DNA from: Candidatus Latescibacterota bacterium
GTDB lineage: Bacteria; Latescibacterota; UBA2968; GCA-2709665
NCBI GenBank assembly: GCA_965208835.1
Contig: OZ242358.1
Span: forward strand, 2,112,001 to 2,176,000
Direction: 5' to 3'
Length of the DNA stretch: 64,000 nucleotides
Part shown: positions 1-64,000 of the stretch, one piece after another
Position numbering within the stretch: the first letter of the stretch is position 1
Layout: every line of letters begins with the position of its first letter
Position numbers and translations under genes: made by a program
Notes under the pieces: generated by a model
What the model saw: only the letters and a program-made list of their open reading frames with translations
What the model was told of the DNA's origin: nothing
Databases searched by the model: none

Positions 1-2
1 AT

Positions 3-287
3 GAATCCGCCGGGCGCTATTGCGAGATTGTCCTGAAGGAATTCGACGATACCGTGCTCGCGTCGAGAGCGCGCTTTCTTCTGGCCCGGACGAAACATCG
101 CCTGGGGGCGCTGGACGAAGCGCTCGAAATATTGAGGCTCCTGGCCGCGGATGGCGTTCAGGATGAACTCAAACAGGACATTGCGGATGAGATCCGCCAG
201 ATTGAGAAAACCCGTGCCGCGCAGAAAGACGAACTCAGGAAGCCCGCGGAGAAGGCAGACGGCTCCAGTGCCGCAAATACCCGGTGA
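3..287 (+). CDS. C-terminal fragment of a TPR protein, probably outer-membrane assembly factor BamD (5'-truncated by window edge)
   Basis: Frame is open from base 3 (ESAGRYCEIVLKEFDDTVLASRARFLLARTKHRLGALDEALEIL), a TPR-like helical pattern directly upstream of nadD. Confidence 0.5.
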   Translation, partial: ESAGRYCEIVLKEFDDTVLASRARFLLARTKHRLGALDEALEILRLLAADGVQDELKQDIADEIRQIEKTRAAQKDELRKPAEKADGSSAANTR

Positions 288-293
288 GGCGGT

Positions 294-881
294 ATGGACG
301 GAAGGATCGGCATTCTCGGCGGCACGTTCGATCCGATTCATCACGGCCATCTGATCATCGCGCAGGAAGCGTTGGCAACGTGTCATCTGAATCGGGTTCT
401 GTTCGTTCCTTCGGCGGACCCTCCCCACAAGAGAGTTGCCGATATGGCGCCGGCGGAGGCGCGCGCAAGAATGGTGGCCCTCGCCGTGGACAGACATCCC
501 CGGTTTGAACTGTGCCGGATAGAAATGGAGCGAACCGGCAAGTCTTATACCGTCGAGACGCTCAGGCGGCTCCGCGGTAAACTGGGGTCCGGGCCTGATT
601 TTTATTTGATCATTGGCGCTGACAGTGCGTTGGAAATGCCAACGTGGTGCGATCCCCAGGGCGTCGTGGACCTGGCCCGCGTAACGGTAATGGGCCGGCC
701 GGGATTTCCGCGCGACGAAGTAGACGCGCGAATAGCTGAACGAATGTGTTATCTGGACTCCCCGCTGCTCGAAATCTCCTCTACACAGATCCGTTCGCGT
801 GTTCGTACGGGATTGCCCATTCGGTACTGGGTACCGGAAAACGTCGCTCGATTTATCGAAACGCACCGCCTCTACCGATAG
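294..881 (+). CDS. nadD: Nicotinate-nucleotide adenylyltransferase
   Basis: GGTFDPIHHGH (HxGH), PPHK, SYTVETL, IIGADS and ISSTQIR motifs; GAGG RBS. Confidence 0.95.
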   Translation: MDGRIGILGGTFDPIHHGHLIIAQEALATCHLNRVLFVPSADPPHKRVADMAPAEARARMVALAVDRHPRFELCRIEMERTGKSYTVETLRRLRGKLGSGPDFYLIIGADSALEMPTWCDPQGVVDLARVTVMGRPGFPRDEVDARIAERMCYLDSPLLEISSTQIRSRVRTGLPIRYWVPENVARFIETHRLYR

Positions 882-896
882 CAAAGCGAGCAAGCA

Positions 897-1163
897 ATGG
901 CCGAGTCATCGGAGGACCAGACCCGCAGAAGCTCACAACTCGGCGGAAAGCCCGAGGGACGAATCCAGCGGTATTTCTGTATGGACGACGAAAAATACCA
1001 CGCGTTGGCCAGGGTTTCCAAAGAGGCGACGGTAATGCGACGTATCCCCAAACGGATTCGGGTAATGGGCAAGGACGTGGACGGATGGGTTGTTGAAGTC
1101 ATGGTGCCGGCGACCGACGGCGTGGTACGTGTGGATCCGCTCGAAGGCGCGGACAAGATCTGA
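897..1163 (+). CDS. Hypothetical protein (88 aa)
   Basis: Fills the gap between nadD and zapA on the same strand; no family recognised. Confidence 0.45.
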   Translation: MAESSEDQTRRSSQLGGKPEGRIQRYFCMDDEKYHALARVSKEATVMRRIPKRIRVMGKDVDGWVVEVMVPATDGVVRVDPLEGADKI

Positions 1164-1250
1164 CTTCGGCGCCGCCGGTACAGATCGTATGTTGGGATTC
1201 CCATTGTGACCGGATGGCGCCGCCGTGCCCCTGACAGTTGAGGAGGCAGG

Positions 1251-1562
1251 ATGATACTGACAGACGGCCTTAACCGCGGTGAGACCACATTTGTAACGAT
1301 CTACGGGCGTCAATACCCCGTTCAGAGTCGTGAGTCGTCTGAATATACCCAACGGGTTGCAGACCTTGTCGATCGGCGTATGAAGGAGATCGCATCTCAG
1401 CAGAAGCTGGCCGAACCCACGAAAATAGCTATAATCGCGGCATTGGATATCGCCGACAGGCTGCTGAAGTTCCGGTCGGGACGCGAAGCGGCGGGCCGGC
1501 AGGCCGAGGAGATTGCGGCGCGTCTGACAATGTTACTGGACGAAGAGGATGGCGGCGCCTAG
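1251..1562 (+). CDS. zapA: Cell division protein ZapA
   Basis: VTIYGRQYPV...EYTQRVADLVDRRMKEI...KIAIIAALDIADRLL pattern; GAGGAGG RBS. Confidence 0.9.
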   Translation: MILTDGLNRGETTFVTIYGRQYPVQSRESSEYTQRVADLVDRRMKEIASQQKLAEPTKIAIIAALDIADRLLKFRSGREAAGRQAEEIAARLTMLLDEEDGGA

Positions 1563-1716
1563 TGTTCTGTCCCGGAAATAAGTTGCCTGAATTCGACCGA
1601 GGAGTCGCCCGTCTCGCAAGGCGCCTCCGACCTGCGTAAGGTCGGCGAGCGAGGGGAACGTAGCGAGACGGGATGAATCGACGGTCGAATGGTGAGAAAT
1701 TTTTGGGACAGGACAC
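1562..1716 (+). ncRNA. ssrS: 6S RNA
   Basis: Directly after zapA (conserved synteny). Rod fold: gtgttctgtccc 1562-1573 with gggacaggacac 1705-1716, unpaired central bubble, attcgaccg 1591-1599 with cggtcgaat 1682-1690, cccgtctcgc 1608-1617 with gcgagacggg 1663-1672, apical hairpin ccgacct-gcgta-aggtcgg. Strand inferred from synteny. Confidence 0.8.
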
Positions 1717-1719
1717 AAG

Positions 1720-1770
1720 CGGTCCGTTGATAACGTCGCTCTGCAGGCGAGGCCGTTTCAACACGGGCCG
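1720..1770. mobile_element. Internally deleted copy of MITE family B
   Basis: cggtccgttgataacgtcgctctgcaggcgaggccg matches the left end of 9254-9413 and is joined to a right-end remnant tttcaac..gggccg. Confidence 0.7.
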
Positions 1771-1781
1771 AACAGCCTGAG

Positions 1782-2480
1782 TCACGGCATTTTTATCAGT
1801 TTGTATCTGAAGATCGTGTAGAGAATCTTCCAGCCAGCCCGGATCGTGCCGCCGACGGTTCCTGTGATCTTGGAAACGCCGATACGACGGCGATAACTTA
1901 CCGGGACTTCGAGGTACCGCAATTTCAACCGGGCAGCCTTTACCTGCATCTCCACGGTCCAACCGAAAGTCCTGTCCTGCATTTCGAGCCGTAGCAGCGC
2001 CGGATACGTTACTGCGCGGAATGGCCCGAGGTCGGTGAAGCAGGCGTCAAACAGCCGTCGGATGAGCCAGGTGGCCAGCCAGTTGCCGAAGCGAGCTTGC
2101 GGAAGCAGTGCGCCGGCCTCCCGGTTGCCGAGTATGCGCGAGCCGATCACGAGGTCCGCGTGACCCTCGACGATCGGCTTTACCAGGCCCGTCATTTCAC
2201 CGGGGTAGTCACTGTAATCGCCGTCCAGGAATACCACAATATCGGGTTTATGCAGGGCGGCGATGCCCGCCAGGCAGGCCCACCCGTATCCTCTTCGATG
2301 TTCGTGAACGATACGGGCCCCCATCTGCCTGGCCAGCTCGACCGTTCGGTCGGTGGAGCCGTTATCCACCACCACCACGTCGGCTTCGAGATGGCCCGGA
2401 ATATCGGACAGTACATTCTGAATGGCCTTCTGCTCGTTGAAAACCGGGATGATCACGGAGATCCTGGGTGGGGTGCGCAT
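1782..2480 (-). CDS. Glycosyltransferase family 2 (DPM1-like)
   Basis: ISVIIPVFNE, VVVDNGSTD, RRGYG, FLDGD, FTDLGPFRA, VPVSYRRRIG; start placed at ATG 2480. Confidence 0.9.
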   Translation of the reverse strand: MRTPPRISVIIPVFNEQKAIQNVLSDIPGHLEADVVVVDNGSTDRTVELARQMGARIVHEHRRGYGWACLAGIAALHKPDIVVFLDGDYSDYPGEMTGLVKPIVEGHADLVIGSRILGNREAGALLPQARFGNWLATWLIRRLFDACFTDLGPFRAVTYPALLRLEMQDRTFGWTVEMQVKAARLKLRYLEVPVSYRRRIGVSKITGTVGGTIRAGWKILYTIFRYKLIKMP

Positions 2481-2515
2481 GGCGGGGACGTCTGTGGGGG
2501 TGGGGTAAATCGCGT

Positions 2516-2716
2516 TTATTCTCGATCCGGCGGTTTTCGTATCATTCGGGTCATTTTCGAGCCGCTCCTTCCTTTCAGGCGAGCGACAAGAATAAAGATG
2601 CAGAAGACGATACCCAGGATAACGGTACCGACGACCTTGTCGGGATGATCCACAAACCACATCAGTCCCAGGGTGATCAGCAGGCAGATGCCCGCAATGA
2701 TACGCTCTCTGGTCAT
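2516..2716 (-). CDS. Small membrane protein (66 aa, two predicted TM helices)
   Basis: MTRERIIAGICLLITLGLMWF...VVGTVILGIVFCIFILVAR; GAGAGG RBS before ATG 2716. Confidence 0.55.
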   Translation of the reverse strand: MTRERIIAGICLLITLGLMWFVDHPDKVVGTVILGIVFCIFILVARLKGRSGSKMTRMIRKPPDRE

Positions 2717-2925
2717 CGGATCCGCCTCTCTTTCGCGTCTGGGATCGTGGGCCTCTGTCACCGGAAATCTAACGGACGAAACGATCGTTGTCAATTGATT
2801 CAGCCCGCAGGCGGCCGCCTGCAGGCTGACCGGAACCTGCGATTCAATAGTCCCCGCCGCCGCGCGTTCGGAACCGCTTCTATGGACCTGCACCTCGGGG
2901 GGCTCGGGTTTTTTCGCGAGTCGGT

Positions 2926-4149
2926 TCATTCGTGCTGCCCGCCACGTGGAGACCTGTCTGGAGGTGCGCTGACCGTGAGGGTTTCCGGTACCAGGAACGC
3001 GAAGGTGCCGGCGGCAAGAAGGCCGAAACCTGCGATTGCGAATGTGGCAGGGGAGAGTCCGAGCAGGTCGGCGATGCCCCCGATCACGAGAGGCGCGCCC
3101 ATGTGGCCCGTTTCCCCGACGAGGCGCCACGCTCCCAGAAACTCTCCGATCGAATCTCCGGGCGCAAGGTCCGCGCCAAGCGTCATCATGGAACCGGAGC
3201 CGATTCCGTTGCCCAAGCCCAGAAGCGCCGTCGCCAGAAGCAGCCCCGTAAAGCTGTGGGTGAAGGGTATGGCGGCCATAGCGACCGCTTGAATCAGGAA
3301 ACAGGGCACCATAGCGAACTTTCTTCCGAATCGGTCCATGATATGACCGGCCGGGTAGAATAGCGACATATCCAGCAGCGCGGAAATCGTGATGATCCAG
3401 CCGATGGCCTGAACGTCCAGACCAATCACGTCGGCGGCATAAAGGGGCACGACAACGTGGCGCCCGGCTCGAATGGTCTGCGCAAAGAGCTGTCCGGAAC
3501 CCGCGGTGGCAAGTTCTCGAAAATGCGATTTGAATATCGTTAGAAGGGGTCTCAGACGTCCCGGGCGGACATCCCGGGGTCCGGATGACGTATCGGACAC
3601 AAAACTCGATACCGCGATGAATACGACAACGGTCGCCAGACCTCCAAACACGAGGAACGGAGTTTCCAGACCGTAGATTCTGCCGAGTTCCCCGGCCGCC
3701 GCCGGTCCCGCGAAGGTCCCGATGCGGTGAATACCGCCGAAGATCGAGAGTGCCCTTCCGCGATGAAAGACGGGGGCGGCGTCGACCAGGTAGGCGTGGC
3801 ACGAAATGTGCCAGAGGGAACCGCCCACGCCGGCGACAAGACGAAGGCAGACGACCTCGTAGATGTCGCGCGCCCAAAACAGGGCAAGCGTGGAGACGGC
3901 AATGAAGCCTACGCCGAGAATCATCGCGGACTTCCGACCGAGATTTCCGATCAGAATGCCGGCCGGTAGCGCGCCGACCAGCCTGCCCACGCCTTCGGCG
4001 GCAAGCACGACGCCGATAAGGCCGTAAGACGCACTGAGTGTCTTTGCGTATAACGGAAGGATGGGAATGAGCATTCCGTTGCCGAACATCAGCAGCAGGC
4101 ACGGAACGTAAACGGGCAGGACAAGCGGATTGCGAGCGTGTATCGTCAT
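2926..4149 (-). CDS. MFS transporter
   Basis: About 12 hydrophobic segments; motif A variants GILIGNLGRK and GHIMDRFGRK. Confidence 0.9.
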   Translation of the reverse strand: MTIHARNPLVLPVYVPCLLLMFGNGMLIPILPLYAKTLSASYGLIGVVLAAEGVGRLVGALPAGILIGNLGRKSAMILGVGFIAVSTLALFWARDIYEVVCLRLVAGVGGSLWHISCHAYLVDAAPVFHRGRALSIFGGIHRIGTFAGPAAAGELGRIYGLETPFLVFGGLATVVVFIAVSSFVSDTSSGPRDVRPGRLRPLLTIFKSHFRELATAGSGQLFAQTIRAGRHVVVPLYAADVIGLDVQAIGWIITISALLDMSLFYPAGHIMDRFGRKFAMVPCFLIQAVAMAAIPFTHSFTGLLLATALLGLGNGIGSGSMMTLGADLAPGDSIGEFLGAWRLVGETGHMGAPLVIGGIADLLGLSPATFAIAGFGLLAAGTFAFLVPETLTVSAPPDRSPRGGQHE

Positions 4150-4285
4150 TGGGATCGAGGGGGTGTACGGGGCTTGGAAGACGGTATGTTAAACAGCTGT
4201 TGGGGTTTTGTCAAGGAGCGCATCGGTTTAAACGTACGGGACAGTTCGACACGCCGCGTACATCCTGGGAAAGGCAGGATTAACC

Positions 4286-5248
4286 ATGAAGATTGTACTT
4301 TGTCCGCCTGTCAGCGACGCATTATGTGAACAGGTTCGCCGAACCGTGCCTGGGGCGGAGGTGGTGACGGCTTCGATGGATGTAGCGCCCGCGGTGGTCG
4401 GGGATGCGGACGTGATTTTCGGGATGTACAATGAGAAAATCATCGCTGCGGCAACGCAGGTCAGGTGGATTCAAACGACCAGCGCCGGCATGGATATGTT
4501 GATGGACATTCCAGGCGTTCGGGAGGGACAGTTCAGATTGAGCAACGCCAGCGGGCTGCATGCGCTGCAGGTGGCGGAACACGCCTGGGCGCTGACGGCG
4601 GCGCTGTTCCGCGGTCTGCACGTTTACGTAAGGAACCAGCTTGCGCGCAAATGGACGGGAGCGCCAATTCAGGATCTCTATGGGGCCACGGCGGGGATCG
4701 TCGGGTTCGGCGGAATCGGGCGGCGGTACGCATCTCTGGCCAGGGGATTCGACATGCGGGTCCTTGCGGTGGACGTACAGCAGACGGAGAGGCCGGACTA
4801 CGTCGAGGCATTGTGGGGACCGGAACGGCTGGATGATCTGCTGGCAGCATCCGACGTGGTGTTTATCGCTTGTCCTTACACGCCTGAGACGGAGAGGCTG
4901 ATCAATGCACGTGCGTTCCAATTGATGAAGGAATCGGCGTTCCTGGTCAACACGGCGCGGGGTCCGATTGTTGACGAAGCGGCGCTGGTCGACGCGCTCA
5001 GGTCAGCCGAAATCGCCGGCGCCGGGCTGGACGTCTTCGAAACGGAACCGTTGCCGGACACCAGCCCGCTCTGGGAGATGGAGAACGTGATCATCACGAC
5101 CCACTCGGCCGGCGTCTCCAGCTACCGTCCGCAACGTACGGTTGACTTTTTCTGTGAGAATTTGCGGCGGTTTATGGCCGGGGAGCCGTTATTGAACGAG
5201 ACGGACCGGAATCTGGGATACCCCGCGTTGGGAAGGCGCGTCGAGTGA
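4286..5248 (+). CDS. D-2-hydroxyacid dehydrogenase family protein
   Basis: GFGGIG NAD site, VNTARG, GAGLDVFETEPL, ITTHSAG (Arg/Glu/His catalytic set). Confidence 0.92.
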   Translation: MKIVLCPPVSDALCEQVRRTVPGAEVVTASMDVAPAVVGDADVIFGMYNEKIIAAATQVRWIQTTSAGMDMLMDIPGVREGQFRLSNASGLHALQVAEHAWALTAALFRGLHVYVRNQLARKWTGAPIQDLYGATAGIVGFGGIGRRYASLARGFDMRVLAVDVQQTERPDYVEALWGPERLDDLLAASDVVFIACPYTPETERLINARAFQLMKESAFLVNTARGPIVDEAALVDALRSAEIAGAGLDVFETEPLPDTSPLWEMENVIITTHSAGVSSYRPQRTVDFFCENLRRFMAGEPLLNETDRNLGYPALGRRVE

Positions 5249-5279
5249 CCTGCACACGGAATTATCGGAGAGATCGATC

Positions 5280-6611
5280 ATGGCGGAGATCAGGGCATTT
5301 CGCGGAGTCCGGTACGCGACTGACAGGATAGGCGACATTGGAGACGTCGTCGCGCCCCCGTATGATGTAATCGACGGGTCGATGCAACGTGCATTGTACG
5401 ACGCACATCCGAACAACATCGTGCGAATTATCCAGGGCATCGGGAATGAAGGCGATTCGATCGATGAGAACCGCTACACCCGCGCCGCGGATGCATATCG
5501 GAACTGGCTCGAACAGGGCGTGCTCGTCAGGGACCAGGACGACGGAATTTATCTTTACGCACAGGATTTCGACGTCAGTACTCCCGACGGGAAAAAAAAG
5601 AAGACCAGGCTGGGGATTGTCGCGCTGGTGCGCGCGGACGCGCTGGGGAAAGGCGCGATTCTGCCGCATGAGAACACCATGCCGGGACCCAAGGCCGACA
5701 GGCTGGCGCTCATGCGGCACACCCGGGCGGCCTTCGGCCAGATCTTTTCGTTATACTCCGACCCCGCCGGACAGGTGCGGGAAATCCTGGCGCCCGTCCT
5801 GGATGATGCCCCGCTCTTCGCGTTCCGCGGGGAAGATGGCGTCGGACACCGCTTCTGGCGGACAACGGATCAGGCCGTGATTTGCGGCGTTGCCAATGTG
5901 CTGAATGACAGGCCGTTTTTCATAGCCGACGGACATCATCGATACGAAACCGCGGTGGTATACAGGGACGAATGCGCAGCGGCCGACAACGAGGATTGGC
6001 AGGGAAGGCCCTACGGATACCGGATGCACACGCTGGTGAATATGGACGACACGGAAGGGATGGCCATCAATGCGATTCACCGTGTGGTCATGGATCTGGG
6101 AGTGGACGGGGTCGAAAGACTCATCCGGGGACTTGCGGAACTGTGCGACTTCGAACGGTTGCCCCTCCGCAATACGCAATTGGCATTGCGAGAGCTGAAA
6201 CGGCGCGCCGTGCGCGGGGCCGTATTCGGATTCTGCCACGGAGCGTGTTCCGACGTTCACTTTCTGAAATTGAAGAGCGGCGTTCGGGCTTCCGATCTGG
6301 ACGGCGGAAATCACTCGGAGGCCTGGCGAAGGCTGGACACGGGCTTGCTGCAACTGATACTGGGCAGGGTGCTGGATCTGGATCAGGAAACGCTGGCCGC
6401 GGGCGAAAAGGTGAAGTTCGTAAAGGTCGAGCGGGAGGTGCTGGACCTGGTGAAGGCGGCGCCCGATCGGGCGGGCTTCTTCCTCAATCCGGTGGGCATG
6501 GAACAGTTGCGCGACGTTGTGCTGGCCGGGGAGCGAATGCCTCCCAAATCCACGTTCTTCTATCCGAAGGTATATTCAGGACTGGTGATTCAGGATCTGC
6601 AGTCGTTCTGA
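5280..6611 (+). CDS. DUF1015 family protein
   Basis: APPYDVI, ILPHENT, IADGHHRYETA, MPPKSTFFYPK motifs. Confidence 0.88.
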   Translation: MAEIRAFRGVRYATDRIGDIGDVVAPPYDVIDGSMQRALYDAHPNNIVRIIQGIGNEGDSIDENRYTRAADAYRNWLEQGVLVRDQDDGIYLYAQDFDVSTPDGKKKKTRLGIVALVRADALGKGAILPHENTMPGPKADRLALMRHTRAAFGQIFSLYSDPAGQVREILAPVLDDAPLFAFRGEDGVGHRFWRTTDQAVICGVANVLNDRPFFIADGHHRYETAVVYRDECAAADNEDWQGRPYGYRMHTLVNMDDTEGMAINAIHRVVMDLGVDGVERLIRGLAELCDFERLPLRNTQLALRELKRRAVRGAVFGFCHGACSDVHFLKLKSGVRASDLDGGNHSEAWRRLDTGLLQLILGRVLDLDQETLAAGEKVKFVKVEREVLDLVKAAPDRAGFFLNPVGMEQLRDVVLAGERMPPKSTFFYPKVYSGLVIQDLQSF

Positions 6612-6639
6612 CAGACGCAATGCACCAACGTAAAATCAG

Positions 6640-6671
6640 AAAAAAAGAAGGGGCGCCGCGCGCCCCTTCTT
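6640..6671. terminator. Intrinsic terminator between convergent genes
   Basis: aagaaggggcg-ccgcg-cgccccttctt hairpin preceded by an A-run (U-tract on the minus strand). Confidence 0.8.
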
Positions 6672-6729
6672 CGAATGGAGCCCCTGCTGTGCCGGATCGG
6701 AAGCGCGCGACGAGGATATCCGGGGGGCG

Positions 6730-7911
6730 TTAGAGTACCGGCAGGTCTTCGGGAGCGGGTTCGGAGAGGATCTCGAAGCCTCTATCCGTCACCACAACAT
6801 CCTCTTCGAGCATGAAATAGGCGCCTTCCGTGTAGAGAGAGGGTTCGACGGTGAGAACCATGCCTTCCTCCAGCAATGTGTCGTCTTCGAGTTCGATGAA
6901 GGGCGGTTCGATAATGTCGAGTCCGATGGCATGGCCGATCCCGGTGACGTGCCGCGCCTGCTCCGCGTAGCCCGCCCGCTTCAATGTCTCGTTCGAGACG
7001 CGAACCAGATCCGAAATCGGAATGCCGGGCCGGATCGTGCCGACCGCCGCTAGCAGGCATTCGTGGACGGTTCTGTACGCGTCTTTGTGTTTCTGAATAG
7101 CCCGTCCCAGCCCGAACATCCGAGTGTAGTCCGACCAGTATCCGCGGTACACGCCGCCGGCGTCGTGGGCGATGAGTTCTCCTTCGGTCAGCACGCGGTC
7201 GGTGTGTCGGCGCAGGCTTCGGTTGCTGCTGCGTGCATCCCCGGGGATGCACGTGGCCAGCGTGATCGAACCGGGCGCGTCCATTCCCCGTTTCAGGTGC
7301 TCCACACACAGCAGGCTATATAGATCTCTTTCTGTCATACCCGGTCTGACGGTGTCGAAAAGGGTGCGATAGGACCGATTGGTGATACTGACGGCCTCGC
7401 GGATGTAGTCGATCTCTGCGCTGGACTTGGTGAATCGGGTCTTCCAGAGCAACTGCGAGGCATCGGTGAATTCTACGCCTGGCAGATTGGATTTCAGCTG
7501 GCCGAAGTCGTCGTAGGGCATTCGCGACCAGAGTACGCCGCCCGATTCGGCGCCGACGCGGGCGCCAGGGCCGAGTTCGCGGATGACTTCTGTCAGAAGG
7601 GAAACCCCTGCCCGTACGCGGATGGGCGGTTGATACGTGCGCAGGTCTTCGATCCAGGCGTCCTCCTCGCACATCCCCGTTTCCAGCGGCGGGACGATGA
7701 GTACCGGGTCGCGTTCGAGCGGAAGCAGGGCGAACAGCGAGGTGAACTTGTGCCCCCAGCGATGCGTCCAGTGCCCGGTGAAGTAGCGATGGTTCGTGTC
7801 CGTGGTAATCAGGACCGCGTCCAGGCGGTCACGGGACATGAGATCCCGGAGCCCGGTCAGACGTCGTTCATATTCACAGGCATCGAAATCGGCGTACTGG
7901 CTGGTAAGCAC
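6730..7911 (-). CDS. M24 family Xaa-Pro peptidase / creatinase-like protein
   Basis: N-domain NHRYFTG; DAGGVYRGYWSDYTR, GHAIGLDIIEPP, TVEP, EEDV. Probable GTG start at 7911 after AAAGGGGA; the ORF-track extension to 8130 runs through a MITE. Confidence 0.88.
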   Translation of the reverse strand: MLTSQYADFDACEYERRLTGLRDLMSRDRLDAVLITTDTNHRYFTGHWTHRWGHKFTSLFALLPLERDPVLIVPPLETGMCEEDAWIEDLRTYQPPIRVRAGVSLLTEVIRELGPGARVGAESGGVLWSRMPYDDFGQLKSNLPGVEFTDASQLLWKTRFTKSSAEIDYIREAVSITNRSYRTLFDTVRPGMTERDLYSLLCVEHLKRGMDAPGSITLATCIPGDARSSNRSLRRHTDRVLTEGELIAHDAGGVYRGYWSDYTRMFGLGRAIQKHKDAYRTVHECLLAAVGTIRPGIPISDLVRVSNETLKRAGYAEQARHVTGIGHAIGLDIIEPPFIELEDDTLLEEGMVLTVEPSLYTEGAYFMLEEDVVVTDRGFEILSEPAPEDLPVL

Positions 7912-7934
7912 AACGGAATCCCCTTTTGATGTTG

Positions 7935-8096
7935 GAAGCTGTTTTAAAATTACCGGTGAGTTCCCGAGCGCGAGCGAAAAAGTGACGGTCAAGGCGGGAA
8001 AATCCGCCCATATTTGTCTATACGGGTGGGTTTGACCAACGCCGACCGGCGCTTTTGCAGCCGTGCGAAGACCGCTGGGAATTTTAAGACAGCTTC
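7935..8096. mobile_element. MITE family A, copy 1 (162 bp)
   Basis: TIRs GAAGCTGTTTTAAAATT / AATTTTAAGACAGCTTC; near-identical to 24900-25061 in inverted orientation; flanks TTG/TTA. Confidence 0.88.
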
Positions 8097-8204
8097 TTAG
8101 TCCGCTGGCGATTTGAAACGGCTGACGCACGCGCCGCAGGTGGGGGCGTGTGAATAAAGGTCTCGAATCGTGGTGGCGTTTAGCCGATGAATTGAGGTTG
8201 CCGG

Positions 8205-9053
8205 ATGCCGTTACAGGCTTTCATCCTGGTTTTGATCTCCACCGTCATGCATGCCGCGTGGAATTTCGCGGTTCGAAAAGCGTCCGGCAGTCTGGCGGTT
8301 CTGTGGGTGGGCAAGTGGTTCGCGGTGGCCCTGTGCCTTCCGGCCTTCTGCTATTTCCCCCTCGGCGCCGATGCGGTTGCGGCGGCATGGCCCTTTATCG
8401 CGGCTACGGGACTGGCCCATACGGTATATTTCCTGATGCTGGCCAAAGCATACGAAGAGGGGGAGATTTCGGTGGTGTACCCTCTCGCGCGGGGCACCGG
8501 CGTCGGAGGGACGGCGCTGGCGGCGTGGATTCTTATCGACGAGCAGCTTACGATGCCGGGTGTGGTGGGAATCGTGACCGTCGTGCTTGGAATTATCCTT
8601 CTTGGCGTCGCCGATTTGCGAACGCCGAAGAACCGCCGGTCCCTGGCGTACGCACTCTGTGTCGGCGTAACGATCGCAGTCTATTCCGTCGTGGACAAGC
8701 AGGGCGTATCGCATATTCATCCCGTGCATTACGTCTTTTCCCTTTTCCTTATTCCAGCGGTACTCCTGTCCCCCTACGTGCTCTTGCGACACCGGCCGTC
8801 AGTGGTCCGGACGTGGTGCGGACTCAAGAGATATGCGCTCTGGGCGGGGCCCGGTTCCATGGCGACGTATCTGCTCGTACTGTTTGCAATGCGCCTTGGC
8901 AAGGTCAGCTATATACTCGCCGTCAGGGAGTTCTCCGTGGTCATCGGCGCCGCCCTGGGTGTTCTCTTCCTGGGCGAGCGATTCGGATGGCACAAAGCCA
9001 CGGGGATTGCCGCGATTGTGCTGGGCCTGGCGCTGGTCAAGCTGGGCGGCTAG
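8205..9053 (+). CDS. EamA/DMT family transporter
   Basis: HAAWN, AYEEGEISVVYPLARG, YSVVDK, AVREFSVV, LGERF; about 10 TM segments. Confidence 0.9.
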   Translation: MPLQAFILVLISTVMHAAWNFAVRKASGSLAVLWVGKWFAVALCLPAFCYFPLGADAVAAAWPFIAATGLAHTVYFLMLAKAYEEGEISVVYPLARGTGVGGTALAAWILIDEQLTMPGVVGIVTVVLGIILLGVADLRTPKNRRSLAYALCVGVTIAVYSVVDKQGVSHIHPVHYVFSLFLIPAVLLSPYVLLRHRPSVVRTWCGLKRYALWAGPGSMATYLLVLFAMRLGKVSYILAVREFSVVIGAALGVLFLGERFGWHKATGIAAIVLGLALVKLGG

Positions 9054-9253
9054 GCTGCCGGGAAGCAGCAAAAACAGCTTCCAACGTCAGCGCCCTGACG
9101 AGGCGGCACCGGAACCGGCGCAGCAAGACAGGATGGATCAGCGTTCCAAGATAGCCGGAGGGAGAGGTAGGGTCAAGCGCTTATCTCCCGTGTGAGGATG
9201 CCCCTGGAACGGGAGATTTCGCTTTACAGGCAATCGGCCGCTCCGTATCATAA

Positions 9254-9413
9254 CAGTCCGTTGATAAAGTCGCTCTGCAGGCGAGGCCGAGCCATTATGG
9301 CCGAAGACAAGGCGCGCGACCGAGTCCCATCCTGCGATTCGGCGAGGGAGCGCAACGCAGTATTTCGACCGCAAGGGCCGGCCGTAGCCCGGATGGACTT
9401 TTTCAACGGGCTG
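9254..9413. mobile_element. MITE family B, copy 1 (160 bp)
   Basis: TIRs CAGTCCGTTGATAAAGTC / GACTTTTTCAACGGGCTG; 4-bp direct repeat ATAA on both sides; inverted near-copy at 53864-54023. Confidence 0.88.
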
Positions 9414-9480
9414 ATAAGGCGCCTTATTGTGACGATCCGACAACGCACGACGGCCTACCTGACCGGTGGTCGAAATCTCC

Positions 9481-12012
9481 ATGTCGAAAGACGCATTACA
9501 CGTTGTCCCTTTTTCCCGGCTCACACTCTTCGGATTGGGCGACAAAGAGGCGTGCCTGTCTCGCGCAGCGCAGGTCATCTCACAGGTCCTGCGCCTGGTG
9601 GAATCCAGGGAAGATTTCAGTTTCTCAATCGAGAACTCGGTCCATCTGAGCGCTTATCTCAGGTCGCATCCCGAGGCGGCGGCGCGGGTCCGGAAGGCGG
9701 TTTCCCGTGGGCGTCTGGAATTGGGGGCTGCCTGGACCCAGATGGATCACCGTCTGTCCGCCGACGAAGACCTGGTCCGAAATCTGCTCTACGGAAAGGC
9801 CTTCGCCCGCGAGGCGCTCGGCGTGGACCCGACAGTTGTGCATCTGGGTGACGGGGGAGGCACGACTTCGCAATACGTGCAGGCCGCCTTCAAGTGTGGA
9901 GTCAAGCATGTCGTAATCACCGGGACAGGATGGAAGCAGCCCGTTCTGTTCCGCTGGCAGGCGCCGGATGGCTCGCAGGTGATCTGCTGGAACGCAACCG
10001 GGGGAAGCGGGCTGCTCTGGGAAGCCGTTCGCGGAACGCCGCAGTCCAGGCGGCTCCGAAACGCGGAAATTGCACGTCAACGCGAGATGCACGAAGGGAG
10101 GTTGCCGCTGCATTGGGGCGGGCCGATGGTTCAGCCGTGCGAAACCGCCGTGGACGAGTTGCTGGAGTGGGCCGAGGACGAAGCGATCCGCATAAGGCTT
10201 GGGACGCCGTCGAGCGTCATCCCGAAGTCTCAATTGGAAGAGCGACTGCCGGAGGTCGACGCCGCGAATCCGCCCGGTGGATCGCATCTGGAACCGGTGT
10301 TCCCGGGAACCGCGCCCCTGAACGACCGGGCTGTCTGCGGGCTGTCGCGTGCAGAGCAGTTGTCGGCCATGGCGGAGAGTCTCGTTTCGTTCACCTATCC
10401 TCGTGCGGCCCTCGAATCGGCGTGGCTGCGGCAACTGGAGTCGACGTCGTACCGTTACGACGGCGTGGCTTCGGAGGAGGGACTGGAGTACAGGCGGACC
10501 GACCAGCAGAACGTGATTGCGACGGCGTCAGGGATCGTGTGCCAGGCTGAACGGATGATCGCGGAACGGGTGACGCCCCGCGACGGTCCGGACGGCAGGA
10601 TGCCCGTCGTGGTATTCAATCCGCTTTCGTGGACGCGTACCGGCCTGGCGGAAATCCATGTCACGTTTTACGGGGCGGTGGAAGGGACCGACTTTTCCCG
10701 GTACGAAACATATAAGCTGGTTGATGCTTCCGGTCGGACGGTGCCGTTCCAGGAACTGGCGGGCAGACAGACCGAGACCGCCGAAGTGCGTCTGATGTTT
10801 ATGGCTCGCCAGGTTCCGGCAAACGGATATGCGACCTATTATCTCGTTCCCGGCGTTACGGAAACGCAGCCGCTTGTGGGCATCCATCAGCCGGAGACGA
10901 TGGCGCCGGGGCTGATGGCGCCTGAATTCCCTGAGCCCAGCTTTGTACTGGAAGACGTCGAGGACCGCGTGTCCGAAGCATTCGGGAGCGTGCGGATCGG
11001 CCGCCGTTTCAGGACGGCTTCCGTCGACCTCGAAGTTGACGAAATAACCGGTCGCGTGCGCGTGTCGGACAGAAGCGCGGACGGTCCGCTGGTCGACGGA
11101 ATTCATCTCATTGGCACCGAGGAAGCCCTGACCGACCGATCCGCCGTCACCGGCAGGCGGTTCGAGATGGCGGTCGAACGCGTCGATCTCGAAGAGAGCG
11201 GCGAGGTGCGGGCGACGTTGCTCGTGGCCGGAAAGCTGTTGTCGTCTCCATGTGAGATCAGATACCGGGTTTACGGCGAACTGGACCGGGTGGACGTGGA
11301 TCTCCGGATCCAGTGGCAGGACCGGAATCCCGTTAGAGTGCAGATGGTCTTCCCGGTCGCCGCCGGCGCCATCCGGTATGGGACGCCTCACGGCCATCAG
11401 AAACTCGAGGAAGCCGGGGGTGGAAACGCCTCGCTCGAAGTGCAGCGGATCTGTCAGGGATGGGTGGCCGTGGATGGACCCGATCGCGGCTTCGTGATCG
11501 CATCGGACCGGAAGGCGTTTCAGTTCGGCGCCGGCGAAGTGCGCGGCGAGGTCCTGCATTCAGGGCTCGACCCTGCATCGTATTCCTATAACGTCATATG
11601 GCGCGGGTTTCCGGACGCGGTGACGAGTAGATATTCCATCCGGGCATATAACGGCGATTTCGCGCGGGGAAACGCCTTCCGGGACGGATGGGAACTCCGC
11701 CAGGCTTTGAACGCCAGGGTCGTGTATGACCTGGTTTCAGAGAAATCATTGCCGGATCGAATGCAGTTCATCAACCTCGAGGGCCCCGGGATTGTTTGTA
11801 CGGCAATTAAACAGGCGGAAGACGGCGAAGGACTGATCGTGCGGGCTTACGAGACCGTCGGCGGCACATGCGAAGCCCGGCTGGTCTCGTGCCGCAATGT
11901 CGTCTCGCTCCATGAAACGGACCTTATGGAACGCCGCGTTCGGGATCTGGACGTCGACGCCATCGCATTCACCCCCTTCGAAATCAAGACCCTTCGGGTT
12001 GTGTTGAACTGA
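9481..12012 (+). CDS. GH38 alpha-mannosidase-like protein with degenerate active site
   Basis: GRLELGAAW, EDLVRNLLYG, LFRWQAPDGS, VVFNPLSWTR, VPANGYATY, AIKQAEDGEGLIVRAYE, FTPFEIKTLR; the HxD and HD metal ligands are absent. Confidence 0.8.
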   Translation: MSKDALHVVPFSRLTLFGLGDKEACLSRAAQVISQVLRLVESREDFSFSIENSVHLSAYLRSHPEAAARVRKAVSRGRLELGAAWTQMDHRLSADEDLVRNLLYGKAFAREALGVDPTVVHLGDGGGTTSQYVQAAFKCGVKHVVITGTGWKQPVLFRWQAPDGSQVICWNATGGSGLLWEAVRGTPQSRRLRNAEIARQREMHEGRLPLHWGGPMVQPCETAVDELLEWAEDEAIRIRLGTPSSVIPKSQLEERLPEVDAANPPGGSHLEPVFPGTAPLNDRAVCGLSRAEQLSAMAESLVSFTYPRAALESAWLRQLESTSYRYDGVASEEGLEYRRTDQQNVIATASGIVCQAERMIAERVTPRDGPDGRMPVVVFNPLSWTRTGLAEIHVTFYGAVEGTDFSRYETYKLVDASGRTVPFQELAGRQTETAEVRLMFMARQVPANGYATYYLVPGVTETQPLVGIHQPETMAPGLMAPEFPEPSFVLEDVEDRVSEAFGSVRIGRRFRTASVDLEVDEITGRVRVSDRSADGPLVDGIHLIGTEEALTDRSAVTGRRFEMAVERVDLEESGEVRATLLVAGKLLSSPCEIRYRVYGELDRVDVDLRIQWQDRNPVRVQMVFPVAAGAIRYGTPHGHQKLEEAGGGNASLEVQRICQGWVAVDGPDRGFVIASDRKAFQFGAGEVRGEVLHSGLDPASYSYNVIWRGFPDAVTSRYSIRAYNGDFARGNAFRDGWELRQALNARVVYDLVSEKSLPDRMQFINLEGPGIVCTAIKQAEDGEGLIVRAYETVGGTCEARLVSCRNVVSLHETDLMERRVRDLDVDAIAFTPFEIKTLRVVLN

Positions 12013-12145
12013 CGTCTGCCGATCAGGCGGCGGCCGGGCGTCCGTCCGTTCCCCGCCAAATTGGCAGGTTGCTGCACATATCTTTCCGTCGTGCTCCCCG
12101 TCCGATCCCCACGGAGCGCGCGACACAAGGGAGGAGGCGTCTCTC

Positions 12146-12874
12146 ATGGCGAACATCGAGGTGCCGGTACGTTACTACAAGGACTACCCCGGCGGTTACG
12201 ATTACGGGTACGAGGACCTTGCGTTGCCGCTCGAACGCTGTTGTTTTCTGCTTGTGGACGTGGATGGAGCCTATTCGTTCAAGGGCGAAAGAATGCCGCA
12301 TCCGACAACGCAGCACTTTATCGGACCGGCTCTTGAGGCCGCCCGGTCCGTGAAAATGAAAGTGGCGTACGTCCATAACGACTTGAGACTCGTGGCCGAT
12401 CCCGGTTGTGTGGCGGGACAATTCTGGAGCAGGACCAAGGTGCCCAACGGCGACCTGATGGAAAGCTGGACCAAGAGGCCGGACTACGAACCGGTGTACG
12501 TGGATTGCGTGGCGCCGCGCCCCGGCGAGCCGAATTTTCCCAAGTGGATGTGGAGCGGATTTCGCGATACGTTTCTCGATCAGAGGCTGCGTTCCTGGGA
12601 CATAGAGAATCTGTTTGTGGTGGGCTACAGCCGACGTGCGTGTCTGCACTACACCTGCGCGGAGGCGATGGGCCACAACTATCGCGTGATCCTCCTGCGT
12701 GACTGTTCGAATCCGCCCGGAGAAATCGAGTTTCCGGATACCCTGGACGACAGCCTGCCCGAGGGCGGATGGGTGAATCGGATGATGCTTCGCCAGTTCG
12801 AGCACCTGATCGGTTTTACCACGACGTCCGCTGAGTTCGCGGCCTCATGTAAACAGCTGGAGAAACCCGCATGA
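12146..12874 (+). CDS. Isochorismatase-family cysteine hydrolase
   Basis: LLVDVD, FPKWMWSGFRDTFLDQRLR, VVGYSRRACLHYT (Asp-Lys-Cys triad); GGAGG RBS. Confidence 0.82.
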   Translation: MANIEVPVRYYKDYPGGYDYGYEDLALPLERCCFLLVDVDGAYSFKGERMPHPTTQHFIGPALEAARSVKMKVAYVHNDLRLVADPGCVAGQFWSRTKVPNGDLMESWTKRPDYEPVYVDCVAPRPGEPNFPKWMWSGFRDTFLDQRLRSWDIENLFVVGYSRRACLHYTCAEAMGHNYRVILLRDCSNPPGEIEFPDTLDDSLPEGGWVNRMMLRQFEHLIGFTTTSAEFAASCKQLEKPA

Positions 12875-13992
12875 AAATCCGGGACATCGATACGATTCTG
12901 ATCAACTCGCCCGGGCGGAAGTGGACAGTCGTACGGGTGCACACGGACGAAGGGCCGGTGGGACTCGGAGAGGCAACCTACTCTCAAAAAGAGCCCGTGG
13001 TGGCATCGGCGCTGGAACACATGAAACAGGAACTGATTGGCGAGGATGTCTCGCGGATCGAATATCTCTGGCACAAGATCTACAGGATATCGTCACGCAG
13101 CGGGATCTGGCGGATGGTGGGACCCGTGTGGATGAGTGCCCTGAGCGGAATCGACCAGGCGCTGTGGGACCTGAAGGGGAAGGCGGCGAACCTTCCGCTG
13201 GTGGAGTTGCTGGGAGGAAGATTCCGGGACAGTGTTCGAGTGTATACACACTTCAGCGGAGCGACACCCGAAGCGTCGGCAAAGAGTGCCAGGTTCTGGG
13301 CAGACAGGGGTTTCAAGGCGCTGAAGACCGGTGCGCGATCGAATACCGGCCGCCCGTTCGAATTCTACCTGGACGATGGCGCACCGGGCGAAACCGCGGC
13401 CTGTTTCGCGGCCGCCAGGGAAGCGGTTGGTCCGGATGTCGACCTTCTGGTCGACTGCCACGGACGGTTTACGGTCGGCGGGGCCGTACGGCTGGCCCGC
13501 GCGCTGGAGCCCTATGGTCTGTTCTGTTTCGAGGACCCGGTTCCTCCCGAGGATCTGTCCGCGTATCCGAAAGTGAGGAGCCGGACGTCCATTCCGATTA
13601 TGGGCAGCGAACGGCTGAACACGAAGACACAGTACCGGCAACTGCTGGAATTGGATGGAATCGATATCGCCCAACCGGACCTCATGTACGCGGGCGGAAT
13701 AACGGAGGTGAAGAAGATCGCGGCGATTGCCGACACCTACCACGTTCCGATCTCCTTTCACAATACAAAGGGGCCGGTGGGTATTCTGGCGGCGGCGCAT
13801 CTGCTGGCTTCCATTCCGAACGAAGCGCCGATGGAGTTTGTCACCGGAATTGAATGGCGGGATGAGATTCTGGTCGAACCCCTGAAGATCGAAGCGGGCC
13901 GCCTGGTGCTGCCGGAAGGACCGGGCCTGGGGGTGGAACTGAACATGGAGGGCGTGGAGAAACATCGGTGGCGCGTGGGGGACCCCTTTTGA
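12871..13992 (+). CDS. Mandelate racemase / galactonate dehydratase-like enolase-superfamily protein
   Basis: SGIDQALWDLKGK, GFKALK, VDCHG, FEDP, GSER, QPD, FHN, PGLGVE; ATGA overlap with the upstream gene. Confidence 0.9.
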   Translation: MKIRDIDTILINSPGRKWTVVRVHTDEGPVGLGEATYSQKEPVVASALEHMKQELIGEDVSRIEYLWHKIYRISSRSGIWRMVGPVWMSALSGIDQALWDLKGKAANLPLVELLGGRFRDSVRVYTHFSGATPEASAKSARFWADRGFKALKTGARSNTGRPFEFYLDDGAPGETAACFAAAREAVGPDVDLLVDCHGRFTVGGAVRLARALEPYGLFCFEDPVPPEDLSAYPKVRSRTSIPIMGSERLNTKTQYRQLLELDGIDIAQPDLMYAGGITEVKKIAAIADTYHVPISFHNTKGPVGILAAAHLLASIPNEAPMEFVTGIEWRDEILVEPLKIEAGRLVLPEGPGLGVELNMEGVEKHRWRVGDPF

Positions 13993-14085
13993 AGGGGCGG
14001 CGGGTGGCTGACGCCTCTGCACCTTGCCCGGCTGCGGCCGGCCTTCGGAACCGACGTTCAATCGCACTCCGGAAACGCACCGATT

Positions 14086-15705
14086 ATGTTTGACGTTCTG
14101 ATCCGAAATGCCAGTGTTGTCGATGGAACCGGCGCGGCCGCCTTCGTCGGCGACGTGGGTATTGAAGGGGACAGAATCGCGGCCGTGGGGGATGTGTCGG
14201 GCCCGTCCAGGGTGGAGGTCGACGCGGCGGGGCTGACAGCGGCGCCGGGATTCATCGACATCCACACCCATTCGGACTACAGCCTGCTGATCGACGGCCG
14301 GGGCGAGAGCGCGCTCTTTCAGGGCGTGACGACCCACGTGTGCGGAAACTGCGGCATATCGGCATTTCCGGTTGGGGGGAACGGGTTCTATTTCGGCCCG
14401 TTCGACTCGGCTCGACTGCGGTCTGCAGTGGCGGCGGACTGGGTATCCGCGGCCGGGTATTTCAACACGCTGGAGCGGCAGGGCGTGGCCATCAATGCCG
14501 CGTTTTTTGTGGGCCATGGCGCGGTTCGTCACACGGTGATGGGACAATCCACGCAGCGGCCCGCCCGGCAGGAGATGGAGGAAATGAAAGCGCTGGTGGA
14601 GGCCCAGATGGCCCAGGGTGCGCTGGGACTGTCCACCGGGCTGACCTACATGCCGGGCAGCAGCGCGAAGACAGACGAGATTATCGCCCTGACGGCCGTG
14701 ACCGCCCCGTACGGCGGGATCTACGCGACGCACATGCGCAACTATACAGCGTCCATTATGGAGGCATTGGAGGAGGCGATTCTGATCGGAGAGGAGGCGG
14801 GCGTTCCCGTTCACGCCTCTCACATAACGCCCTGTCCTCCTGCGACGGGTTCCGCGGACCGTCTGCTGGAACGGATCGACCGTGCGCAGGCAGAAGGGCA
14901 GGATGTAACGGCGGAAACCGAATTCTATGCGACCGGGTCCACGTCGCTCAAGTCTCTCCTGCCGCCTTGGGCGCTGGAGGGCGGAAACCGAAGGATGGTG
15001 GAACGATTGAAGGAGGCCCGGCAGCGACGACGAATGTGGCGGGAGATACAGGATCGCGGATCGGAACTCGGTGGGAGCACGAAGACGGTCTTGATGCAGC
15101 GCGGCCTCTGGCACAAGCTCTGGCTGGGTAATTGCGCCGTCAACGCGCAGCTGACGGGACGGACCTTCGCCGAAATCGGTCGAATTCGAAACACGCACCC
15201 GTTCGAGGCAATCTGCGACGTACTGGTCGATGAGGGCGGCGCAGCCAGCTTTTACGGTGAGGACAAGACCAATCTGGACATCGACTGTCTCGCGCAGGGC
15301 AAGTATTGCGGTGTGGGTTCAGACGGACTTGCAATGGCCAATACCGGTCCCCTGGCGGATGAAAGGGAACATCCCCGATGTTACGGAGGCATGGCCTATC
15401 TGATCCGAACGCTGGTTCGTGAACGGGGGGTACTGTCCCTGGAGTCCCTTGTGCAAAAGCTGACTCGGTTTCCTGCCGAAAGGATGGGGTTTACGGACCG
15501 GGGTCTGGTTCGGGAAGGAAAAAAGGCAGACCTGGTCCTGTTCGACCCCGACGGGATGCTGGACCGGGCGACAATTCAGAATCCCTGTCTCTATTCGGTA
15601 GGGGTCCGCTGGCTTTTTGTCAACGGCGTCGCCGCGATCGAGGACGGCAAGGCAACGGGAACGAGGGGCGGGAGGGTGTTGCGGCGAGGCCTGACCAGCA
15701 ACTGA
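14086..15705 (+). CDS. N-acyl-D-amino-acid deacylase (D-aminoacylase)
   Basis: APGFIDIHTHSD, QGVTTHVCGNCG, GLSTGLTYMPG, THMR, GSDG, HPRCYG, ADLVLFDP. Confidence 0.9.
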   Translation: MFDVLIRNASVVDGTGAAAFVGDVGIEGDRIAAVGDVSGPSRVEVDAAGLTAAPGFIDIHTHSDYSLLIDGRGESALFQGVTTHVCGNCGISAFPVGGNGFYFGPFDSARLRSAVAADWVSAAGYFNTLERQGVAINAAFFVGHGAVRHTVMGQSTQRPARQEMEEMKALVEAQMAQGALGLSTGLTYMPGSSAKTDEIIALTAVTAPYGGIYATHMRNYTASIMEALEEAILIGEEAGVPVHASHITPCPPATGSADRLLERIDRAQAEGQDVTAETEFYATGSTSLKSLLPPWALEGGNRRMVERLKEARQRRRMWREIQDRGSELGGSTKTVLMQRGLWHKLWLGNCAVNAQLTGRTFAEIGRIRNTHPFEAICDVLVDEGGAASFYGEDKTNLDIDCLAQGKYCGVGSDGLAMANTGPLADEREHPRCYGGMAYLIRTLVRERGVLSLESLVQKLTRFPAERMGFTDRGLVREGKKADLVLFDPDGMLDRATIQNPCLYSVGVRWLFVNGVAAIEDGKATGTRGGRVLRRGLTSN

Positions 15706-15791
15706 GAAGGTGATCCACGTATTGCGGGCGGACGCGCCGTAAATGCGTCCCTCCCAGATGACCATTCTTCGCAGGAAACATTTCACCCGGT

Positions 15792-18149
15792 ATGCGATCA
15801 CGAAACATCACCTCATCCGAATGTGAGCCGCCACCGTTCTCCGTCCCGAATGGCGCTTGCGGCCCTTCCGCACTAACGCCATGGATACGGACTCTCGCGG
15901 CTGTCATGCTGGTCTGCGCCTCTCGAGTCGGCCACGCGCATGCCGCGGCGCCGTCAACTTTCCAGGACAGCGTGAAGCTCTTCCTGCCCGAGGTCCCGCT
16001 GGCTTCCCGGGTGGAGCAGTATGGCGATTTGCTGTTCATTCCGCCTGAAGGCAACGCCCGGATTCTGAGGGACCGCTATGGCGTGCCCCATATATACGGC
16101 AAGCGGGACGTCGACGTCGCGTTCGGTTTCGGGTACGCACAGGCCCAGGATCACCTGATTCCCATGTTGCTGAACTACCGTGCGGCGGCGGGAACGGCGT
16201 CGGAAGTGCTTGGCGCCGGTTACCTGGAAAGCGACGAGCGGGCGCTGCTCTGGCGAATCCGGAGCATAGCCGTTGCGCGGTACGGCGCGCTGCCACCCGA
16301 GATCCGTGATCTGATCGGCGCATTTGCCAACGGCGTGAACCACTATATCGATGTATACAGGGACGAGTTGCCGGACTGGGTCGCACACGTCGGCGGTACG
16401 GACGTCGTGGCGCTGTCCCGATGGCTGGTCATGATGTTTGCGGAGCAGGCGGGGCGGCCGGAACTGGCGAAAAAAGGATTGACGCCGTTCCTGCGTACCC
16501 GCGCGACGTCGAATATATTTGTCCTCGGTGGTTCACGGACAACTGTCGGAAACCCCGTTTTCGTGATGGATTTGCACCTGCCTTGGCGGGCGCCCTTTCA
16601 ACCGTACGAGGCACACCTTGTCAGTCGAGAGGGATTGAACGTGGCGGGCGTGACCGTGTTCGGGATTCCGGTCATTCTGGCGGGCCACAACATCCACATG
16701 GCGTGGTCGCTGGCGGCCAACGAGGCCGATGTCTTTGATCTGTACGAGCTGAAACTGGATCCGGCAAACCGGAAGCGGTATGTGTTCGACAAGGAAAAGA
16801 GGCGGATGTCGTCGCAGCGCGTGCAGATCCGGGTCGCGGATCCTCAGGGGATCCGCGAGGTCGAGCGAGAGTTGCTCTATTCCCACCACGGCCCGATCTA
16901 CAAGGCCGGTGACGATTGGGCCTATGCCGGCCGCTGCAGCGCCGAGGACGTCGTCAATACCATAGGGCAGTTTTACGCAATCAATCGGGCGCGCGACCCG
17001 GATGCGTTCGAGGCCGCGTTGCGGAAGCTTCAACTTCCCATGTTCCACGTCCTGTACGGCGACGCGGAAGGACGAATGTTATACGTGTACAGCGCGCGAA
17101 GCCCGATTCGCGCCGAAGAATTCGATTGGCAGAGTCCGGTCCCGGGCTGGGTCCCGGATACGGAATGGCGTCGCATTATCGGGTACGAGCGGCTCCCGCG
17201 AATCCTGAATCCGCGCGCGGATTTCCTGCAGAACTGCAATGTCGCGCCGGATTTCGTGACCCATGACAGCGGGCTCAGGCCCACCGACTTTCCTCCTTAC
17301 ATGGGCTGGGGCGGGCTGGACGACCGCGGTCAGCGTCTGCTGACCTGGCTGTCGGCCAACCGGAAAGCCACGCTGCGCCAGTTGAAGGAACTGGCCAGAG
17401 ATCCGTATCTGATCGCTTCTGAGGAACTGAAGGCGTTCATCTTCAGGGCGTACAACCGATCGTGGTGGGAAATCTACGATCCTGACAGGCGGCTGGCCCA
17501 TGCCGTGGAGCTTCTGCGCGACTGGGACAACCGGGCGACGGTCGAAAGCCGTGCCACGGTGTTGTTCTCGCTCTGGAAAAACAGGTTCAATGAGCTAAAC
17601 TCCGGGGTATTGCCCGAGCAGACGAGCCGATTGGTGGTTCTGGAGAAACTGGCACTCGAGGCATTGAGGATGGTTGTCGAGCAGATGATGGCGACCTACG
17701 GGAGGCTGGACGTTCCGTGGGGCGAAGCGCACGTGATTGAACGGGGCGGCCGCCTCTTCCCGGTGGGCGGTTCGGCGCCCGGTACGCGGGCGCTGCATAC
17801 CACCTGGTCGAAGCCCGGTGAGGACGGCCTGTTTCGCGTCGACGGCGGATCGGCGTATACAATGGTGGTGGAGCTGGCGGATTCCCTTCGGTCCTGGAGC
17901 CTTCAGTCCTTCGGCAACAGTGAGGATCCGGAGTCGGACAACTATCACGATCAGGCTGCGATGCAGGCGACCGGGGAACTGAAGCGCTTCCGGCTTGAGC
18001 GTGACGAGGTACGTGCAGACCTGCGGTCGGTGGTATCCGTGCCGCTCGAGCAGGTGGACGTCGACCGGGAACGGTTTCGCATCCGCTGGAAATTGAGGTC
18101 GGCGTCGGAGGAGGCGGTGGAACAGGAGCCTGACGACGGAGGCGGTTGA
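15792..18149 (+). CDS. Penicillin/AHL acylase family Ntn-hydrolase, probably secreted
   Basis: RDRYGVPHIYG, FGFGYAQAQD, N-terminal nucleophile Ser in AT|SNIFV, DLHLPW, SHHGP, QNCN; signal-like MLVCASRVGHAHA, so the true start may be further downstream. Confidence 0.88.
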   Translation: MRSRNITSSECEPPPFSVPNGACGPSALTPWIRTLAAVMLVCASRVGHAHAAAPSTFQDSVKLFLPEVPLASRVEQYGDLLFIPPEGNARILRDRYGVPHIYGKRDVDVAFGFGYAQAQDHLIPMLLNYRAAAGTASEVLGAGYLESDERALLWRIRSIAVARYGALPPEIRDLIGAFANGVNHYIDVYRDELPDWVAHVGGTDVVALSRWLVMMFAEQAGRPELAKKGLTPFLRTRATSNIFVLGGSRTTVGNPVFVMDLHLPWRAPFQPYEAHLVSREGLNVAGVTVFGIPVILAGHNIHMAWSLAANEADVFDLYELKLDPANRKRYVFDKEKRRMSSQRVQIRVADPQGIREVERELLYSHHGPIYKAGDDWAYAGRCSAEDVVNTIGQFYAINRARDPDAFEAALRKLQLPMFHVLYGDAEGRMLYVYSARSPIRAEEFDWQSPVPGWVPDTEWRRIIGYERLPRILNPRADFLQNCNVAPDFVTHDSGLRPTDFPPYMGWGGLDDRGQRLLTWLSANRKATLRQLKELARDPYLIASEELKAFIFRAYNRSWWEIYDPDRRLAHAVELLRDWDNRATVESRATVLFSLWKNRFNELNSGVLPEQTSRLVVLEKLALEALRMVVEQMMATYGRLDVPWGEAHVIERGGRLFPVGGSAPGTRALHTTWSKPGEDGLFRVDGGSAYTMVVELADSLRSWSLQSFGNSEDPESDNYHDQAAMQATGELKRFRLERDEVRADLRSVVSVPLEQVDVDRERFRIRWKLRSASEEAVEQEPDDGGG

Positions 18150-18152
18150 ATC

Positions 18153-18920
18153 GTGTTGCCCAGCATGCGCCTGGAGGACAAGGTCGTGATGGTAACGGGT
18201 GCCGGTTCCGGCATCGGCAGGGCCGTGGCCATAGCGGTAGCCGAGGCCGGGGCGCATTGTGTGCCCTGCGAATTGCCGGAAAAGACCGATGACGTGGAGG
18301 GCGTCTGCGCCGAGATCGAACGTCTGCAACGGCGGGCGCTGCCCGTTTCCCTGCGCCTGCCGGACCTGGACAGCATTGAACTGGCCGTAGATATAGCCGT
18401 GACGGAGATGGGGCGGATCGACGTGCTGGTGAACAACGCCGGTGTGAATATTCCCAGAGAGGCGCTGGAAGTCGACGAGGCGGACTGGGACGCCGTGATG
18501 GACGTGAATCTGAAGGGTCTGTTCTTCATGTCCCAGCGGGCCGGACGCAGGATGGTGAACGCCGGAGGAGGAAAGATCGTCAATATCGCCTCGCAAAACG
18601 GAGTGATCGGGTACTATCGCCGCGCGGCCTACTGTTCGAGCAAAGCGGGTGTGGTGAATCTGACCCGTGTGCTGGCGCTCGAGTGGGCGCCGCACGGAAT
18701 CAACGTGAACGCCGTCGGTCCCACGTTCATCCTCACCCCCCTGACGCAGTCCACGTTCGACGATCCGGCGCTACGGGAGGATCTGTTGAAGCGGATTCCT
18801 CTGGGACGGGTGGGGCGGCCCGAGGACGTCGTGGGCGCCGTGGTCTTCCTCGCGAGTCCGGCCGCGGACCTGATCACGGGGCATACGCTGCTGGTTGACG
18901 GAGGCTGGACGGCCGTCTAG
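18153..18920 (+). CDS. Short-chain dehydrogenase/reductase (KduD/gluconate 5-dehydrogenase-like)
   Basis: TGAGSGIG, VNNAG, YCSSK, VDGG. Confidence 0.92.
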   Translation: MLPSMRLEDKVVMVTGAGSGIGRAVAIAVAEAGAHCVPCELPEKTDDVEGVCAEIERLQRRALPVSLRLPDLDSIELAVDIAVTEMGRIDVLVNNAGVNIPREALEVDEADWDAVMDVNLKGLFFMSQRAGRRMVNAGGGKIVNIASQNGVIGYYRRAAYCSSKAGVVNLTRVLALEWAPHGINVNAVGPTFILTPLTQSTFDDPALREDLLKRIPLGRVGRPEDVVGAVVFLASPAADLITGHTLLVDGGWTAV

Positions 18921-18962
18921 CCGCCCATAGAAAGAGCCCATCCGGGCTACGGCCCAACCCTG
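18921..18962. mobile_element. Degenerate, internally deleted copy of MITE family B
   Basis: ccgcccatagaaagagcccatccgggctacggcc closely matches the family-B end and starts immediately after the SDR stop codon. Confidence 0.6.
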
Positions 18963-18979
18963 TTGAACTGGATACAAGA

Positions 18980-19945
18980 ATGGATTCGCCCGGCATCTCC
19001 GCAGTCGCTGTAGTCGGAGCGGGAACCATGGGTTCCGGAATCGCCGGCATGTTCGCCCGGGCGGGGTGTCATGTCCGGCTGGTCGATCTGAGCGATGCAT
19101 TGCTCGATCGGGCGATCGCGCGGCTGCGGCTGGGACAGGAGGCGCTGGTCGAAGCGGGCCTGCTTCTCCCGCGAGACGCCGATGCCTCCATGGCACGGGT
19201 CATCCCGACAACGGATCTGGCCGAAGCGTGCGACGGGTCGGATTTCCTCCTGGAGGCGGTGACCGAAGACCTCGCGTTGAAGCAGGAGCTGTTCGCGGCA
19301 TTTGACGGACTCTGTCCGCGTGAAACCGTTCTGGCCACCAATACGTCGGGCCTGTCCGTGACCGCCATTGCCCGTGCGACCGGTCGTCCGGATCGGGTGG
19401 GGGGGATGCATTTCTGGAATCCGCCGCATCTCGTTCCGCTGGTGGAAGTGATTCGCGCCGACACCACTTCCGACGATACGGCTGAACGTCTGAAGGCCGT
19501 CGCCCTGCGGTTGAACAGGAAGCCGATCATGGTGAGGCGGGACATTCCCGGATTCGTGGGGAACCGCCTGCAGTTCGCCGTGGTGCGGGAGGCCTTGCAC
19601 CTGCTGCAGGAGGGGGTGGCATCCGCCGAGGATATCGATACGGCGATGACGGCGGGCCCGGGCCTGCGTTACAGTTTCATGGGGCCGCTGCGCACCGCCG
19701 ACCTGGGCGGACTGGATGTGTTCAGGGCCATCAGCAGCTATCTGTTCGCCAGCTTGAGCGTGGATCGGGAAGCGCCCGAGACGTTGCACGCGCTCGTAGA
19801 GGCCGGGAAGCTCGGCGCGAAGACTGGATCGGGATTCTACCGCTATTCAGACGCTGATCTCGGCCAGTTCATACGGCGCCGGGATCGGATCCTGCTGAAG
19901 TTGACGGAGGTTTTGGAAGCGGAAGAGGACGTGAAAGATGGCTGA
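18980..19945 (+). CDS. 3-hydroxyacyl-CoA dehydrogenase family protein
   Basis: GAGTMG, EAVTEDLALK, TNTSGL, GMHFWNPP..LVEV, GFVGNRL, GKLGAKTGSGFY. Confidence 0.92.
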   Translation: MDSPGISAVAVVGAGTMGSGIAGMFARAGCHVRLVDLSDALLDRAIARLRLGQEALVEAGLLLPRDADASMARVIPTTDLAEACDGSDFLLEAVTEDLALKQELFAAFDGLCPRETVLATNTSGLSVTAIARATGRPDRVGGMHFWNPPHLVPLVEVIRADTTSDDTAERLKAVALRLNRKPIMVRRDIPGFVGNRLQFAVVREALHLLQEGVASAEDIDTAMTAGPGLRYSFMGPLRTADLGGLDVFRAISSYLFASLSVDREAPETLHALVEAGKLGAKTGSGFYRYSDADLGQFIRRRDRILLKLTEVLEAEEDVKDG

Positions 19946-20936
19946 TCTGGCAACCGGATCGGGGCCGTTGTTTACAGATCCCGATCCCGAGGCGGCACGA
20001 CGGGTCTTCCGGAAGAAACGGGCGGCCTTTGAAGACAAGGTGACGACTGTCCGCGACGCGGTTTCACGATTCGTGAGAGACGGCGACTATGTCGCGTCCG
20101 GAGGGTTCGGCGCCAACCGGATTTCGACCGCCTGCATGCACGAGATCCTTCGGCAGGGCAGGAAGAATCTGGGTTTTGCCGGCCATACGACGACCCACGA
20201 CTTCGAAATCCTTTCCGCCGGCAACCGGAATGGCCGCAAGCTGCTGAACCGAGTGGATGCGGCCTATATCGTCGGTTTGGAGGCAAGGGGATTGTCGCCG
20301 CAGGCACGGCGCATGATGGAAAGCGGCGAAATCACCGTGTGCGAATGGACGAACTATGCCCTGGCGGCGCGTTTCCGGGCGGCGGCCGCGGGTGTTCCGT
20401 TTTTGCCAATGCGGAGCCTGCTTGGAACGGATACCTTCGAGCGCAGCGCTGCAAAGGAGATCGTGTGTCCGTTCACGGGACACAAGCTTCTGGCCGTGCC
20501 GGCGCTCTATCCCGATGTCTCGTTTATTCACGTACACGAGAGCGATCCCTGTGGGAACTCCCGGATTCGCGGCATCGCCGTGGCGGATTTCGATCTGGCG
20601 CGCGCCTCCAAACGGCTGGTCGTTACCACGGAGAGACTCGTCAGCACCGATGAGATCCGGCGGACGCCGGAAGCCACGGTGATTCCCGCGTTCTGTGTGG
20701 ACGCGGTCTGCGAGGTGCCGTTCGGTTCTTACCCGGGAAACATGGCGGGTGAGTACTTCTCGGACGAGGATCACCTTAAGGAATGGCTGGACGTCGAAAG
20801 GGATGAGGAGCGGTTCGAGGCCTTTCTTGAGAAAAATATCTATGGGGTGGCGTGTTTTGAGGAGTACGTGCGCCTTTGTGGCGGCTTGGAACGCCTGGAA
20901 GAACTGCGGCGTGTGGAGTTGCATCCGGAGTCATAG
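19938..20936 (+). CDS. CoA-transferase subunit A (glutaconate CoA-transferase-like)
   Basis: GDYVASGGF, FRAAAAGVPFLP, CPFTG, VPALYPDV, GNSRI, VPFGSYPG. Confidence 0.88.
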   Translation: MADLATGSGPLFTDPDPEAARRVFRKKRAAFEDKVTTVRDAVSRFVRDGDYVASGGFGANRISTACMHEILRQGRKNLGFAGHTTTHDFEILSAGNRNGRKLLNRVDAAYIVGLEARGLSPQARRMMESGEITVCEWTNYALAARFRAAAAGVPFLPMRSLLGTDTFERSAAKEIVCPFTGHKLLAVPALYPDVSFIHVHESDPCGNSRIRGIAVADFDLARASKRLVVTTERLVSTDEIRRTPEATVIPAFCVDAVCEVPFGSYPGNMAGEYFSDEDHLKEWLDVERDEERFEAFLEKNIYGVACFEEYVRLCGGLERLEELRRVELHPES

Positions 20937-21007
20937 CCCGCGGGGTGGCGGAGGGTTCCGGCGCTCTCCGTGTCGTTTCGGGACGACGAGGTCGAAGGGA
21001 ACTGTGC

Positions 21008-21775
21008 ATGCCTGAGTACAGCGCCACCGAACTGGCGATCTGCACTGCATCCAGAATGCTGGAGGACGGTGCGACCGTGGGCGTTGGAACCGGCGCGCCG
21101 TGCGCAACGGCGATGCTTGCGCAGAAACGGCACGCGCCGCATCTGCTCGTCGCGTTCGAAGCGGGAGGGCTCGCGCCCCTGTTGCCGTCCATGCCGATAT
21201 CGGTTGGGGATTCAAGGACATTCTATCGGGCGCAGATGGCGACCAGCATGGGCGACGTCATGGAGGCGTGCCAGCGGGGGATGATGGACTACGCATTCCT
21301 GGGCGGTGCCCAGATCGATCCGTTCGGTAATCTCAACTCAACGGTGATCGGCAATTACACACACCCCAGGGTACGGTTTCCGGGAAGCGGCGGCGGCAAC
21401 GACTTCGCCAGTTTGTGCTGGCGCACGATGGTGATGACGCAACACGATCGGAGGCGGTTCGTGGAGCGGCTGGATTTCTTGACGACCCCGGGCTTCCTTT
21501 CAGGTCCGGGCGCCCGGGAGGCGGCAGGGTTGCCCGGCGGGGGCGGACCCCACAAGGTGATTACGGATCTGGCGGTAATGGGGTATGATCCCGAATCCTG
21601 CCGGATGCGGGTCGAGAGTCTGCATCCGGGGGTCACGTTCGAAACGGTTCAGGAAAACACCGGATTCGAATTGCTGCCGGCGCCTCAGGTGCGCGAAACG
21701 GCGCCGCCGGACGACGAGGAACTGCGCATCCTCAGGGAAGAGGTGGATCCCTACAGGTACATAATCGGCAGATGA
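21008..21775 (+). CDS. CoA-transferase subunit B
   Basis: VGTGAP, FEAG, FLGGAQIDPFGNLNST, PGSGGGND, LDFLTTPG, TGFEL; start placed at ATG 21008. Confidence 0.9.
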   Translation: MPEYSATELAICTASRMLEDGATVGVGTGAPCATAMLAQKRHAPHLLVAFEAGGLAPLLPSMPISVGDSRTFYRAQMATSMGDVMEACQRGMMDYAFLGGAQIDPFGNLNSTVIGNYTHPRVRFPGSGGGNDFASLCWRTMVMTQHDRRRFVERLDFLTTPGFLSGPGAREAAGLPGGGGPHKVITDLAVMGYDPESCRMRVESLHPGVTFETVQENTGFELLPAPQVRETAPPDDEELRILREEVDPYRYIIGR

Positions 21776-21791
21776 ACCGCGGAGGCTTCGT

Positions 21792-22655
21792 ATGTCATCA
21801 GTAAAGGAGATTTACCGGTTCGACGAGTTGACGTGGCCGGAGGTGAACGAGGCGGTCGCGATGGGGAAGATACCCATTGTCCCTACCGGATCCGTGGAAC
21901 AGCACGGGCACCATCTTCCGCTGAAGGTGGATCATCTCTGTGCCAATGCGGTGGCAACGGAGGCCGCACGGCGGAAGCCGGAGTTTAGCCTGGTATTGCC
22001 GCCGGTCAGCTACGGTTACGTTCACCACGTGATGGACTTTCCGGGGTCATTGAATATTCACTTCGAGCATTTTATCCAGTATGTGCTGGATATTTGCAAG
22101 AGTCTGGCCTATCATGGATTCAAGAAGATGATTCTGGTTAACGGGCACGGATCCAATCATAACCTTGTAGACATGGTGGCCAGGCGCACAATCGTCGAGA
22201 CGGATGCCAGTTGCGTATTCTGTTCCTGGTGGGAGTTGTTGAGGGTGAATCCGGACTTCGACAAGGAATGGCGCGAAAGCGTGTTCCCCGGCGGCTGCGC
22301 CCATGCGGGCGAGCTGGAGACGTCGATGATGCTGCACCTCGCGCCCGATAGTGTACGCAAGGACCGGATCAGGAGTGAAATCGCCAAAACGAACAAACTG
22401 GGATCGAAATTCGTCTGGACGGACCTGTTCTCCAAGGGAGCGATGGGTCTGATCGAGTGGACGAGCCAGTATACGGACAGCGGCGTGATGGGTGAGGCCG
22501 AAAAGGCCACAGCGGAAAAAGGGAGGGTCGTCTTTGAAGAGGCCAGCAGCAATCTGGCGGAGTTCATCGAGGAATACCACGGGATGAAGATTGCCGACCG
22601 TACGAAACACCAGGCAAATGTGCCGACATTTCCGCTGTCGTATCCTACAGATTAG
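21792..22655 (+). CDS. Creatininase family amidohydrolase
   Basis: PTGSVEQHGHHLPLKVD, VNGHGSN, HAGELETS, SGVMG; GGAGG RBS. Confidence 0.92.
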   Translation: MSSVKEIYRFDELTWPEVNEAVAMGKIPIVPTGSVEQHGHHLPLKVDHLCANAVATEAARRKPEFSLVLPPVSYGYVHHVMDFPGSLNIHFEHFIQYVLDICKSLAYHGFKKMILVNGHGSNHNLVDMVARRTIVETDASCVFCSWWELLRVNPDFDKEWRESVFPGGCAHAGELETSMMLHLAPDSVRKDRIRSEIAKTNKLGSKFVWTDLFSKGAMGLIEWTSQYTDSGVMGEAEKATAEKGRVVFEEASSNLAEFIEEYHGMKIADRTKHQANVPTFPLSYPTD

Positions 22656-22811
22656 CCGTAATTCGAAAGAGGATATCCGTTAAATTGGCCACAATGAGCG
22701 CAAAAGCACAAAAAGCACAGAAGGCGACGGTACGAATCGTCGCGGCCTGTCCATCCTGTTTATCCATGTGAGTTTTCGTTTCTGAATTAATCGGGTTAAA
22801 GGAGGTGCGGA

Positions 22812-23780
22812 ATGAAGCTCGTTACGTATGGTATCGGTAGAGACCGCTACGTAGGGTCCGTCGCGGCGGATGGCCGAATCGTCGTGGATCTCGCGGCCGC
22901 GGAAGGAGAACTGGCCGGCGGCCAGGGCCGGGAAGCGCGCGGATATTTCAGCGATATGCTCGCGTTGCTCGATGCGGGCGGGGCCGGTCTGCGCGCGGCG
23001 AAACAGGTAACGCGATTCGCAGAGGGCCGGCTTGGCGGGGACGCGGACGGGCGGCTCGGCCACCCGATCGGCAAGGTGCGGCTCAAGGCGCCCGTGCCGA
23101 ATCCCCGCAAGGTGTTCTGCCTCGCGGGCAACTATCAGGACCACATTGAAGAAGGCGGGGGAAAAATAGCCATCCAGGACAAGGAAACGCCCCGCGTATT
23201 CATGAAGCCGCCGTCTACGACCGTAATCGGCCCCGGAGACCGCATCCTGATTCCGCCAGTCGCCAGGTCGATCGACTGGGAGGGGGAGTTGGCCGTCGTG
23301 ATGGGACGCAAGGCGAAAGCCGTCAAGGCGGAAGAGGCGCTGAAATACGTGGCCGGATATACCATCATGAACGACGTCTCGGAACGGGACCTGGTTATCA
23401 AGGAACGCACCGACAGCCGCGAACGCGACATGTGGTTCGACTGGCTGAACGGAAAGTGGCTGGATACGTTCGGGCCCCAGGGGCCGTGGATCGTGACCTC
23501 GGACGAGATTCAGGATCCGCAGTCGCTGGAGATCAGCACCTACGTGAACGGCGAGAGAAAACAGAACAACAACACGGGGCAGATGTTATACCCTGTCGAT
23601 ATGATCATCGAATATATCTCGGCGATCATCACACTCGAACCGGGCGACCTGATCAGCACCGGCACGATTTCCGGAGTGGGCGCGACCACGGGGACCTTCA
23701 TGAAGCCCGGTGACCGCGTGGAAATCGAAATCTCGGGAATCGGTGTCTTGCGGAATGGGGTGGCGGCAAGCAAATGGTGA
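22812..23780 (+). CDS. Fumarylacetoacetate hydrolase family protein
   Basis: LAGNYQDH, FMKP, DWEGELAVV, NDVSERD, GKWLDTFGPQGP, GDLISTGT; AAGGAGGT RBS. Confidence 0.92.
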   Translation: MKLVTYGIGRDRYVGSVAADGRIVVDLAAAEGELAGGQGREARGYFSDMLALLDAGGAGLRAAKQVTRFAEGRLGGDADGRLGHPIGKVRLKAPVPNPRKVFCLAGNYQDHIEEGGGKIAIQDKETPRVFMKPPSTTVIGPGDRILIPPVARSIDWEGELAVVMGRKAKAVKAEEALKYVAGYTIMNDVSERDLVIKERTDSRERDMWFDWLNGKWLDTFGPQGPWIVTSDEIQDPQSLEISTYVNGERKQNNNTGQMLYPVDMIIEYISAIITLEPGDLISTGTISGVGATTGTFMKPGDRVEIEISGIGVLRNGVAASKW

Positions 23781-23855
23781 CCGGTTGACGCGGACCCCGG
23801 TAATGTTCGTCGTGCAGGGCGAGGTGCCAATTTTGAAAATCCCGGGAATGGTGAT

Positions 23856-24887
23856 ATGGACGCAAGGAGCAAACGCAAGATCAACTGGTACCGTTGCCCG
23901 CTGGACCGTGAGACGCTGAACGCATTGAATCGGCGCAGCGACTCGCTGGGGTTCCTGCAGACCCTGGGCCACCTCGGCGTACTCACGCTCACCGGTGCGT
24001 CTGCCTGGTATGCATCTGAACATCTTGCGCCGCCCTTCCTGATCCTGGCTCTTTTTCTGCACGGTACCGGCTACGCGTTTTTGTTGAACGGGTTTCACGA
24101 GTTCTGTCACGGCACCGTGTTCCGATCGAGGTGGTTGAACGTGGTGTTTCTCAAGGTCTTCAGTTTCATGGGCTGGTACAATCCCGTATTCTTCTGGACC
24201 AGCCACTCCAAGCACCACCAGTTCACCCTTCATCCTCCGGACGATATGGAAGTTGTCCTGCCGGTGGAAATAACGCTCAGGAGCTTTCTCAAGGCCGCGG
24301 TGGTCAATCCATGGGGTTTGTACAACAGACTGAAGGGTGTGGTCCGGTTGAGCCTGGGCAAACTGGAGGGTCCATGGGAGCGTGTGCTGTTTCCCGAGTC
24401 TGAACCCGCGCTGCGGCGACGCCTGTTCAACTGGGCCCGCATCCTGCTTGCGGGGCACGCGGTGCTTGCTGGCGTATCGATCTATTTCGGATTGTGGATG
24501 CTTCCGCTGCTGGTCACGCTGGCTCCCTTCTACGGCGGGTGGCTTCTCTTCCTCTGCAACAACACGCAGCACGTCGGACTTCAGGACAACGTGCCTGACT
24601 TCCGGTTGAACAGCCGGACGGTCATTCTGAACCCGCTGTTCCGTTTTCTCTATTGGCATATGAACTACCACATCGAACATCACATGTACGCCGCGGTACC
24701 CTGCTATCGCCTGGGGAAACTGCACAGGCTGATCGTGGCGGACATGCCCCGGTGCCCCGTCGGCCTCCTCTCTTGCTGGAAGGAGATAATCGGCATTCTC
24801 AAAAAGCAGAAAGCGGACTCCGGATACCAGTTTACGGCTGAACTGCCCGCGCGGGTGGACGGTTACGATCCAAGGCCCGCGGATTGA
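23856..24887 (+). CDS. Fatty acid desaturase family membrane di-iron enzyme
   Basis: His boxes HEFCH, HSKHH, TQH, HIEHH plus TM segments. Confidence 0.88.
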   Translation: MDARSKRKINWYRCPLDRETLNALNRRSDSLGFLQTLGHLGVLTLTGASAWYASEHLAPPFLILALFLHGTGYAFLLNGFHEFCHGTVFRSRWLNVVFLKVFSFMGWYNPVFFWTSHSKHHQFTLHPPDDMEVVLPVEITLRSFLKAAVVNPWGLYNRLKGVVRLSLGKLEGPWERVLFPESEPALRRRLFNWARILLAGHAVLAGVSIYFGLWMLPLLVTLAPFYGGWLLFLCNNTQHVGLQDNVPDFRLNSRTVILNPLFRFLYWHMNYHIEHHMYAAVPCYRLGKLHRLIVADMPRCPVGLLSCWKEIIGILKKQKADSGYQFTAELPARVDGYDPRPAD

Positions 24888-24899
24888 CCTCCTCCATAA

Positions 24900-25061
24900 G
24901 AAGCTGTTTTAAAATTCCCAGCGGTCTTCGCGCGGCTGCAAAAGCGCCGGTCGGCGTTGGTCAAATCCACCCGTATAGACAAATATGGGCGGATTTTCCC
25001 GCCTTGACCGCCACTTTTTCGCTCGCGCTCGGGAACTCACCGGTAGTTTTAAAACAGCTTC
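24900..25061. mobile_element. MITE family A, copy 2 (162 bp)
   Basis: TIRs GAAGCTGTTTTAAAA / TTTTAAAACAGCTTC; TAA direct repeat on both sides. Confidence 0.9.
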
Positions 25062-25096
25062 TAAGCGACACAACCCCTGAGAGAACAATCGACACC

Positions 25097-26290
25097 GTGG
25101 CCGATCGCCCCAAAATTGCCGCCGTTGTTACCGAGTACCGCAAGTACTCCCACGCCCAGCACATTTGCGACCGCTTTCTCGAAGGATACGGTTGGAACGG
25201 CCGCCATCACATCCCGCCGATGGACCTCGTCTCTCTGTACGTGGACCAGCGGCCGGAAGGCGACCTGAGCGAGGAGCGGGCAGCGCGCTTCCCCGGTTTG
25301 TCGATTTTTCCAACGGTGGCCGACGCGCTCACCCTGGGCGGACCGGAACTGGCCGTTGACGGCGTTCTGCTCGTCGGTGAGCACGGGGAGTACGGCACCA
25401 ATGAAAAGGGTCAGCTCCTCTATCCGCGTTACGAACTGTTCAAGCAGATCGCCGCCGTTTACCGCACGTCGGGCAGGAGCGCACCGGTATTCAATGACAA
25501 GCATCTGTCGTGGCGTTGGGAATGGGCGCGGGAGATGTACGATGTTTCACGGGAGATGGGCTTCGCCTTTATGGCGGGCTCGTCGCTTCCTGTGACGTGG
25601 CGCACACCCTCCATCGACATGCCGCTGGGCGCCCGCGTGGCGGAAGCCATGTGCATCGGATACGGCGGGGTGGACACATACGACTTCCACGCTCTCGAGA
25701 CACTGCAGTGCATGGTCGAACGGCGGCGGGGGGGCGAGACCGGCGTGCGCTGGATCGACACGTACCGGGGCGAACGCTTCTGGGCCGCCCACCATAGTCG
25801 TGTGTGGTCACGTGAGCTGTTCGAAGCCTGTCTGTCTCGCAGCCATACGCTCGCGCAACCGCGACCGGGGTTCAGTCACGTGTTACCGACCCTGGACGAA
25901 ATGAAGTCGCTCGAGGATGACCCTGTTGCCTACCAGTACGAACACAACGACGGCTTGATATCAACCATGATTCTGCTGAACGGCGTCGTGCGGGACTTCA
26001 ATTTCGCCGCGTACCTGCAGGGACGGGACAAACCCCTCTCCACCCAGATGTACCTGCCTATGCCACCCGCGTACACAACGCTGGCGAACTTCTTCTCGCC
26101 CCAGGTCAACAACGTGGAACAGATGTTCCTCAGCGGAATAGCCACGTACCCCGTCGAACGGACGCTGCTCACCACCGGACTCGTGGCTGCGGGCGTGGAC
26201 AGCCTGAACAGCGGCCAGTCCCGCGTTCAGACGCCGCACCTCAACGTGATCTATTCACCCAATCCCGAGTCAACCTACTGGAGAACGTAA
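25097..26290 (+). CDS. Uncharacterised protein, possible distant Gfo/Idh/MocA-like oxidoreductase (paralog 1)
   Basis: SHAQHI, VDGVLLVGEHGEY, PVFNDKHLS, AGSSLP, YDFHALE, YPVERTL; start is GTG 25097 or TTG 24884 (the latter reads through the MITE). Confidence 0.75.
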   Translation: MADRPKIAAVVTEYRKYSHAQHICDRFLEGYGWNGRHHIPPMDLVSLYVDQRPEGDLSEERAARFPGLSIFPTVADALTLGGPELAVDGVLLVGEHGEYGTNEKGQLLYPRYELFKQIAAVYRTSGRSAPVFNDKHLSWRWEWAREMYDVSREMGFAFMAGSSLPVTWRTPSIDMPLGARVAEAMCIGYGGVDTYDFHALETLQCMVERRRGGETGVRWIDTYRGERFWAAHHSRVWSRELFEACLSRSHTLAQPRPGFSHVLPTLDEMKSLEDDPVAYQYEHNDGLISTMILLNGVVRDFNFAAYLQGRDKPLSTQMYLPMPPAYTTLANFFSPQVNNVEQMFLSGIATYPVERTLLTTGLVAAGVDSLNSGQSRVQTPHLNVIYSPNPESTYWRT

Positions 26291-27505
26291 GTGTCGCATC
26301 TCGAAGTGCGGAACGCGACGGGCGGCGCGCCCAGGCGCGTCGCCGTCATCGCTACCATATATCGCTATCTTTCCCACGCGCAGCACATCGCGGACCGGTT
26401 CGTGGTCGGGTACCCGTATGAAGGACATTGGCGGCAGCCCGGCACGCGCATTGTGTCTCTCTATGTCGACCAGAAGCCGGAGGGCGACCAGAGCGAAGAC
26501 CGTGCGAGGGAGTTCGGGTATGACGTTTACGACACCATATCCGGGGCGCTGCGCTGCGGCACGGACAGGCTGGCGGTGGATGCGGTGCTGATCATCGGCG
26601 AGCACGGCGAGTACCCGAGTAACGACAAGGGGCAGAAACTCTATCCGAGGTATGAGTTTTTCAGGGAATGCGTCGACGTCTTCGAACAGGACGGTGTTTC
26701 CGTGCCGGTGTTCAACGACAAGCACCTCTCCTACAGCTTCGAAAGAGCCAGCGAAATGGTGGCTGATTCCCGCCGGATCGGCTTTCCGCTTCTGGCTGGA
26801 TCGTCCCTGCCGGTGGCCTTCCGGCTTCCCGACGTGGAACTTCCCCTGGAATGTCATATTCGGGAAGCCTTTATGGTGGGTGTTGGCAGTTCCGACGCGA
26901 TGGACTACCACGCCCTCGAGGCCATGCAGTGCATGGTCGAACGCCGGAAGGGCGGGGAAACCGGCGTCAGGGCCGTGCAAATGATCGAAGGTGACGCGGT
27001 CTGGCGTGCAGGCGACGAAGGCCGCTGGTCGCGGGACCTGCTGGAGGGAGCCCTTTCGCGCAGCGATTCGCCCTGCGGGCTGCCCGAAGAAGATGGCCGT
27101 ACCCGGGACATCCTCGGCGCCGGAGAGCTGCAGGGTCTCACGAAGAATCCCGCCGCCTACTTTATCGAGTACCGAGACGGCTTGAGGGCGACCCTGCTCA
27201 TGCTGAACGGGGCCGTGCGAGATTACTGCTTTGCCGCGCGGGTGGACGGATACGACACCCCGGTATCCACCCAGTTTCTGCTGACGCCCACGCCGAATGT
27301 CACCTATTCGGCCAGCCTGGTCCACAAGATCGTGGAAATGATCGAAAGCGGGAAAGCGCCCTACCCGCCTGAACGTACGCTCATCGTCTGCGGCATTCTC
27401 GAAGCCTGTCTCACTTCCAGGTTGCGGGGGCAGCTGCGTCTTGAGACACCCGACATCGACGTGACCTACACGGCGCCGGCGGAGTCACATCACGCGCGGG
27501 CGTGA
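26291..27505 (+). CDS. Uncharacterised protein, tandem paralog of the upstream gene
   Basis: Shares SHAQHI, IGEHGEY, PVFNDKHLS, AGSSLP, HALEAMQCMVERRKGGETGV, YPPERTL; starts immediately after the upstream stop. Confidence 0.8.
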   Translation: MSHLEVRNATGGAPRRVAVIATIYRYLSHAQHIADRFVVGYPYEGHWRQPGTRIVSLYVDQKPEGDQSEDRAREFGYDVYDTISGALRCGTDRLAVDAVLIIGEHGEYPSNDKGQKLYPRYEFFRECVDVFEQDGVSVPVFNDKHLSYSFERASEMVADSRRIGFPLLAGSSLPVAFRLPDVELPLECHIREAFMVGVGSSDAMDYHALEAMQCMVERRKGGETGVRAVQMIEGDAVWRAGDEGRWSRDLLEGALSRSDSPCGLPEEDGRTRDILGAGELQGLTKNPAAYFIEYRDGLRATLLMLNGAVRDYCFAARVDGYDTPVSTQFLLTPTPNVTYSASLVHKIVEMIESGKAPYPPERTLIVCGILEACLTSRLRGQLRLETPDIDVTYTAPAESHHARA

Positions 27506-27529
27506 CGATCACGGCCGTCGGTTCTTGGT

Positions 27530-27563
27530 CCCGGGCAGGCAAAAGGCTTGCCCGGGTTTCTTT
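27530..27563 (+). terminator. Intrinsic terminator
   Basis: cccgggcaggc-aaaag-gcttgcccggg followed by tttcttt. Confidence 0.75.
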
Positions 27564-27666
27564 GTTGTCTCAAGGATTTCTGCTGCGAAGCTGCGTGTAA
27601 TTTCGTAGTTTGTTGAAATTCGGCCGCCGACTTTCGAAAGGTATTCGAACACACGGGAGGTATGCC

Positions 27667-28764
27667 ATGAAAATGCAGGCGTCGGTACTGTTGGAGCCGC
27701 TCGAGCCCCTGGTCGTGGAGGACCTGGACCTGGAAGGGCCGAAACAGGACGAAGTCATGGTGCGGATGGTGGCCAGCGGGGTCTGTCACAGTTGCCTGCA
27801 CGTTGTTGACGGGGGCTGGAAAGGGTTTCCGATGCCGATGGTGCTGGGTGACGAAGGGGCCGGCGTGGTGGAGGAGGTGGGCCCCGGTGTGACGCACGTA
27901 AAGCCGGGCGATCACGTGATCCTTTCGTGGTCGCCGACCTGTGGCCGTTGTCACTATTGCGTTACCGGACTTTCGCACCTTTGCGAGCGCGGCGTGCCCT
28001 CCAACGGCGTGTTGATGGATGGTACCTCGAGAATGAAATTGCGCGGGGAAACGGTCTACCACTATGGGCCGGCGTGCAGCTTTTCGTCCTATTCGGTAAT
28101 GCCGGCGTCGTGCGCCGTACCCATTCGCGACGATATGCCGCTCGACGTGGCCGCGTTGATCGGGTGTTCCGTGATGACGGGCGTGGGCTCGGTGATCAAC
28201 ACCGCCGCGGTGAGGCCGGGGGCGAGCATGGCGGTTTTCGGATCGGGTGGAATCGGCCTGAACGCGGTCCAGGGTGGAACGCTGGTGCAGGCCCACCCCA
28301 TCATTGCCGTGGACATCAACCCCGCGAAGCTCGAATACGCGAAATCGTTCGGCGCCACCCACACGATCAACGCCGCCGAGGAGGATCCCGTGGAGGCGAT
28401 CCGCGACCTGACGGGTCGAGGCGCCGACTACTCCTTCGTGGCCGTGGGTGAGCCTCGGGTGATCAACCAGGCATGGGATTGCCTGGCGTCCAGGGGCCAG
28501 TGCGTGCTGATCGGATTGCCGCCAACCGGATCCACGGTAACGTTCGATACCGGGAACCTCCAGTCCAACGAGCGGATCATGCGGGGCTCCAGATACGGAA
28601 GCGCGAGAACGTGGGACGACTTTCCACGGATGGTGGAGCTCTATCTGGCAGGCAAACTCAAGATCGACGAACTGGTGACGCGGAAATACGGCGTGGACGA
28701 AGCGAACGAGGCCTTCGATGCGCTCGTGGCAGGGGAAGTGGCCCGGGGTCTGATCGTCTTCTGA
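27667..28764 (+). CDS. Zn-dependent alcohol dehydrogenase (class III-like MDR)
   Basis: GVCHS, LGDEGAG (usual GHE is GDE), CGRCHYC..C, GCSVMTG, GSGGIG; GGGAGG RBS before ATG 27667. Confidence 0.9.
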   Translation: MKMQASVLLEPLEPLVVEDLDLEGPKQDEVMVRMVASGVCHSCLHVVDGGWKGFPMPMVLGDEGAGVVEEVGPGVTHVKPGDHVILSWSPTCGRCHYCVTGLSHLCERGVPSNGVLMDGTSRMKLRGETVYHYGPACSFSSYSVMPASCAVPIRDDMPLDVAALIGCSVMTGVGSVINTAAVRPGASMAVFGSGGIGLNAVQGGTLVQAHPIIAVDINPAKLEYAKSFGATHTINAAEEDPVEAIRDLTGRGADYSFVAVGEPRVINQAWDCLASRGQCVLIGLPPTGSTVTFDTGNLQSNERIMRGSRYGSARTWDDFPRMVELYLAGKLKIDELVTRKYGVDEANEAFDALVAGEVARGLIVF

Positions 28765-28829
28765 TCGGGTTGCCCCACAGTTTTCCGCGAAGCCGGTCTC
28801 CGATCGACTTCCTTGTCCCTTCAACCCGT

Positions 28830-29765
28830 CTATTCGTTCGATCGGTCGTCGCGCCAGGACGGCTCGGTCCATGTGTTGAACCAGTTCCACTTCCAGAGGA
28901 CCCGCTTCGAGGGCAGTTCGACTTCGTATTCCACTCCGGCCGTGAAAGGCAGAACGCGGGTCCTGTTTCCCACGGCTTCCCGAATCCATTCGATGAACGC
29001 GCCCGCGTCCGTGACGTCGGGCGGCCAGGTCCCGTGCGGGATCGGGTCGGACACGCGGTCGGTTCGATAGTGGATGGGTATAAGGAACTCCGGATCGACG
29101 GCGTCGATGCATTGAAGGAGTTTGTCCGTGCGGTCCTCGCCGCCCCATTCCGTCAGGCCCAACTTCATGTGGATGAGATAGGTGACCCTGCCGCGGAGTT
29201 TCTCGAGTGCGCGGTACGGTTCGGTGAGATCCCCAGTGTGCAGGAAGGAGACGCCGAGATCCCGCACCGTAACGAGGTATCCGCAGTTCGGCAGGTCGGG
29301 TCTCTGGTTTTCTCCGCTTTCGATGATGTCCACCTGAATGGCCCCGAGGTCCAGCTCGAAGGGACCGGGAAAGCTCCGGGACTCCCCGCCGACGTGGCTC
29401 AGGTGCCGTGGGAAGACCACCTGTACGAGATTCGGGTCCAGGTATTTGGTGATGGGGAGGTCCCGGTCGAACGCGGCATCGCGGTATTTTTCGTCCACGG
29501 GTAGATCGGGGTCGCAGCAACCGGGGCTGACAAAGATTTTCTTGAAGCGATCGCCGCGGCAGAGCCGGCGAAGCGTTCCCGGGTGGCAGTGATCGAAGTG
29601 TTCGTGGCTGATGAAGATATAGTCGAAATCAGGCGAAGCGCAGGTCAGATGCTCTCCGAACAGGTAGGGGTCGAAGGCGAAGTTGACCGCGTCCGTACGC
29701 ACTTCGAAACCGCCGCAACCGGTCCATTTGAGAAAAATCGGTTTCATCGAAGAGTCACTTGGCAT
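28830..29765 (-). CDS. MBL-fold metallo-hydrolase (UlaG-like)
   Basis: FDPY, SHEHFDHC (HxHxDH), HTGD, IPIHY. Confidence 0.85.
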   Translation of the reverse strand: MPSDSSMKPIFLKWTGCGGFEVRTDAVNFAFDPYLFGEHLTCASPDFDYIFISHEHFDHCHPGTLRRLCRGDRFKKIFVSPGCCDPDLPVDEKYRDAAFDRDLPITKYLDPNLVQVVFPRHLSHVGGESRSFPGPFELDLGAIQVDIIESGENQRPDLPNCGYLVTVRDLGVSFLHTGDLTEPYRALEKLRGRVTYLIHMKLGLTEWGGEDRTDKLLQCIDAVDPEFLIPIHYRTDRVSDPIPHGTWPPDVTDAGAFIEWIREAVGNRTRVLPFTAGVEYEVELPSKRVLWKWNWFNTWTEPSWRDDRSNE

Positions 29766-29968
29766 TGGGTGGATTCCGTTTCGTCAAGTCCGGTGGGCCC
29801 CGGATCCTCTTACGTCACCTCTCAATCACTCCCGTCCCGTTGCAGGTGCGTCCCCTTGCGGGCGCCCGTCCGGACAACATATCGACCGTGAATCGGAAAG
29901 CAAAGCACGGAATGGGGTGCACCTGTGGCACGACGCGCTGACACACACCGGAAGGGAGGCCGGTCCGG

Positions 29969-30467
29969 ATGTTCGATCGCCCTCTTTGTCTACGGCACCC
30001 TCAAACGCGGGTACTCGAACCACGAGGACTACTGTCGCGGTGTGCTGGCGGTTGAAGAAGCGCTGGTCCGTGGATGCCTCTATATCCGGCCCGATCGGAT
30101 ACCGTTTCTCGAAGTGCCCTATGAGGATATCCTTGCCACAGGAACCGCCGATTCCACGGCCGACGCGGTCACACAGGTACGCTTTGCGCGTGACATCGAG
30201 CCTCGACTATTGACGGAAAGCCCGACCGTTCCGCCTGTGAGCGGCCGTGGCGTCGTGCGGGGGGAATTGCTCGAATTCGATGATCCTGAAACCCGCCTGC
30301 CCGCCATCGACCGCCTGGAAGGCTTCCGCCCCGGCGGTCGAAGCCTTTATCGCCGGGTGCTCGTGTCGGTACGTGCGAAAGAGTCGTTCACAGTCGCCTG
30401 GACTTACGCGGTGGAGACGAGACCTCTCCATTGGCCGGAACTGGGATCTGACTGTTGGACGGGGTGA
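29969..30467 (+). pseudogene. Gamma-glutamylcyclotransferase (AIG2-like) with an apparent 1-nt insertion near the start
   Basis: LFVYGTLKRG, VRGEL, IDRLEG, YRRVLV, AWTY. The RBS-backed ATG at 29969 is out of frame; removing one C at 29980-29982 gives MFDRLFVYGTLKRG. An in-frame GTG at 29925 is the alternative start. Confidence 0.65.
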
Positions 30468-30648
30468 ATATGCTGGTGCTCGCGCAAGATCCGTCGCACG
30501 GCAGCAAGCCCGGCAGTTCATCCACGTCGTTGAGGTGGCTGTGAGATTGACGCCACGTGCGAGCGGACAATGGCACGCAGTTTGCAAAGTTTTTTTACCA
30601 CTGAAAGAGTCGATGTGAGACGAATTCAGAACGATTCTGGATGAGGGG

Positions 30649-30688
30649 TTGATTTTATTTTGACATGTAACTATTAAATGGTTACTTT
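30649..30688 (+). promoter_or_regulatory. Promoter/operator of the RelE-HTH operon
   Basis: TTGATT-17-TATTAA and TTGACA-17-TACTTT overlapping the inverted repeat GTAAC-N9-GTTAC. Confidence 0.55.
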
Positions 30689-30690
30689 GG

Positions 30691-30954
30691 ATGTATCAGA
30701 TCTTGATAAGGAGAAGTGTGCTGCGGCGTATTCATAGGCTGCCAGACTCGGTTCAACGAAAGGCAGCCAACCTGGTCGAGGACCTGCGGGACAACGGGCC
30801 GGTCAGAAACGATTGGCCCAACTATAGCAGGCTTGGACAGGATGAATATCACTGCCACCTCACGCGTGGGTGGGTCGTCTGTTGGAAATACAAGAAGGGC
30901 TCACAGATCATCGAGGTTTACTATGCAGGCAGTCGTGAAAACGCCCCGTATTGA
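30691..30954 (+). CDS. RelE/HigB-like type II toxin
   Basis: 87 aa: RRIHRLPDSVQRK...WPNYSRL...YHCHL...IIEVYYAGSRENAPY; toxin-first order before an XRE HTH. Confidence 0.75.
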   Translation: MYQILIRRSVLRRIHRLPDSVQRKAANLVEDLRDNGPVRNDWPNYSRLGQDEYHCHLTRGWVVCWKYKKGSQIIEVYYAGSRENAPY

Positions 30955-31291
30955 GATTCTCATCAGAGGGGAAATCCCCGACAAGCTGATGTCCGTGCTG
31001 AACGAGGAGTACGGTGAGCAGATTCGGTTTTCCGAAGCCAACACCGACGATCTCGTCGATATATTTGAGACCGATTGGTATGGAAGTATCAAATCAGGAA
31101 TGGCGCCTGGAGACAATCTGAAGACTTACCGGGAGAATCACGGGCTGACGTAGGCGAGGCTGGGTGAGTTGCTCGGCGGTGTTCCTCGACAGCATGTCTC
31201 GAATATGGAGCGGGATGTCCGTTCAATCAGCCTGAAGACCGCGCGAAAGCTGGCACAGATATTTCACGTGTCACCCGAGAAGTTCATTTAG
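30923..31291 (+). pseudogene. XRE/HigA-like HTH antitoxin interrupted by an in-frame TAG at 31151-31153
   Basis: PGDNLKTYRENHGLT*ARLGELLGGVPRQHVSNMERDVRSISLKTARKLAQIFHV; the stop sits at the conserved Gln of the LTQ motif. Confidence 0.8.
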
Positions 31292-31344
31292 AACAATGCG
31301 TGGCGAAGAGAACACTACAGCCGCTTATTTGCGAATAGATAGAC

Positions 31345-32613
31345 ATGCCCCGTCTACGCTTTGTACATGCCGCTGATCTTCATCTCGATAGTCCGTTTGT
31401 CGGGATACATGCGGTCGCACCCGACAACGTGTCGAGCGCGCTGCGGGATGCGACATTCAGGGCATACGAGAATATCATCGACCTGTGCATCCACGAACAC
31501 GTCGACGCGCTGCTGGTCGCGGGCGACGTGTACGACTCGGCCGATCGGAGCCTGCGCGCCCAGCTCAAGTTCGTGGAGGGCTTGAGACGGCTCGACGATG
31601 CTGGGATACGTTCTTTCGTCTGCCACGGCAACCACGATCCGCTCGACGGTTGGGAGGCACGTCTGGACTACCCGACAGGATCTATGCGCTTCCTCGAGGA
31701 GGCACAGGCCGTGCCGATATTTGTAGACGATCCCCATCGCGCGGTTGTTCACGGCATAAGCTATTCCAAACGAGACGTCTACGACAACCTCGCGCAGCGT
31801 CTCGGCAGCGGCGATCCCGAAGCGTTTTCGATCGGCCTGGTGCACGCTAATGCAGGCAGCGACACCTCACATGTGAACTATGCGCCCTGCTCGCTCGACG
31901 ATCTTGAACGATCGGGAATGGACTATTGGGCGCTGGGACACGTGCATGCGAGACAGGTACTCAGTAAACGGTCCCCGACCGTGGTCTATCCGGGCAACCC
32001 CCAGGGAAGACATCCCAACGAATCCGGCGCCCGCGGCGTTTATCTCGTCGAGGTCGACGATGACGGCGACGTCAGTGTTGAATTCAGGTCTATGGATTGC
32101 GTGCGGTGGGAGAGGACCGCAGTGGACATTTCCCGGTTGGACGGAGAGCAGGGCTTGATCGATGGAATCCACCAGAGAATTGATGAGGCTTTGAATGGCG
32201 CAAACGGCGTGTCGGTCGTGCTGAGGATTTCACTGGTCGGAATTGGCAGTCTGCACGGATCGCTGCAGCAGCCGGACCTGTTGGAGCACGTGACGGAGGT
32301 TGTTAACGACGAATGGGCGAAACGTGCCCAATTTGCGTGGTGTGAGCGCATAGTGGACGAGACCGCCGCGCCGTTCAACCGTGATGATCGTATTGTTGGA
32401 TCGGACTTCATGGCCGAGGTGCTCAGGACCGCGGACGGTGCGAAGAAAGACACCGACCTGCTGGCCCGTCTGCAAGATGGTCTTTCAGATCTTTATCAGC
32501 ACCGCCTCTATCGCCAATATCTCTCTGACCACGTACCGTGTGGCGATGAACTTCCCACGTTGATCGATGAGGCTGAGGCAATCCTCGTAAACCGGCTCGG
32601 CGAAGACGCATGA
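31345..32613 (+). CDS. Mre11/SbcD-like metallophosphoesterase (YhaO-like)
   Basis: HAADLHLD, AGDVYD, GNHD, ALGHVH, YPGNPQGR. Confidence 0.92.
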   Translation: MPRLRFVHAADLHLDSPFVGIHAVAPDNVSSALRDATFRAYENIIDLCIHEHVDALLVAGDVYDSADRSLRAQLKFVEGLRRLDDAGIRSFVCHGNHDPLDGWEARLDYPTGSMRFLEEAQAVPIFVDDPHRAVVHGISYSKRDVYDNLAQRLGSGDPEAFSIGLVHANAGSDTSHVNYAPCSLDDLERSGMDYWALGHVHARQVLSKRSPTVVYPGNPQGRHPNESGARGVYLVEVDDDGDVSVEFRSMDCVRWERTAVDISRLDGEQGLIDGIHQRIDEALNGANGVSVVLRISLVGIGSLHGSLQQPDLLEHVTEVVNDEWAKRAQFAWCERIVDETAAPFNRDDRIVGSDFMAEVLRTADGAKKDTDLLARLQDGLSDLYQHRLYRQYLSDHVPCGDELPTLIDEAEAILVNRLGEDA

Positions 32614-35600
32614 GAATCCGCAGACTACGCATTGATGGCTTCGGGCAGTTCGCCGACAGGCAATTCGGGGCACTGGAACGACCCGTGACTGTCTTCTTCG
32701 GGCCGAACGAGGCGGGCAAAAGCACACTGCTGGAGTTTGTCCGACGGATACTCTTCGGATTTCCACGCAAGAGCGGAAGGGTCAACGCTTATCCTGCATT
32801 GGCCGGGGGGAGTTACGGAGGTTACATGACCATAGAAGGTGCGGGCGGTCGTATGTACGACGTGCGCAGAACGACCGGAAGGAGTTACAGCGGAGACGTT
32901 CTCCTGACTTCGACAACAGGAGACACACTGCCCGAATCTGAACTCGCGTTGTTGTTGGGACACCACTCGAGGGAAGTATTCGAGAGGATATTCGCGTTCA
33001 CCCTCGACGACCTCTACAGCGACGACCTTCTGAACGACGCGAACGTCAATGGTCAGATCTACAGCGCGGGCATGGGCGTTACGTCACTTCCGAACGCCGT
33101 GAAGTCCATTGAGTCGTCCCGCATCGGGATCTTTCTCAAGGGTGGGAGCACCCAGAAGATCTACGAGATCTACAACAAGATCGAGGACGTAGACAACAAG
33201 CTGAGGGAAGTCTCCAACAACGCGGCAAGGTACGGTGAACTGACCGACCGGCTTCAGAGGGTCGAGATCGAGCTGGGAGACCTGGCTGCCCAACAGTTGG
33301 AGACTCAATCTCGGTATAACGGTCAAAATACACTACAGAAGGGCTGGGACGCCTGGAATGAGTTGAATTCCGCCGAGGAAGAGTTGGCTGGCATTCCGGT
33401 TGTCGACCCATTTCCCGCGGATGGTGTGAATCGCCTGGAAGCATTACAGGAGCGCGTCAATGCCGCGCGACGGGAGTACGAGTCCGCCGGGCAACGAGCC
33501 ACTGAAGCCGCACGGGCAGCAGACATTCGGGTCGAGCACGAGGCCATTTTGGAGCACTCGTCCGAAGTCCGCTTTCTGCAGAACGGAAGAGGCGCATTCG
33601 ACGGCTCGGTCAAAGACTTGCCGAAACGCAAAGCCGAGTTCGAGAGCCACAGCAGAGATCTGGTTGAAGCCTTGAAGGACCTGGGACCTGATTGGGATGA
33701 AGCCAGGCTGGAGCAGTTCGATCTTTCCATTGCCGTTCGCCAGGAGATATCTGAACTCGGCGACCGATTGCGTCGCGCAACCGAGGAGCAATCGGACTGC
33801 AGGTCAGCTCTTCGTCAGGACAAGGCATCCCTTGAGGAAGCCAATGACGCTGAGAACAAGGCCAATCGAGCATTCGAGGTCGCCAGGATACCAGGCCTGA
33901 ATGCCGACCAGATACGGCAGCGCCGCAACCTGGTGCGCGCCACAAGGTCGAAACTCGATGATCTCAACCGCCAGCGACAGAACGTGCTGAATCTCGAGAG
34001 CCAACTCGAGTCTCTCAGAGGCAGCGCGTCTCATACCGGTGGTTCGGGCAGGAGCACCGTTGTCGCAGCAATCAGCGTTGTCATTGGGATTGGACTCCTG
34101 ATCGCCGGTGGGCTGCTCGGTGGAACGCCATTAACCATAGGCGTCGTTGGCGGCATCGCGCTCGCAGTTGTGGGCGTGTATCTGTTCATGTCTGCCGGGA
34201 TCCGCCATCCGGGCGCAGGCGAATCACCGCTCGCCCGACCTGTTCGCGAGTCACTGCGCCGCGCCGAATTGAACATAGAGGATCTCCAGTCAAAGATGCT
34301 GGAGGATGCAGCGCCCCTTCACCTCGAAGTGATCGATGAAGCGTCGCTCCTGGCGGCCGAACAGTCGATCGACGAAGAGGAAGACCTATTTCAGGAACAA
34401 ACTCATCTCTCCGAGACTCTCGAGGCTGCAAAGGAAATCGCAAAACAGCGGCAGATCCGCACTGACAAATCCGCCGCTGACGTCGAGGATGCTGAAGGTC
34501 GCCTCGAAGTGGCGCAGCGTGGATGGCAGGAATGGCTGATGGCGCGTGGTCTGTCCGAAGCCTTCACGCCCGAGACGGCCGATGTGCTCCAGAGCCAGGT
34601 CGAACTCGGTCGAAGCAGGCAGGATGACGTGCGAAGCTGGCAGCAGCGCATCAGGGCGATTCGGAAAGACATCGACGAATACGTTGAGGTAGTTGAACCG
34701 CTTGCCACTGCATTCGACGTCACGTTCGACCGCAGTGATTATCGCACGATTGCAGCCGCGGCCGACAGGCTCGTCGAGTTGATGGAGGAAGTCCGGGAAG
34801 ACATAAGAAATCAGACCGACGCGAAACTCAATCTGGAGAATGCCCGGCGCCACCAGGACGAGCGATGCAGCGACCTGAAGAACGCGGAAGATGAGCTGGG
34901 TCAGCTGCTGCAATCCGGCGGCGCAGAGGACGCCGAAGCGTTCCGCGTGCGCGCAGGTTTTGCCGAAAGGCGAACGGAACTCAAAGACAAGGCCCGCGAT
35001 GCACTTCATCGGCTTCAACGCCTCAGCGGACCGGGCGAACCGCTGGAAATGCTGAAATCGGACCTTGGCAGCACGAACCCTCAGGCAATCGCCGACGAGA
35101 TGGCAAGGCTGGAGGAAGAACGGACGACTGCCAACGCCCAGCGTGAGGCGTTGTCGACCCAACGAGGTTCCATTCAGACCGAACTGGCAGGGCTGGTCGG
35201 CGAGGAGGAGTCGTCTCGCCTAAGGATGGAAAAGAATGTCCTGCTGGAACAGTTCCAGGGCCACGCGCGCGACTGGACCCGGCTTACGATTGCCCGGAAC
35301 CTGCTGGAAGAATCCCGTCGAAAGTTCGAGCGTGAGCGGCAGCCCGGAGTAATCCGGCATGCTGAGAGATTTTTCACTTCGATCACCGATGGACGGTACC
35401 GCCAGGTCTATGCGCCGCTCGGTGAACAGACGATCACGGTGACGGACGCCGACGGGCGGACGAAGCAGCCTTCGGAACTCAGCCGGGGCACACGGGAGCA
35501 GCTGTTCCTTTCGCTCCGTTTCGGGCTGATCCGGGAACTGGGGGAGCGAACGGAGCCGCTGCCGGTCGTGGTGGACGAGGTCCTAGTCAACTTCGATCCG

Positions 35601-35753
35601 GACCGCGGGTTTCGCGCCGCCGTCGCCTTCACGGAGCTGTCCAAAGCCAACCAGGTACTGGTTTTTACCTGCCATCCGACGGTTGTCGAACTGTTCCGGA
35701 ACGCGGCAACCGAGTTGGAGGTGGAAAAGCCTGAGGTAGTACAGATCACGTGA
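32610..35753 (+). CDS. YhaN/SbcE-like Rad50-type ATPase with central TM hairpin
   Basis: Walker A GPNEAGKST, long coiled coil, two hydrophobic helices mid-protein, signature LSRGT, Walker B VVVDEVLVNFD, FTCH; ATGA overlap. Confidence 0.9.
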   Translation: MRIRRLRIDGFGQFADRQFGALERPVTVFFGPNEAGKSTLLEFVRRILFGFPRKSGRVNAYPALAGGSYGGYMTIEGAGGRMYDVRRTTGRSYSGDVLLTSTTGDTLPESELALLLGHHSREVFERIFAFTLDDLYSDDLLNDANVNGQIYSAGMGVTSLPNAVKSIESSRIGIFLKGGSTQKIYEIYNKIEDVDNKLREVSNNAARYGELTDRLQRVEIELGDLAAQQLETQSRYNGQNTLQKGWDAWNELNSAEEELAGIPVVDPFPADGVNRLEALQERVNAARREYESAGQRATEAARAADIRVEHEAILEHSSEVRFLQNGRGAFDGSVKDLPKRKAEFESHSRDLVEALKDLGPDWDEARLEQFDLSIAVRQEISELGDRLRRATEEQSDCRSALRQDKASLEEANDAENKANRAFEVARIPGLNADQIRQRRNLVRATRSKLDDLNRQRQNVLNLESQLESLRGSASHTGGSGRSTVVAAISVVIGIGLLIAGGLLGGTPLTIGVVGGIALAVVGVYLFMSAGIRHPGAGESPLARPVRESLRRAELNIEDLQSKMLEDAAPLHLEVIDEASLLAAEQSIDEEEDLFQEQTHLSETLEAAKEIAKQRQIRTDKSAADVEDAEGRLEVAQRGWQEWLMARGLSEAFTPETADVLQSQVELGRSRQDDVRSWQQRIRAIRKDIDEYVEVVEPLATAFDVTFDRSDYRTIAAAADRLVELMEEVREDIRNQTDAKLNLENARRHQDERCSDLKNAEDELGQLLQSGGAEDAEAFRVRAGFAERRTELKDKARDALHRLQRLSGPGEPLEMLKSDLGSTNPQAIADEMARLEEERTTANAQREALSTQRGSIQTELAGLVGEEESSRLRMEKNVLLEQFQGHARDWTRLTIARNLLEESRRKFERERQPGVIRHAERFFTSITDGRYRQVYAPLGEQTITVTDADGRTKQPSELSRGTREQLFLSLRFGLIRELGERTEPLPVVVDEVLVNFDPDRGFRAAVAFTELSKANQVLVFTCHPTVVELFRNAATELEVEKPEVVQIT

Positions 35754-35771
35754 GTCGCCGGATTCCGTCTC

Positions 35772-37589
35772 CTACCCTTCATACCATCCCGCCTGCAGTT
35801 TCCACATCCGCGAGTATTCTCCACCGCGGGCGACCAGTTCCTCGTGGGACCCTTCTTCCACGAGCCGCCCTTCCTTGAGTACGAGAATCCGGTCGCACAT
35901 CCGGGCCGAGCCCAGCCGATGGGAGACCACAATCGTGGTGCGGCCGCCGGCCATGGCGAGGAAGCGCCGGAATACGTCGGCCTCGGCCTTCGGGTCGAGG
36001 GAGGCGGTCGGCTCGTCGAGGACGACGAGGTCGGCGTCCCGCATGAATCCCCTGGAAATCGCGACCCGCTGCCACTCACCGCCTGAGAGTTCCGTTGCGC
36101 CTTCGAACTCCCTGCCAAGAGGCGTTTCATATCCCTTCGGTAGCCGGTTGGCGACGGCGTCCGCCCCGCCCCGGCGCGCCGCACGCTCGATTTCGCCGGG
36201 CTCCTGCATCCGCTCCCAGCGGCCGAAACCGATGTTTTCACCCAGGGTGAAAGCGAAGCGGGTGTAGTCCTGAAAGACCGCGGTGGACCGGTTCCAGAGC
36301 CGGTCCCGGTTCGCCCGGTTCGCGGGGAGGTCGCCGTAATCCAGTTCGCCTGCGGTGGGCTGGAACAGGCCCAGCAGCAGCTTGACAAGAGTCGTTTTGC
36401 CGGAGCCGTTTGCGCCGACCAGGGCGACACGCTCTCCGGACCGGATGGTCAGGTCGACCTCAGTAAGCGCATCGCGCTTTGCCTGAGGATAGCGGAAGGT
36501 CAGGGATCGAGCTGCGATTGACCGTCTCTTGAGCGATGAAATGGCGGCTGTGCCCGGGCGTTCTTCGGGTCCAAGGTCCAGATAGATGAACAGATCGGCG
36601 ATGTTCAGCAGCCGGATGCCGAGATAGCCGATCCGGGCGATAATCCGGTCGACGCTATCGCGAACTTGCCGCAGAGCGACCATCATGGCCGCGAACTGCC
36701 CGGCTGAAAGGCCGCCCTCGAGGACCGCCCACGCCGACCAGCCGACGCCGGCGGTCAGCGTCGCGAGGCTGAGGACCGAAAGCGACCCTCGGAGCACCCA
36801 GTTCCTTCGCAGTTGTCGGTAAAGAGCATCGGCGACTCGCCAGTAGAGGAACTCCCACCAACGGATCAGGGCGGGTCCAAGGCCGAACACCCTCACTTCT
36901 TTGGCGGCGTCCCGTTCCGTCAGCGTAGTTTCCAGATATCCCCGCAGTCGCTGTGCCTGCGTCGCTCTTCGAAACGTGTAAAACCTGCCCCGGTCGTGAA
37001 CGATACTCATCAGGGGCGGCGGCAGCGAGACCAGCACCACGGCAAGGAGGAGTAACGGGTTCCAGAATCCAACAACGACAGCAACCGAGATCGCCGTCAC
37101 CGTGCCGGCAAATATGGATCTGATCTCGCCGAACAGGTTCAGAAAGAATCCGGGCGTGGCGGCTTCCTGGGCGCGTCGCAGGAGGTCGTGGAAGTCGGCC
37201 CTCTCGAAGGCCTCCAGGTGAAGCGAACGGGACTTGACCTGGAGCTGCTCGAGTAGCCGGTCCTCCAGTTCCTGCTTCACCCGCTCGAGCAGGATCAGCC
37301 GGCTCCAGGCCAGAATACCGTTTTCCGCGAGGCTGAAGGCCGCCCACAGGGCGAGCCAGGGGAGCATGGAATCGACCGGCAGTTCTCCTTCATACACGCC
37401 GACGCCGCGATCGACGAGTTCGCGCATAACCCAGACCGTCGCGGCCGGTATCACACCTACAGTAAACTCCAATATAAGCGCGCCGATAGTCCGCTGCGGA
37501 TCGATTCGGATCATCCAGCCCAGGAAGCGGAACAGAGTCCGGGGCCCTCGGGGGCGCTTCAGAATGGGATCGGGTTCTACCGGTACCAC
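35772..37589 (-). CDS. ABC exporter, fused permease/ATPase
   Basis: GANGSGKTT, LSGGEWQR, LDEPT, SHRL; probable GTG start at 37589 overlapping the upstream stop. Confidence 0.9.
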   Translation of the reverse strand: MVPVEPDPILKRPRGPRTLFRFLGWMIRIDPQRTIGALILEFTVGVIPAATVWVMRELVDRGVGVYEGELPVDSMLPWLALWAAFSLAENGILAWSRLILLERVKQELEDRLLEQLQVKSRSLHLEAFERADFHDLLRRAQEAATPGFFLNLFGEIRSIFAGTVTAISVAVVVGFWNPLLLLAVVLVSLPPPLMSIVHDRGRFYTFRRATQAQRLRGYLETTLTERDAAKEVRVFGLGPALIRWWEFLYWRVADALYRQLRRNWVLRGSLSVLSLATLTAGVGWSAWAVLEGGLSAGQFAAMMVALRQVRDSVDRIIARIGYLGIRLLNIADLFIYLDLGPEERPGTAAISSLKRRSIAARSLTFRYPQAKRDALTEVDLTIRSGERVALVGANGSGKTTLVKLLLGLFQPTAGELDYGDLPANRANRDRLWNRSTAVFQDYTRFAFTLGENIGFGRWERMQEPGEIERAARRGGADAVANRLPKGYETPLGREFEGATELSGGEWQRVAISRGFMRDADLVVLDEPTASLDPKAEADVFRRFLAMAGGRTTIVVSHRLGSARMCDRILVLKEGRLVEEGSHEELVARGGEYSRMWKLQAGWYEG

Positions 37590-39493
37590 GATGCCTGATC
37601 CTCCCACATGCCGGCGTAGACGCCCCCATATGCCAGGAGGTCGTCGTGACATCCGTCTTCGACGATGCGGCCCTGCCGTAGCACGAGGATGCGATCGGCC
37701 ATGCGTGCTGAGCCGAGCCGGTGGCTGATCAGCAGGGCGGTTTGCCCCTCGAGTAACTCGGCGAACTGACGGTAGAGCGCTGCCTCCGCTACGGCGTCGA
37801 GGGCAGCGGCGGGCTCGTCGAGGATGAGCAATTCCGCATCGCGGGTGAAGGCGCGGGCGATGGCGATACGCTGCCATTCGCCGCCGGAGAGACCCCGCCC
37901 GCCGTCGAGGACGTGCCCGACAGGGGCGTCGTAACCTTTGGCAAGGTGTTCCGCGAGTTCGTCGCCGCCGGCGCGCCGGGCAGCCTCCCTGACCACAGTC
38001 ATGTCGGGCTGCAGCCATGAGGGCCACAGTTCGGCGGCCTGTCCGCCTGCCGATCTGCCCAATGTGCCGATGCCGATGGATTGACCGAGCGTGAGTTCGA
38101 ACCGGCAGTAGTCCTGGAATGCGGCACTCACGGCGCCTGTCAGGCTATCCGGATCGATCTCGGCGTAGTCCAGACCGTCTGCCGTCACGCGCCCCCCGGT
38201 GGGTCGGTACAGTCCCAACAGAATCTTGGCCACGGTGGACTTTCCGGCGCCGTTGTCGCCCACGAGGGCAACCCGTTCGCCCGGCGCCAGGCAGAAGGTG
38301 ACACCGTTCAGCACGGACGCGACCTCTTCGCCCGAAGTGGATGCCGGGTAGGCGAATCGTATGCCTTCCACGAAAAAGCCCTTTCGCAGGGGGCGAGGAA
38401 AGGAAGCTCCCCGCGAATCACTGGCTGCCACGTCGTGCGCCTCCGTTTCAACCTGATTCCGATCCCGTTGTTCGAAGAATTCCCGCACGTAACCGACCTG
38501 GGTGGAGCGCTCCTGCAACTCCCGTGAGTTGTAGCCGAGACTGGCGCCCGCGGCCAGCATGTCTGCCACACCCTGGAACAGCGCCACGAATTGTCCCGGC
38601 GTGATTACCCGGTCTCCAAGGAGGTACGCGAGGACGACGGCCACGGTGGCCGCCACAGCAATTCGTAACCCGGATGCGGGCAACTCCTTCGCGACCTGTC
38701 GCTGTCGCTGCCCCAGCAGTCGTTCACGCAACACCTGTCGCATCCTCCGCCAGCGCCCGGTCAACGGCGGGTGCAGGCCGAAGAGCCGCATTTCCTTCTG
38801 CTCTGTCCTGCCGGTCAGGATGCGGTCCACGTACCTGGCCCGGCGTTCCTCCGGCGTCTCCCCGTAGGTGAAGGACATGAACATCCGGCTCTGCTGTATC
38901 GCCAGGCGGATCTGCGGCATCAGCACCGCCACCAGGGCCAGAGAGATCCACGGAGAAACCGTAAAGAACATGGCGGCCACCGAAACGGCCTTGATAGCGG
39001 CCTGGAAAAAATGCAGGGCGGCGAAGAACAGCCGGTCGAGTTTGCGGCCCGGGTCCCGGGCTCGCTCGAGGCGGTCGTAGGTCCCGCTGACGTCGAAATA
39101 CAAAAGAGAAAGGCGGGACGAACATTCGAGCAGTCGTCTGCCCAGGACGTGTGCCAGGTTCTGTTCCATCCGGAGATGAAGGACATCCCGCACGTTCCAG
39201 AGCACTTCTCTGGTGAGCAGCAGGATCAGGCCGAATGCAATCAGCCAGGGCAGGATATCGTCAAACCCGGACGGGCCGCCGCCGGCCGCATCGACCACGG
39301 CGTCGACCAGATGCCTGGTCACGTGGATGAGCAGGGCCGGCTGGATTCCAAGCAGAATGTGTATGAGAATCAGCCAGAGCGCGGCCGGTCCGGCGTGGGC
39401 ACGGATGTGACTCCAGGTCCAGCGCAGGTTGGCGAAAATCGCGCCTGCATTCTCGCGGCGGTTCCAGTATTCGAGGTCAGATCTTGGCGGCAT
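37577..39493 (-). CDS. ABC exporter, fused permease/ATPase (likely heterodimer partner)
   Basis: GDNGAGKST, LSGGEWQR, LDEPA, SHRL; N-terminal TM domain. Confidence 0.9.
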   Translation of the reverse strand: MPPRSDLEYWNRRENAGAIFANLRWTWSHIRAHAGPAALWLILIHILLGIQPALLIHVTRHLVDAVVDAAGGGPSGFDDILPWLIAFGLILLLTREVLWNVRDVLHLRMEQNLAHVLGRRLLECSSRLSLLYFDVSGTYDRLERARDPGRKLDRLFFAALHFFQAAIKAVSVAAMFFTVSPWISLALVAVLMPQIRLAIQQSRMFMSFTYGETPEERRARYVDRILTGRTEQKEMRLFGLHPPLTGRWRRMRQVLRERLLGQRQRQVAKELPASGLRIAVAATVAVVLAYLLGDRVITPGQFVALFQGVADMLAAGASLGYNSRELQERSTQVGYVREFFEQRDRNQVETEAHDVAASDSRGASFPRPLRKGFFVEGIRFAYPASTSGEEVASVLNGVTFCLAPGERVALVGDNGAGKSTVAKILLGLYRPTGGRVTADGLDYAEIDPDSLTGAVSAAFQDYCRFELTLGQSIGIGTLGRSAGGQAAELWPSWLQPDMTVVREAARRAGGDELAEHLAKGYDAPVGHVLDGGRGLSGGEWQRIAIARAFTRDAELLILDEPAAALDAVAEAALYRQFAELLEGQTALLISHRLGSARMADRILVLRQGRIVEDGCHDDLLAYGGVYAGMWEDQASWYR

Positions 39494-39625
39494 CAGAGGC
39501 TCCCTGCAGGCGTTCGTCTATCGCGCAAATTCATCCGGCGGCAAGCCAGTCAAAGATAACTCACGCATCGCACGTATTCAATGGAAAACTACACTTAAGT
39601 GAATGTTTATAAATTATTTAAATAC

Positions 39626-39654
39626 TTGACTTCCGGGTCGTATTTTGTTATATT
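39626..39654 (+). promoter_or_regulatory. Near-consensus sigma70 promoter
   Basis: TTGACT-17 bp-TATATT with extended TGn and an AT-rich upstream tract, in a GC-rich genome. Confidence 0.7.
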
Positions 39655-39670
39655 ATTTACGTGGGAATTC

Positions 39671-39712
39671 AAAGAGGGAGTTGAAGGCGGATGCCTTCAA
39701 CTCCCTCTTTTT
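39671..39712. terminator. Perfect 18-bp hairpin with U-tract
   Basis: AAAGAGGGAGTTGAAGGC-GGAT-GCCTTCAACTCCCTCTTT-TT. Confidence 0.8.
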
Positions 39713-39834
39713 CGTCTTGCGTTTCAGTCCCGACATTCGTCTGTAGCACCGAACCGGAAGCCAGGCTGGCCGTGGCGCGATGTCACCCTGACGCGAACAG
39801 TCGGGGAAGCCTGTCCGACCGAACTACCTGCCGC

Positions 39835-40092
39835 TCAGGACTGTTCTCCAAGATATCTCTCAGCGTAAATGTCCAGCACTCTCCGAATCATGCTCTGGTA
39901 GGGTACGCCGTTCTGCTGCGCGCTCGACTTGAAAAAATCCACGCTCCGCTTGTTGAGATTAAGGGTTATCCGTACGGTTTCCTCCCTCACGACAAGCCGG
40001 TCGGGTGACGGCAGAAAGTCCTGAATCACCTCAGCCTGTTCGATTGCTTCCGCCAGTTCCGCCGGCGCATTTTCATATTTCGCCTTGCTCAT
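39835..40092 (-). CDS. BrnA/CopG-like antitoxin
   Basis: DFLPSPDRL, RITLNLNKRSVDFFK, GVPYQSMIRRVLDIY. Confidence 0.85.
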   Translation of the reverse strand: MSKAKYENAPAELAEAIEQAEVIQDFLPSPDRLVVREETVRITLNLNKRSVDFFKSSAQQNGVPYQSMIRRVLDIYAERYLGEQS

Positions 40093-40360
40093 AACGCGTC
40101 CTTCCCTCGCGCCAATAGCCTGCGCCGAAAATGCGGATTCTGCCTCTTCGATACGTGAATCGCACGGTCAATATTCGACCTTCAACCAGTCCAAAACAGA
40201 AATACCGCGTTTCCTCGGCTGTGCTATGTTTTCGATCAACGGCGATAACACGATTCCGGTCCATGAACGCCTGTCGGGCACTTGCGAAAGTGACGCCGTG
40301 TTTGCGCCGGTTGAGACGGTCCTTCTGGTCATCCCACTCAAAGACAACGTTTGTCCTCAT
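40073..40360 (-). CDS. BrnT family toxin
   Basis: FEWDDQKDRLNRRKHGVTF, HSTAEETRY, LTVRFTYR, IRIFGAGYWREG. Confidence 0.9.
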   Translation of the reverse strand: MRTNVVFEWDDQKDRLNRRKHGVTFASARQAFMDRNRVIAVDRKHSTAEETRYFCFGLVEGRILTVRFTYRRGRIRIFGAGYWREGRTRYEQGEI

Positions 40361-40596
40361 TCAATCTCACAGAATAAACACATTTTTATACATACAAATA
40401 TACATATATACGGACTCGCGTCAAGTCCGCTTTCACATCAATTCGGGATACCGTCTTGCAGGGAGCGGAATCCAGCTGAACAGAGCGTTCCGGATTTCCA
40501 TTTTCGCTGACGAGCTTCAGAAGTGAACTTCCTACAGATTGTACGTATTTGCGGACCGAGGACCGGTTGGAGCGCGGAAGAGGGGGCGCATTAACT

Positions 40597-41868
40597 CTAT
40601 CGGTGATGAAATCCGTGATTCAGTTCCATCCGGACGCCAATCACCAGGGCGTTTTCAAGCGTCCGATCCGGGCCGGGGTTGATGATATACTGAATATCCG
40701 GTTGGATCTGTATCAGGTCGTGGATGTGCGCGCGGTAGGTCAGTTCGAATGCGGCCTCATGGCTTCCCGCTCCGGCCGCAGCCCGATAGTCCGCGCCGCA
40801 CCGCGCAATGGCCAGGGAAATTCCAATCTGGTCGTCGGACCTGCGGGGGACGAGACCGGACAGCACGATCCCGGCGCCGATGTATCTGTCGAAGGGATTG
40901 AGTGTGCCGTTGGCGGCTCCGTAGCGAATGAAGGCCGATGCGGTCCGTCCGTGCGTCGCGTCGCTGTACACATCTCCTTCAGCAAAGGCATACCAGCCTG
41001 CATTCCCGTTCCGGTGGACTGGATTCCCACCATCGTCGGTTTCACGAATCGCCTCGAATTTCGCGCTGTACAGGAACGCGCCGAGACCCAGACGGAGGGC
41101 ATTGGGAAAGTTACGGTTGTACTCCAGGGCATGTAAAACGCCCTCGCGGCTGCTTAACTTCACTGCGGTGGCGGCGGGATTCTCAGGATCGCCGGGTACC
41201 GCGTCGAGGAGCGCGTAACGCAGCACGTTGTTCCTGTCAATCTCCCATTGCAGGCGCGCCGATAGAGACGTCACCGGAAATATCGAAGGTCCGTTTTCTC
41301 CGGTCTGGGAATACGTGGGTATGATTCCGTGAGAACTGTTCAGGAATAACGCCGCCGCATCGACCGCGTCAAACTCGCTGTTGAGATCGTAGAGTCCGAT
41401 TTTCAAACTCAGCGCGTCGGCATGACGATGTTCGTACCAGAGTTCATAGAGGCGCAGGGCCCGTTCCGCGTCGATGTTTGAGACAACCTGCGCGTCGCCG
41501 GGGTATCGATCCGAAAACGTCGACGCGTCATTCCAGAGCAGATAGGCGAACAACGAGCCGGCACCATTTCCGTAGACCGGCCCCAGGTCGATTGCAAACG
41601 TCGCGTCGACGTTCTGCAGATAGGCGGAGCCGCTCCGGATGCCGCCTGAGGCGTTTCGAAGCAAGTCCGAGACGTACCCGAATTCGGCGGAGATCGTACG
41701 CCCGCCGGATTCCGCTTCAGCACGCCCGGAGACGGGTATCGAACCGATCATTAGCGTGCAGATAATCAATCGGAGCAATCTAGCCGTAAATTCGGACTTG
41801 TCTGTTCCGGATGGAGTGGGCGGTACAGCCGCGGAAGGGAAATCCGGAGTAGTGGTCATCCTGCTCAT
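40597..41868 (-). CDS. Carbohydrate-selective porin, OprB family
   Basis: NASGG, RLYELWYE, LFLNSSHG, PSIFP, ELTYRA, IQPDIQYIINPG; signal-like segment ending AEA (true start may be later). Confidence 0.85.
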   Translation of the reverse strand: MSRMTTTPDFPSAAVPPTPSGTDKSEFTARLLRLIICTLMIGSIPVSGRAEAESGGRTISAEFGYVSDLLRNASGGIRSGSAYLQNVDATFAIDLGPVYGNGAGSLFAYLLWNDASTFSDRYPGDAQVVSNIDAERALRLYELWYEHRHADALSLKIGLYDLNSEFDAVDAAALFLNSSHGIIPTYSQTGENGPSIFPVTSLSARLQWEIDRNNVLRYALLDAVPGDPENPAATAVKLSSREGVLHALEYNRNFPNALRLGLGAFLYSAKFEAIRETDDGGNPVHRNGNAGWYAFAEGDVYSDATHGRTASAFIRYGAANGTLNPFDRYIGAGIVLSGLVPRRSDDQIGISLAIARCGADYRAAAGAGSHEAAFELTYRAHIHDLIQIQPDIQYIINPGPDRTLENALVIGVRMELNHGFHHR

Positions 41869-41876
41869 TGATTTTA

Positions 41877-42296
41877 TCAGGAGTCAAGTACCAGGCGGAA
41901 GCCGAGATTCTCACTGGGTCGATAGGTCGAAAAGCCGCGGCGGTCGAGGGTGAGGATATCGAAACATCTGATGTGTTTGGCCAGGAGCACGAGGGTTGCG
42001 TCCGCATAGTCCATCGGAGTGTCCACGTATTCTTCCATGAACATCGCGCACCTGCGAAGCGCGGCGGGCTGAGCGAAATCGAATACCCGGATACGAGCGG
42101 TCGTGACGAATTCTGTCAGGAGGCGGGGACCGAACCGGCTTCCCGCCACGAAATGCATCGCTTCGGTGATGACCGCGGCGGTCGTACAGAGTTGTCCGCT
42201 AAAGCCGTCGAGCGCATCCCCCGCTTCCCGATGAGCGGGATCCGCGGCGTTCAGATACGCGACCAGTGGACCGGTGTCCAGCAGCCAGGACGTCAT
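41877..42296 (-). CDS. PIN-domain toxin (VapC family)
   Basis: LLDTGPLVA, VITEA, MDYADATLV, LTLDRRGF. Confidence 0.9.
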   Translation of the reverse strand: MTSWLLDTGPLVAYLNAADPAHREAGDALDGFSGQLCTTAAVITEAMHFVAGSRFGPRLLTEFVTTARIRVFDFAQPAALRRCAMFMEEYVDTPMDYADATLVLLAKHIRCFDILTLDRRGFSTYRPSENLGFRLVLDS

Positions 42297-42526
42297 GTTC
42301 GCCAGTTCCGTTCACGCAGGCGATTTCGCCACGCGTCGGCGCCGGGGTCGGAGAGTTCGAGACGCCCCTTCAGATGTCCGACGCGTTGCGCCAGCGGACG
42401 TTCCGAAATGGCTTCTTCAAGCAACCGACGCACCAGTTCTGAAACCGTCAATCCATGCGCCTGCGCGCGTTCTTCCAGCGCCTCACGCATGGTCTTGTCG
42501 GTGCGTACTGTAAGTGTCGTATTCAT
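42293..42526 (-). CDS. Ribbon-helix-helix antitoxin (VapB/CopG-like)
   Basis: TLTVRTDKTMREALEERAQAHGLTVSELVRRLLEEAI; ATGA overlap with the PIN gene. Confidence 0.85.
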   Translation of the reverse strand: MNTTLTVRTDKTMREALEERAQAHGLTVSELVRRLLEEAISERPLAQRVGHLKGRLELSDPGADAWRNRLRERNWRT

Positions 42527-42562
42527 GTATTACAATATATTACATTGTATGACAACGTGCAA
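42527..42562 (-). promoter_or_regulatory. Promoter/operator of vapBC, probably giving a leaderless mRNA
   Basis: TTGCAC-17-TATATT, then 7 nt to ATG with no SD; palindrome TACAAT-N7-ATTGTA spans the -10 box. Confidence 0.65.
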
Positions 42563-42696
42563 CGAGAAATATCAATTGTGCGGCTTGTTCCTTTAACAAC
42601 ATGATGGATCCGGTGAACAGGGAACATGGGTGAGGGCAGGGAACAGGAAGCAAAATTCAGTGTGGCGCAGGGGCAATTCTCAATCCTGGCGCTGTT

Positions 42697-43704
42697 TCAT
42701 TCGTTCCACACCTGCGCGAACAGGCGCATCCAGTTTCCGCCGAGGAGTTTTGTGATCTCTCCGGCGTTGTATCCGCGGTTGGCGAGCGCGTCGGCGACGT
42801 TGGGGAACTCGGCCAGCGTTGCCATTCCCCTCGGCTGAAAGCTCACCTCGGTGTACGGGACGGAACCGTCAGCGAACGTGGACGGGAATTTGGTACCCTG
42901 CTGCGATGCGATGAAGTGCCAGAATTCAAGGGGTTGATCGTGAGTGGAATCGGTACCGATGGCGACGTGGTCGATGCCGACCCGCTCCACCATGTCGTCG
43001 ATCGCGTCTACGAAATCTTCTACGGTCGTTTCGTACCCTTTGGGAAGGAAAGGCGTGTACGACGTCGCGCCCACGACACCCCCTTTTTCGGCCAGGCGTT
43101 TCAACGCTTCGTCTTCCTTGTTTCGCGGATGGTCACAGAAACTACGGGCGTTGGCATGGGTGATGGCGACAGGTTTCTCCGACATTTCGATGGCGTCCAG
43201 CGTCGTCCGTGGACCCACGTGCGACAAATCGATGAGAATGCCCAGCCGGTTCATCTCCCTCACTGCATCCACGCCGAAATTGCTTAGGCCGGCGTCGTTC
43301 CGTTCCCAGCAGCCGCTGCCCAGGAGATTGGTCTCGTGGTACGTCAGTTGAATCACCCTCACCCCCAGCGCGAGAAACAGGCCGAGGCGGTCCAGTTCGT
43401 TCTCGATGGGAGAGGCGTTCTGGAATCCAAGGATAATTCCGGTCCTGCCCTGCTGCTTTGCGGCGTGTATATCGGCCGTTGATTTCACCTGCAGAATGTC
43501 GTCGCGCTCCCGGAACCGCCGCATCCACGCCGCGAGATGGGCCATGGTCTGAATGAAGTTCTCCCACGTCGAGACGGTCGCGTTGATTGCCGTAATATTG
43601 CCGGCGCGCAATTGCCGGAAAACGGCATCGCTGTTCCAGTTGCATACACTCAACCCGTCGATCACCAGCGCATCGTCGTAGACTTGCCGCGGATTCAATG
43701 CCAT
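42697..43704 (-). CDS. Membrane dipeptidase family (M19) protein
   Basis: VIDGL, GFQN, IQLTY, IDLSHVG, THAN, HPRNK, AIGTD, LGGNW; start placed at ATG 43704. Confidence 0.88.
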   Translation of the reverse strand: MALNPRQVYDDALVIDGLSVCNWNSDAVFRQLRAGNITAINATVSTWENFIQTMAHLAAWMRRFRERDDILQVKSTADIHAAKQQGRTGIILGFQNASPIENELDRLGLFLALGVRVIQLTYHETNLLGSGCWERNDAGLSNFGVDAVREMNRLGILIDLSHVGPRTTLDAIEMSEKPVAITHANARSFCDHPRNKEDEALKRLAEKGGVVGATSYTPFLPKGYETTVEDFVDAIDDMVERVGIDHVAIGTDSTHDQPLEFWHFIASQQGTKFPSTFADGSVPYTEVSFQPRGMATLAEFPNVADALANRGYNAGEITKLLGGNWMRLFAQVWNE

Positions 43705-43717
43705 GGGAACGCCTTTC

Positions 43718-44860
43718 TTAATCGAAGCGGTTTCCAATCCTGAACAGATCGCCCAGCGGGTTCTCCCGGTCTTCCACCGCATCCGCGATGACGGGCCCGA
43801 TGGCGCCTCCGAACTTGAAGCCATGGCCGCAGCCGCAGCCCGCGATCAGCACCCGTTCGCAACCCCGTGCCCAATCGATGACGAATTCTTCGTCCTCCAT
43901 ATTGGCCATGTTGGTATACAGACAGGACCGGCCGCCGACCAGCGGCGCAGCGCTCAGGCCCGGTATGCGACGCGCAACGAACTCCCGTGCCCACGCCAGA
44001 AACTCGTCGGTCGGTTCCCGGGAGACGTCCACTTCAGCGTCATCCCATTTGCTGTCTTCCGCCACCTTCACGAACCCCTCGTGCAGATAGGGGAATCCGT
44101 ACCAGAGGTTCCCGGGGGAGAAGATCATCCAAACCGGGAAACGGGTCCGTTCGAAAGGCCCGGGGTCTTCAGGCGCGAAAAACGCCATCTGCTGCCGCGT
44201 GATGCGAACGCGTTTCTCCATCTCCGGAACGAGTTCGGAAACCCACGGGCCGGCCGACACGACCGCACGGTCGCAGTCCTTCCATTCGGATTCCGTACGG
44301 ACTCTGGCGCCCGCGGGGGTTTCCTCCACCGCGGTAACGAGCGTGTTCTCCAGGATGGTCACGCCCGCCTCACTCGCCAGCTTTGCCAGGTCCTCCAGCG
44401 CCCGGCCGCTGCGCAGGTAACCCGCCCAGGGGTCGAAAAAGAGACTGTCCTCGTCGCTCACGGTGAACTGTGGGAACCTCTCGCGGACCTCACCGGCCGT
44501 GAGTTCGTAGACCTCCTTTCCCAACCTGTTCAACGTTTCCCACCCCGCGTGGGTTTCGTGATCCGCTTCCAGGTCTCGCGACACGATCAGCGCCCCGTGC
44601 TGAAAGTAAATCGACCGGCTCGTGCGGTTGTGCCACGCTTGCCATTGCGCCGCAGCCCGGGTGACGAGTTCCACGTATGTCTCGTTCGGGTAGTTCGTGC
44701 GCCGGATCACCTTGGATACATCGGTGCTGGACGCCTCCGGATTGGGGATTTGCCCGCGTTCGATCAGCGTTATCTCATGACCCCTGTTTCGCAGCTCCAG
44801 CGCCGCGGCCATCCCGAAGACTCCCGCGCCGACGATGCAGATATTCATGGAAGTACTCAT
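43718..44860 (-). CDS. FAD-dependent oxidoreductase, monomeric sarcosine oxidase/MTOX-like
   Basis: VGAGVFG, ASSTDVSKVIR, SAGPW, CLYT (flavinylation Cys), GHGFKFG. Confidence 0.88.
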   Translation of the reverse strand: MSTSMNICIVGAGVFGMAAALELRNRGHEITLIERGQIPNPEASSTDVSKVIRRTNYPNETYVELVTRAAAQWQAWHNRTSRSIYFQHGALIVSRDLEADHETHAGWETLNRLGKEVYELTAGEVRERFPQFTVSDEDSLFFDPWAGYLRSGRALEDLAKLASEAGVTILENTLVTAVEETPAGARVRTESEWKDCDRAVVSAGPWVSELVPEMEKRVRITRQQMAFFAPEDPGPFERTRFPVWMIFSPGNLWYGFPYLHEGFVKVAEDSKWDDAEVDVSREPTDEFLAWAREFVARRIPGLSAAPLVGGRSCLYTNMANMEDEEFVIDWARGCERVLIAGCGCGHGFKFGGAIGPVIADAVEDRENPLGDLFRIGNRFD

Positions 44861-44914
44861 TGGTGTTGGGTGGTGTTTTCCGCGCGCCCATCGCGATGCG
44901 GCGGCGCCGATCGA

Positions 44915-45793
44915 TCAAACGTCGACGCCCGAACGCATCAGAAGGTCCGGAATCATGTCGGTAAACTCATCCTGGCCCCTGTCACCCCCATCGCGGAACC
45001 GGACGATGAGGTCCCTGACCGGCGTACTGACATCCAGCGGTACCCCGAGTTCCGATCCGAGCTCAACCCCCAGACACATATCCTTCACCGCCAGATCGGT
45101 GGTTGCACCCATTTGTGCGTTTTTCAGGAACAGCGAGAGGGTGCGTTCAAATATCCTGCTTTGTCCCATACTCGCCTTGACCGCATCGAGCAACAACTGC
45201 AGATCGATCCCGGCCCTTGCGCTCATCGCCACGCCTTCGCACGCGCCGATGAAGTTGACATACATCATCAGGTTGTTGATCAGCTTGATCACATTCCCGG
45301 ACCCGGCCGGTCCCGCGTGGACGATCTTGCCGCCGATCGTCTGCAACACGGTCCGCACCCGCTCCAGATCCGCCGCGTCACCGCCCACGAACAGGGTGAG
45401 TGCAGCATTTCGCGCGCCAAAGATACCACCGCTGACGGGCGCGTCGAGCACGCGCAGCCCCCGTTCCGCACCGAGCGCGGAGATTCGGCGCGCTGCGGAC
45501 GGAGCGATGGTGCTGGTGTCGACGTATGTTGTTCCCTTGGCCAGACCGGCAAACACCCCGTCGTCACCCAACACGACCTGCTCGACAGCCTCGGTGCCGG
45601 GCAGGGAGGTGAATACCACTTCCGATCGAACCGCGACCGCCTTCGGGTCTTCAGCCCAGGTGGCACCCGCCGCCTCGAGCTCGCGGCCGGTCCGACGCCG
45701 GGTATCGTGGACGGTCAGGGGGTGCCCTGCATCCAGGATATTGGCGGCCATCGGCTGTCCCATATTTCCCAGACCGATGAACCCGACTCTCAT
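44915..45793 (-). CDS. Beta-hydroxyacid dehydrogenase (3-hydroxyisobutyrate DH / tartronate semialdehyde reductase family)
   Basis: GFIGLGNMGQPMA, LDAPVSGG, GSGNVIKLINN, KDM. Confidence 0.92.
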   Translation of the reverse strand: MRVGFIGLGNMGQPMAANILDAGHPLTVHDTRRRTGRELEAAGATWAEDPKAVAVRSEVVFTSLPGTEAVEQVVLGDDGVFAGLAKGTTYVDTSTIAPSAARRISALGAERGLRVLDAPVSGGIFGARNAALTLFVGGDAADLERVRTVLQTIGGKIVHAGPAGSGNVIKLINNLMMYVNFIGACEGVAMSARAGIDLQLLLDAVKASMGQSRIFERTLSLFLKNAQMGATTDLAVKDMCLGVELGSELGVPLDVSTPVRDLIVRFRDGGDRGQDEFTDMIPDLLMRSGVDV

Positions 45794-46191
45794 GTGAATT
45801 CCTGAGGTTCTTCTTCGTGGGTGTCGAATTCGGCCGGCATGGTGATTTCGATCACTTCCCAGTCATCGGAGTATTCGAGAACTTCATGCCTGATCCCGGG
45901 CGGTTGGTACCATGCGTCACCCGCTTCGACCCGGATTTCGCCGATGTCCTCGAAATAGAGGCGGGCCCATCCTTTGATCAGATAGACCATCTGAAAATCC
46001 AGGTCGTGTGAGTGATAGCCCAGCGGTCCGGTACACGGTTGATGGGCGCGGATGATGTGCGCCAGAACCTTCCCCTCCGTGGCGTCCCTGATACCCAGGT
46101 CCCGATAGGTGAAATAGGGCCGCAACCCCTCCTCCTTCCAGCGGGCGTCTTTGGCGTGTGCGGCGAACGACTTGACCTTTTTCCCGGACAT
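45790..46191 (-). CDS. Cupin domain protein
   Basis: YRDLGI, YHSHDLDFQMVY, YQPPGIRHEV, EITMPAEF; AGGAG RBS before ATG 46191. Confidence 0.85.
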   Translation of the reverse strand: MSGKKVKSFAAHAKDARWKEEGLRPYFTYRDLGIRDATEGKVLAHIIRAHQPCTGPLGYHSHDLDFQMVYLIKGWARLYFEDIGEIRVEAGDAWYQPPGIRHEVLEYSDDWEVIEITMPAEFDTHEEEPQEFT

Positions 46192-46397
46192 AGGACAACT
46201 CCTGTGTTGAAAGGGATGACAATGGTTGACGGCGGGACAGACGCACCGGCGGTCCGCCCCGGCAAGATCGCCTGTTAATTGTGCGCTAAACCCGCCCGGT
46301 GTGCAAGCCATTTCTTCGAGCCGGGCCGGTAGTAGTCTCACCGGAATTTGCTGCCGGCCTTCGATGAGGTTGTTCCGTTGCGCGGACCGGGTTTCAG

Positions 46398-47183
46398 TCA
46401 GGCCGAGGCGCCGGAATAGTGGCGGAGCCCCCACCTCCAGAACAGACGCGAGGCGATCAGCATACCGGCCGCCACGAGAATCGCTGCGGTGAGCGACTCC
46501 GAATCGAGCCGGCCGGTCAGCGCCCGGGCGGGAACGGTGATCGCAAATGCAACCGGAACGATGAACGTAAGGACGAAACGGAGCCAGTGGGGATAGATGC
46601 CGATGGGCCAGCGCCCTGCCTGAACCATCGCATCGAAGATATTGAGGATGTTCTCGACCTTTATATACCAGAATGAAATGGTGGACAGGACCAGGAAAAA
46701 GCTGTAGATCGTGGCCGCGCCGCACAGAAGGACAAGGCCGAAGGTGAGTGCGTCGACGGCGCCGACGTCCGTGCCCCTCCTGATAAGGGCGTACGACAAC
46801 ACGATACCGCCCAGCACGAAGTCGCTCGCCTTCCAGATTCGAAACTGGCTGATACTGACCAGAAACTGCGCATCCTCGGGTTTCGTGAGGGTGTAATCGA
46901 GCGTTCCCCGGCGGACGTCCGTCATCAACTGCATCATACTTGGCCGGATAACGATGGATATCGCCCCGCCGACGATCACGAATACGCCGATCAGGGCGAG
47001 CAGATCGTAGGATCTCCAGTCGCCGAGGGATTCCGTATGCAGAAAAACCACGTAGACCCCGAGCAGCGCCTGTCCAAGGCTCACCGCGGACTGGAAGACC
47101 TGAACGTAGAAGTTGACGCGATAGGCGAATTCATTGAGAATGCCAATCTTCAGGAACGTCCACATCACGATCAATTTGTGCAA
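46398..47183 (-). CDS. ABC-2 type permease (DUF990-like)
   Basis: YRVNF, VRRGTLDYTLTKP, RWPIGIYP, TVPARAL, GLRHYSGASA; start uncertain (TTG 47183 chosen). Confidence 0.85.
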   Translation of the reverse strand: MHKLIVMWTFLKIGILNEFAYRVNFYVQVFQSAVSLGQALLGVYVVFLHTESLGDWRSYDLLALIGVFVIVGGAISIVIRPSMMQLMTDVRRGTLDYTLTKPEDAQFLVSISQFRIWKASDFVLGGIVLSYALIRRGTDVGAVDALTFGLVLLCGAATIYSFFLVLSTISFWYIKVENILNIFDAMVQAGRWPIGIYPHWLRFVLTFIVPVAFAITVPARALTGRLDSESLTAAILVAAGMLIASRLFWRWGLRHYSGASA

Positions 47184-47211
47184 AACCGAATACCCCGCGA
47201 TAGAGTTGTTC

Positions 47212-48024
47212 TCAGGATCCCACGGCGGAATATTTCCTGACACCCCGGCGCCACACGAGTTTGACAATGCCGAGTCCGACGACGACCCAGAGCATCTGCA
47301 TCAGGAATCCGCGCTCGATCTGCGCCATATCGAGCCTGCCAAGGAGAAGTTCGACGGGAAAGGCGACCGACCATTTGAACGGGAGCGCGGCAGCGACCGC
47401 CCGGGCCCACTCTGGAAGCAGATCCAGCGGCGCAATTCTGCCCGAAAGGAAAAGGCCGAAAAAGAAATACATCTGATTGACCGCGTCGGTCCGGGTTGTC
47501 CAGAACGCGACGAGCGAGAGTGCCCACTCAACGAAGAATCTGAGAAGATATGCCAGGATCAGTGAGAAAACAAACAGGAGCACGTTAAAGGCTTCAAAGT
47601 CAAACGCGGGATTGAAAAGGAGGCAGAGCACGGCCGCGGACGGGATCAGCACGAACAACGTCAGGGTCTTGTAACCGATGTTGTCGGCAATGTCGCTGTG
47701 GATGGGATGGATCGGCTTCAGGAGCATCGCCGACAGCTCGCCGTGCTGGACGCGATAGCCCATCTCGTGCATGATCCACGTAAACGTCCACATGTTGACG
47801 ACCATAAGGACGATGTAGTACGCGGCAAACCCGCCGGCGTCGTAACCGCTCACGTCGCCGCCCTTGGCTAACGCCACGGTTGACCAGACGACACAATAGA
47901 TCATCGGTTCGAGTAGCCCGCCGATCATCCAGATCGCCATGGCGACGCGATATTGAAACTGAAGCGCAAGGGTGGTTTTCAGGTATGCCCAGTAGATCGC
48001 AAGCATTGGTGTCGCTCGGCTCAC
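47212..48024 (-). CDS. ABC-2 type permease (DUF990-like)
   Basis: QYRV, GELSAMLLKP, LSGRIAPLDLLP, FPVELLLG, GVRKYSAVGS. Confidence 0.88.
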   Translation of the reverse strand: MSRATPMLAIYWAYLKTTLALQFQYRVAMAIWMIGGLLEPMIYCVVWSTVALAKGGDVSGYDAGGFAAYYIVLMVVNMWTFTWIMHEMGYRVQHGELSAMLLKPIHPIHSDIADNIGYKTLTLFVLIPSAAVLCLLFNPAFDFEAFNVLLFVFSLILAYLLRFFVEWALSLVAFWTTRTDAVNQMYFFFGLFLSGRIAPLDLLPEWARAVAAALPFKWSVAFPVELLLGRLDMAQIERGFLMQMLWVVVGLGIVKLVWRRGVRKYSAVGS

Positions 48025-49016
48025 GCCGGGTCGGCGTCGTCTTCAGGGGTTTCAACGGAAAAGACCTGCTCGATAACCTCCTCGATGGGCGGGTCCTCAA
48101 CGGTCAGGTCGAGTACGGGTAAATCACCCAGAATTCTCGCTGTCACCTGCGGTGTGGCTTCCTTGGGCACGCGCAGGGAGTAGCGCAGCCCGGCGGCCTC
48201 CACCACGTCTCCGTACGGAGAGAGGTCGGCGTTTTCGGTCTCGAGTTCGACGTCGATGGTCTTGTGCGGGGAGAATCGGGTGATGAGATCCGAAAGCGCG
48301 CCATCGAAGAGAATCCGGCCGTGGTGGATGACGACAACGCGCTTGCAAAGCGCTTCGACGTCGGCCATATAATGGCTGGTGAGCAGCACCGTCGCGCCGT
48401 GCGCACGGTTGTAATCTTCAACGAAGCTCCGTATGCGGCGCTGCATGGTAACGTCGAGACCGATGGTGGGTTCGTCCAGGAAGAGTACCTCCGGACGATG
48501 CAGCAGGGCCGCTGCGATCTCACACTTCATCCGCTCTCCGAGGGACAGGTTTCTGACGGGTTTCGGCAGAAGCGGCCCCAGTTCGAGCAATTCCGTCAGT
48601 TCGTCAAGGGTCTCCCTGTAGTCCCCGCGAGAAATCCGATAGACCGCCCGATTGCGTTCGAGGGAGTCGATCATCGGGATGTCCCAGATCAGCTGGTTTC
48701 GCTGTCCCATCACCAGCGTAATCCGGCGGAGGAAAGCCCTTTCCCGCCGATGAGGAACATAGCCCAGGACTTCGGCCGCGCCGTCCGTGGGATAGAGCAA
48801 CCCGGAGAGCATTTTGAGCGTGGTGGTCTTACCCGCCCCGTTGGGACCGAGAAAGCCGACGATCTCGCCCGGTTCCACGCTGAAGGAGATCGCTTCGACG
48901 GCCTTGACCGTCCTCGTTTTCCGTTTGACAAGGCTCTTGGCGGCGGCGCGCAGACCGGCCTCGCGCTCGGGCACGTCGTAATACTTGGAGAGACCGTTAA
49001 CCGTGATGGCGTGCAT
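48021..49016 (-). CDS. ABC transporter ATP-binding protein
   Basis: GPNGAGKTT, LSLGERMK, FLDEPTIGLD, TSHYM. Confidence 0.92.
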   Translation of the reverse strand: MHAITVNGLSKYYDVPEREAGLRAAAKSLVKRKTRTVKAVEAISFSVEPGEIVGFLGPNGAGKTTTLKMLSGLLYPTDGAAEVLGYVPHRRERAFLRRITLVMGQRNQLIWDIPMIDSLERNRAVYRISRGDYRETLDELTELLELGPLLPKPVRNLSLGERMKCEIAAALLHRPEVLFLDEPTIGLDVTMQRRIRSFVEDYNRAHGATVLLTSHYMADVEALCKRVVVIHHGRILFDGALSDLITRFSPHKTIDVELETENADLSPYGDVVEAAGLRYSLRVPKEATPQVTARILGDLPVLDLTVEDPPIEEVIEQVFSVETPEDDADPA

Positions 49017-49135
49017 ATAATCGTGGATGTCGGATCGGCGTTTTCGTGATTATGGACGACGGGCCGCCGGTCTGTCGTATTCGGCGGCCCTTGATTGCGA
49101 AGAAAAAGACCCAGGATAATCCTCACCGCGAACGC

Positions 49136-50365
49136 TCAGGTGCGGGACAGGTCCTGAACTACCCGCCAATCGGACTCCGTCATGTCGCTGTAATGCCAGT
49201 AGATGAGGGTGGTCAGTCCGCCCTGTACGACGGTGTTCAGCAGGTGTTCGAGTTCGCGGCTGTCCATGCGGACGCCGCCGTGATGCAGACCCATCCATGG
49301 TCGAATGCGTGAGACGTCGCCAAGCCGCTCCCGCATCTTGGTGATTTCGCTGAGGGCCACCTGCTCGAAGAACTCAGGGGGCAACGGAGCGTCAAGGTCG
49401 GCGAGGCATCTGACGCCGGGAACCCACAGGGCGAAGAGCTCACGCACACGGTCGAGCGCTTCCGGTTCGGTCATGCCGGGGTTCCAGGCGCACAGGGTTT
49501 CCGCCCAGCGGTACAAGGTGCCCTTCAGCCCATCGATCCCATGCTGCCAGAAATAGAGTTTCGGGCACTGGAAGTCGACGATTTCCGCAAGGCGTCCGTA
49601 ATTGTATCCTGTAAGCGGCGCGAAGGCGGGCAGGCGCGGACCGCACGCCACCTTGCGCGCCGGCTCCAGCGACTTGGCGGTGTCGGCAAACGCGCCGACG
49701 TAATTCTCGATGCTGTCGGTCTTGAAACGGATCCAGTCGAAGAGTCCGGGGTTCGAGATCAGTGCATCGAGGCCGTCGATCAGCCCGCGTTCCCGGCGTC
49801 CGGGCGGAAGGTTCCCCAGGCTCTTCAGACGGTCCTTCAGGCGTGTCCGCGCCTGCAACAGGACGTCGAAATTGTACCCCCATTCTCCGGCTCGCGCACG
49901 GCAGCAGTCGCAGTCACACTGGAACAGTTTGCTCCGGTCGAGTGCGATTTCGTACCCCCACTCGGGTCCGTCCAGGATGAATCCGTCCACCCCCGGGAAA
50001 CTCCGCACGACGTCTCGCGTCCGCGCGGGTCCGTACCTGAGTTTCTCCGGATCGTTGATGCACCCCGGGGCGGATTGCAGCCAATCGTGCAGGTACACGC
50101 CGAAATTCCGGTCCTTCGCACGCTCAACAGCCCGTTGGAGTGTTTTGAACCTGGGGATGTCTTCCGGCGCCATTTCCGGCGGACGGGTCTCGCATCCTCT
50201 GTAGAGTTCAGGCGAGGGCGGATACGCCGGCGATGACCCGAATCTCAGGTCGCCGAGCACGATCTTGTCGATGCCCACTTCTTCCAGGCGGTCCAGGATA
50301 CGGTCGGCGCCTTCTTCTTCGAAAGCGTCGATACGCCCGATAAACATCCAGATATCGAGTGACAT
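49136..50365 (-). CDS. Hypothetical protein, possible glycoside-hydrolase-like TIM barrel
   Basis: 409-aa ORF with VDGFILDGPEWG and FQCDCDCC; GAAGG-like spacing not clear; fold is inference. Confidence 0.65.
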   Translation of the reverse strand: MSLDIWMFIGRIDAFEEEGADRILDRLEEVGIDKIVLGDLRFGSSPAYPPSPELYRGCETRPPEMAPEDIPRFKTLQRAVERAKDRNFGVYLHDWLQSAPGCINDPEKLRYGPARTRDVVRSFPGVDGFILDGPEWGYEIALDRSKLFQCDCDCCRARAGEWGYNFDVLLQARTRLKDRLKSLGNLPPGRRERGLIDGLDALISNPGLFDWIRFKTDSIENYVGAFADTAKSLEPARKVACGPRLPAFAPLTGYNYGRLAEIVDFQCPKLYFWQHGIDGLKGTLYRWAETLCAWNPGMTEPEALDRVRELFALWVPGVRCLADLDAPLPPEFFEQVALSEITKMRERLGDVSRIRPWMGLHHGGVRMDSRELEHLLNTVVQGGLTTLIYWHYSDMTESDWRVVQDLSRT

Positions 50366-50380
50366 GGAAGGTCCACATAA

Positions 50381-50494
50381 GAAGCTGTCTTAAAATTCAC
50401 AGCGGTCTTCCCACGGCTGCGCGCCCCTCGTGCCTCTTAACCGCCACTTTTTCGCTCGCGCTCGGGAACTCACCGGAAATTTTAAGACAGTTTT
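50381..50494. mobile_element. MITE family A, copy 3 (114 bp, internally shortened)
   Basis: GAAGCTGTCTTAAAATT ... AATTTTAAGACAGTTTT; TAA on both sides; shares ccactttttcgctcgcgctcgggaactcaccgg. Confidence 0.85.
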
Positions 50495-50496
50495 TA

Positions 50497-50525
50497 AAGA
50501 AGGGCGGGTATGAAACCCCGCCCCC
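50497..50525 (-). terminator. Probable terminator after nadA
   Basis: gggcggg-N8-cccgccc followed on the minus strand by ttcttt. Confidence 0.55.
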
Positions 50526-50548
50526 CAAGGCCCGGACTGTTTGTAAAT

Positions 50549-51598
50549 TCAGCCGATTTCCAGCATCCGGTCCACCGCACGTCGGGCGCGGATGCGGATA
50601 TCTTCGGGTACTTCGATAATCTGCTCGTTGTTTTTAAGGGCGTTCAACGTGTCTTCCAGTGTGATTTCGTTCATATGCGGACAGCGGATACTGCAAAGCC
50701 GTACCATTTCCTTCTCGGGGTTTTCGGCCATGATATTGTCGCCCATGCTGCATTCCGTTAGCAGCAGATAACTCGATGCCTCGGTCTCCTGCACAAAGGC
50801 GCTCATTTTCGACGTGCTGCTGGAGAAGTCGGATGCGGCCACGACTTCGGGACTGCACTCCGGATGTGCGAGAACGAGTACCCCCGGGAACTGCTCGCGC
50901 ACGTTAGTGACGTCGTCCACCGTGAATTTCTCGTGTACTTCGCAGCGGCCGTGCCAGCCGATCATCTCGTATTCGAGTTCCGCGCGCGGAAGATCGGGTT
51001 CTTCACGCGTGGGGAAGATGATTCGCTTGCCGGTCTCCTGGGCCACGTTGGCCGCAAGATACTCGTCCGGAAGAAAGATGACGGTTTTGCTGCCGAGCGA
51101 ATCCACGACCCTCGCGGCGTTGCTGGACGTACAGCAGACGTCGCATTCCGCCTTGACGTCCGCATAGGTGTTGATGTACGTGACGATGGGCACGCCCGGG
51201 TATTCACGCCGGAGCTCTCGGACGTCGTCGGCGGTGATGCTTGCCGCCAGCGAACAACCCGCAATCCTGGCCGGCAGGAGTACGGTCTTGTCCGGGTTCA
51301 GAATCTTCGCGGTTTCCGCCATGAATCTCACGCCGCAGAAGACGATGGGGTCGCATTCGGTTTCAGCGGCTTTACGGCTGAGTTCGAGCGAATCGCCGAC
51401 CACGTCCGGCACGGTATGGAAGAGCGCCGGCTCCATGTAGTTGTGACCCAGGATAATGGCGCCACGCTCTCGTTTGAGACGGTTGATCTCGTAGACCAGT
51501 TCGGCTTTGTAAAGCAGCTCGATTTCCGGCACGATACCGCTGAGTTTGCGCTCCATGCGTTCGTACGTTTCCTGGAGCGTATCCGCCAGAATTGTCAT
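50549..51598 (-). CDS. nadA: Quinolinate synthase A
   Basis: LGHNY, GDSLELS, FCGVRFMAETAK, AGCSLA, YINT, CTSSN, CEVH, AHPEC, CPHM. Confidence 0.96.
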   Translation of the reverse strand: MTILADTLQETYERMERKLSGIVPEIELLYKAELVYEINRLKRERGAIILGHNYMEPALFHTVPDVVGDSLELSRKAAETECDPIVFCGVRFMAETAKILNPDKTVLLPARIAGCSLAASITADDVRELRREYPGVPIVTYINTYADVKAECDVCCTSSNAARVVDSLGSKTVIFLPDEYLAANVAQETGKRIIFPTREEPDLPRAELEYEMIGWHGRCEVHEKFTVDDVTNVREQFPGVLVLAHPECSPEVVAASDFSSSTSKMSAFVQETEASSYLLLTECSMGDNIMAENPEKEMVRLCSIRCPHMNEITLEDTLNALKNNEQIIEVPEDIRIRARRAVDRMLEIG

Positions 51599-51724
51599 TG
51601 AGAGAGTCTCCGCGGCGTCGGGAATGCGAAAAGGTTAGCGGTAAAGATAAACAAAGTTGGATGCATCGGCAAGGGCATAGGACCCGTGAATTTTCGTTTC
51701 GATCCGGGTGCAGCGCCGGCCCTT

Positions 51725-52783
51725 TCAGTCTGCAAGATCCTCGTGCCGCGAGCGTTTGAGGAGTTCCGCTTCCGCCGTACGCCTGTCCGCGTCGTTCCTG
51801 AGTGGCGTTATGGTGACCCCTGGCGCCGGCCTGGGTGAAAGGATTCGGCTGGCACCGGCGCGCTGCAGTTCCCGGATGACCGGTTCCGGGTCCGGCGCCA
51901 GCGCAATGATGGTGCCGCCTGCTCCTGCGCCGGCCAGCTTGGCACCCAGGGCCCCGGCATTCAACGCCGCTTGAATGAGACGTTCGTTCTCCGGGCCGGA
52001 GCCGCCAAGATCCCGCTGTATTTCGTGATTCTCCACCATCAGTTCGCCCAGGGTTCGCCAGTCTGCTTCCAGAAGGGCTCGTTTTCCCATTCGCGCCACG
52101 TGGGCAATGCGCAAATAGCTGCGGACGACTTCCCGGTCGCCTTCAAGCCAGCGCTCCCGGATCGGCTGGTGTACGCGTGCGGAGTTGCGTTTTATCCCCG
52201 TGTGGGCGAGGACGAAAGGATATTCGTCGACGAATGGCGCGAGTGGCTCGACGGTGGCGTAGGGTTCGTCGGCCAGCGCCCGGTAGAACTGCTTTTCCCG
52301 AAAATCCAGAAAGTTCAGCCCTCCGATCGTACACATGTACGCGTCCTGGTAGCCGCACAATACAAGGTAGTGCAACTCGATGTGGCGTGCCATTTCCGCG
52401 CGGTAGTATATATGGACCGACCGTCCCATGTAGGCCAGAACGGCATTGAGAATGGTTACGATCAGGGCCGAGGAACTTGACAGTCCCGCCCGGAAGGGGA
52501 CGTCGCACGCCCATCGCAGAGAAAACAGCGCGTTCTTCAGCTTGAGGTAGTCAACGACGGCCATCGCAACGTCGAAATATCCGCCATCGGGCTTAAGTTC
52601 GTCGGCGGGCAGGATCACACGGCGGTGGCCCGCGACCTCGAAGCTCAGAACGTCGGCGGGTTCGATGAGTACGACGGCGCGTTCCCGCGTGGAACAGGAG
52701 ATGACACTGCCACCATACATGTCGGTTGGATTGCCGATAATGCCCGCTCTGCCGGGCGCCGTACACATGTATGCCTCCGGCAT
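51725..52783 (-). CDS. GHMP-family sugar kinase, glucuronokinase-like
   Basis: APGRAGIIGNPTDMYGG, VPFRAGLSSSSA, CGYQD, GAKLAGAGAGG; ATG 52783 lies 2 nt after the upstream stop. Confidence 0.82.
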   Translation of the reverse strand: MPEAYMCTAPGRAGIIGNPTDMYGGSVISCSTRERAVVLIEPADVLSFEVAGHRRVILPADELKPDGGYFDVAMAVVDYLKLKNALFSLRWACDVPFRAGLSSSSALIVTILNAVLAYMGRSVHIYYRAEMARHIELHYLVLCGYQDAYMCTIGGLNFLDFREKQFYRALADEPYATVEPLAPFVDEYPFVLAHTGIKRNSARVHQPIRERWLEGDREVVRSYLRIAHVARMGKRALLEADWRTLGELMVENHEIQRDLGGSGPENERLIQAALNAGALGAKLAGAGAGGTIIALAPDPEPVIRELQRAGASRILSPRPAPGVTITPLRNDADRRTAEAELLKRSRHEDLAD

Positions 52784-52785
52784 GC

Positions 52786-53691
52786 TCAGAATTCCCTCAG
52801 CAATTTCTGAACATGCTGGCGGATGATATAGCCATGGCGCTGGTCCGAAATGGCGAAGTCGATGAACGCCTTGTAGTAGGATACCGGGTCGCCAATGCCG
52901 TAACGAAGCTCCTCTTTTTTCAGGCGGACACACCGTACCTTTCGGCCCATCTTGATCAGCGTGGCTATCGCGTCCGTCAACTCCAGTTTTCCACTTGGGC
53001 CTGGCAGGGTGTGCCGGATTGCGTCGAAGATCTCGGGATGAAACACATATCGGGCAGCGACTGCAAGGCGACTGGGCGCGTCGGCCGGGGACGGCTTTTC
53101 CACAATGCTCTCGATCTCGAAGTCCGTCCCGGCCCTGCCCCTGGGCTTGACGATGCCGTAATTGGGCACATCCGAAGGTTCCACCTCCACAACAGCGATG
53201 GTACACCGGGAATCGTGCTGGAAGTGGGACCTGATCATCCTCCGGATCAGGCCCGCGTGGCTGCCGGACTTGACAATGGTATCTCCGAGCGCCACCACGA
53301 ACGGGTCGTTTCCCGCAAAGTCCTCGGCTCCGCCGATGGCGTCACCTATTCCGGGAGGCGTGTGCCGCCCCGGAGGGATGAGCTGACGCGTGAAGAAAAA
53401 CCTCGCTGACTCACGTCCATAATCCACCGCGTCCAGCAGTTCCCGGTTTTCGCTTTCCGAAAGACGATTCAACAGTTCCGGGTCCCGATCGAAGTGGTCT
53501 TCGACAGGGCGTTTGTCGCGCCCCGTAATGAACAGGAATCGCGTAAGGCCCTGATCGACCATCTCTTCAACGACATATTGGACCACGGGTTTACACGCAA
53601 CCGGAAGCATCTCCTTGGGTTGCGACTTGGTGGCCGGAAGGAGCCCGGTGCCCATACCGGCCAGCGGGATCACGACCTTTTCAATTTCCAT
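52786..53691 (-). CDS. galU: GalU-like UTP-sugar-1-phosphate uridylyltransferase
   Basis: KVVIPLAGMGTGLLPATKSQPKEMLPV, EDHFD, VALGD, YGIV, VEKP, LTDAI. Confidence 0.8.
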   Translation of the reverse strand: MEIEKVVIPLAGMGTGLLPATKSQPKEMLPVACKPVVQYVVEEMVDQGLTRFLFITGRDKRPVEDHFDRDPELLNRLSESENRELLDAVDYGRESARFFFTRQLIPPGRHTPPGIGDAIGGAEDFAGNDPFVVALGDTIVKSGSHAGLIRRMIRSHFQHDSRCTIAVVEVEPSDVPNYGIVKPRGRAGTDFEIESIVEKPSPADAPSRLAVAARYVFHPEIFDAIRHTLPGPSGKLELTDAIATLIKMGRKVRCVRLKKEELRYGIGDPVSYYKAFIDFAISDQRHGYIIRQHVQKLLREF

Positions 53692-53704
53692 AAGTCGGAA
53701 CTCC

Positions 53705-53725
53705 CTGGGAATTTAAAACAGCTTT
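53705..53725. repeat. Isolated terminal fragment of MITE family A
   Basis: ctgggaatttaaaacagcttt versus the family end ctgggaattttaaaacagcttc. Confidence 0.55.
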
Positions 53726-53736
53726 CTGGTGGAACA

Positions 53737-53771
53737 CAAAAATCAGGGCGTGCCTGCTGCGGCACACCCTG
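53737..53771 (-). terminator. Probable terminator downstream of trxA
   Basis: Minus strand cagggtgtgcc-gcagca-ggcacgccctg-attttt. Confidence 0.65.
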
Positions 53772-53863
53772 TATTCGATGTGACGGTCATGGATCGTACC
53801 GCGGCCGTTTATTCCGCCCACACCGGCGCGTCAGCGAGTTCGAGTCCGTTCGGCTGGCGTTAA

Positions 53864-54023
53864 CAGCCCGTTGAAAAAGCCCATCCGGTCTGCGGCCGGC
53901 CCTTGCGGTCGAAATACTGCGTTGCGCTCCCTCGCCTAATCGCTGGATGGGACTCTGTCGCGCGCCTTGTCTTCGGCCACAATGGCTCGGCCTCGCCTGC
54001 AGAGCGACTTTATCAACGGACTG
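53864..54023. mobile_element. MITE family B, copy 2 (160 bp, inverted)
   Basis: Reverse complement is near-identical to 9254-9413; flanks TTAA/TTAT. Confidence 0.88.
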
Positions 54024-54123
54024 TTATCGGACGAGGCAACCGGTGGGGGTCCCGGCCCGGCAGGGCTTGGTAATACAATGCGTAGTGCCCGACCAGGTGT
54101 TCCTTTGACTCCGGGCACCTTGC

Positions 54124-54447
54124 TTACAATACGGCCTCGAGTTTTTCAACCAGCTGTTTCTTCGGTACCGCGCCGACAACCTGGTCGGCCAATTCGCCGT
54201 TTTTGAATATGAGAAGCGTCGGGATACTGCGGATACCGAAGTCGGCGGCGATTTTCTGCTCTGAGTCCACGTCGACTTTGCCAACCTTGATCCGGCCCTC
54301 GTATTCGACGGCGAGTTCGTCGACAATAGGCGCAACCATGCGGCAGGGCCCGCACCACACGGCCCAGAAGTCCACGAGCACCGGAAGGGAGGAATCGACC
54401 ACTTCAGTCTTAAAGCTATCGTCGGTTATGGTTATAGGATTTCCCAC
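54124..54447 (-). CDS. trxA: Thioredoxin
   Basis: [22 protein letters not shown]; GTG start 54447 after AAAGGTGG. Confidence 0.96.
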
Positions 54448-54650
54448 CGTGCCCACCACCTTTCGTTAATTGGTTCAATTTACCACTAGAATCTTTGCAT
54501 TGAAACGTCGGCCGTCTCATCGACGTTCCTCCAAAACGACCCGGCGGATCCGGACCTCTACACGAATTGTCAAATCTACCAAGTTTTCGGGATCGTGTCA
54601 AGAATCAGAAGAACGGGGAAGCCCGCTTGAAGGCTTGCCCCGGTACGGAA

Positions 54651-55721
54651 TCAGCCGGACGGACCGGAACACATGCGGCAGATGAGTTGTGTGAGCGTGG
54701 CGGCTGGGGCGCGAGACCGGGACTTCAGGCGATTGTCCGCGTTCAGGAGCGCTTCGTAAGCGTGCCAGAGGTTTTTTTCGTCGAAACGGGCCGCCTGGTC
54801 GAGGTATCTGGAGACAAAGAATGGAGGAACCTTCAGTTTTCCTGCCAGTTCGGACCGTGGCAGATCCTGATTTCTGAGCCACCGGGCCTTGCGGAGAATA
54901 CCGATGTGCCGGACGAGCATCGCGACGATTGCCACCGGACTGTCGCCGCGGTCCAGAAGGTGATGCAGCACGGTCAGTGCATCACCGGTTTTCCGTTTCC
55001 CCACTGCATCGGCGAGTTCAAACACCGTCGCTTTTCGCGAAGCGCCGGCCACCTGGGCGACGTCTTCTTGCGTAATGGTATCGCGTCCATTCGTATAAAT
55101 GGCCAGTTTTTGGAGTTCACTGACCAGTTCGCCCGGATTCGGCCCCACGCCAAGGTGTAGCACGTGCGCGGCTTCGGGTTCGATCGTCTTATTCATTGCA
55201 GCCGCCCGTCTGCGAATCCACTGTGGGAGCTCATTTTCGAAAGGTGGCTTGAATTCCACCGAAACGGCGTTCTTTCGCAATGCGACGGACAGCTTCTTGC
55301 GGCCGTCCAGTTTGTCCGCGGTGAATACAAGAACGGTGGTCTCAACGGGATTTTCGATAAGGGGCAGGAGCGTTCGCGCTTCGGTGTCACGCAAGCGTTC
55401 CAGGCGCTTGATCACGACAACCCGCCGCGCCGCCATCATCGGAAAGGCGGTTGCCCGGCCGACTGCGTCGGCCGCGTCCATATCCTCGCCGTGGAAGATA
55501 TCCAGGTTGAACGCACCTGACGCGGGATCGACGGCGGCGTCCACAAGGGCTTTCAGGCTTTCTTCCTTACTGACGTTCTCAGACCCGTGCAGCAGATACA
55601 GCGGCGCGAATTCGCCACTTTTGATCTGTGCGGTCAGTCTGTCGTGCGCGTTGGCGGATCTGGGTCTGGATCTGGCCAAGGTCGAGGTCAACCTCAAAGA
55701 TGCGGACGCGCCATACGGCAT
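54651..55721 (-). CDS. holA: DNA polymerase III subunit delta
   Basis: PLYLLHGSE, FNLDIFHG, FPMMAARRVVVIK, DGRKK, SELQKL, VFELADA; true start may be slightly later. Confidence 0.9.
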   Translation of the reverse strand: MPYGASASLRLTSTLARSRPRSANAHDRLTAQIKSGEFAPLYLLHGSENVSKEESLKALVDAAVDPASGAFNLDIFHGEDMDAADAVGRATAFPMMAARRVVVIKRLERLRDTEARTLLPLIENPVETTVLVFTADKLDGRKKLSVALRKNAVSVEFKPPFENELPQWIRRRAAAMNKTIEPEAAHVLHLGVGPNPGELVSELQKLAIYTNGRDTITQEDVAQVAGASRKATVFELADAVGKRKTGDALTVLHHLLDRGDSPVAIVAMLVRHIGILRKARWLRNQDLPRSELAGKLKVPPFFVSRYLDQAARFDEKNLWHAYEALLNADNRLKSRSRAPAATLTQLICRMCSGPSG

Positions 55722-55767
55722 GTCCGGCGCATTTGCTTGCGGGCATTAAACCGGCGGTGTGAGAGCA

Positions 55768-55959
55768 TCAACTATCGAGGTCGCGGAATTCGGCATCCGT
55801 GACCCGATCCTTATTGATTCGCCAGGATGCCTTCTTGCCGTTGGTGCGGGAACCGTCTCTAGACGTAAAGGCCCATCGAAGTGAAGAGCGCAGAACGTCT
55901 CGAAACACGCGGTATACCAGACCCAGAAACAGGACGAAAAGGAAGATACGCAGCAACAT
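55768..55959 (-). CDS. Small single-TM hypothetical protein
   Basis: N-terminal TM helix and C-terminal VTDAEFRD motif; GGGAG RBS. Confidence 0.65.
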   Translation of the reverse strand: MLLRIFLFVLFLGLVYRVFRDVLRSSLRWAFTSRDGSRTNGKKASWRINKDRVTDAEFRDLDS

Positions 55960-55975
55960 GGCTAACTCCCGCTTG

Positions 55976-56161
55976 GAGGTTGTCTTAAAATTACCGGTGA
56001 GTTCCCGAGCGCGAGCGAAAAAGTGACGGGCAAGGCGGGAAAATTCGCCTATGAGAGGCGAGCAAGCGCAGCCTCGATCTCGTAAGACGGGCGGGTTTGA
56101 GCAACGCCGCCCGGCGCTTTTGCAGCCGCGCGAAGACCGCTGGGAATTTTAAAACAGCTTC
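55976..56161. mobile_element. MITE family A, copy 4 (186 bp, longer central part)
   Basis: GAGGTTGTCTTAAAATT ... AATTTTAAAACAGCTTC; its end overlaps the purM stop codon. Confidence 0.85.
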
Positions 56162-57204
56162 TAAAGGATTTGGACGCCGGAAGCGGTGTCGGTGACGACT
56201 TCACCGATAATGTAGCCTTCATCACCATTTCGATTCAGCTGCTCGATCGCTTGTTCAGCCTGACTCGACGGTACGACGAGTACCATGCCCATGCCCATAT
56301 TGAACACGCGAAACATCTCGTCGACGTGGATGTTGTCTCCCACCCTCTGCAGGAGGCTGAACACAGGCGGTTCGGGCCAGGTACCCCTGAGAATACGTGC
56401 GCCAAGCCCGTCCGGAAGGGTGCGTGGCAGGTTATCCACGATGCCTCCTCCGGTGATGTGGGCCATCCCCCTTAAGGTCACGGCTTCCATGAGACCGAAC
56501 ACGGACGAAACGTAACTCCGGTGGGGAGCCAGCAGGATCTCGCCGATCGTGCCGCCGAGTTCGTCCAGCTGTGTGCCGACGCCCCATCCCGCGGTTTCGA
56601 ACAGGAGTCTGCGCGCCAGTGAATAACCGTTGGTGTGGAGTCCGGACGACGGCAGTGCGATGAGTTTGTCCCCCGGCTGCACCCGGGAGCCGTCCAGAAT
56701 GTCTTCCCGGTTGACAATGCCCACGATCGTACCCGCCAGGTCATATTCCCCCTCCGCGTAGAAGTCGGGCATTTCCGCCATTTCGCCGCCCAGCAGAGCG
56801 CATCCGCAGGCTTTACAACCGTTTGCGATTCCCTCAACGACGGCCTCGGCCACGGCGGAATCGTGTTTCCCCATGGCGAGGTAGTCCAGGAAGAAGAGCG
56901 GGCGCGCGCCCTGCACAAGGATGTCATTGGCGCAATGGGCGACAAGGTCGGCTCCGACCGTATTGTGGATACCGGTCAGAAACGCGATTTTCAGCTTGGT
57001 GCCCACACCATCCGTACCCGCTACCAGGACAGGGTCCCGGTAAGCGTCCCATCGGGGTGCAAAGAGGCCGCCGAAACCGCCGATGTCGGCAAGTACTTCC
57101 GGGCCGAACGTCGATCGTACCAATGCGGCGATACCCCGCTTGGTGCGACCGGCACCCTCAATATTCACGCCGGCGGCCGCGTATGCGTCTGACTTTCCCG
57201 GCAT
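56161..57204 (-). CDS. purM: Phosphoribosylformylglycinamidine cyclo-ligase (AIR synthase)
   Basis: YAAAGVNI, GGFGGLF, TDGVGTK, FFLDY, GGEMAEMP, SSGLHTNGYSL, HITGGG, FNMGMG. Confidence 0.96.
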   Translation of the reverse strand: MPGKSDAYAAAGVNIEGAGRTKRGIAALVRSTFGPEVLADIGGFGGLFAPRWDAYRDPVLVAGTDGVGTKLKIAFLTGIHNTVGADLVAHCANDILVQGARPLFFLDYLAMGKHDSAVAEAVVEGIANGCKACGCALLGGEMAEMPDFYAEGEYDLAGTIVGIVNREDILDGSRVQPGDKLIALPSSGLHTNGYSLARRLLFETAGWGVGTQLDELGGTIGEILLAPHRSYVSSVFGLMEAVTLRGMAHITGGGIVDNLPRTLPDGLGARILRGTWPEPPVFSLLQRVGDNIHVDEMFRVFNMGMGMVLVVPSSQAEQAIEQLNRNGDEGYIIGEVVTDTASGVQIL

Positions 57205-57279
57205 CGGTTTTCCTTCGGCGGGTCGTTTGTGATTTAACAGGGAATGGGAATGTGGCTTTCCGTCACGGCTGAGGTATTC

Positions 57280-58281
57280 CTAACCGACTCCGCCGCCGCG
57301 ACCTGATTCGCGGAAAACAGTCGGAGGCGCGCCATTTCCGGAGCGCGACGGGCCCGCGTCCGAATGAACCTGTTGCATTCCCTCGGGTGTACTGCATCCG
57401 GTACCGGAGGCAGCCACGATCTGTTCCGCGACACGAACGGCTTGAACCGCGGCGCCCACGTCGTGTACACGCACGACGTGGGCGCCCGCGGCCGCGGAGA
57501 AACCCACGGCGGCCAGAGTGCCGTGCAGCCGTGCCTCTGGCGGAAGATCCAGTGCAGCGCCGGTGAATTTTTTGCGCGAAGGCCCGATCATCAGAGGGCA
57601 GCCGAGGTCATGGAATTCTTCAAGCCGGGCAAGAATCTCAAAATTGTGGGCATTTTGTTTACCAAATCCCAGGCCGGGGTCGATCAGAATCCGGCCGGGA
57701 TGGATGCCCGCTTCGATGGCCGCGGTCTTGCGCTCGTCGAGAAAATCGAGGATTTCGCGGATCAGGTTGTCATACGCCGGCTTGATCTGCATGGTCAGGG
57801 GCGTACCCTTCATGTGCATGAGAACAACCGCGGCCTCCGATTGCGCGATCGTTGCGCCCATGAGAGGATCGAAACGCATGGCGCTGATGTCGTTTACGAT
57901 AGATGCGCCCAACCGCAAAGCGCTTTGCGCGACAGACGCTTTGGTCGTGTCAATGGAGATGATCAGATTGGTTCTGGCTGCGATCTCTTCGATGACAGGT
58001 GCAGTACGGCGAATTTCCTCATCCGCAGAGACGGTTTGGGCGCCGGCCCCGTACGTTCCCGCCGGACGTGTGGACTCGCCGCCCACGTCGATGATGTCCG
58101 CGCCTTCTTCGGCCATCAGAAGCGCGCGTTCAATGGCATGCGGCGGCTTGAAATAACGTCCACCGTCGGCAAACGAATCGGGCGTCACGTTGAGAATCCC
58201 CATGATGAGGGTCCGTGAGCCCAGATTGAGGATGTTTCCCCGACAGTCGAGCCGACGGCCGGGGGATCTTACGTATTGCAT
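57280..58281 (-). CDS. folP: Dihydropteroate synthase
   Basis: MGILNVTPDSFADGG, DVGGESTRP, SIDT, LMHM, DPGLGFGK, SRK, RVHDV. Confidence 0.95.
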   Translation of the reverse strand: MQYVRSPGRRLDCRGNILNLGSRTLIMGILNVTPDSFADGGRYFKPPHAIERALLMAEEGADIIDVGGESTRPAGTYGAGAQTVSADEEIRRTAPVIEEIAARTNLIISIDTTKASVAQSALRLGASIVNDISAMRFDPLMGATIAQSEAAVVLMHMKGTPLTMQIKPAYDNLIREILDFLDERKTAAIEAGIHPGRILIDPGLGFGKQNAHNFEILARLEEFHDLGCPLMIGPSRKKFTGAALDLPPEARLHGTLAAVGFSAAAGAHVVRVHDVGAAVQAVRVAEQIVAASGTGCSTPEGMQQVHSDAGPSRSGNGAPPTVFRESGRGGGVG

Positions 58282-58358
58282 GTTGACACCGGAAATACAA
58301 AAGGATGGCAAAATGACACAGCGTTTTACCATCCCTCAATGAAACCCGAGTACCGCGT

Positions 58359-60506
<2,148 letters not shown>

Positions 60507-60529
60507 AACTACCGCCTTGACGATATTGC

Positions 60530-61954
60530 TTAAGAGGAGGCGATTACCCCTCCGCAGCCACCCTTGAGAGTGACCTCCAGCACCGTTTTTGACCGTTGGG
60601 TAACGGCCGTGGACTGCGCCGTACGTAAGCCGGCCACCCAGAGGATGACCTTCCCGTCCAGCAGCAGCGGGATTTCATCACGCAGCGGTCTGGGAATCTT
60701 GAGGTTGATAAACAGGTCGCTGACTTTTTGTGATCCACTCAGGCCGAGCGGCACGAGACGATCCGCACGGCGCCGGTTTCTGAGCGTCAGCCGACCGAAA
60801 ATCGCATCCCGATCGAAACAGGCGCGAAAAGGATTGGATGACAGATCGTCCTCTTGCACCTCGCTGGCCGGCCTGATCTTCGTCTCGACAAATGCGCCGA
60901 TTTCCGGGATTCCAGTGACACCGGGAACGGCCACTTCGGTCTCGAACGGTGGCGTCGGCCGACTCAGGATCAGCCACGGACTGGAATGATGAACGAAGAC
61001 ATCGGAACACACCTGAGCCGAGCCTGCAGGCGTCAGACGCAGACCTTCAATGCGGCTCACACTCTGTTCATCAAGGTCCCGTGCGCTGCCTCGAAGCCGA
61101 AAAAATGCCGTTTTGAATATCCGGCGCCGAAGTGCTATATGATAACCGAAAACGGCGGTTTCATCAAGAATTATTTTTCGTTTGCCCTCGTAATGCAGGG
61201 CCTCCTTATATGCCGATTCCGCCTGCAGGGCGAGCAGCTGATCTTCATCCCGGATGATCGCCGCGGACCTTGCAAGGGACGCCTCGATCGACGGGTTGTA
61301 TTCCGAGGCGATCTCCGGGAGAAGAAGATGCCGGATCCGGTTCCGGAGAAAGCGGGATTCAGAGTTGGATTCGTCATGACGCACGTTAAGGTTCCGGTGT
61401 TCGACATATGCCTGTATCTGTCTTCGGGAGACCGCCAGGAGCGGGCGGATCCAGATCCCGTCGCGGATCGGCCTGATCCCGCTGAGCCCGGTCGGACCGG
61501 CGCCACGAATCAGGCGCATCAATACGGTTTCAGCCTGATCGCTGCGGGTATGCCCCAATGCGATGCGGGAGGCGCCGGTATCTCGCATTACCTCATTGAG
61601 AAACTCCAGGCGTGCATCACGCGCCGCCGCTTCCGGAGAGCCTGCCGTGGATACGGTCGTGCTGTCAGAGAAACACGGCAGGTCCAAGGTCGCGGCGAGG
61701 TCCATCACGAATTGCTGGTCTTCATCGGATGCGGGACCTCGCAGACGATGGTTGAGATGGGCGACATAAAGCGCGATATCGACAGCTTCACGCAGCCTGA
61801 CCAGCAGATCCAGGAGCGATACCGAATCCGGCCCTCCGGAAACACCTATCACAATCCCGTCACCTGGCTCGATCATGTCGTGCCGGTCGATGTACGATTG
61901 AACCGCTGAAAGCAGGTCGGGTGTACTGGAATTGTTGCGAGGATTTGGTTTCAT
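60530..61954 (-). CDS. tilS: tRNA(Ile)-lysidine synthetase
   Basis: [43 protein letters not shown]-terminal TilS domain. Confidence 0.96.
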
Positions 61955-62157
61955 GGGGTATAATCCGCGTTATCAGAGACCCAATGGAATGTCCTTTTTA
62001 ACCTTAATTCCGCAAAAACCGCAACGCGGCACCGCGACGAAACTTCCCGAAACGGGCCGAAATGGCTTTCAGGAAGGACGTTTTTTCTGTTCGCGTCCAG
62101 TGACCTGGTGTATCCTGGTAATCCGCAGTCTAATCGCCTTTATTAACTAGCACATAT

Positions 62158-62422
62158 TCGAATTAACGTCCCCGAAAAATGACGAATCAAGGTTAAAACT
62201 GACTCTAGCGCGGCTGGTAGCGACCGCTATAGGTCTACGGACAAAGATTACCAGTCTGTCGGCGTTTCCACAACTGCATTCAATATGATTAACGCCCAGC
62301 GATTTACACCACTGCATGGGTTGAGAATCTGACGTCGGCAAATGTCCGAAGCCAGGGTTGACTCTTAGACGCATGAGAACTCGGCTCGGTTTCTGAAAAC
62401 CGGCTTCGTCGGGTCGAATTAA
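62158..62422. other. Lower-GC, hairpin-rich intergenic element bounded by 9-bp direct repeats (candidate ncRNA or inserted element)
   Basis: TCGAATTAA at 62158-62166 and 62414-62422; several stems visible; TATAAT on the minus strand at 62442-62437. Confidence 0.35.
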
Positions 62423-62492
62423 AAGTCTGATTATCAATTATATAGCCCAACTGAACAGAAAATGATCCATGCACGCGTTCAGGCGGGAAATG

Positions 62493-62523
62493 AAAAGACA
62501 CGCCTGAATCAGCGTGTCTTTTC
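62493..62523 (-). terminator. Intrinsic (possibly bidirectional) terminator after the selenoprotein gene
   Basis: aaaagacacgc-N8-gcgtgtctttt. Confidence 0.8.
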
Positions 62524-62547
62524 TGCGCCCATTTACTCTGCGCGAAA

Positions 62548-63846
62548 TCAGGGTACGCTTTTGCCGAAGTTTCTTGCGAATTCCAGAAAGTCCGCGAAGT
62601 CGACCAGTCCGCTCCCGTCCAGGTCGAAGGTCGGGTTGTCGGAGTTGAAGGCCTGGGCGAAGGCAATGAAGTCGACGAAATCGATTTTCCCGTCACCATC
62701 GAAGTCGGCACGGGCATTGACGGAGACAACGATCGCCGTTCCGGAAATCGCGACCGTGACATTTTTGTTTTCCGGATCATCGCTGGAAATGGTAATGGTG
62801 CCGGAGAAAGGTCCCCCCACCGCGGGCGTGAAGGTGATATCGACGGTTGCACTGTCACCCGGCGCGACCGTAAGCTCCTCCAGGCTGAACGTGATGCCCT
62901 CGAGGTCGGACTCCAGGTTCGTGATGCTGAGGTCTTTCCCTCCTGTGTTTTTCACGACGAGGGTAAGGGTCCGGGACTCATTTACCGCAACGTGCCCGCC
63001 AAAGTCGAGTATTGTAACAGGTAAGTTGATTGTGGGCGGCTGCACGATGGCTGCGATTCCGGAAATCGAGACCGTGACATTTCCGTTTTCAGGGTCATCG
63101 CTTGAAATGGTAATCGTGCCGGAGAAAGGACCGCCCTCCGCGGGCGTGAAGGTGATATCGACGGTTGCGCTGTCACCCGGTGCGACCGTGAGCTCCGTCA
63201 GGCTGAACGTGACGCCCTCGAGGTCTGACGCCAGGTTCGTAATGCTGAGGTCTTCTCCACCGGTGTTCTTCACGACGAGGGTAACGGTCCTGGTTTCGCC
63301 GGCCGGAAGGTCCTCGCCGAAGTCGAGCGAGGTACTGGGAAGGTTGATCGCGGGAGGCGCGACGGCCAGCAACTCCCGGATTCTCGCCGCCGCGGCGCTG
63401 AGACCCGAAGCGCCGACCCCGATGTGACGGACGATCCCTTCCCGGTCCGCGACCAGCAAAGTGTGAGTACCCCGCGTCCTCTGAATCCCCCCAGCCTGCA
63501 ACAGCAGGGGAAATGTGATCGTTGTTGCGGCTCGAAAGCCTTCCAGTTGCGACTTGCTGCCATTATAAATATCAAGCCCCAGGACCGTTACGTCATCGTT
63601 CTGGAACGCCTTCCAGATCTGCTGCTCGATGGACGGACCCGCCGCCCGGCAGGTGGGTCAGTTGTGGCCCAGGTAATAGAGAACCAAAACTTCACCCTTG
63701 TAGTCGGCCGGACTGTGTTTGTTGCCGTTTAGATCTTCTAACGAGAAGGCGGGCACAGCGTCACCTTCTTTCTGGGCCTCCGCAGGCAACGGCAGGTTGA
63801 GTCCGACGAGCAGCAGGAACACAAGGCATGTGGCGATTCGACGCAT
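62548..63846 (-). CDS. Probable secreted selenoprotein: signal peptide + AhpC/TSA-redoxin domain (U-x-x-C) + two Ig-like (ASH/choice-of-anchor D-like) repeats + dockerin-like EF-hand pair, 432 aa
   Basis: AAGGAGG RBS; ORF 63658-63846 ends LGHN-TGA and continues in frame PTCRAAGPSIEQQIWKAFQNDDVTVLGLDI...TFPLLL into ORF 62548-63501 with no other stop. Confidence 0.85.
62741..63357 (-). repeat. Intragenic tandem duplication (period 318 bp, 106 aa)
   Basis: LDFG..TLVVKNTGG.DLSITNL.SDLEG.TFSL.ELTVAPGDSATVDITFTPA.GGPFSGTITISSDDPEN occurs twice. Confidence 0.92.
63622..63657 (-). promoter_or_regulatory. Candidate bacterial SECIS element
   Basis: 10 nt after UGA: stem GGGCGG/CCGUCC with loop CGGGU (loop begins 16 nt after UGA, G in second position); lower stem CUGC/GCAG. 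Confidence 0.65.
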
Positions 63847-64000
63847 TGAAATCCTCCTTTATGAGAGTTGCGGTTTGCGTCAGAAATGGGTCTTAAGACG
63901 CATTTCAAGTCCATTGAACGGCAACACCTGATAGCATGTTCCCGAAGTACATGCGGCGCCACCGCGCCTGCGTCCGGCGAAGACGAGGGCTTCGTATCGT

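Follow-up and report, generated by a model that had tools for sequence, protein, structure and literature searches.

Organization of the locus

At the end of the window, the 64,000-nucleotide stretch of DNA analysed as a whole, the ORF list contains a 62-aa ORF (63658..63846, minus strand) and a 317-aa ORF (62548..63501, minus strand). The two share one frame, and their sole separator is the TGA at 63660-63658 that terminates the shorter one, as the initial annotation had stated. Translation with this TGA as selenocysteine (Sec, U) yields a single 432-aa product, with U63 in the segment LGHN-U-PTC. The whole gene (62548..63846, minus strand) then comprises 432 codons, with the internal TGA read through, and a terminal TGA stop at 62548-62550; homologues of equal length and architecture are found. 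The product, referred to here as Sec-redoxin, consists of several domains: a signal peptide, a TlpA/ResA-like redoxin domain with the active site U63-P-T-C66, two Ig-like ‘choice-of-anchor D’ domains, and a dockerin/EF-hand-like C-terminus. The signal-peptide string and the segments VTVLGLD, TFPLL and LVADREGIVR, picked out earlier from the letters, are all present in the read-through translation.

Direct reading of the sequence places a Shine-Dalgarno-like AAGGAGG (63853..63859, minus strand) 6 nt upstream of the ATG at 63846-63844 and finds no such motif ahead of the internal TTG at 63501, in agreement with the earlier claim that only the upstream ATG has a strong one. Residues 1-24 (63775..63846, minus strand) form a predicted signal peptide, recognized by its MRR start, a hydrophobic core, and AEA followed by Q. 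The homologues carry an equivalent N-terminal pattern with an A-x-A/Q end, and the structure model places a low-confidence helix (residues 3-15) within this region. A lipoprotein reading of I-A-T-C7 is rejected, the Cys lying just 7 residues from the start and being unconserved in homologues.

Upstream, the 3′ end of a gene for a DUF6029 outer-membrane barrel (63880..64000, minus strand) lies 34 nt ahead of the redoxin ATG, and the gene runs off the window. Downstream, a terminator-like hairpin read directly in the sequence (62493..62522, minus strand), with an 11-bp stem (AAAAGACACGC/GCGTGTCTTTT) and an 8-nt loop, lies 25 nt past the stop. It is missing from the consensus terminator scan, whose rule requires a T run after the stem. 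No RNA runs carrying the sequence are listed.

Conservation of the internal TGA

From 32 loci, 36 homologous genes were extracted. At 37-79% identity, 35 of them carry TGA at the same column as the codon at 63658..63660 (minus strand), and the remaining one, G018, has Cys (TGT) within C-P-V-C; these genes are kin, so that the counts exaggerate their independence. In the alignment of 27 of the 36 extracted rows, position 63 (C/U) and C66 are invariant, and conservation extends to both sides of the TGA: F34, L36, V53 and G60 before it, and P71, L89, D92, G96 and P113 after it. Among same-genus genomes, the best match contains exactly one TGA in 14 of 14. Across the phylum, a redoxin-domain match at E of at most 1e-10 occurs in 108 of 168 genomes, often with several copies of the family per genome. 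The 150 phylum-wide matches listed include 143 with exactly one TGA, one with a TGA and a TAG, one with a TAA, and five with no stop. The retention of this column in the homologues and among the listed matches shows that the TGA is more than chance. The test proposed initially, whether homologues carry Cys or TGA at the Sec column, thus comes out in favour of recoding, and a strain-specific nonsense mutation does not account for the codon.

The codon itself is covered by contigs from three studies, one of which may be the source of the window, with no differing letter at 63658-63660. Another of them belongs to a 97-98% similar relative, which differs at five nearby sites and not at the TGA. 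The confirmation of the TGA that had been called for is therefore available from assembled contigs, with the same proviso as to their source.

Selenocysteine machinery and codon use

The genome, 97.8% complete and in one contig, contains all four components that the initial annotation had proposed to look for, each above its curated cut-off: selA (E 7e-145), selB (361 bits), which sits between selA and the tRNA-Sec gene, selC (tRNA-Sec, 73.4 bits, anticodon TCA), and selD (358.6 bits), which carries an in-frame TGA of its own. Absence of this machinery, which would have spoken against the selenoprotein, is not observed. Known-family searches identify three further TGA-containing genes of selenoprotein type (SelD, FdhA and Prx); they were used in place of a loose genome-wide scan for TGA, hairpin and open frames, which returned 317 matches and was uninformative. 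TGA is also the commonest stop, ending 2090 of the 3886 open frames of at least 300 codons, and it terminates the redoxin gene itself; a global reassignment of the codon is thereby excluded.

The hairpin downstream of the TGA

A SECIS-like hairpin, GGGCGG / CGGGU / CCGUCC, is located at 63631..63647 (minus strand), corresponding to nt 14-30 counted from the U of the UGA and thus starting 10 nt after it, as had been described. With the first 12 nt constrained open to mimic the ribosome footprint, G23 falls in an apical loop with at least four stacked pairs beneath it in 25 of the 30 distinct Sec-form sequences; the same holds for 127 of 3000 shuffled sequences and not for the Cys form. Of 33 distinct rows, 28-33 retain the four upper stem pairs, with flips from G-C to C-G in three, and the covariation score is 0.201 for the proposed stem versus 0.019-0.094 for slid partners. 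Gly70, the source of loop U24, is encoded by GGT in 23 of 25 rows; at ten further conserved Gly columns, GGT accounts for 0-11 of 25-27 rows. The FdhA, SelD and Prx genes of the same genome carry 6-7-bp hairpins from nt 14-15 with loops GGUCU, GGUC and AGUU, and the geometry of the redoxin hairpin (stem 14-19/25-30, loop CGGGU) matches them.

Thermodynamics is less favourable. In folding energy, the 64-nt stretch has no advantage over its shuffled versions (z -0.44; 59 of 200 are at least as stable). Left to fold freely, the window sequence adopts as its energy minimum a rival 5′ hairpin (nt 7-13/18-24) at -14.8 kcal/mol versus -9.3 kcal/mol for the proposed one, and under unconstrained folding just 12 of 35 Sec forms place G23 in such an apical loop. 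RNAalifold on an ungapped alignment of the 35 post-UGA stretches finds no shared structure, the register of the stem being variable among homologues; thereafter the named structure was tested and each sequence was folded alone. An Rfam scan of 63400-63900 returns no SECIS family and two chance-level matches (E 5.6 and 9.1). The claim of a bacterial SECIS element thus stands as to place and shape, a hairpin just 3′ of the UGA with a G in its apical loop, and its support is comparative; thermodynamics, RNAalifold and Rfam are weak or negative.

The fdhF-type bacterial SECIS, for which we take E. coli fdhF as the reference, shares with the redoxin hairpin a short stem about 11 nt after the UGA and an apical loop of 4-5 nt (nt 21-25) that contains G and U. 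The GGU(C) loop lies at the same distance as in the FdhA gene of this genome. Unlike the fdhF type, the redoxin hairpin varies in register among homologues, and in the genus of the window it faces the competing 5′ hairpin, which is more stable in isolation.

Fold and class of the redoxin domain

The redoxin domain (residues 26-147; 63406..63771, minus strand) is defined by Pfam, PDB sequence matches, the structure model and Foldseek as a TlpA/ResA-like thioredoxin fold. It scores 48.4 bits with AhpC-TSA (cut-off 26) and 38 bits with Redoxin (cut-off 26.6). Its PDB sequence matches are 3hdc, 3kcm and ResA; in the first two, the leading Cys of CPxC is the residue aligned with Sec. In the model (pLDDT 89.6), U63 lies at the N-terminal end of helix 64-78, and Foldseek superimposes the domain on ResA 1su9 with a TM score of 0.85 and an rmsd of 2.0. 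The UxxC motif thus sits just ahead of helix 1 in a fold of thioredoxin type; the cis-Pro loop is conserved, and its P113 is invariant and probably in the cis conformation. The NCBIfam models for ResA, StoA and TlpA are not reached (38.3 vs 170, 27.3 vs 210 and 16.3 vs 230 bits), nor is redoxin_TUGYCR (NF053656; 16 vs 100 bits). By its sequence, the domain is related to ResA, StoA and TlpA and is an orthologue of none.

Compared with the ResA/TlpA/CcmG-type extracytoplasmic oxidoreductases (PDB 1su9, 1st9; also 3hdc, 3kcm, 2ls5), the fold and the position of the CxxC motif are the same, and an export signal, as in Bacillus subtilis ResA, is predicted here too. Sec-redoxin differs in having Sec for the attacking Cys, three extra domains, and, in place of their membrane anchor, what is probably a cleavable signal peptide.

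Alternative readings

The gene callers agree on a stop at 63660-63658, and public sets contain downstream pieces only, as would be expected if the TGA were a true stop that leaves a pseudogene, or a 62-residue peptide followed by an independently started protein. The frequency of TGA as a stop in this genome and the unexceptional thermodynamics of the hairpin fit the same view. Against it, the TGA occupies the catalytic-Cys column in homologues down to 37% identity with protein conserved on both sides, and nearly all listed phylum-wide matches have exactly one TGA; such retention is not that of a nonsense mutation. In the model, a break here would fall after strand 1 and before helix 1 and so split the thioredoxin fold; a Shine-Dalgarno motif is lacking ahead of the downstream TTG, and the Sec machinery of the genome is complete. 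Termination at this codon is accordingly held to be very improbable. An assembly or sequencing error that turned TGC or TGT into TGA, for which no supporting point was found, is a negligible explanation, given the agreeing contigs of three studies (one perhaps the source), the similar relative, and the same codon in well over a hundred other genomes.

If the UGA is decoded, the enzyme might still be, instead of a thiol-disulfide oxidoreductase, a peroxidase of peroxiredoxin type whose peroxidatic residue is Sec. Sec performs excellently in this role, as established for GPx and Sec-Prx. AhpC/TSA is the top Pfam match, and thiol peroxidase and PrxQ are among the weak NCBIfam matches; a catalogued selenoprotein family is moreover named ‘Prx-like’ (PMC13188914). 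The peroxiredoxin signature PxxxTxxC, as given in that source, has T/S three residues ahead of the active residue (PMC13188914). Sec-redoxin has G60-H-N-U63 at this place and lacks the T/S, whereas the other TGA-containing AhpC/TSA gene of the genome does carry T-W-U. The UxxC motif with its invariant second Cys is TlpA/ResA-like, and ResA, StoA and Geobacter thioredoxin-family proteins are the best matches in both sequence and fold. A peroxidase is thus regarded as unlikely. In favour of an exported Sec-containing thiol oxidoreductase, as proposed at the outset, stand the machinery, the homologue column and the contigs, with export predicted from sequence features.

Ig-like and dockerin-like modules

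Two Ig-like domains follow the redoxin domain. The first (residues 169-263; 63058..63342, minus strand), of the choice-of-anchor D / DUF1573 / ASH type, is recognized by profile matches, the model and a fold search; the second (residues 271-369; 62740..63036, minus strand) by profile matches, the model and homologue comparison. Most same-genus homologues have a single Ig-like domain, versus two here. Both resemble OS_HP2 (NCBIfam NF041425; E 2e-13, 50.5 bits, below the cut-off of 100). A table of the selenoprotein catalogue lists a ‘DUF1573 domain-containing protein, UGC’ (PMC13188914); by that entry, the likeness to the OS_HP2/DUF1573 selenoprotein lies in the Ig-like domains, while Sec is found here in the redoxin domain.

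The C-terminal dockerin/EF-hand-like module (residues 372-432; 62551..62733, minus strand) is built of two loop-helix units, the loops reading D-x-D-x-D-G. Scanned alone, the last 70 residues score 24.7 bits with Dockerin_1 (cut-off 22.9) and 35.6 bits with EF-hand_1 (cut-off 25.4); in the whole-protein Pfam scan (E up to 0.01, best 25 of 27 families), the C-terminal part matched EF-hand families only. The duplicated calcium-binding loop plus helix therefore agrees, marginally, with the type I dockerin profile (PF00404), and its position at the extreme C-terminus is that of cellulosomal dockerins. In contrast to these, the score is marginal, and the protein is a redox enzyme of a Gemmatimonadota genome. 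Cohesin-like domains give four matches in the genome, three of them above the cut-off; such domains are located at 4917220-4917576, 628504-628827 and 4927615-4927971 of the genome contig. The tail is common to some 80 other loci besides Sec-redoxin (81 matches in all, the redoxin gene among them), many on secreted proteins.

Gene neighbourhood

In all 30 loci compared, tlpA lies immediately upstream of the DUF6029 gene. The Sec-redoxin gene follows DUF6029 directly in 19 of them, comprising all loci of family f1, and in one genome it is the Cys form. In the remaining 11 loci (family f2), the homologues are not adjacent to tlpA-DUF6029, and a functional link to these genes is therefore not general. 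In the family of the window, the cluster of tlpA (a Cys-type redoxin), DUF6029 (a predicted outer-membrane barrel) and Sec-redoxin is kept throughout. Near its C-terminus, the DUF6029 barrel carries an invariant C-x4-C pair, C513/C518.

Relation to catalogued selenoproteins

UxxC redoxin selenoproteins are of a kind already catalogued, as ‘Prx-like thiol:disulfide oxidoreductase’ (PF00578, UxxC/UxxU) and ‘Redoxin family protein’ (PF08534, UxxC) (PMC13188914; PMC1794560). As listed there, these Zhang/Gladyshev families share with Sec-redoxin the thioredoxin fold, the same Pfam models, Sec as the first residue of UxxC, a SECIS inside the ORF just past the UGA, and the existence of Cys homologues. 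The entries describe plain redoxin-domain proteins, whereas Sec-redoxin also has a dockerin-like tail and a pair of Ig-like choice-of-anchor D domains; Gemmatimonadota show an expansion of it, and in one family it belongs to the tlpA-DUF6029 cluster. Set against these catalogue descriptions, the domain architecture, the lineage expansion and the tlpA–DUF6029–Sec-redoxin cluster appear new. The suggestion that the domain combination is undescribed is thus retained for the combination, lineage and cluster, and given up for the UxxC redoxin as such. A literature search for a paper on the Gemmatimonadota selenoproteome found none.

Proposed mechanism and significance

The apparent stop is almost certainly read as selenocysteine, on the sequence evidence above, and the two ORFs are one gene. 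In the proposed mechanism, the ribosome would meet the UGA at 63660-63658, and the hairpin that starts 10 nt further on, whose apical loop holds G22-G23-U24, would recruit SelB with Sec-tRNA(Sec); insertion at this site is suggested by anatomy and comparison. After export through the presumably cleaved signal peptide, Sec63 would stand in for the attacking Cys of the CxxC motif in the TlpA/ResA-type fold. Following the established chemistry of the family, its target would be the disulfide of a substrate, or some other oxidised form of sulfur or selenium; the mixed selenylsulfide would be resolved by Cys66, and the enzyme recycled by a reductant upstream. The Ig-like domains may act as spacer or binding modules, and attachment of the enzyme, in the cell envelope or on the surface, is probably the task of the dockerin-like, calcium-binding module. 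Because the cluster is conserved, Sec-redoxin, its third member, most likely works with tlpA and DUF6029 in envelope thiol-redox maintenance. In conclusion, the gene at 62548-63846 (minus strand) is interpreted, with a probability of roughly 0.88, as encoding an exported 432-residue UxxC selenoprotein that most likely acts with tlpA and DUF6029 in envelope thiol-redox maintenance.

A bolder extension, regarded as unlikely, is a surface selenoenzyme whose dockerin-like tail sits on a cohesin-bearing scaffold outside the outer membrane. There it would terminate, on the outside, a thiol/selenol relay across the envelope, with TlpA in the periplasm and the DUF6029 barrel either handing on reducing power or relying on it. 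If this were true, Gemmatimonadota would have an extracellular selenol-based redox catalyst, for example for environmental disulfides, polysulfides, or oxidised metal or metalloid species.

For the selenoprotein field, the reading of the locus as one exported selenoprotein gene means one more entry for the catalogue and a possible new NCBIfam/Pfam architecture, with no new principle. The expectation that standard pipelines would split the gene is borne out: public protein collections contain only the piece after the TGA, a “choice-of-anchor D” fragment without the catalytic domain. A whole family of selenoproteins, predicted to be exported, is thus invisible to current annotation, and functional and selenium-use inferences for Gemmatimonadota are biased as a result. 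The architecture of the family suggests selenol chemistry in the cell envelope or at the surface.

Reading frame and public records

On the reverse strand of the window, an upstream ORF of 62 codons (63846-63658) ends at a TGA (63660-63658), and a downstream ORF of 317 codons (63501-62548) lies in the same frame. Translation of the whole gene (62548-63846) through this TGA gives a protein of 432 residues with selenocysteine at position 63. Residues 1-24 resemble a signal peptide (MRR, a hydrophobic core, and AEA followed by Q). The active-site stretch, ...VLVLYYLGHN-U63-PTC66-R..., leads into the remainder of the thioredoxin fold, followed by a pair of Ig-like domains; a module containing two D-x-D-x-D-G loops makes up the C-terminus. 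An AAGGAGG motif lies 6 nt 5' of the ATG, and inspection of the sequence reveals no similar motif ahead of the internal TTG of the downstream ORF. A second TGA forms the terminal stop, with a terminator-like hairpin at the gene end. The initial annotation had described this split, and the sequence, the ORF list and the read-through translation agree with it in every detail. Its reading of the gene as a selenoprotein gene is borne out by the sel machinery and the conserved TGA column; we place the probability that the gene is a genuine selenoprotein gene at about 0.9.

Public annotation mis-splits the gene. When the read-through protein is compared with 5.8 billion clustered proteins, the top hits are fragments of 240-512 residues that lack the redoxin domain, some of them named after choice-of-anchor D. 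With residues 1-165 as the scored part, in a search reaching relatives of 238-758 residues that share exact words, only seven proteins are retrieved, each covering 22-47% and solely the stretch after the TGA.

UGA decoding and conservation of the TGA

The genome (a single contig of 5.18 Mb, 97.8% complete) contains all four components whose search had been proposed. One cluster comprises selA (3538627-3539724, E 7e-145), selB (3536666-3538546, 361 bits vs a cut-off of 242) and tRNA-Sec, the selC product (3536434-3536527, 73.4 bits, anticodon TCA by ARAGORN). The selD gene (C1:4401300-4402223, forward strand, 358.6 bits) has its own in-frame TGA in ...ARTCG-U-AAK.... Outside the window, two more genes of classical selenoprotein families, both on the forward strand, have an in-frame TGA: those for an FdhA-type molybdopterin oxidoreductase (C1:2633054-2634325, ...CSRA-U-HAPTV...) and a Prx-type AhpC/TSA protein (C1:433241-433627, ...FRGTW-U...). 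Even so, TGA serves as an ordinary stop more often than TAA or TAG, ending 2090 of 3886 open frames of at least 300 codons; the recoding is therefore local, and the genetic code is not changed. Another alternative is an assembly or sequencing error. The TGA codon shows no differing letter in covering contigs from runs of three studies; one contig is near-identical to the window and may be its source, while another, from a relative, differs at five positions nearby and leaves the TGA unchanged.

In a whole-genome search, the read-through protein matches 41 of 41 genomes, its own included, and in 14/14 same-genus genomes the best match has exactly one TGA. The comparison of homologues suggested by the initial annotation gives a clear pattern: among 36 genes extracted from 32 loci, 35 carry TGA at the corresponding column, each time as part of U-x-x-C, and the remaining one, from the relative G018, has TGT and reads C-P-V-C. 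With near-duplicates left out, 27 of the 36 rows were aligned; they are 38-79% identical to the window protein. Every row keeps Sec or Cys at the active-site column and Cys at position 66, residues on either side of the TGA are invariant or nearly so, and all share an architecture in which a signal peptide and a redoxin domain are followed by one or two Ig-like domains, then a dockerin-like tail.

Searched alone at E<=1e-10, the redoxin domain finds matches in 108 of 168 genomes from the phylum Gemmatimonadota: 19/21 in the window's family (f1), 30/31 in f2, 2/3 in f3, 52/76 in f4, 1/13 in f10, 2/6 in f12 and 1/1 in f13, with none in seven other families. Among the 150 matches listed, 143 have exactly one in-frame TGA, one has TGA and TAG, one has TAA, and five have no stop. 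Maximum-likelihood analysis of the 36 redoxin domains places the single Cys form on a long branch inside the f1 Sec clade (support 92/88), and a Sec-to-Cys change in its lineage is weakly suggested. Four same-genus genomes carry a second, tandem paralogue after the first, about 60% identical and with U-D/N-L-C for U-P-T-C (extracted loci L028 2534-3508, L029 2478-3509, L030 280-1254 and L036 2523-3506). In the sister family, several genomes encode three to five copies, and some copies lie within much longer ORFs. The window gene and its orthologue in the relative G006 contain two near-identical Ig-like domains (62740-63342, reverse strand, in the window), where other same-genus homologues have one: a recent internal duplication.

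SECIS-like hairpin

A hairpin, GGGCGG/CGGGU/CCGUCC, occupies 63647-63631 on the reverse strand (nt 14-30, counted from the U of UGA). The initial annotation had proposed it as the SECIS element; its position and shape stand, with comparative support, and thermodynamics, RNAalifold and Rfam lend none. The 64-nt post-UGA stretch has no more folding stability than its shuffles (z -0.44), RNAalifold yields no consensus structure from the homologues' post-UGA stretches, and the region has no Rfam match. The free minimum-energy fold of this stretch in the window gene is a competing 5' hairpin at nt 7-13/18-24 (-14.8 vs -9.3 kcal/mol), and in unconstrained folds G23 occupies the apical loop in only 12 of 35 Sec forms. 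In the window's genus this competing hairpin (63637-63654, reverse strand) is more stable than the SECIS-like one, and the ribosome would have to melt it.

A ribosome with the UGA in its A site covers the first 12 nt. With these held open on that assumed footprint, G23 falls in the apical loop above at least four stacked pairs in 25 of 30 distinct Sec-form sequences vs 127 of 3000 shuffles, and the Cys form gives no G23-loop hairpin. Of 33 distinct rows, 28 to 33 retain each of the four upper pairs, three rows have G-C to C-G flips, and the covariation score is 0.201 vs 0.019-0.094 with the partners slid. Substitutions within the genus disrupt the competing hairpin and spare the SECIS-like one. 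Gly70, from whose codon loop U24 comes, is encoded by GGT in 23 of 25 rows. Ten other glycine columns conserved in this alignment use GGT in 0-11 of 25-27 rows, and Ala replaces Gly70 in the Cys form. In E. coli fdhF, G23/U24 of the GGUC loop form the SelB contact. The three further selenoprotein-type genes with an in-frame TGA in this genome each have a 6-7-bp hairpin from nt 14-15: FdhA at nt 15-21/27-33 (loop GGUCU), SelD at 14-20/25-31 (GGUC) and Prx at 14-19/24-29 (AGUU), beside 14-19/25-30 (CGGGU) in the window gene.

Domain structure and likely chemistry

Pfam AhpC-TSA (residues 28-121, 48.4 bits) and Redoxin (residues 26-147, 38 bits) both exceed their cut-offs. Pfam also places two HYDIN/VesB/DUF1573/ASH-type Ig-like domains after them and EF-hand matches at the C-terminal end, and NCBIfam choice-of-anchor D matches twice (95.7 bits vs 45). 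The NCBIfam models ResA, StoA, TlpA, OS_HP2 and redoxin_TUGYCR give sub-threshold matches only, so that the protein would escape recognition as a selenoprotein by NCBI's naming models. By sequence, the nearest proteins of solved structure are 3hdc and 3kcm, two thioredoxin-family members from Geobacter (E about 6e-10), together with ResA/StoA; the Sec aligns with the first Cys of their CPxC. In the AlphaFold model (27 rows, mean pLDDT 89.6), U63 follows strand 53-59 and occupies the N-end of helix 64-78. By Foldseek, the redoxin domain superposes on ResA 1su9 (TM 0.85, rmsd 2.0), and the Ig-like pair matches ASH/HYDIN/CEP192-type domains and 2qsv. The peroxiredoxin signature, T/S three residues ahead of the active residue, is absent (G-H-N-U), and thiol-disulfide exchange is accordingly favoured over peroxidase chemistry as the predicted activity.

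The last 62-70 residues match EF-hand_1 clearly and Dockerin_1 narrowly (24.7 vs 22.9). This tail module is matched at 81 partly clustered places in the genome, the window gene being one, many within frames of 500-1800 codons (for example C1:3599102-3599281; 5133327-5136950, four in a row; 4062544-4096726, many). Three of four cohesin-like matches are over cut-off, and two ORFs of about 1600 codons combine cohesin-like domains with the dockerin/EF-hand-like module.

Gene neighbourhood

Downstream of the gene lie tilS and what we take, from the translations, to be ftsH, folP and purM. Upstream, on the same strand, is a DUF6029 gene (locus L057, 7880-9487), whose stop is 34 nt before the ATG and whose last 121 bases are window 63880-64000. 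It is preceded by a gene for a Cys-type TlpA-like redoxin of 214 residues (L057 9444-10088, reverse strand; AhpC-TSA 84.8 bits; C-K-P-C). The tlpA gene directly precedes DUF6029 in 30/30 loci of two families. The Sec-redoxin (the Cys form in G018) directly follows DUF6029 in 19 of the 30, which are all the f1 loci, and is not within 1.5 kb after it in the 11 f2 loci. A promoter-like TTGACA-18-TACAAT ahead of tlpA, the sole such site in 4.2 kb scanned (shuffles average 1.3), can be taken as no more than a hint.

The DUF6029 model (pLDDT 68.7, pTM 0.67) is predicted to be all-beta, with roughly two dozen long strands. It also has a signal-peptide helix, and its C-terminal residue is Phe. Large outer-membrane barrels (TonB-dependent transporters, PapC/FimD ushers, AlgE) match its fold best (TM 0.3-0.5), and an invariant A-C-T-S-G-x-C-Y (C-x4-C) lies near its C-terminus. 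Homologues of the Wzi barrel are reported to resemble DUF6029 by HHpred in PMC9603273, where a role in polysaccharide export is proposed.

Relation to known selenoproteins

A 2026 review (PMC13188914) and Zhang et al. 2006 (PMC1794560) both catalogue a "Prx-like thiol:disulfide oxidoreductase" family (PF00578, UxxC/UxxU), and the review adds a "Redoxin family protein" (PF08534, UxxC), a "UGC-containing TlpA" family and a DUF1573 selenoprotein. With UxxC selenoprotein families in both sources, this kind of selenoprotein is already known. The titles and abstracts returned by a full-text search for selenoprotein with Gemmatimonadota/Gemmatimonadetes include no selenoproteome of the phylum. Literature searches pairing selenoproteins with choice-of-anchor, DUF1573 or dockerin gave no account of the present domain arrangement, which supplementary tables may already list. 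The biochemical role and location of the protein are inferred, and the recurring tail module and the cohesin-like domains may together form a display system of the cohesin-dockerin type in this Gemmatimonadota genome. In conclusion, what appears new in this gene is its architecture, its lineage and its gene cluster.
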